Virus record (IMG/VR): IMGVR_UViG_3300020041_000069
Coordinates: 1-6,158 of that record
Reading direction: 5' to 3' (one strand)
Length of the DNA stretch: 6,158 nucleotides
Source of the DNA: a virus
Positions within the stretch are counted from its first letter, which is position 1. Each line of letters opens with the position of its first letter. The position numbers were made by a program, and so were the translations under genes. A model generated the notes under the pieces. The model searched no databases. It was given only the letters and a program-made list of their open reading frames with translations, and had not been told where the DNA came from. Positions 1-6,158 of this stretch are shown here, one piece after another.

Positions 1-121
1 AAGTCGGAAAAATTATTCAATTTCTCCTCAAATGACGACGGGAGACCCTTGTGCCTCCGACAAATTCGCCATCTCTATTGTAAATTTCCTTCTCTTCGTC
101 ATAACCAACGGAAACAGGCTG
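1..121. repeat. Terminal redundancy, copy 1 (overlap from assembling a circular molecule)
   Basis: By direct reading, bases 1-121 (aagtcggaaaaattattcaattt...ggaaacaggctg) are identical to 6038-6158. Confidence 0.95.
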
Positions 122-1279
122 CTTCGTTATGGCCGTGCCGGCGACAGCCATAGCGCCAACCAAGGCAGTTCTAGCCAAGCTGTAACCAAACGCATTCTTT
201 TGAGATCGATTTTGAAACCAGCGACCTGAGAGGCCTTGTTGACCTTCCGAGGCTGCGAGACCCATTAATTTCTGATGAATCTGACGACCTGTCATCTTTA
301 TTGTATTACCAGTAGGCTTACCTTTCTCGTCAACTTCTGGAACGTCGACCTCAGAGTCCCAGTTCAGGGAAAACCACTCACGGAGATCAGCTAGGTTGAC
401 CTCACGTATTTCAGACTCAACATTTAAGACATCACCGGAGGCGGCAGACTCGTAAGCAGCCGCGTAATCTCGAGCTATTTGAGCGGCATAAACAGAATCA
501 AAGTATTTATCGTTGTACTTCTTAATCTGATTCGCTTCCTCAACGTGCTTCGAATACATGGCAACAAAATCTTGAAACTTATACGTAGCCATGAGATCAG
601 CGTATTCAGCATCGGCTGCGTGGATGTCAGCCAAAGCGCGATTAAGGCGAGTTAGTTCAGAAACATTGTTAATATTATGCTCTAAAGACTTCTTCTCCAA
701 CTCGTCCATTTCCTTTCGCCAATCAGCACTATGAGTATTGCCTCTCATAAGGGCAGCCTCAGCGTTATCACGATTGGCAGCAGCGTCGTTACGATCAACG
801 GACGAACGGGCAAGCATATTCTGCGCAATAGCTGTAGGATCACCGGGAACAAAAGAGCCGGGGCCGACAGGAGCGCCACCGGAAGGGCCAGAGGCGGAAG
901 GCGTAGATACAGAACCGCCCGACATCGTGGCATTAACGCCAACACCGGAAGAACCAAGTACGGCGGCAGGGGTCACACCAGCCTTCATGTAGCGGTCGAA
1001 AACCTTCGTAGGATCATTGTATGCATTCTCGTAATCAAACTGCTTCTGCCAATTAGCATAGGAAAGTTCAGACTGCTTCTGCATCTGCTCGAGAGCATAC
1101 TTTTGTTGGAGCTTCATCTGTTTTTGCTGAAATCTCCACTGGCGACGAGCGTTCATGCCGCCAAAAAGTTGACCTAAAAAGCCATTGATTAGACCGTTAG
1201 TACCAGTAGAGGCAGCGGATTCGCCGAGGGCACGACCAAAAGAAGCGGCGCCGGCGGCAGCAGCAACGGGAATAGCCAT
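17..1279 (-). CDS. VP2: VP2-type minor capsid / DNA pilot protein (420 aa)
   Basis: ATG at 1279-1277, TGA at 19-17. The N-terminus is Ala/Gly-rich and hydrophobic (MAIPVAAAAGAASFG...). A Gln/Lys-rich helical stretch follows (RRQWRFQQKQMKLQQKYALEQMQKQSELSYANWQKQFDYENAYNDPTKVFDRYMKAGV), which is typical of microvirus VP2/H pilot proteins. Next come a Gly/Ser/Pro linker (aa ~108-147) and a long helical, acidic region. The position after the capsid gene fits the VP1 -> VP2 -> VP4 cyclic order. Confidence 0.8.
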   Translation of the reverse strand: MAIPVAAAAGAASFGRALGESAASTGTNGLINGFLGQLFGGMNARRQWRFQQKQMKLQQKYALEQMQKQSELSYANWQKQFDYENAYNDPTKVFDRYMKAGVTPAAVLGSSGVGVNATMSGGSVSTPSASGPSGGAPVGPGSFVPGDPTAIAQNMLARSSVDRNDAAANRDNAEAALMRGNTHSADWRKEMDELEKKSLEHNINNVSELTRLNRALADIHAADAEYADLMATYKFQDFVAMYSKHVEEANQIKKYNDKYFDSVYAAQIARDYAAAYESAASGDVLNVESEIREVNLADLREWFSLNWDSEVDVPEVDEKGKPTGNTIKMTGRQIHQKLMGLAASEGQQGLSGRWFQNRSQKNAFGYSLARTALVGAMAVAGTAITKQPVSVGYDEEKEIYNRDGEFVGGTRVSRRHLRRN

Positions 1280-1280
1280 A

Positions 1281-1472
1281 CTACATGTGCGTTAAATTGT
1301 TAGAGCGAATAATGTAATCAACGCGAACAGTGTCGACGTGAACGCCGCTACGCTGCATCCTAGCTTGAGCGGCACATGAGGTAAGAAAAAAGGTGGCCAA
1401 GGCAGCAATAATAGACGAAACAAGTGTCCAAAAAGCCTTTGATTTATAGAATGGTTGTTTAACGTCTGACAT
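1281..1472 (-). CDS. Small predicted lipoprotein (63 aa; mature part about 31 aa), function unknown
   Basis: ATG at 1472-1470, TAG at 1283-1281, only 1 nt before the VP2 ATG. The sequence MSDVKQPFYKSK-AFWTLVSSIIAALATFFL-TSC-AAQ... has a Lys-rich n-region, a roughly 18-residue hydrophobic core and the lipobox L-T-S-C. The Cys is residue 33 (codon 1376-1374). This is a classic signal peptidase II signature. Confidence 0.6.
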   Translation of the reverse strand: MSDVKQPFYKSKAFWTLVSSIIAALATFFLTSCAAQARMQRSGVHVDTVRVDYIIRSNNLTHM

Positions 1473-1498
1473 AAGATTAGAAATTTAGGGGAAGCTAC

Positions 1499-1554
1499 GG
1501 TGCCGCACCCTCACTTCGTTCGGGGCGGTTCTCCGAACCGCGAAATGCGTCACC
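1499..1554 (-). other. Compound GC-rich stem-loop in the 230-nt intergenic region
   Basis: On the coding strand, GGTGACGCA (1554-1546) pairs with TGCGGCACC (1507-1499) with one mismatch. This encloses a perfect 7-bp hairpin, GCGGTTC-GGA-GAACCGC (1541-1525), flanked by TTCG/CGAA pairing. It lies in the 5' leader of the lipoprotein/VP2 gene pair. Confidence 0.5.
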
Positions 1555-1593
1555 TCGCCACAATGGTGTAAACAATTGAATAAAGAACGATAG

Positions 1594-1670
1594 AAAAATA
1601 CGCGGCCTCTCCTGCAGTCGTTACCAATAACCTTTCAGCAATTCACGAACTCTTGCAGAAGGGGTCCGCG
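1594..1670 (-). terminator. Candidate long imperfect hairpin plus T-run (possible terminator after the VP4-VP1-ORF98 block)
   Basis: On the coding strand, CGCGGACCCCTTCTGCA (1670-1654) pairs with TGCAGGAGAGGCCGCG (1616-1601). That gives about 15 pairs with 1 bulge, 1 mismatch and 1 G-U. TATTTTTCTA (1600-1591) follows. The apical loop is large (~35 nt), so this is not a textbook terminator. Confidence 0.3.
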
Positions 1671-1702
1671 CACGTAGCATATATCGTCAAGTAAAGAGGG
1701 TA

Positions 1703-1999
1703 CTATTTTTCTTCAGGATTAGAGGATTTTGTGGCAGGCCTCGACTTATCAAGCTGAGAATCAATCAATTCCTGACCGACTTCGAGGCCATCAAACTTAT
1801 CCATACGAGAAAACGAATTAGGATCGAAATCAATTTCAGGATTAAACCTTTCACCCTTCTCGAAATCAGAAGGTTCTGCCACTACATCCGGACGGCCGGG
1901 AAGAACGTCGACGGAACCGGAACCGTCGAGAACAGAAAGAATGCGTTGACCACGAGAAACGTAAGCTGGCGGGTCTTGTAATAACCAATCAAGAGGCAT
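1703..1999 (-). CDS. Small acidic protein (98 aa), possible internal scaffolding (VP3-like) protein
   Basis: ATG at 1999-1997, 11 nt after the VP1 stop; TAG at 1705-1703. By my count it has about 20 D/E versus 11 K/R and no hydrophobic segment. A same-strand gene directly after the capsid gene suggests an assembly or scaffold role, but I see no diagnostic motif. Confidence 0.45.
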   Translation of the reverse strand: MPLDWLLQDPPAYVSRGQRILSVLDGSGSVDVLPGRPDVVAEPSDFEKGERFNPEIDFDPNSFSRMDKFDGLEVGQELIDSQLDKSRPATKSSNPEEK

Positions 2000-2010
2000 A
2001 AGCGTAAATA

Positions 2011-3801
2011 TTAGCGATTAGACAACCGAGTTGCAAAAGTTTTGTTAACCAAATTCTTCTTTTGAACGGAATAGGAGAGATTGACAAAGAAATTATCTTC
2101 CAAATTAGACGCAAACGGAGAATTCACTTGGCTTATATCCGTAAACAAAAGCGAGTAATACGTATTATAGCTTGCAGACAAAACACGCTGCTGAACCCAA
2201 TAAGAATAAAGAGGAACATTGGATTTAGAGGTTTGAAAGCGAGACAACTGACCGAGAACCTCGTCATAGGAAGACCTAAACTCGTTAAAGCAAGGTTCGT
2301 AAGCCACGGCTTCTGAAGCGGATGTAGTTCCAAAACCGAACTGGAATCCCGGAACGTCTTGATATCCAATATCGTTGTAGATAGGATTGAAGTAATCGGC
2401 ACCGGTATAGTGAAGATAATCAGGGTAAACACCAGCCCAATAATAAACAGGTCGAATACTCAACATATCAATCATATAACCAGGCTCACGGAAATAATAA
2501 GATTGTCGCCGTCCTAACCGTTCATTAAAGGCGATAGCACCGCCCTGCTGCCCTAGAGGACCAGAAATATTCGGACTACCAAAATTACTTGGCCCTGCTT
2601 GATTCATGACAATCTGCACATTGACCGTCTGCGAAGCGCTGAATAGAAGTTTAGGGCGATCGACATGCTCGATTTTGGAAGCAAAGAACGTTTCCAACCA
2701 ATCACTGTAGCGACTACCGCCAGCGCCGAGCAGGTCCTTGTATTCTTGAAGGCGAGAAGCAATGGCCAACTGAGGAATGGTCGAAACACCAGCCATAGAA
2801 ACGCCCTCGGAAGAGCCGACAGGGAGCAGTCTACTATAACGATCGGGGTTCGAGGGTATAACAGCCATCGGATGAGCAACAAGAAAGGCGCCGAGATTAG
2901 TAACGGTCGTATCGGAAGGGACGACAGCAAACTGACTTGCAGGACCGGCAGACGACAATGTCAAGTTTCCAGGGTAAACAGTAGAAACGGGATAGCCGTT
3001 CTTAGAAGCAGAAATCGGAGTACCAAGGTCGGATAAAGCAATCTGCGAGAAAAGGTTTCCTCGGTTATACGTATTGTTCGAGGAAGGCACTGCCGAAGGA
3101 TAGAACTGACTCTCAAAATACGCATCCAGAAACTCAAGATTACCGAACCTCTGATTAAAGAATGACGACTCCGAGCGAAACTGAAGAACAGCGTACGAAG
3201 TACCAGCGGCGTTGGGCACAAAATACCAACTAGAAGGCCAGGCGAAAGAATAAATGCCCCACTGGGAATAGCTGTAAAAATTACGAACGATATCCCAATA
3301 GGCGAGATAAGAATCAGCGTTGCACCAACCCAAGGGATACGCCAACTGAGCTGCTGTGAGATTGGAAGTTACCGGAACGTTGCTCGAAGTCGGAGTCGGT
3401 ATAGAAGCGGGGATGATACGCAACCAACGAAGTAGCGAGTTGGAATAAGGATAATTGTTGGTCGTAAATTCATATGAGCCAGTAGACGAAGCGGCAACAA
3501 AATTCAAACTCAAATCGTTCATATCAAACTTACTGCTATTCGTTCTCATCTCGGGGTGATACAATTGAAGCGGCACCCAGAAACGATGAAGTCGAACAGT
3601 GTAAGGATTGAATGTCGGAACAGCGAGCGGGTTGCTACGAACGTCAATGCCCTGCTCGATAGAGACGCGATCGCGGGCATTAATAAAATCAATCCGCACC
3701 GGATATAGAATACCCGGTGTGCACGTAAAGGCCTTGCTTTCAGGAACATCATAGCGAGAGTAGCCATTTACAGCGTGTGAAATAAAAGGTTGTTTTCCCA
3801 T
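2011..3801 (-). CDS. VP1: Major capsid protein VP1 (F-protein family), 596 aa
   Basis: ATG at 3801-3799, 3 nt after the VP4 stop. It is the largest ORF. It carries blocks characteristic of microvirus capsids: RLHRFWVPLQL near the N-terminus, LQEYKDLLGAGGSRYSDWLETFF (the GSRY-type block) and EPGYMIDMLSIRPVYYW. Confidence 0.93.
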   Translation of the reverse strand: MGKQPFISHAVNGYSRYDVPESKAFTCTPGILYPVRIDFINARDRVSIEQGIDVRSNPLAVPTFNPYTVRLHRFWVPLQLYHPEMRTNSSKFDMNDLSLNFVAASSTGSYEFTTNNYPYSNSLLRWLRIIPASIPTPTSSNVPVTSNLTAAQLAYPLGWCNADSYLAYWDIVRNFYSYSQWGIYSFAWPSSWYFVPNAAGTSYAVLQFRSESSFFNQRFGNLEFLDAYFESQFYPSAVPSSNNTYNRGNLFSQIALSDLGTPISASKNGYPVSTVYPGNLTLSSAGPASQFAVVPSDTTVTNLGAFLVAHPMAVIPSNPDRYSRLLPVGSSEGVSMAGVSTIPQLAIASRLQEYKDLLGAGGSRYSDWLETFFASKIEHVDRPKLLFSASQTVNVQIVMNQAGPSNFGSPNISGPLGQQGGAIAFNERLGRRQSYYFREPGYMIDMLSIRPVYYWAGVYPDYLHYTGADYFNPIYNDIGYQDVPGFQFGFGTTSASEAVAYEPCFNEFRSSYDEVLGQLSRFQTSKSNVPLYSYWVQQRVLSASYNTYYSLLFTDISQVNSPFASNLEDNFFVNLSYSVQKKNLVNKTFATRLSNR

Positions 3802-3804
3802 AAA

Positions 3805-4875
3805 TTAAATAATTAGTTGAAGTTTATAATGATCCTGCCAGAATTGAAAAACATCCAAATCCAACCAGGTAGGAGGATCGAAATCCGGCATCCTACAAGA
3901 AGAAGCGGCGAAACGCATCATTTGCTTCTGCTCCCACGTATACGTCTCTCTACGGGATACGGAGGAATGGAGATTGAACCGCTCAACGCACAGAGACACA
4001 ATACGCTTAACCAGAGGAGACTTGCTAAAGCGTGCATAAGAATCAGCAGCGGTAATCGAGCGAGAAACTTCGTCTTCAGGTTTAAGATATTTAAGATAGT
4101 ATCGAGGAATCGAGTAGTTATAATTGATACGCTTCTCAAAGTCAAAGTAAGACCACGACGAAGTACGGGCAGAAGGACGAGGCATATAGCCAAGAAAATC
4201 GCCAACGCCAGCAGATACGAATTTTCGCGTATAACGGCGATGTTGGAGGAGGCAAGATAAAGGTGTAGACTTTCCATCTATAACGATATTTTGATTGGAT
4301 ATTTCTGCAGGGTTAAATTGAATTTGCTTAGTAACGTATTTGACGACGTATCGCGCACGTTGATGCGTGCCTTTCGCAAGCCAAACAAAACCAAGGTCAC
4401 GGACAGCTGCCCGAATTTCATTGTACAAACAATCGGTTCCAAAGAGAAAGCCGTGAAAATGAAGGCGAGGCGCCGACCCTGTCTCTGGATGGGTGCCAAA
4501 CTCCTGGAAAAATGCATGCTTAAAGGAGTGGCCGATCTTATGGCGCACTCGCTCATTCCATCGTCTAATAAACGCAGAAGGATTTCGCAGTGCTTCATCG
4601 TAATATTTAGGTGATATGGTTATTGTAATAAAAATAGCCTGTCGAGATTCGGCCTTACAACGAGCAAGCTCGCGCTCGAGACGGACGAACCAATCATTGC
4701 GTTGGCGGCGTAAGCACTCCTCGCACCTTCCGCAAGGGACCATGAGCCACTGGCGAGCGATGTCCCAGGGGCGAAGAGCCAAGGCGGACTTCGCAACATC
4801 AGAACCATTACGACAGGGATTCTTCTTGTCGAAATAGCGACGATTGCGTATCCATATGGGCGACAAACAAGGCAT
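3805..4875 (-). CDS. VP4: Replication initiator VP4 (rolling-circle HUH endonuclease, phiX A-protein superfamily), 356 aa from the first ATG
   Basis: RCR motif I is AIFITITI. Motif II (HUH) is RLHFHGFLF, with H-F-H encoded by 4461-4453 (cattttcac on the coding strand). Motif III is the double tyrosine YVVKYVTK (4350-4327). There is also a Cys cluster, PCGRCEECLRR. The ORF-track start at 4896 is a TTG. The first ATG (4875-4873) gives MPCLSPIWIRN... and overlaps the upstream ORF stop as TAATG. Confidence 0.93.
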   Translation of the reverse strand: MPCLSPIWIRNRRYFDKKNPCRNGSDVAKSALALRPWDIARQWLMVPCGRCEECLRRQRNDWFVRLERELARCKAESRQAIFITITISPKYYDEALRNPSAFIRRWNERVRHKIGHSFKHAFFQEFGTHPETGSAPRLHFHGFLFGTDCLYNEIRAAVRDLGFVWLAKGTHQRARYVVKYVTKQIQFNPAEISNQNIVIDGKSTPLSCLLQHRRYTRKFVSAGVGDFLGYMPRPSARTSSWSYFDFEKRINYNYSIPRYYLKYLKPEDEVSRSITAADSYARFSKSPLVKRIVSLCVERFNLHSSVSRRETYTWEQKQMMRFAASSCRMPDFDPPTWLDLDVFQFWQDHYKLQLII

Positions 4876-5075
4876 TATAGGAGACTTCTGAGGCAATCGA
4901 ACTTGATAGCAGGATGATCAAGACGACAGCGAATAAGATAATCACTAGCAGGTTCTTCATCGGAAAACCAAGCGATAACAACTCGTTTCTTGCCGCGATA
5001 TGCTCCAATGGAAAAGCGGTAGGGAACACTGTCAATCACAGGAGAAAAACGAGGACGAAAATCAAACTTATCCAT
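4875..5075 (-). CDS. Small hypothetical protein (66 aa), translationally coupled to VP4
   Basis: The first in-frame ATG is at 5075-5073 (MDKFDFRPRF...). Its TAA stop (4877-4875) shares one base with the VP4 ATG (TAATG). The ORF-track start at 5198 is a GTG, and that extension runs through GC-rich hairpins, so the short form is preferred. No recognisable motif. Confidence 0.45.
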   Translation of the reverse strand: MDKFDFRPRFSPVIDSVPYRFSIGAYRGKKRVVIAWFSDEEPASDYLIRCRLDHPAIKFDCLRSLL

Positions 5076-5094
5076 AATCAAGAGATAATACTTT

Positions 5095-5123
5095 GCGCTT
5101 CGAAAGACGGTACTTTCGAGCGC
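5095..5123. other. Hairpin (11 bp with one bulge, 6-nt loop)
   Basis: gcgcTtcgaaag (5095-5106), loop acggta, ctttcgagcgc (5113-5123). It lies just upstream of the 66-aa ORF on the coding strand. Confidence 0.5.
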
Positions 5124-5149
5124 GAAAACTATTTCGTTACGCCGCCCGA

Positions 5150-5183
5150 CGGCCTCAACGGCCGGGACGCTTCGCGTCTTCGG
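5150..5183. other. Cluster of GC-rich hairpins
   Basis: cggcc (5150-5154) / ggccg (5160-5164) with loop tcaac. gacgc (5166-5170) / gcgtc (5174-5178) with loop ttc, extendable by ccg (5162-5164) / cgg (5181-5183) across a small internal loop. This segment is visibly more GC-rich than the rest of the genome. Confidence 0.5.
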
Positions 5184-5198
5184 GCTCCATGGCTCCAC
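5183..5198. repeat. Tandem direct repeat ggctccaN x2
   Basis: ggctccat (5183-5190) is followed directly by ggctccac (5191-5198). It sits next to the hairpin cluster in non-coding sequence. Confidence 0.5.
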
Positions 5199-5211
5199 TC
5201 ATATTCTATAT

Positions 5212-5227
5212 ACCGGATAAATCCGGT
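5212..5227. other. Perfect inverted repeat accggat-aa-atccggt
   Basis: The 7-nt arms at 5212-5218 and 5221-5227 are exact reverse complements. On the coding strand an AT-rich TATATAGAATAT tract follows. Confidence 0.5.
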
Positions 5228-5239
5228 GAGGCTACGAGT

Positions 5240-5272
5240 AAAAAACCCCAGGGAGAGAAATTCTCCCGGGGG
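5240..5272 (-). terminator. Rho-independent terminator on the coding strand
   Basis: The coding strand reads CCCC-C-GGGAGA-ATTTC-TCTCCC-T-GGGG (5272-5246), a 10-bp GC-rich stem with one mismatch and a 5-nt loop. It is followed immediately by TTTTTT (5245-5240). It starts 45 nt downstream of the stop of the 5318-5641 ORF. There is no T-run on the other strand, so it is unidirectional. Confidence 0.75.
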
Positions 5273-5317
5273 CCTCGAAGTTAGAGAACTCTTCCACCGA
5301 GAGGACGAGTTACTACT

Positions 5318-5641
5318 TTACTTCCTCTTCCTTTCTTCTTTCGGCGCGCTTTCATCGCAATCAAGGTTAAAATCAAACATGAGGACAAGAGTATTGTCGA
5401 AAAAATCAACTCGGAAATGAGGTAAACTACCACAGGTGGTAACAAGATCGAAGACTTCCGAATGATCGACATAGAGCGAATCGCTAATGGACGAACTCTG
5501 CAAAAAACGCGCGATAGGGGTATCTTTAATGGCGCTGAAGGGGAGGGTTTCGAATTGATTATCCTTAAGGTAACCTACCTGAACGAAATCAATTTTAAGA
5601 GCCGGGTTAACTCGACGAATAACAACATGAATCTGCGTCAT
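5318..5641 (-). CDS. Hypothetical protein (107 aa), second gene of the accessory cassette
   Basis: The first ATG is at 5641-5639, 11 nt after the upstream stop; the ORF-track start at 5692 is a TTG. It begins MTQIHVVIRRVNPALKIDF... and ends in an acidic then basic tail, DCDESAPKEERKRK. The TAA is at 5320-5318. No motif I can assign. Confidence 0.55.
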   Translation of the reverse strand: MTQIHVVIRRVNPALKIDFVQVGYLKDNQFETLPFSAIKDTPIARFLQSSSISDSLYVDHSEVFDLVTTCGSLPHFRVDFFDNTLVLMFDFNLDCDESAPKEERKRK

Positions 5642-5652
5642 AACAATGTAAT

Positions 5653-5973
5653 TTAAAGTTGCGATCGGAATCTGAGGTAAAAATGCTCCCAAGCGGCGGA
5701 ATGCTTTCTCCAGAAATCATAGCCCTCAGGCGTCGAATCGAACAAGAAAGCGGTGGCAATGAGGTGGGCGGGGCCTGAGCTTGGATAGCAAAGAGATCGC
5801 CGAATATGAGCGCGCAAACGGTCACGGAAACCACCGTAGGGCGAAACGACGACATCGTAGTTCTTCATGAAGGCGGAGAATATTCCTTGGCGGACGAGCC
5901 ACTCGGTAAAAGCGTAATCGAGGACGTCGACAATTAAATCACCAGCCTTAAAATAATTACTTTCCCTTTTCAT
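5653..5973 (-). CDS. Hypothetical protein (106 aa), first gene of the accessory cassette
   Basis: ATG at 5973-5971 (MKRESNYFKAGDL...), 25 nt downstream of a Bacteroides-type -7 promoter box. The C-terminus carries an aromatic-rich motif, FLFDSTPEGYDFWRKHSAAWEHFY. The ORF-track start at 6057 is a TTG, and that extension would read through the promoter-like AT-rich tract. Confidence 0.55.
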   Translation of the reverse strand: MKRESNYFKAGDLIVDVLDYAFTEWLVRQGIFSAFMKNYDVVVSPYGGFRDRLRAHIRRSLCYPSSGPAHLIATAFLFDSTPEGYDFWRKHSAAWEHFYLRFRSQL

Positions 5974-5998
5974 AGTATTGTGGTTATTGGTTACGATG

Positions 5999-6030
5999 CA
6001 AAGATACAACAAAACAAAATAAACGGCAAA
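5999..6030 (-). promoter_or_regulatory. Bacteroidota-type promoter (-33 TTTG / -7 TAnnTTTG)
   Basis: The coding strand has TTTG (6030-6027), a 20-nt spacer, then TATCTTTG (6006-5999). This matches the published Bacteroides consensus TTTG-N19-21-TAnnTTTG. It is intergenic, 24 nt after the VP2 stop (circular coordinates), and 25 nt upstream of the ATG at 5973. By eye I found three other TAnnTTTG matches on this strand (2580-2587, 3525-3532, 5063-5070). None of them has a correctly spaced TTTG. Confidence 0.5.
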
Positions 6031-6037
6031 GTCCAAA

Positions 6038-6158
6038 AAGTCGGAAAAATTATTCAATTTCTCCTCAAATGACGACGGGAGACCCTTGTGCCTCCGACAA
6101 ATTCGCCATCTCTATTGTAAATTTCCTTCTCTTCGTCATAACCAACGGAAACAGGCTG
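6038..6158. repeat. Terminal redundancy, copy 2 (duplicates 1-121; not extra biological sequence)
   Basis: Same 121-nt string as 1-121. It runs to the very end of the window, as expected for a circular contig that was not trimmed. Confidence 0.95.

What the first reader, a model, noticed from the sequence alone, without database searches (positions are those of the whole stretch)
1281..1472. Tiny lipoprotein gene packed 1 nt upstream of the pilot-protein gene: candidate lysis or exclusion factor
The 63-aa ORF has a textbook signal peptidase II signature: a Lys-rich n-region, the hydrophobic core AFWTLVSSIIAALATFFL and the lipobox LTSC with Cys33. Cleavage would leave a mature lipopeptide of about 31 residues (CAAQARMQRSGVHVDTVRVDYIIRSNNLTHM). 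Its stop codon lies 1 nt before the VP2 ATG, which suggests co-expression with a late structural gene. phiX-like microviruses lyse through the membrane protein E. For most non-phiX microviruses, as far as I know, the lysis mechanism is undefined. Elsewhere, small phage lipoproteins act as outer-membrane spanin components or as receptor-blocking superinfection-exclusion factors (Llp or Cor type). A lipoprotein in a 6-kb ssDNA phage is therefore an attractive candidate for either role.
Basis: partly seen in the sequence, partly recalled or inferred. Interest (0 to 1): 0.7.

Follow-up and report, generated by a model that had tools for sequence, protein, structure and literature searches.

The report
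Conserved small lipoprotein gene in microviruses
A 63-codon gene just upstream of the DNA-pilot gene of this 6-kb gut ssDNA phage is real and strongly conserved, carries a lipoprotein export signal with an invariant cysteine, and belongs to an undescribed family of microviruses that includes Alistipes prophages; it probably acts on the host envelope, in lysis or in blocking reinfection, but which of these is not settled.

Summary
Window 1281-1472 (minus strand) is a 63-aa ORF with a basic N-region, a 19-20-residue hydrophobic core, the lipobox LTSC (Cys33) and a stop 1 nt before the VP2 ATG.

The motif alone is weak: it matches 13% of shuffled genomes. Conservation decides. The ORF sits at the same place in about 80 related genomes, Cys is invariant, dN/dS is 0.07 with near-saturated synonymous sites, and position -1 is S/G/A in 54/54 divergent family representatives.

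The family has no Pfam, PHROG or NCBIfam match. All family members I checked lie on microvirus contigs or in microvirus prophages, including one in an Alistipes montrealensis isolate.

Unexpectedly, the signal/TM helix (SKKFWTLVAAIVAALAAFF) is the most conserved part. The roughly 30-aa mature peptide occurs in at least four unrelated versions.

The module is 69-75% identical between lineages whose VP1, Rep and VP2 are 23-29% identical.

Function is inferred only. My best guess (about 0.4) is a lysis or release factor built like a colicin lysis protein. Superinfection exclusion (about 0.3) is not excluded.

A rival or partner lysis candidate turned up: an unannotated 119-aa membrane-protein gene overprinted in Rep (3918-4277).

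The parts
1281..1472 (-). Small prolipoprotein gene: 63 codons plus a TAG stop
   Evidence: ORF and translation. There are 320 homologues. It is syntenic in about 80 relatives. dN/dS is 0.067.
1437..1472 (-). n-region, codons 1-12 (MSDVKQPFYKSK), with K5, K10 and K12
   Evidence: Read directly from the sequence. K12 is invariant in 56 divergent representatives. dN/dS is 0.03.
1377..1436 (-). Hydrophobic signal/TM helix plus lipobox, codons 13-32 (AFWTLVSSIIAALATFFLTS)
   Evidence: This is the most conserved segment family-wide: W15 and F29 at 100%, F14 and A24 at 98%. Position -1 is S/G/A in 54/54 representatives. Synonymous sites vary freely (pS 0.57), so the constraint is on the protein.
1374..1376 (-). 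Cys33 codon (TGT), the predicted lipidation and signal peptidase II cleavage site
   Evidence: Invariant in all 120 listed homologues, in the relatives' ORFs recovered, and in 56 representatives clustered at 50% identity.
1284..1373 (-). Rest of the predicted mature lipopeptide, codons 34-63 (AAQARMQRSGVHVDTVRVDYIIRSNNLTHM), with the motif GVH-x-DTVRVDY
   Evidence: dN/dS is 0.05 within the clade. In other lineages it is replaced by at least three unrelated sequences.
1277..1283 (-). Junction TAG-T-ATG: the lipoprotein stop, 1 nt, then the VP2 start
   Evidence: The spacing of -1 is kept in nearly all type-1 relatives; it is -2 in type-2.
1473..1702 (-). Upstream non-coding region that travels with the gene. 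1593-1702 is the part of the conserved element (1593-1715) that lies in this region; 1473-1592 is an insertion of about 117 nt found in a subset of genomes.
   Evidence: the conserved element is in 84 loci at a median of 92.7% identity, and the insertion is in 14 other loci (15 hits counting the window), 11 of them at 96-99% over 112 nt or more. In prophages L088, L090 and L100 the host junction lies just upstream of the lipoprotein gene.

Best explanation
SHOWN. Window 1281-1472 (minus strand) is a genuine protein-coding gene under strong purifying selection. It belongs to a previously undescribed family found here only in gut microviruses and their prophages. It is the first gene downstream of the main non-coding region. 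Its product has every sequence feature of a bacterial prolipoprotein. The hosts of related members are Alistipes (Bacteroidota), which are diderms with the Lgt/Lsp pathway.

INFERRED mechanism, step 1. The precursor inserts through Sec with its basic N-terminus in the cytoplasm. Lgt lipidates Cys33 and signal peptidase II cleaves before it. This yields a 31-residue lipopeptide facing the periplasm; it has no acidic surface-export motif after the Cys. It also yields a 32-residue signal peptide left in the inner membrane.

INFERRED mechanism, step 2. The Ala-rich signal/TM helix is more conserved than the mature part, and the mature part is exchangeable. I therefore propose that the helix itself is a functional element, through self-association or by binding a conserved host membrane protein.

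INFERRED mechanism, step 3. The gene is an envelope-destabilising lysis or release factor built like a colicin lysis protein (BRP): a small prolipoprotein with a functional signal peptide. It may act together with the overprinted multi-TM protein at 3918-4277, which would compromise the inner membrane. No phage endolysin is present, so host autolysins or a block of wall or envelope biogenesis would have to do the rest.
For: Gene reality:
- 320 homologues.
- Same position in about 80 relatives, although VP2 identity ranges from 40% to 91%.
- dN/dS 0.067 with pS 0.62, and codon position 3 is variable in 61 of 63 codons.

Lipoprotein features:
- The PS51257-type rule is met.
- Cys is 100% conserved and position -1 is S/G/A in 54/54 representatives.
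- An nr entry, DAU60727.1, is already labelled 'lipoprotein'.

Host:
- The module lies in an integrated microvirus prophage in Alistipes montrealensis kh20 and in an Alistipes MAG.
- The five main window genes (VP1, VP2, Rep, lipoprotein, orf98) lack Shine-Dalgarno motifs; only two minor ORFs with doubtful TTG starts have one.
- Lgt and Lsp are universal in bacteria (PMC11573676).

Helix as functional core:
- Per-column conservation is highest in the helix.
- The module is 69-75% identical between lineages whose VP1, Rep and VP2 are 23-29% identical.

Lysis role:
- No endolysin, E homologue or other recognisable lysis gene is present.
- The literature states that lysis of non-phiX microviruses is unknown unless an M15 peptidase is present (PMC3394797, PMC7062461, PMC9239249).
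- The microvirus genomes with an M15 peptidase that were examined (phiHBP1, L093, L094, L096) lack the module.
- All 89 module-bearing loci lack M15.
- The pattern 'conserved TM helix plus replaceable C-terminal part' parallels phiX174 E and the stable BRP signal peptide (own knowledge).
Against: - No experiment exists, and there is no homology to any lysis protein.
- The M15-versus-lipoprotein exclusivity is confounded by lineage and by how the loci were sampled.
- A better-fitting classical lysis candidate exists in the same genome. It is the overprinted 2-3-TM protein with a basic tail at 3918-4277, so the lipoprotein may not be needed for lysis.
- The gene is the first one downstream of the main non-coding region, and the first gene at the prophage junction. 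That position suits an early or lysogen-expressed exclusion gene better than a lysis gene.
- The h-region is long (19-20 residues).
- Position -3 is often T, and some type-2 members have E at -2 (LESC). Signal peptidase II processing is therefore not certain for all members.
- AlphaFold gave no confident fold for the mature part.
Confidence: 0.4

Rival explanations
1. Superinfection-exclusion or receptor-masking lipoprotein of the T5 Llp / phi80 Cor type. The lipid-anchored short beta-hairpin peptide sits in the periplasmic leaflet of the outer membrane. There it inactivates the phage receptor or the DNA-entry route. This would protect infected or lysogenic cells, and would protect progeny from adsorbing to debris.
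For: - It has the small-lipoprotein architecture.
- Related members lie in integrated Alistipes prophages, where the gene is the first one next to the host junction and directly downstream of the non-coding region.
- The mature peptide comes in several unrelated versions behind a constant targeting signal, as expected for a specificity-determining part.
- The gene neighbours the pilot gene VP2. Host-range mutations of a Bacteroides microvirus map to the capsid and pilot proteins (PMC13064476).
- Carriage of a gokushovirus confers superinfection immunity by an unknown mechanism (PMC7062461).
Against: - No homology to Llp or Cor.
- The strict sequence conservation of the signal helix is not explained by this role.
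- The same mature peptide is kept across phages whose VP1 (68-90% identity) and VP2 (40-91% identity) differ widely. It therefore does not track the likely receptor-binding determinants.
- It is universally present in about 80 complete genomes of a 6-kb phage, which is more than expected for a dispensable gene.
Confidence: 0.3
2. The protein is not lipidated. It is a bitopic inner-membrane protein whose N-terminal TM helix is the effector, a phiX174 E-like 'protein antibiotic' that binds a conserved membrane enzyme of wall synthesis. The Cys and the small residues before it would be conserved for helix packing rather than for signal peptidase II cleavage.
For: - The helix is the most conserved part, while the C-terminal part is replaceable.
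- The hydrophobic stretch is 19-20 residues, which is TM-length.
- Both flanks are basic.
- E at -2 in some members is atypical for a lipobox.
- The Ala-rich small-xxx-small pattern suits helix-helix packing.
Against: - The exclusive S/G/A at -1 next to a 100% invariant Cys, across at least four unrelated downstream sequences, is the signature of a lipobox.
- No homology to E, and no conserved Pro in the helix (and the sequence itself).
- It has its own ORF rather than being overprinted.
Confidence: 0.12
3. It is an accessory or regulator of the overprinted membrane protein (3918-4277), which would be the true lysis effector. The lipoprotein would time lysis in an antiholin-like way, or complete outer-membrane disruption after the inner-membrane lesion, in a two-component system without an endolysin as described for corticovirus PM2 (own knowledge).
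For: - Both genes co-occur in every lineage examined.
- Type-2 lipoprotein phages carry the most divergent versions of the overprinted protein, at 53-58% identity against 61-88% in all but one type-1 genome (L065, 52%).
Against: - That co-variation is explained equally well by shared ancestry. L039 looks like a swap of VP1 only.
- There is no evidence of physical interaction.
- A 31-residue mature peptide is too short to span the periplasm.
Confidence: 0.12
4. A chance ORF with a chance lipobox, and not a gene.
For: The lipobox rule alone matches 13% of shuffled genomes, and it also matches a non-conserved ORF in this same window.
Against: dN/dS is 0.067 over 64 distinct sequences with near-saturated synonymous sites. 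The start, Cys and stop position are invariant. There are 63 family clusters at 50% identity.
Confidence: 0.01

Closest known systems
Colicin lysis proteins / bacteriocin release proteins (Pfam PF02402 Lysis_col; e.g. pCloDF13 BRP, ColE1 Kil)
   Same: Both are very small prolipoproteins: a precursor of some tens of residues and a mature lipopeptide of about 30. They have a signal peptidase II lipobox. The signal peptide itself is conserved, and in BRP it is stable and biologically active. They act as a single small gene that makes the envelope leaky or lytic. The BRP properties are from my own knowledge.
   Different: No sequence similarity. This gene is phage-borne, not at the end of an SOS-controlled colicin operon. 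The host is Bacteroidota rather than Enterobacteria, and dependence on the outer-membrane phospholipase is unknown. The mature part here is exchangeable between lineages.
T5 Llp and phi80/N15 Cor superinfection-exclusion lipoproteins
   Same: They are small phage-encoded lipoproteins that act from the periplasmic side on an outer-membrane receptor, and their genes lie next to host-recognition genes.
   Different: No sequence similarity. The mature part here is half the size (31 versus about 60 residues). The signal helix is conserved far beyond what targeting needs. The mature peptide does not co-vary with VP1 or VP2.
phiX174 protein E (single-gene lysis 'amurin', Microviridae)
   Same: Same virus family. 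It is a small membrane-targeted protein in which an N-terminal hydrophobic helix is the conserved part and the C-terminal part tolerates replacement.
   Different: E is not a lipoprotein, is overprinted in gene D, and has an essential Pro in its helix. There is no homology. The overprinted gene at 3918-4277 resembles E's genomic arrangement more closely than the lipoprotein does.
Outer-membrane spanin subunit (lambda Rz1) and unimolecular spanin (T1 gp11)
   Same: They have an N-terminal lipoprotein signal on a small phage protein. The 180-220-aa 'long forms' in other lineages have a lipobox at the N-terminus and a short hydrophobic stretch plus a basic tail at the C-terminus, which is reminiscent of a u-spanin layout.
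   Different: The window protein has no C-terminal TMD. There is no i-spanin partner, no holin-endolysin cassette and no Pro/Cys-rich periplasmic part. The hydrophobic stretch of the long forms is only 11-17 residues, and their basic tail matches a J-like DNA-binding peptide.

Membership tests
Bacterial prolipoprotein (signal peptidase II substrate) | Positively charged n-region | tested here: met
   K5, K10 and K12 are present. K12 is invariant and position 13 is K in 77% of 56 representatives.
Bacterial prolipoprotein (signal peptidase II substrate) | Uncharged hydrophobic h-region of about 7-22 residues | tested here: met
   A13-S32 is 19-20 residues with no charge. This is at the long end of the range, and it is also TM-length.
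Bacterial prolipoprotein (signal peptidase II substrate) | Lipobox [LVI][ASTVI][GAS]-C with an invariant Cys | tested here: met
   The window has L-T-S-C, and the PS51257-type rule is met. Family-wide, Cys is 100% conserved and -1 is S/G/A in 54/54. However, -3 is T in 21/54, and -2 is E in some type-2 members.
Bacterial prolipoprotein (signal peptidase II substrate) | Dedicated predictor call (SignalP 6 / LipoP) | not testable with these tools
   Neither program is available here.
Bacterial prolipoprotein (signal peptidase II substrate) | Diacylglyceryl modification and globomycin-sensitive cleavage | not testable with these tools
   This needs an experiment.
Colicin lysis protein / BRP (PF02402) | Sequence match to the family profile | tested here: not met
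   No Pfam hit at E<=0.1. There is no NCBIfam hit either.
Colicin lysis protein / BRP (PF02402) | Tiny prolipoprotein with a mature peptide of about 30 residues | tested here: met
   The precursor is 63 aa and the predicted mature peptide is 31 aa.
Colicin lysis protein / BRP (PF02402) | Last gene of an SOS-regulated colicin operon | tested here: not met
   It lies in a microvirus genome between the non-coding region and VP2.
Colicin lysis protein / BRP (PF02402) | Causes quasi-lysis through outer-membrane phospholipase activation | not testable with these tools
   This needs an experiment.
Two-component spanin, outer-membrane subunit (Rz1-like) | Partner i-spanin gene (N-terminal TMD plus a periplasmic coiled coil), embedded, overlapping or adjacent | tested here: not met
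   The neighbours are the non-coding region and VP2. No overlapping conserved ORF exists, since pS is 0.62 within the gene.
Two-component spanin, outer-membrane subunit (Rz1-like) | Part of a holin-endolysin lysis cassette | tested here: not met
   No muralytic enzyme is detectable in the window. No M15 homologue was found.
Two-component spanin, outer-membrane subunit (Rz1-like) | Pro-rich mature domain with a periplasmic Cys for intermolecular disulfides | tested here: not met
   The mature peptide has no Pro and no Cys other than Cys33.
Unimolecular spanin (T1 gp11-like) | N-terminal lipobox plus a C-terminal TMD in one polypeptide | tested here: not met
   The window protein ends in the polar sequence RSNNLTHM. 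For the long forms in other lineages the test is inconclusive, because their hydrophobic stretch is only 11-17 residues.
Llp/Cor exclusion lipoproteins | Sequence match to known families | tested here: not met
   No PHROG or Pfam hit.
Llp/Cor exclusion lipoproteins | Gene adjacent to the receptor-recognition gene and co-varying with it | tested here: inconclusive
   It is adjacent to VP2. The short C-terminal tail (NNLTHM versus NNFSLP) tracks the VP2 type. The core of the mature peptide stays constant across VP1 at 68-90% and VP2 at 40-91% identity.
Llp/Cor exclusion lipoproteins | Blocks adsorption or DNA entry of the cognate phage | not testable with these tools
   This needs an experiment.
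phiX174 E-type single-gene lysis protein | Homology to E (Microvir_lysis) | tested here: not met
   No Pfam hit.
phiX174 E-type single-gene lysis protein | N-terminal TM helix is the conserved functional part and the C-terminal part is tolerant | tested here: met
   This is shown by the per-column conservation across 56 representatives. It is an analogy only.
phiX174 E-type single-gene lysis protein | Overprinted within another gene | tested here: not met
   It has its own ORF, and its synonymous sites are free to vary.

The most novel reading that the evidence does not exclude
The gene is the first lipoprotein-type single-gene lysis protein of an ssDNA phage. Its unusually conserved, Ala-rich signal peptide would be the warhead. 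It could be a stable membrane peptide, or a poorly released signal peptidase II / Lol substrate. Either way it would jam lipoprotein maturation or trafficking, or another conserved envelope-biogenesis enzyme, in Bacteroidota. The exchangeable lipidated hairpin would only tune localisation. This would define a new class of phage 'protein antibiotic' against gut Bacteroidales and explain how these abundant microviruses lyse their hosts.
Probability: 0.15. Interest if true: 0.85.

Novelty: new variant of a known kind. Interest (0 to 1): 0.6.

Why it matters
How microviruses other than phiX174 get out of their hosts is a long-standing gap (PMC3394797, PMC7062461). These phages are among the most abundant in mammalian guts.

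This work turns a motif seen by eye into a defined gene family that can be tested:
- It is under strong selection.
- It is tied to a cultivable host genus. An Alistipes montrealensis isolate carries a prophage with the module.
- It has an unusual property, a signal peptide more conserved than the mature protein, which points to a specific membrane target.

The work also exposes a hidden overprinted membrane-protein gene in Rep. Together the two genes give concrete candidates for lysis and/or exclusion in Bacteroidota microviruses. If either is a protein antibiotic, its target would be of practical interest.

Tried and rejected
- AlphaFold2 on a 54-sequence alignment gave one long helix, with low confidence beyond residue 35. 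I judged it uninformative and did not send it to fold search.
- Pfam, PHROGs, NCBIfam and a PDB profile search gave no significant match. The only hits were sub-threshold ones to the signal-peptide parts of the YgdI/Lpp models.
- PADLOC gave weak hits to PDC-M02A (E 0.003-0.013) for only 3 of 25 family members. I treated these as chance or lipobox similarity.
- Rfam, ARAGORN, promoter/terminator scans and DNA/RNA folding of the upstream region gave nothing significant.
- The first genome-contig scan, with VP1, found no prophage. The scan with the lipoprotein alignment did.
- The 100-aa forms in the database are N-terminal over-extensions into the conserved non-coding region. The window and many relatives have a stop there.
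- The 'similar to VP2' annotation over the ORF in MG945680 is an out-of-frame long-ORF artefact, not a fusion.
- The apparent absence of the gene in L061 is because the contig ends in the non-coding region.
- The second lipobox match at 5281-5472 is a non-conserved extension of a 24-aa basic peptide gene.
- Co-variation of the lipoprotein type with other genes was inconclusive because of linkage and shared ancestry.
- The M15-peptidase-versus-lipoprotein exclusivity is real in the sample but confounded by lineage.
- Literature searches found no paper on a microvirus lipoprotein, and no single-gene lysis lipoprotein.
- The Cascales colicin review was not held in the library, so BRP properties are cited from memory.
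Full report
**What the window is.** The 6158-nt window is a complete microvirus-like genome with all genes on the minus strand:
- Rep/VP4, 3805-4896. The real start is probably M8 at 4875.
- Major capsid protein VP1, 2011-3801.
- An acidic 98-aa ORF, 1703-1999.
- A 230-nt non-coding region, 1473-1702.
- The ORF in question, 1281-1472.
- The pilot protein VP2, 17-1279.
- Several small ORFs between VP2 and Rep.

GenBank relatives are faecal Microviridae from pigs, rodents, lemurs and other animals. According to the protein look-up, the window itself is a JGI/IMG contig.

**Checking the observation.** The stop (1283-1281) is separated by one base from the VP2 ATG (1279-1277). The gene is on the minus strand. 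It satisfies a PROSITE PS51257-type rule, which I wrote from memory.

The motif alone proves little. In 300 shuffles, 13% of shuffled genomes contained a matching Met-started ORF. The window itself has a second match at 5281-5472, which turned out to be a non-conserved extension.

**Is it a gene?** Yes.
- A search of 5.8 billion proteins found 320 homologues. The 120 listed are 81-97% identical, and many lie on contigs of about 6 kb.
- In 80 IMG/VR relatives fetched through VP1, plus two GenBank genomes, the ORF is present in all but three truncated or chimeric contigs.
- In nearly all type-1 genomes for which the junction could be read, the stop falls 1 nt before the VP2 ATG; in type-2 genomes the gap is 2 nt. 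This holds although VP2 identity to the window ranges from 40% to 91% and VP1 identity from 68% to 90%.
- Over 64 distinct DNA sequences, pS is 0.62, pN is 0.084 and dN/dS is 0.067. The values are similarly low in the N-region (0.03), the hydrophobic region (0.05) and the mature region (0.05). Only the last six codons are relaxed (0.26).
- Third codon positions vary in 61 of 63 codons. The constraint is therefore on the protein, not on an overlapping DNA element or a second reading frame.
- The 100-aa database versions are gene-caller extensions into the conserved upstream DNA. The window and many relatives have a stop there.

**The family.** A profile search of 1.84 billion cluster representatives found 63 clusters at 50% identity. 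No Pfam, PHROG, NCBIfam or PDB family matches. Every member whose context I examined lies on a microvirus contig or in a microvirus prophage. In GenBank, 47 microvirus records contain a homologue. It is annotated 'hypothetical protein' or not at all, and once it was wrongly absorbed into an out-of-frame 'VP2' feature. One nr entry (DAU60727.1) is labelled 'MAG TPA: lipoprotein'. I found no paper that discusses it.

**The unexpected anatomy.** I aligned 56 representatives.
- The conserved core is the 'signal peptide', S-K-K-F-W-T-L-V-A-A-I-V-A-A-L-A-A-F-F. K12, W15, F29 and C33 are at 100%, F14 and A24 at 98%, and T16 at 95%.
- Position -1 is S, G or A in 54 of 54 representatives. Position -2 is mostly T, V, A or S. 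Position -3 is T or L.
- Downstream of the Cys, conservation falls. At least four unrelated mature sequences occur:
  - ...GVH-x-DTVRVDY-x-x-RS (the window type);
  - TTRHYVVQSASSIKSGDTTRTTITYEQIGNFKRP (L001, L002, L039, L067, L068, L097);
  - ATSTTLTVRGAQVDSLDFNRTVQF;
  - SRSVLTFRGQGDVEFRYQG.
- All four show short alternating patterns that suggest a beta-hairpin. That is my inference. AlphaFold gave only a low-confidence helix.
- An alternative N-region and helix (MNIKALLKSKKFWTLIAAVVSALAAFFLSSC) is also found joined to the window-type mature peptide. The two halves therefore recombine as modules.

Ordinary lipoprotein signal peptides are the least conserved part of their proteins (established knowledge). 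Here the reverse holds. Between the window and the lineage that contains the Alistipes prophage, the module is 69-75% identical. VP1, Rep and VP2 are only 23-29% identical over partial alignments. Either the module is under extraordinary constraint, or it moves between microvirus lineages, or both.

**Host and context.** A scan of 185,579 species genomes with the family alignment found the module in two places:
- Alistipes montrealensis kh20, on an 840-kb scaffold. The module is followed by Rep, VP1, a 112-aa ORF and VP2, which makes it an integrated microvirus.
- An uncultured Alistipes MAG.

Two further prophage junctions show the same layout: L090, flanked by Rce1-like and S41 peptidase genes, and L100, next to a 4HBT gene. 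In all three prophages the lipoprotein gene is the first phage gene after the host junction.

In the circular genomes the gene is always the first one downstream of the main non-coding region. The unit 'non-coding region plus lipoprotein' sits before VP2 in the window's clade and after VP2 in the others. The five main window genes (VP1, VP2, Rep, the lipoprotein gene and orf98) have no Shine-Dalgarno motif; only two minor ORFs with doubtful TTG starts have one. This fits a Bacteroidota host (established knowledge). Lgt and Lsp are present in all bacteria (PMC11573676). After the Cys there are no acidic residues, so the Bacteroidota surface-export signal, as I remember it, is absent. The product should therefore stay on the periplasmic side.

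**Function: evidence that bears on it.**

1. *Other lysis genes.* The window has no recognisable muralytic enzyme and no E homologue. The literature says that lysis of non-phiX microviruses is unexplained except where an M15 peptidase was acquired (PMC3394797, PMC7062461, PMC9239249). The only cultured Bacteroides microvirus, phiHBP1, has an M15 peptidase (PMC13064476) and lacks the module, as do L093, L094 and L096. None of the 89 module-bearing loci has an M15 homologue. This is suggestive, but lineage and my sampling confound it.

2. *Analogy from the helix.* The pattern 'conserved hydrophobic helix, replaceable remainder' is what is known for phiX174 E. A conserved and biologically active signal peptide is known for the pCloDF13 bacteriocin release protein, which is also a tiny lipoprotein. 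Both statements are from my own knowledge; the review I tried to consult is not held.

3. *Evidence against a lysis role.* The gene's position, first after the non-coding region and at the prophage edge, is more typical of an early or lysogen-expressed exclusion gene. Exchangeable mature peptides behind a constant targeting signal look like a specificity determinant.

4. *Evidence against simple receptor-matched exclusion.* The same mature peptide is kept across widely different VP1 and VP2 types. Only its last few residues track the VP2 type, as expected from linkage.

5. *A competing candidate.* While looking for other membrane proteins, I found that the 119-aa ORF at 3918-4277, in the +1 frame within Rep, is open in 75 of 82 relatives. 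Synonymous diversity in Rep falls from 0.434 outside the overlap to 0.185 inside it (Mann-Whitney p = 5e-22), while amino-acid diversity in Rep rises. VP1 shows no such dip. The product has two or three hydrophobic segments and a basic C-terminal tail, which is holin-like or E-like. Homologous +1-frame ORFs occur in L001, L002, L086 and L087, and shorter TM ORFs at the same place in L083 and L088. Only five database proteins correspond to it, so it is essentially unannotated. It could be the lysis effector, or the partner of the lipoprotein.

**Verdict on mechanism.** The steps up to 'exported, probably lipidated, envelope-acting small protein whose signal helix is itself under sequence-specific selection' rest on comparative evidence. 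I hold them with high confidence: about 0.97 for the gene and about 0.8 for signal peptidase II processing.

The biological role is inferred.
- I rank a lysis or release role with BRP-like architecture first, at about 0.4. It may act together with the overprinted membrane protein.
- Llp/Cor-like exclusion comes second, at about 0.3.
- An unlipidated E-like TM effector and a regulator role each get about 0.1.

The spanin idea fails its defining features. There is no partner gene, no endolysin, no Pro/Cys-rich periplasmic part and no C-terminal TMD.

**Unexplained.** In roughly 40% of family clusters the module is the N-terminus of a 180-220-aa ORF lying directly upstream of Rep. Its middle is S/T/P/L-rich, poorly conserved, and overlapped by a more protein-like ORF in another frame. 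Its C-terminus is a conserved basic tail...SRRGGRRGKxRPKxKTIPLGGSHL.

In the window's clade the same tail is a free-standing 24-aa gene with its own invariant Met, MKARRKKKGRGSKVVTRPLGGRVL (5281-5355). It resembles the small basic DNA-packaging proteins of microviruses, phiX J and gokushovirus VP8 (own knowledge).

I could not decide whether the long ORF is translated as one polypeptide, which would give a u-spanin-like layout. The alternative is that the tail is made separately, for example from GTG or TTG codons seen in L088 and L083.

**Novelty and score.** This is a new, sequence-unrelated variant of a known kind, the small phage or plasmid envelope lipoprotein. It occurs in a virus family where none has been described, and it has an atypical conservation pattern. 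Interest is 0.6. A specialist would want to test it, because it bears directly on the open question of microvirus lysis and exclusion in gut Bacteroidota and because a cultivable lysogen exists. The function is still unproven, and a second candidate gene competes for the lysis role.

Noticed in passing
window 3918-4277 (minus strand), inside Rep (3805-4896): An unannotated overprinted gene in the +1 frame of Rep. It encodes 119 aa with 2-3 hydrophobic segments and a basic C-terminal tail (holin-like or E-like). It is open in 75/82 relatives. Rep synonymous diversity is 0.185 inside the overlap against 0.434 outside (p=5e-22). Homologous +1-frame TM ORFs occur in distant lineages. Only 5 proteins in a 5.8-billion-protein database correspond to it.
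   Followed up: partly
window 5281-5355 (minus strand): A 24-aa, highly basic peptide gene, MKARRKKKGRGSKVVTRPLGGRVL. Its Met is present in nearly all of the roughly 80 relatives, and stops lie at variable positions just upstream. It is probably the J/VP8-like DNA-packaging protein. The 63-aa ORF listed at 5281-5472 is a non-conserved extension that happens to contain a lipobox-like LSSC.
   Followed up: partly
L083 1512-2114; L084 3262-3804; L088 6977-7585: In other microvirus lineages the lipoprotein module is the N-terminus of a 180-220-aa ORF directly upstream of Rep. That ORF ends in the same J-like basic tail. Its low-complexity middle is overlapped by a more protein-like ORF in another frame (for example L084 3438-3761). 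Whether this is one polypeptide, a frameshift product or nested genes is unresolved.
   Followed up: partly
window 1473-1592: An insertion of about 117 nt immediately upstream of the lipoprotein ATG. It hits 14 other loci: 11 at 96-99% identity over 112 nt or more (L004, L010, L020, L037, L055, L056, L072, L076-L078 among them), L002 at 89%, and partial matches in L006, L031 and L061. That is more conserved than the flanking genes, and the element is absent from most relatives. It gave no tRNA, Rfam or significant folding signal.
   Followed up: partly
window 1593-1715: The most conserved non-coding DNA of the clade, found in 84 loci at a median of 92.7% identity. It contains an imperfect long hairpin (GCGCGGACCCCTTCTGCA ... 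TGCAGGAGAGGCCGCG). It is a candidate origin, promoter or attachment region. The folding z-score is not significant.
   Followed up: partly
L088 (Alistipes montrealensis kh20, locus 6977-11793); L090 2107-7296; L100 1228 onward: These are integrated microvirus prophages in Alistipes and related genomes. The lipoprotein gene is the first phage gene after the host junction in all three.
   Followed up: partly
window 17-1279 versus loci L003-L082: There is strong mosaicism. Genomes with VP1 at 86-90% identity to the window carry VP2 at anywhere from 40% to 91% identity. The last residues of the lipoprotein (NNLTHM versus NNF[ST]LP) track the VP2 class, which points to recombination breakpoints near the gene junction.
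   Followed up: partly
L090 7201-7296: A 31-aa ORF after VP2 in an Alistipes-type prophage encodes a single TM helix with a basic end, MYSVLYLLAILFVLAYPFLLVWWIYYQKRKK. It is another small membrane peptide of unknown role.
   Followed up: no
window 3805-4896: The mechanical Rep ORF starts at a TTG. Comparison with relatives (MPCLSP..., MACFSP...) suggests the true start is the ATG at 4875.
   Followed up: no
window 1281-1472 product, residues 23-59: There are weak PADLOC hits (E 0.003-0.013) to several PDC-M02A models, a candidate-defence-system component of about 170 aa. They cover the lipobox and part of the mature peptide, and only 3 of 25 family members hit.
   Followed up: partly

What the first reader, a model, noticed from the sequence alone, without database searches (positions are those of the whole stretch)
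5240..6030. Self-contained promoter / two unknown ORFs / terminator cassette inside a microvirus genome (moron-like module)
The stretch between VP2 and the Rep block reads as an independent transcription unit. It has a consensus Bacteroides-type promoter (TTTG-N20-TATCTTTG, 6030-5999). It has two tightly spaced ORFs of 106 and 107 aa (5973-5653 and 5641-5318, 11-nt gap). It ends in a strong GC hairpin plus T6 intrinsic terminator (5272-5240). Neither protein shows the hallmarks of a canonical microvirus protein (capsid, pilot, Rep, acidic scaffold or small basic DNA-binding protein). The first carries a distinctive aromatic motif, FLFDSTPEGYDFWRKHSAAWEHF. The second ends in an acidic-then-basic tail. 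Microviridae genomes are normally regarded as minimal, so about 13% of the genome in an autonomously expressed two-gene unit suggests an accessory function. Possibilities include host takeover, anti-defence, superinfection exclusion, a toxin/antitoxin-like pair, or a function expressed from a prophage or episomal state. Which of these applies is pure inference.
Basis: partly seen in the sequence, partly recalled or inferred. Interest (0 to 1): 0.75.

Follow-up and report, generated by a model that had tools for sequence, protein, structure and literature searches.

The report
Promoter-proximal operon of a gut microvirus
The flagged stretch is real, but it is the conserved first operon of this small gut phage rather than an optional add-on: it also hides a tiny overlapping DNA-packaging-type gene, and only its first gene looks like exchangeable accessory cargo.

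Summary
All of them are conserved in about 80 related 6-kb microviruses.

The moron-like reading does not hold for the unit as a whole.
- ORF B occurs at this locus in 84 of 84 relatives, and ORF A in 83 of 84.
- The promoter is the only canonical promoter in these genomes. It stays behind VP2 in relatives that lack ORF A.
The hairpin with T6 lies 8 nt after its stop, as T_J does in phiX174 (recalled).

ORF B has no detectable relative outside microviruses.

ORF A is different. It is the fastest-diverging gene in the genome, it is absent from some distant relatives, and it belongs (hhalign 99.7%) to an uncharacterised small-protein family also found in large tailed phages. An accessory role for ORF A alone remains plausible.

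I also found covarying long-range complementarity between the ORF A leader and a distant intergenic site.

The parts
5999..6030 (-). Bacteroidota sigma-ABfr-type promoter: -33 TTTG (6030-6027), 20-nt spacer, -7 TATCTTTG (6006-5999).
   Evidence: It is the only full match in the window. The -7 box is conserved about 26 nt before the ORF A ATG in nearly all relatives. In 64 complete genomes the full motif occurs 33 times here and 2 times elsewhere. It is also present behind VP2 in a relative that lacks ORF A. The consensus is taken from PMC6847099. Promoter activity is inferred, not shown.
5974..5994 (-). Predicted 21-nt mRNA leader, GTAACCAATAACCACAATACT. The transcription start is inferred at G5994, 5 nt after the -7 box. 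There is no Shine-Dalgarno sequence, and A is at position -3.
   Evidence: GTAAACCAATAACC is nearly invariant in relatives. The position of the -7 element relative to +1 comes from PMC6847099. The leader is complementary to 1633-1617.
5653..5973 (-). ORF A, 106 aa, pI 9.2, predicted five-helix protein. It belongs to a widespread uncharacterised small phage-protein family (PHROGs 16354, 10949, 25460, 20568) with the motif aF.W..TPEG..FW......W..y.
   Evidence: Structure model: pLDDT 72. The profile search found 151 representatives, including multi-repeat proteins. hhalign against distant members: 99.7% probability, E 7e-27. PHROG matches of distant members. Members lie on 70-140 kb Caudoviricetes contigs. 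dN/dS 0.225. It is the most divergent gene in the genome, with median pairwise identity 48%. It is absent from bajarodmic virus 22 and Tortoise microvirus 102.
5318..5641 (-). ORF B, 107 aa, pI 5.2. Residues 1-95 form a compact alpha/beta domain and residues 96-107 a disordered tail. It is microvirus-specific and its function is unknown.
   Evidence: 84 of 84 relatives. The two searches found 612 and 1015 homologues; all listed hits lie on short contigs (about 12 kb at most, mostly about 6 kb or fragments). pLDDT 84.7. The only fold matches are uncharacterised Microviridae proteins in BFVD. No PDB, Pfam, PHROG or NCBIfam match. dN/dS 0.22.
5281..5355 (-). Overprinted 24-aa gene MKARRKKKGRGSKVVTRPLGGRVL (pI 12, 10 K/R). 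It lies in the +1 frame over the last 13 codons of ORF B and runs 37 nt past the ORF B stop. It is a candidate J/VP8-type DNA-binding (packaging) protein.
   Evidence: Present in 72 of 72 relatives: 24 aa in 71 of them, 25 aa in bajarodmic virus 678. All 71 sequences checked for it start with ATG. 69 distinct DNA sequences collapse to 30 peptides. Variation falls on third codon positions of this frame, 0.26 against 0.02-0.05. Recognisable versions are present in distant relatives. Composition and a hydrophobic C-terminus match the VP8/J criteria (PMC11281519; PMC9865509). Compare phiMH2K ...MRGGIRL and Chp2 ...MRGGIRF. No significant sequence homology can be shown.
5240..5272 (-). GC-rich hairpin (CCCCGGGAGA / TCTCCCTGGGG) followed by T6, 8 nt after the stop of the J-like gene. 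It is a candidate intrinsic terminator or attenuator.
   Evidence: A hairpin plus at least 4 T occurs in 53 of 72 relatives, with differing stems and dG mostly -17 to -26 kcal/mol. The T-run is missing, or a larger structure replaces the hairpin, in about a quarter of relatives. There is no such element in bajarodmic virus 678 or Dipodfec virus UA23Rod_963. Termination is inferred.
5095..5230 (-). Cluster of four further hairpins: CCGGATTTATCCGG at 5226-5213, two GC hairpins at about 5176-5143, and GCGCTCGAAAG-TACCGT-CTTTCGAAGCGC at 5123-5095.
   Evidence: The ssDNA fold of 5282-5076 has z = -6.1. CCGG/CCGA hairpins and the AAGTACC motif are conserved. A similar AAAGTACCGTCTTT hairpin lies at another position in Dulem virus 225. 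A role in replication or complementary-strand origin is speculation.
4875..5075 (-). ORF C, 66 aa, pI 9.1. Its TAA stop overlaps the Rep ATG at 4875-4873 (TAATG), so the two genes are probably translationally coupled.
   Evidence: Found in 73 relatives with an ATG start in 72. TAATG or TGATG overlap is seen in most. dN/dS 0.156, with third-position variability. Detected in 8 of the 9 distant GenBank relatives scanned, not in MG945564. No family match.
1617..1633 (-). 'Anti-leader' AGGTTATTGGTAACGAC in the intergenic region between the 98-aa and 63-aa ORFs. It is complementary to the ORF A leader (5997-5981) on the same strand.
   Evidence: ACCAATAACC occurs exactly twice in the window, in inverted orientation, where 0.01 matches are expected. 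Conserved in 55-64 of 64 relatives. The duplex is -19.9 kcal/mol and 1 of 300 shuffles is as good. Partner sequences change together in distant relatives.

Best explanation
Region 6030-5240 is the promoter-proximal segment of the only recognisable transcription unit of a roughly 6.0-kb gut microvirus. The signals are those of a Bacteroidota host.

A conserved sigma-ABfr-type promoter lies just downstream of the pilot-protein gene VP2. It starts an mRNA at about G5994 with a 21-nt leader that lacks a Shine-Dalgarno sequence. Three proteins are translated from this mRNA:
- ORF A.
- ORF B.
- A 24-aa Lys/Arg-rich peptide read from an internal ATG in the +1 frame of the ORF B tail. By size, charge, hydrophobic C-terminus and invariance it is the counterpart of the J/VP8 DNA-binding protein that accompanies the genome into the capsid.

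The GC hairpin with T6 lies 8 nt after that gene. I propose it works as a partial terminator. Short transcripts would give high doses of A, B and J. Read-through transcripts would carry on into ORF C, Rep, VP1, the 98-aa ORF, the 63-aa ORF and VP2. This is the same logic as promoter P_D, genes D/E/J and terminator T_J in phiX174.

The unit is therefore an integral, clade-wide part of the phage and not an optional cassette. ORF B is a core protein specific to this group of microviruses, probably a non-structural replication or assembly factor. ORF A is a rapidly diverging, recombining and occasionally absent member of a small helical-domain family shared with tailed phages. It is the one component that may be accessory, for example in host interaction.

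Shown: presence, synteny, purifying selection, motif conservation, coding of the overprinted frame, and family membership of ORF A. Inferred: promoter activity, termination and attenuation, the DNA-packaging role of the peptide, and the roles of A and B.
For: Synteny and selection:
- All eight ORFs are collinear in 84 genomes. B is present in 84/84 and A in 83/84.
- dN/dS is 0.16-0.23.

Promoter:
- The motif is conserved in position and is the only full match genome-wide.
- It sits before ORF B in a relative that lacks ORF A.
- There is no excess of sigma-70-type promoters.
- A B. fragilis microvirus has been isolated from a neighbouring lineage (PMC13064476).

J-like gene:
- Present in 72/72 relatives, with third-codon-position variation in its own frame, pI 12 and C-terminus ...GGRVL.
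- These features fit the criteria in PMC11281519 and PMC9865509.
- The phiMH2K gene order VP2-VP3-VP5-J-VP4 parallels VP2-A-B-J-C-Rep here.

Terminator:
- It lies directly after the J-like stop and is conserved in 53/72 relatives.

Not a moron:
- No compositional anomaly.
- No cellular copies in the genomes scanned, and homologues only on short contigs, mostly about 6 kb.

ORF A family. Its high divergence and recombination.
Against: - There are no transcript or protein data, so promoter use, the start site, termination efficiency and translation of the 24-aa ORF are all untested.
- If this is the only promoter and the hairpin terminates, the capsid gene VP1 would be transcribed less than A and B. 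That is odd unless termination is weak or a non-canonical promoter exists.
- About a quarter of close relatives have the hairpin without a T-run, and distant relatives have no hairpin at all. The hairpin is also the first of five in a strongly structured ssDNA region, so it may serve DNA rather than RNA functions.
- The J-like assignment rests on composition, position and a short C-terminal resemblance. No significant homology can be shown for a 24-aa peptide.
- The functions of A and B remain unknown.
- The host is inferred only from promoter and translation signals and from a related isolate.
Confidence: 0.6

Rival explanations
1. One reading: an autonomously expressed accessory (moron-like) two-gene cassette serving host takeover, anti-defence, superinfection exclusion or a toxin/antitoxin-like function, and dispensable for virion production.
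For: - A promoter and a terminator bracket the genes.
- A and B have no match to canonical microvirus proteins.
- A and B, together with the pilot protein VP2, are the fastest-diverging genes. That pattern is typical of host-interface genes.
- The ORF A family is shared with tailed phages, where it sits among small genes of unknown function.
- ORF A is absent from two more distant relatives.
Against: - B and the overprinted J-like gene are universal in the clade, and A is nearly so.
- The promoter is the sole canonical one in the genome and persists without A.
- Distant relatives have no terminator.
- Composition is not atypical.
- A and B occur independently of each other, which argues against a toxin/antitoxin pair.
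- No prophage or cellular copies were found.
- For ORF A alone I put an accessory or host-interaction role at roughly 0.35.
Confidence: 0.12
2. The hairpin with T6 and the four hairpins after it are mainly ssDNA cis-elements of the viral strand rather than a transcription terminator. They could be a complementary-strand origin or priming site, a Rep origin, or a packaging signal. In that case the whole genome is one read-through transcript.
For: - 5282-5076 folds as ssDNA with z = -6.1 into five hairpins.
- Hairpins are conserved with changed stems even where the T-run is lost.
- The hairpin at 5123-5095 with the AAAGTACCGTCTTT motif recurs at a different genomic position in Dulem virus 225.
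- From my own knowledge, not tested here: microvirus intergenic hairpins are used for priming complementary-strand synthesis in phiX174 and G4.
Against: - In 53 of 72 relatives the first hairpin is followed at once by a run of 4-10 T. DNA functions would not need this.
- It sits 8 nt after a stop codon.
- This reading is not exclusive of the best explanation. One hairpin could serve both roles.
Confidence: 0.25
3. ORF A and/or ORF B are assembly (scaffolding-type) proteins needed in capsid-like amounts. That would explain why they sit with the J-like gene directly behind the promoter, as the external scaffold gene D does in phiX174.
For: - The order promoter, A, B, J, terminator mirrors P_D, D/E, J, T_J.
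- They occupy the slot between VP2 and the J-like gene that VP3 (scaffold) and VP5 occupy in phiMH2K.
- No other ORF of the genome matches a known scaffold family. The acidic 98-aa ORF gave no PHROG match either.
Against: - No similarity to VP3, phiX174 B or phiX174 D.
- B is a compact alpha/beta domain, not an extended helical scaffold.
- The ORF A family also occurs in tailed phages and as tandem repeats, which does not fit a T=1 scaffold.
- A is missing from some relatives.
- The acidic 98-aa ORF after VP1 is the more scaffold-like candidate, with pI 4.3.
Confidence: 0.15

Closest known systems
phiX174 late transcription unit: P_D, genes D, (E), J, then terminator T_J, with read-through into F, G and H (own knowledge; the record NC_001422 was read)
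   Same: A promoter is followed by small genes, one of them overprinted. The unit ends with a tiny basic DNA-binding protein gene and a hairpin terminator immediately after it. Downstream genes on the same strand are presumably reached by read-through.
   Different: - The promoter is of the Bacteroidota type.
- The proteins upstream of J are unrelated to D and E.
- The genes after the terminator are ORF C, Rep and the capsid gene, not the capsid gene directly.
- The J-like gene overlaps the preceding gene.
- Nothing here has been tested experimentally.
Microvirus DNA-binding proteins: phiX174 J and gokushovirus VP8/ORF8 (SpV4, Chp2, phiMH2K, phiEC6098)
   Same: - Very small, Lys/Arg-rich N-terminal part and hydrophobic C-terminal residues (PMC11281519).
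- The C-terminus ...PLGGRVL resembles ...MRGGIRL and ...MRGGIRF.
- It lies shortly upstream of Rep, as in phiMH2K and Chp2.
   Different: - At 24 aa it is shorter than the 38-44 aa of the known proteins.
- Its first 13 codons are overprinted on another gene.
- No statistically supported homology.
- Presence in the virion is not shown.
Morons of lambdoid and other tailed phages: an autonomous promoter-gene-terminator insertion between core genes (own knowledge)
   Same: A promoter, small genes of unknown function and a terminator lie between two core genes. ORF A belongs to a family scattered among unrelated phages.
   Different: - The unit is fixed in the clade and not sporadic.
- It has no compositional signature.
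- The promoter is the main or only one of the genome.
- The unit contains a probable structural or packaging gene.
- No lysogenic state is known.
PHROG families 16354, 10949, 25460 and 20568: small phage proteins of unknown function with the motif F.W..TPEG..FW
   Same: ORF A aligns over 89 columns with these proteins (hhalign 99.7%). It shares both the N-terminal F..FL...g.y..F..N segment and the C-terminal aromatic motif.
   Different: Most members sampled lie on contigs of 13-140 kb from tailed phages, or occur as proteins with 2-5 repeats. Here the domain is a single-copy gene of a 6-kb ssDNA phage. No member has a known function.

Membership tests
Moron (autonomous accessory transcription unit in a phage genome) | Own promoter and terminator flanking the cargo | tested here: inconclusive
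   Both motifs are present. However, the promoter is the only canonical one in the genome and persists in a relative without ORF A. The terminator is missing from about a quarter of close relatives and from distant ones.
Moron (autonomous accessory transcription unit in a phage genome) | Sporadic presence or absence among otherwise collinear relatives | tested here: not met
   B is in 84/84 relatives, the J-like gene in 72/72 and A in 83/84 of the clade. Only A is missing, and only from two more distant relatives.
Moron (autonomous accessory transcription unit in a phage genome) | Base composition differing from the surrounding genome | tested here: not met
   GC is 0.43-0.49 across 5250-6000, against 0.38-0.57 elsewhere in the genome. 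There is no break.
Moron (autonomous accessory transcription unit in a phage genome) | Dispensable for lytic growth, with a benefit to host or lysogen | not testable with these tools
   This needs genetics in a host. No prophage copies were found in 185,579 genomes.
Microvirus J/VP8 DNA-binding protein | Very small protein with an N-terminal part rich in Arg/Lys | tested here: met
   24 aa, 10 K/R, 9 of them in the first 13 residues, pI 12.0. The criterion is taken from PMC11281519 and PMC9865509.
Microvirus J/VP8 DNA-binding protein | Hydrophobic C-terminal residues that anchor in the capsid; only the last four residues are structurally conserved | tested here: inconclusive
   The C-terminus ...RPLGGRVL is invariant or conservatively substituted. 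It resembles ...RGGIRL and ...RGGIRF. No structure or complex was modelled.
Microvirus J/VP8 DNA-binding protein | Detectable sequence homology to J or ORF8 | tested here: not met
   There was no PHROG match for the peptide at E up to 10. The peptide is too short for a meaningful test, and it was not itself compared by profile with J or ORF8. The hhalign runs covered A, B, C and the 98-aa and 63-aa ORFs only.
Microvirus J/VP8 DNA-binding protein | Present in virions bound to ssDNA | not testable with these tools
   This needs virion proteomics or cryo-EM.
Bacteroidota sigma-ABfr promoter | -7 element TAnnTTTG (no G at -10/-9) and a -33 TTTG about 19-21 nt upstream | tested here: met
   TATCTTTG with TTTG 20 nt upstream. 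Conserved in position. Consensus from PMC6847099. Activity was not tested.
Intrinsic (rho-independent) terminator | GC-rich hairpin immediately followed by a U-tract, downstream of a stop codon | tested here: met
   The scan reports a 6-pair core stem (GGGAGA/TCTCCC); the extended fold adds four outer C-G pairs across one bulged T. The hairpin segment scored -17.9 kcal/mol and T6 follows it. It lies 8 nt after the stop of the J-like gene. 53 of 72 relatives have a hairpin followed by T4-10. Termination itself was not tested.
PHROG 16354/10949-type small phage protein family (TPEG-FW motif) | Profile-level homology over the whole domain, including the aF.W..TPEG..FW......W..y motif | tested here: met
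   hhalign A1 against A4: 99.7%, E 7e-27, 89 columns. Distant members hit those PHROGs at E of 1e-14 to 1e-6. ORF A alone hits phrog_10949 only weakly, at E 0.004.
Canonical small microvirus proteins (phiX174 B, C, D, E, K; gokushovirus VP3, VP5, orfN) | Sequence or fold similarity of ORF A or ORF B | tested here: not met
   hhalign probabilities were 7% or less. No Pfam or PHROG match. No PDB fold or sequence match. Sensitivity is limited because the templates were single sequences.
Toxin-antitoxin pair | Two genes that co-occur obligately, with relatives in bacterial chromosomes or plasmids and matches to known TA families | tested here: not met
   A occurs without B in tailed phages, and B without A in L003 and L092. 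There are no Pfam or NCBIfam matches. ORF B is absent from 185,579 genomes.

The most novel reading that the evidence does not exclude
Two linked claims.

First, ORF A is a horizontally exchanged accessory domain shared between ssDNA microviruses and large tailed phages. It evolves fast because it acts on the host, for example in takeover or counter-defence.

Second, expression of ORF A is gated by a long-range base-pairing switch. The very 5' end of the operon mRNA (5997-5981) pairs with an 'anti-leader' 4.36 kb downstream (1633-1617). Pairing would occur only in read-through transcripts, or alternatively in the ssDNA genome. The short terminated mRNA and the full-length mRNA would then translate the first genes differently.
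Probability: 0.2. Interest if true: 0.65.

Novelty: new variant of a known kind. Interest (0 to 1): 0.4.

Why it matters
Gut microviruses are abundant, yet almost all of their small genes are unannotated. This case yields four points.

1. This large clade, related to the first isolated Bacteroides microvirus, appears to run on a single host-type promoter with a J-proximal attenuator. That is a layout like phiX174's, reached with unrelated proteins.

2. The clade's missing DNA-binding protein is probably a 24-aa gene overprinted on another gene. The GenBank relatives inspected here do not annotate it.

3. One gene, ORF A, links microviruses to a protein family of tailed phages. [quoted passage not shown]

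4. A covarying long-range complementarity between the leader and a distant intergenic site may be a new regulatory or replication element in ssDNA phages.

None of this makes the unit a moron, so the original high score is not justified. The details do give concrete, testable annotations for hundreds of genomes.

Tried and rejected
- PHROGs, Pfam and NCBIfam scans of A, B, C and the 98-aa and 63-aa ORFs gave nothing useful. The 24-aa peptide was scanned against PHROGs only.
- Foldseek of both models against the PDB gave no match below E 0.1. The best was GFRP at TM 0.3-0.4, which I rejected as chance.
- Profile searches of PDB sequences gave nothing.
- hhalign of five family profiles against phiX174, phiMH2K, Chp2 and phiHBP1 small proteins gave nothing above 7% probability.
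- A third homology search with a broader ORF B profile only returned more of the same microvirus proteins.
- tblastn with a two-repeat member of the ORF A family against GenBank phages found a single weak hit.
- The search for related loci with the divergent ORF A family alignment failed because no stretch was conserved enough.
- Two scans of 185,579 bacterial and archaeal genomes, with ORF B and with Rep, found no prophage or host clue.
- RNAalifold on a MAFFT alignment of the terminator region failed because indels put the stems out of register. I therefore rely on per-sequence folds.
- I considered TAAGTTTG at 5070-5063 as a second promoter. I rejected it because it encodes the conserved D-K-F of ORF C and has no -33 element.
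- Rfam found no match.
- The sigma-70 promoter scan showed no enrichment.
Full report
WHAT THE WINDOW IS

The window is a complete circular microvirus genome. Its first and last 121 nt are identical, so the genome is 6037 nt.

All genes lie on the minus strand. In order they are:
- ORF A (5973-5653).
- ORF B (5641-5318).
- A conserved 66-aa ORF C (5075-4875).
- Rep/VP4, running to 3805.
- Capsid VP1 (3801-2011).
- An acidic 98-aa ORF (1999-1703).
- A 63-aa ORF with a signal-peptide-like segment (1472-1281).
- Pilot protein VP2 (1279-17).

VP1, VP2 and Rep are identified by PHROG and Pfam matches. The nearest GenBank genomes are faecal Microviridae from pig, musk deer, civet, rodents, tortoise and lemur, at 67-76% nucleotide identity. 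[quoted passage not shown]

CHECKING THE OBSERVATION

Promoter. TTTG-N20-TATCTTTG (6030-5999) is the only match in the window to the Bacteroidota consensus (consensus from PMC6847099). One match in one genome is not significant, since 30 of 200 shuffles also have one. Comparison is decisive.
- I fetched 80 related viral contigs and several GenBank genomes.
- The -7 box lies about 26 nt before the ORF A ATG in nearly all of them. It is followed by an almost invariant GTAAACCAATAACC.
- In 64 complete genomes the full two-part motif occurs 33 times at this spot and only twice anywhere else.
- Sigma-70-type promoters are not enriched. No gene start examined has a Shine-Dalgarno sequence. Both fit a Bacteroidota host.

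ORFs. Both are real genes. Their median dN/dS is 0.225 and 0.22, and variation concentrates at third codon positions.

Hairpin. The hairpin with T6 (5272-5240) scored -17.9 kcal/mol for the hairpin segment and the 96-nt stretch around it folds better than all 200 shuffles. A hairpin followed directly by 4-10 T is present in 53 of 72 relatives, with stems that differ in sequence.

Immediately after the ORF B stop there is a roughly 36-nt block that is more conserved than ORF B itself. It turned out to be coding.

An ATG at 5355, in the +1 frame of ORF B, opens a 24-aa ORF that ends at 5281: MKARRKKKGRGSKVVTRPLGGRVL.
- It is present in 72 of 72 relatives, 24 aa long in 71 of them and 25 aa in bajarodmic virus 678. 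All 71 sequences checked for it start with ATG.
- 69 distinct DNA sequences collapse to 30 peptides that differ only by K/R, V/I and A/S/T exchanges.
- Variability falls on the third positions of this frame, 0.26 against 0.02-0.05. This holds both in the 13 codons that overlap ORF B and in the 11 that do not.
- Recognisable versions exist in distant relatives, for example MSRKKKKSRGNGTRVVTRPVGGKVL in bajarodmic virus 678.

The peptide has pI 12. It has a Lys/Arg-rich N-terminal half and a hydrophobic C-terminus, the two features used to recognise J/VP8 DNA-binding proteins of microviruses (PMC11281519; PMC9865509). Its end...GGRVL, recalls ...RGGIRL and ...RGGIRF of phiMH2K and Chp2.

The 'acidic-then-basic tail' of ORF B is thus the shadow of this gene in the other frame. 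In the structure model that tail is disordered.

The hairpin with T6 starts 8 nt after the stop of this gene. From my own knowledge, terminator T_J sits at the same relative position in phiX174.

A second overlooked gene is ORF C. It has 66 aa, dN/dS 0.156 and an ATG start in 72 of 73 relatives. Its stop overlaps the Rep ATG as TAATG.

IS THE UNIT A MORON?

The unit is fixed, not sporadic.
- tblastn finds ORF B in 84 of 84 genomes and ORF A in 82 of 84.
- One of the two apparent ORF A absences is a divergent ORF A.
- Homologues of both lie only on short contigs, mostly about 6 kb or fragments, the longest listed being 11,980 nt.
- Two scans of 185,579 bacterial and archaeal genomes found neither ORF B nor Rep, so there is no sign of a prophage state.
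- Composition is unremarkable.

The promoter is positional rather than tied to the cargo. In bajarodmic virus 22, which lacks ORF A, a full promoter motif sits between VP2 and ORF B.

The terminator is not universal. In bajarodmic virus 678 and Dipodfec virus UA23Rod_963 the J-like stop overlaps the ORF C start (TGATG, TAATG). There, A, B, J, C and Rep form one uninterrupted block.

Together with the probable packaging gene inside it, this makes the unit the promoter-proximal part of the core genome.

The gene order VP2-A-B-J-C-Rep parallels VP2-VP3-VP5-J-VP4 of phiMH2K. Even so, neither A nor B shows any similarity to VP3, VP5 or the phiX174 proteins.

WHAT THE TWO PROTEINS ARE

ORF B.
- The model is confident (pLDDT 84.7) and shows a compact alpha/beta domain.
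- It has no PDB neighbour.
- Its only fold matches are uncharacterised Microviridae proteins, including ones at 22-24% identity.
- Profile HMMs detect it in some more distant GenBank relatives. In the others an ORF of similar size occupies the same slot.
- It is therefore a fast-evolving core protein specific to this group of microviruses. Its function is unknown.

ORF A.
- A profile search of 1.84 billion representative proteins gave 151 hits.
- Beyond the microviral ones, these are 80-120-aa proteins and proteins with 2-5 tandem repeats. All share F..FL...g.y..F..N and aF.W..TPEG..FW......W..y.
- Profile-profile comparison gives 99.7% probability, E 7e-27, over 89 columns.
- These proteins hit PHROGs 16354, 10949, 25460 and 20568, all of unknown function. 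None hits Pfam or NCBIfam.
- Sampled members lie on contigs of 13-140 kb. One is named Caudoviricetes by NCBI and sits in a run of small genes next to PNKP-, HD- and RecA-like genes.

Within the clade ORF A is the most divergent gene. Its median pairwise identity is 48%, against 63% for B, 56% for VP2 and 85-87% for Rep and the 98-aa and 63-aa ORFs. Gene-to-gene identity correlations are low throughout, with rho at most 0.45. That indicates frequent recombination.

ORF A is absent from bajarodmic virus 22 and Tortoise microvirus 102. It is present at 82-111 aa in other relatives.

ORF A is thus the one component for which an accessory, host-directed role is plausible. [quoted passage not shown]

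HOW IT MOST LIKELY WORKS

The following steps are inferred.

Host RNA polymerase starts at about G5994, 5 nt after the -7 box (PMC6847099).

A, B and the J-like peptide are translated from the first roughly 700 nt.

The hairpin with T6 stops a fraction of transcripts.

The rest continue into C, Rep, VP1 and the remaining genes, because no other canonical promoter exists.

A weakness of this model is that the capsid gene would then be transcribed less than A and B. Either termination is weak or non-canonical promoters exist.

The hairpin is also the first of five in a region that folds very strongly as ssDNA (z = -6.1). It could therefore also, or instead, serve complementary-strand synthesis or replication.

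AN UNEXPECTED EXTRA

The predicted leader is AUCGUAACCAAUAACCA (5997-5981). It is complementary to AGGUUAUUGGUAACGAC (1633-1617), which lies on the same strand in the intergenic region between the 98-aa and 63-aa ORFs.
- The 10-mer ACCAATAACC occurs exactly twice in the window, in inverted orientation, where 0.01 matches are expected.
- Both copies are among the most conserved non-coding words of the clade.
- The duplex is -19.9 kcal/mol, and 1 of 300 shuffles is as good.

In distant relatives with different leaders the intergenic site differs in a matching way.
- Bajarodmic virus 678: ...ACACACUUU pairs with AGAGUGUGU...
- MG945272: ACCAAAAAC pairs with GUUUUUGGU.
- Bajarodmic virus 22: the leader precedes ORF B, and it still pairs.
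- Seven of nine lineages reach p of 0.05 or less.
- In all five genomes scanned, the best genome-wide partner of the leader lies in that intergenic region.

Single changes in the leader within the clade are C to T, which keeps G-U pairs.

This points to base pairing, either in a read-through mRNA or in the ssDNA genome. Two inverted copies of a co-evolving protein-binding site are not excluded. The function is unknown.

VERDICT

The moron interpretation is not supported for the unit, but it remains open for ORF A alone.

The unit is best described as a new variant of a known kind: a phiX174-style promoter / small genes / J / attenuator operon, built from unrelated proteins in a microvirus with Bacteroidota-type signals.

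Interest is moderate. The value lies in the overprinted J-like gene, the link between ORF A and tailed phages, and the leader/anti-leader complementarity.

Noticed in passing
window 5997-5981 and 1633-1617 (both minus strand): The ORF A leader and a site in the intergenic region between the 98-aa and 63-aa ORFs are complementary, with a duplex of -19.9 kcal/mol. ACCAATAACC occurs only at these two places, in inverted orientation. Both sites are highly conserved, and their sequences change together in distant relatives. This could be long-range RNA pairing, ssDNA pairing, or a pair of protein-binding sites. The function is unknown.
   Followed up: partly
window 5075-4875 (minus): A conserved 66-aa ORF C (MDKFDFRPRF...) has dN/dS 0.156. 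Its TAA stop overlaps the Rep ATG at 4875-4873, so Rep probably starts at that ATG (356 aa) and not at the TTG at 4896. ORF C is detected in 8 of the 9 distant GenBank relatives scanned and has no family match.
   Followed up: partly
window 5230-5095 (minus): Four more hairpins follow the terminator-like one. The region 5282-5076 folds as ssDNA with z = -6.1. The hairpin at 5123-5095 has a conserved AAAGTACCGTCTTT core, which recurs at a different genomic position in Dulem virus 225 (L093). It is a candidate replication or complementary-strand origin.
   Followed up: partly
window 1472-1281 (minus): The 63-aa ORF has a basic N-terminus, a hydrophobic stretch and a lipobox-like LTSC. This suggests a small lipoprotein, possibly for lysis or exclusion. 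It is one of the most conserved genes of the clade, with median identity 87%.
   Followed up: no
window 1703-1473 (minus): This 230-nt non-coding gap holds several near-invariant blocks besides the anti-leader: TACGTGCGCGGACCCCT (1676-1660) and a block around 1599-1581 whose window form is TATTTTTCTATCGTTCTTTA. Most relatives extend it 5' as CGCGCATTTTTCTATCG.... No promoter motif was found in the gap.
   Followed up: no
whole window and loci L004-L083: The genomes are strongly mosaic. VP1 identity to the window is bimodal, at about 68% or about 88%. VP2 ranges from 43% to 90%. Pairwise-identity correlations between genes are all 0.45 or lower. This implies frequent recombination among co-occurring microviruses, most of them from one set of IMG samples (3300020026-3300020047).
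   Followed up: partly
window 1-121 and 6038-6158: The two ends of the window are an exact 121-nt direct repeat, an assembly signature of a circular genome. The true length is 6037 nt. The coding sequence for the C-terminal part of VP2 therefore appears twice.
   Followed up: yes
loci L001-L003, L092-L097 (GenBank relatives): None of the GenBank records inspected annotates the 24-aa overprinted gene. Several also omit or mis-start ORF C. MG945455, for example, lists only 7 features.
   Followed up: partly
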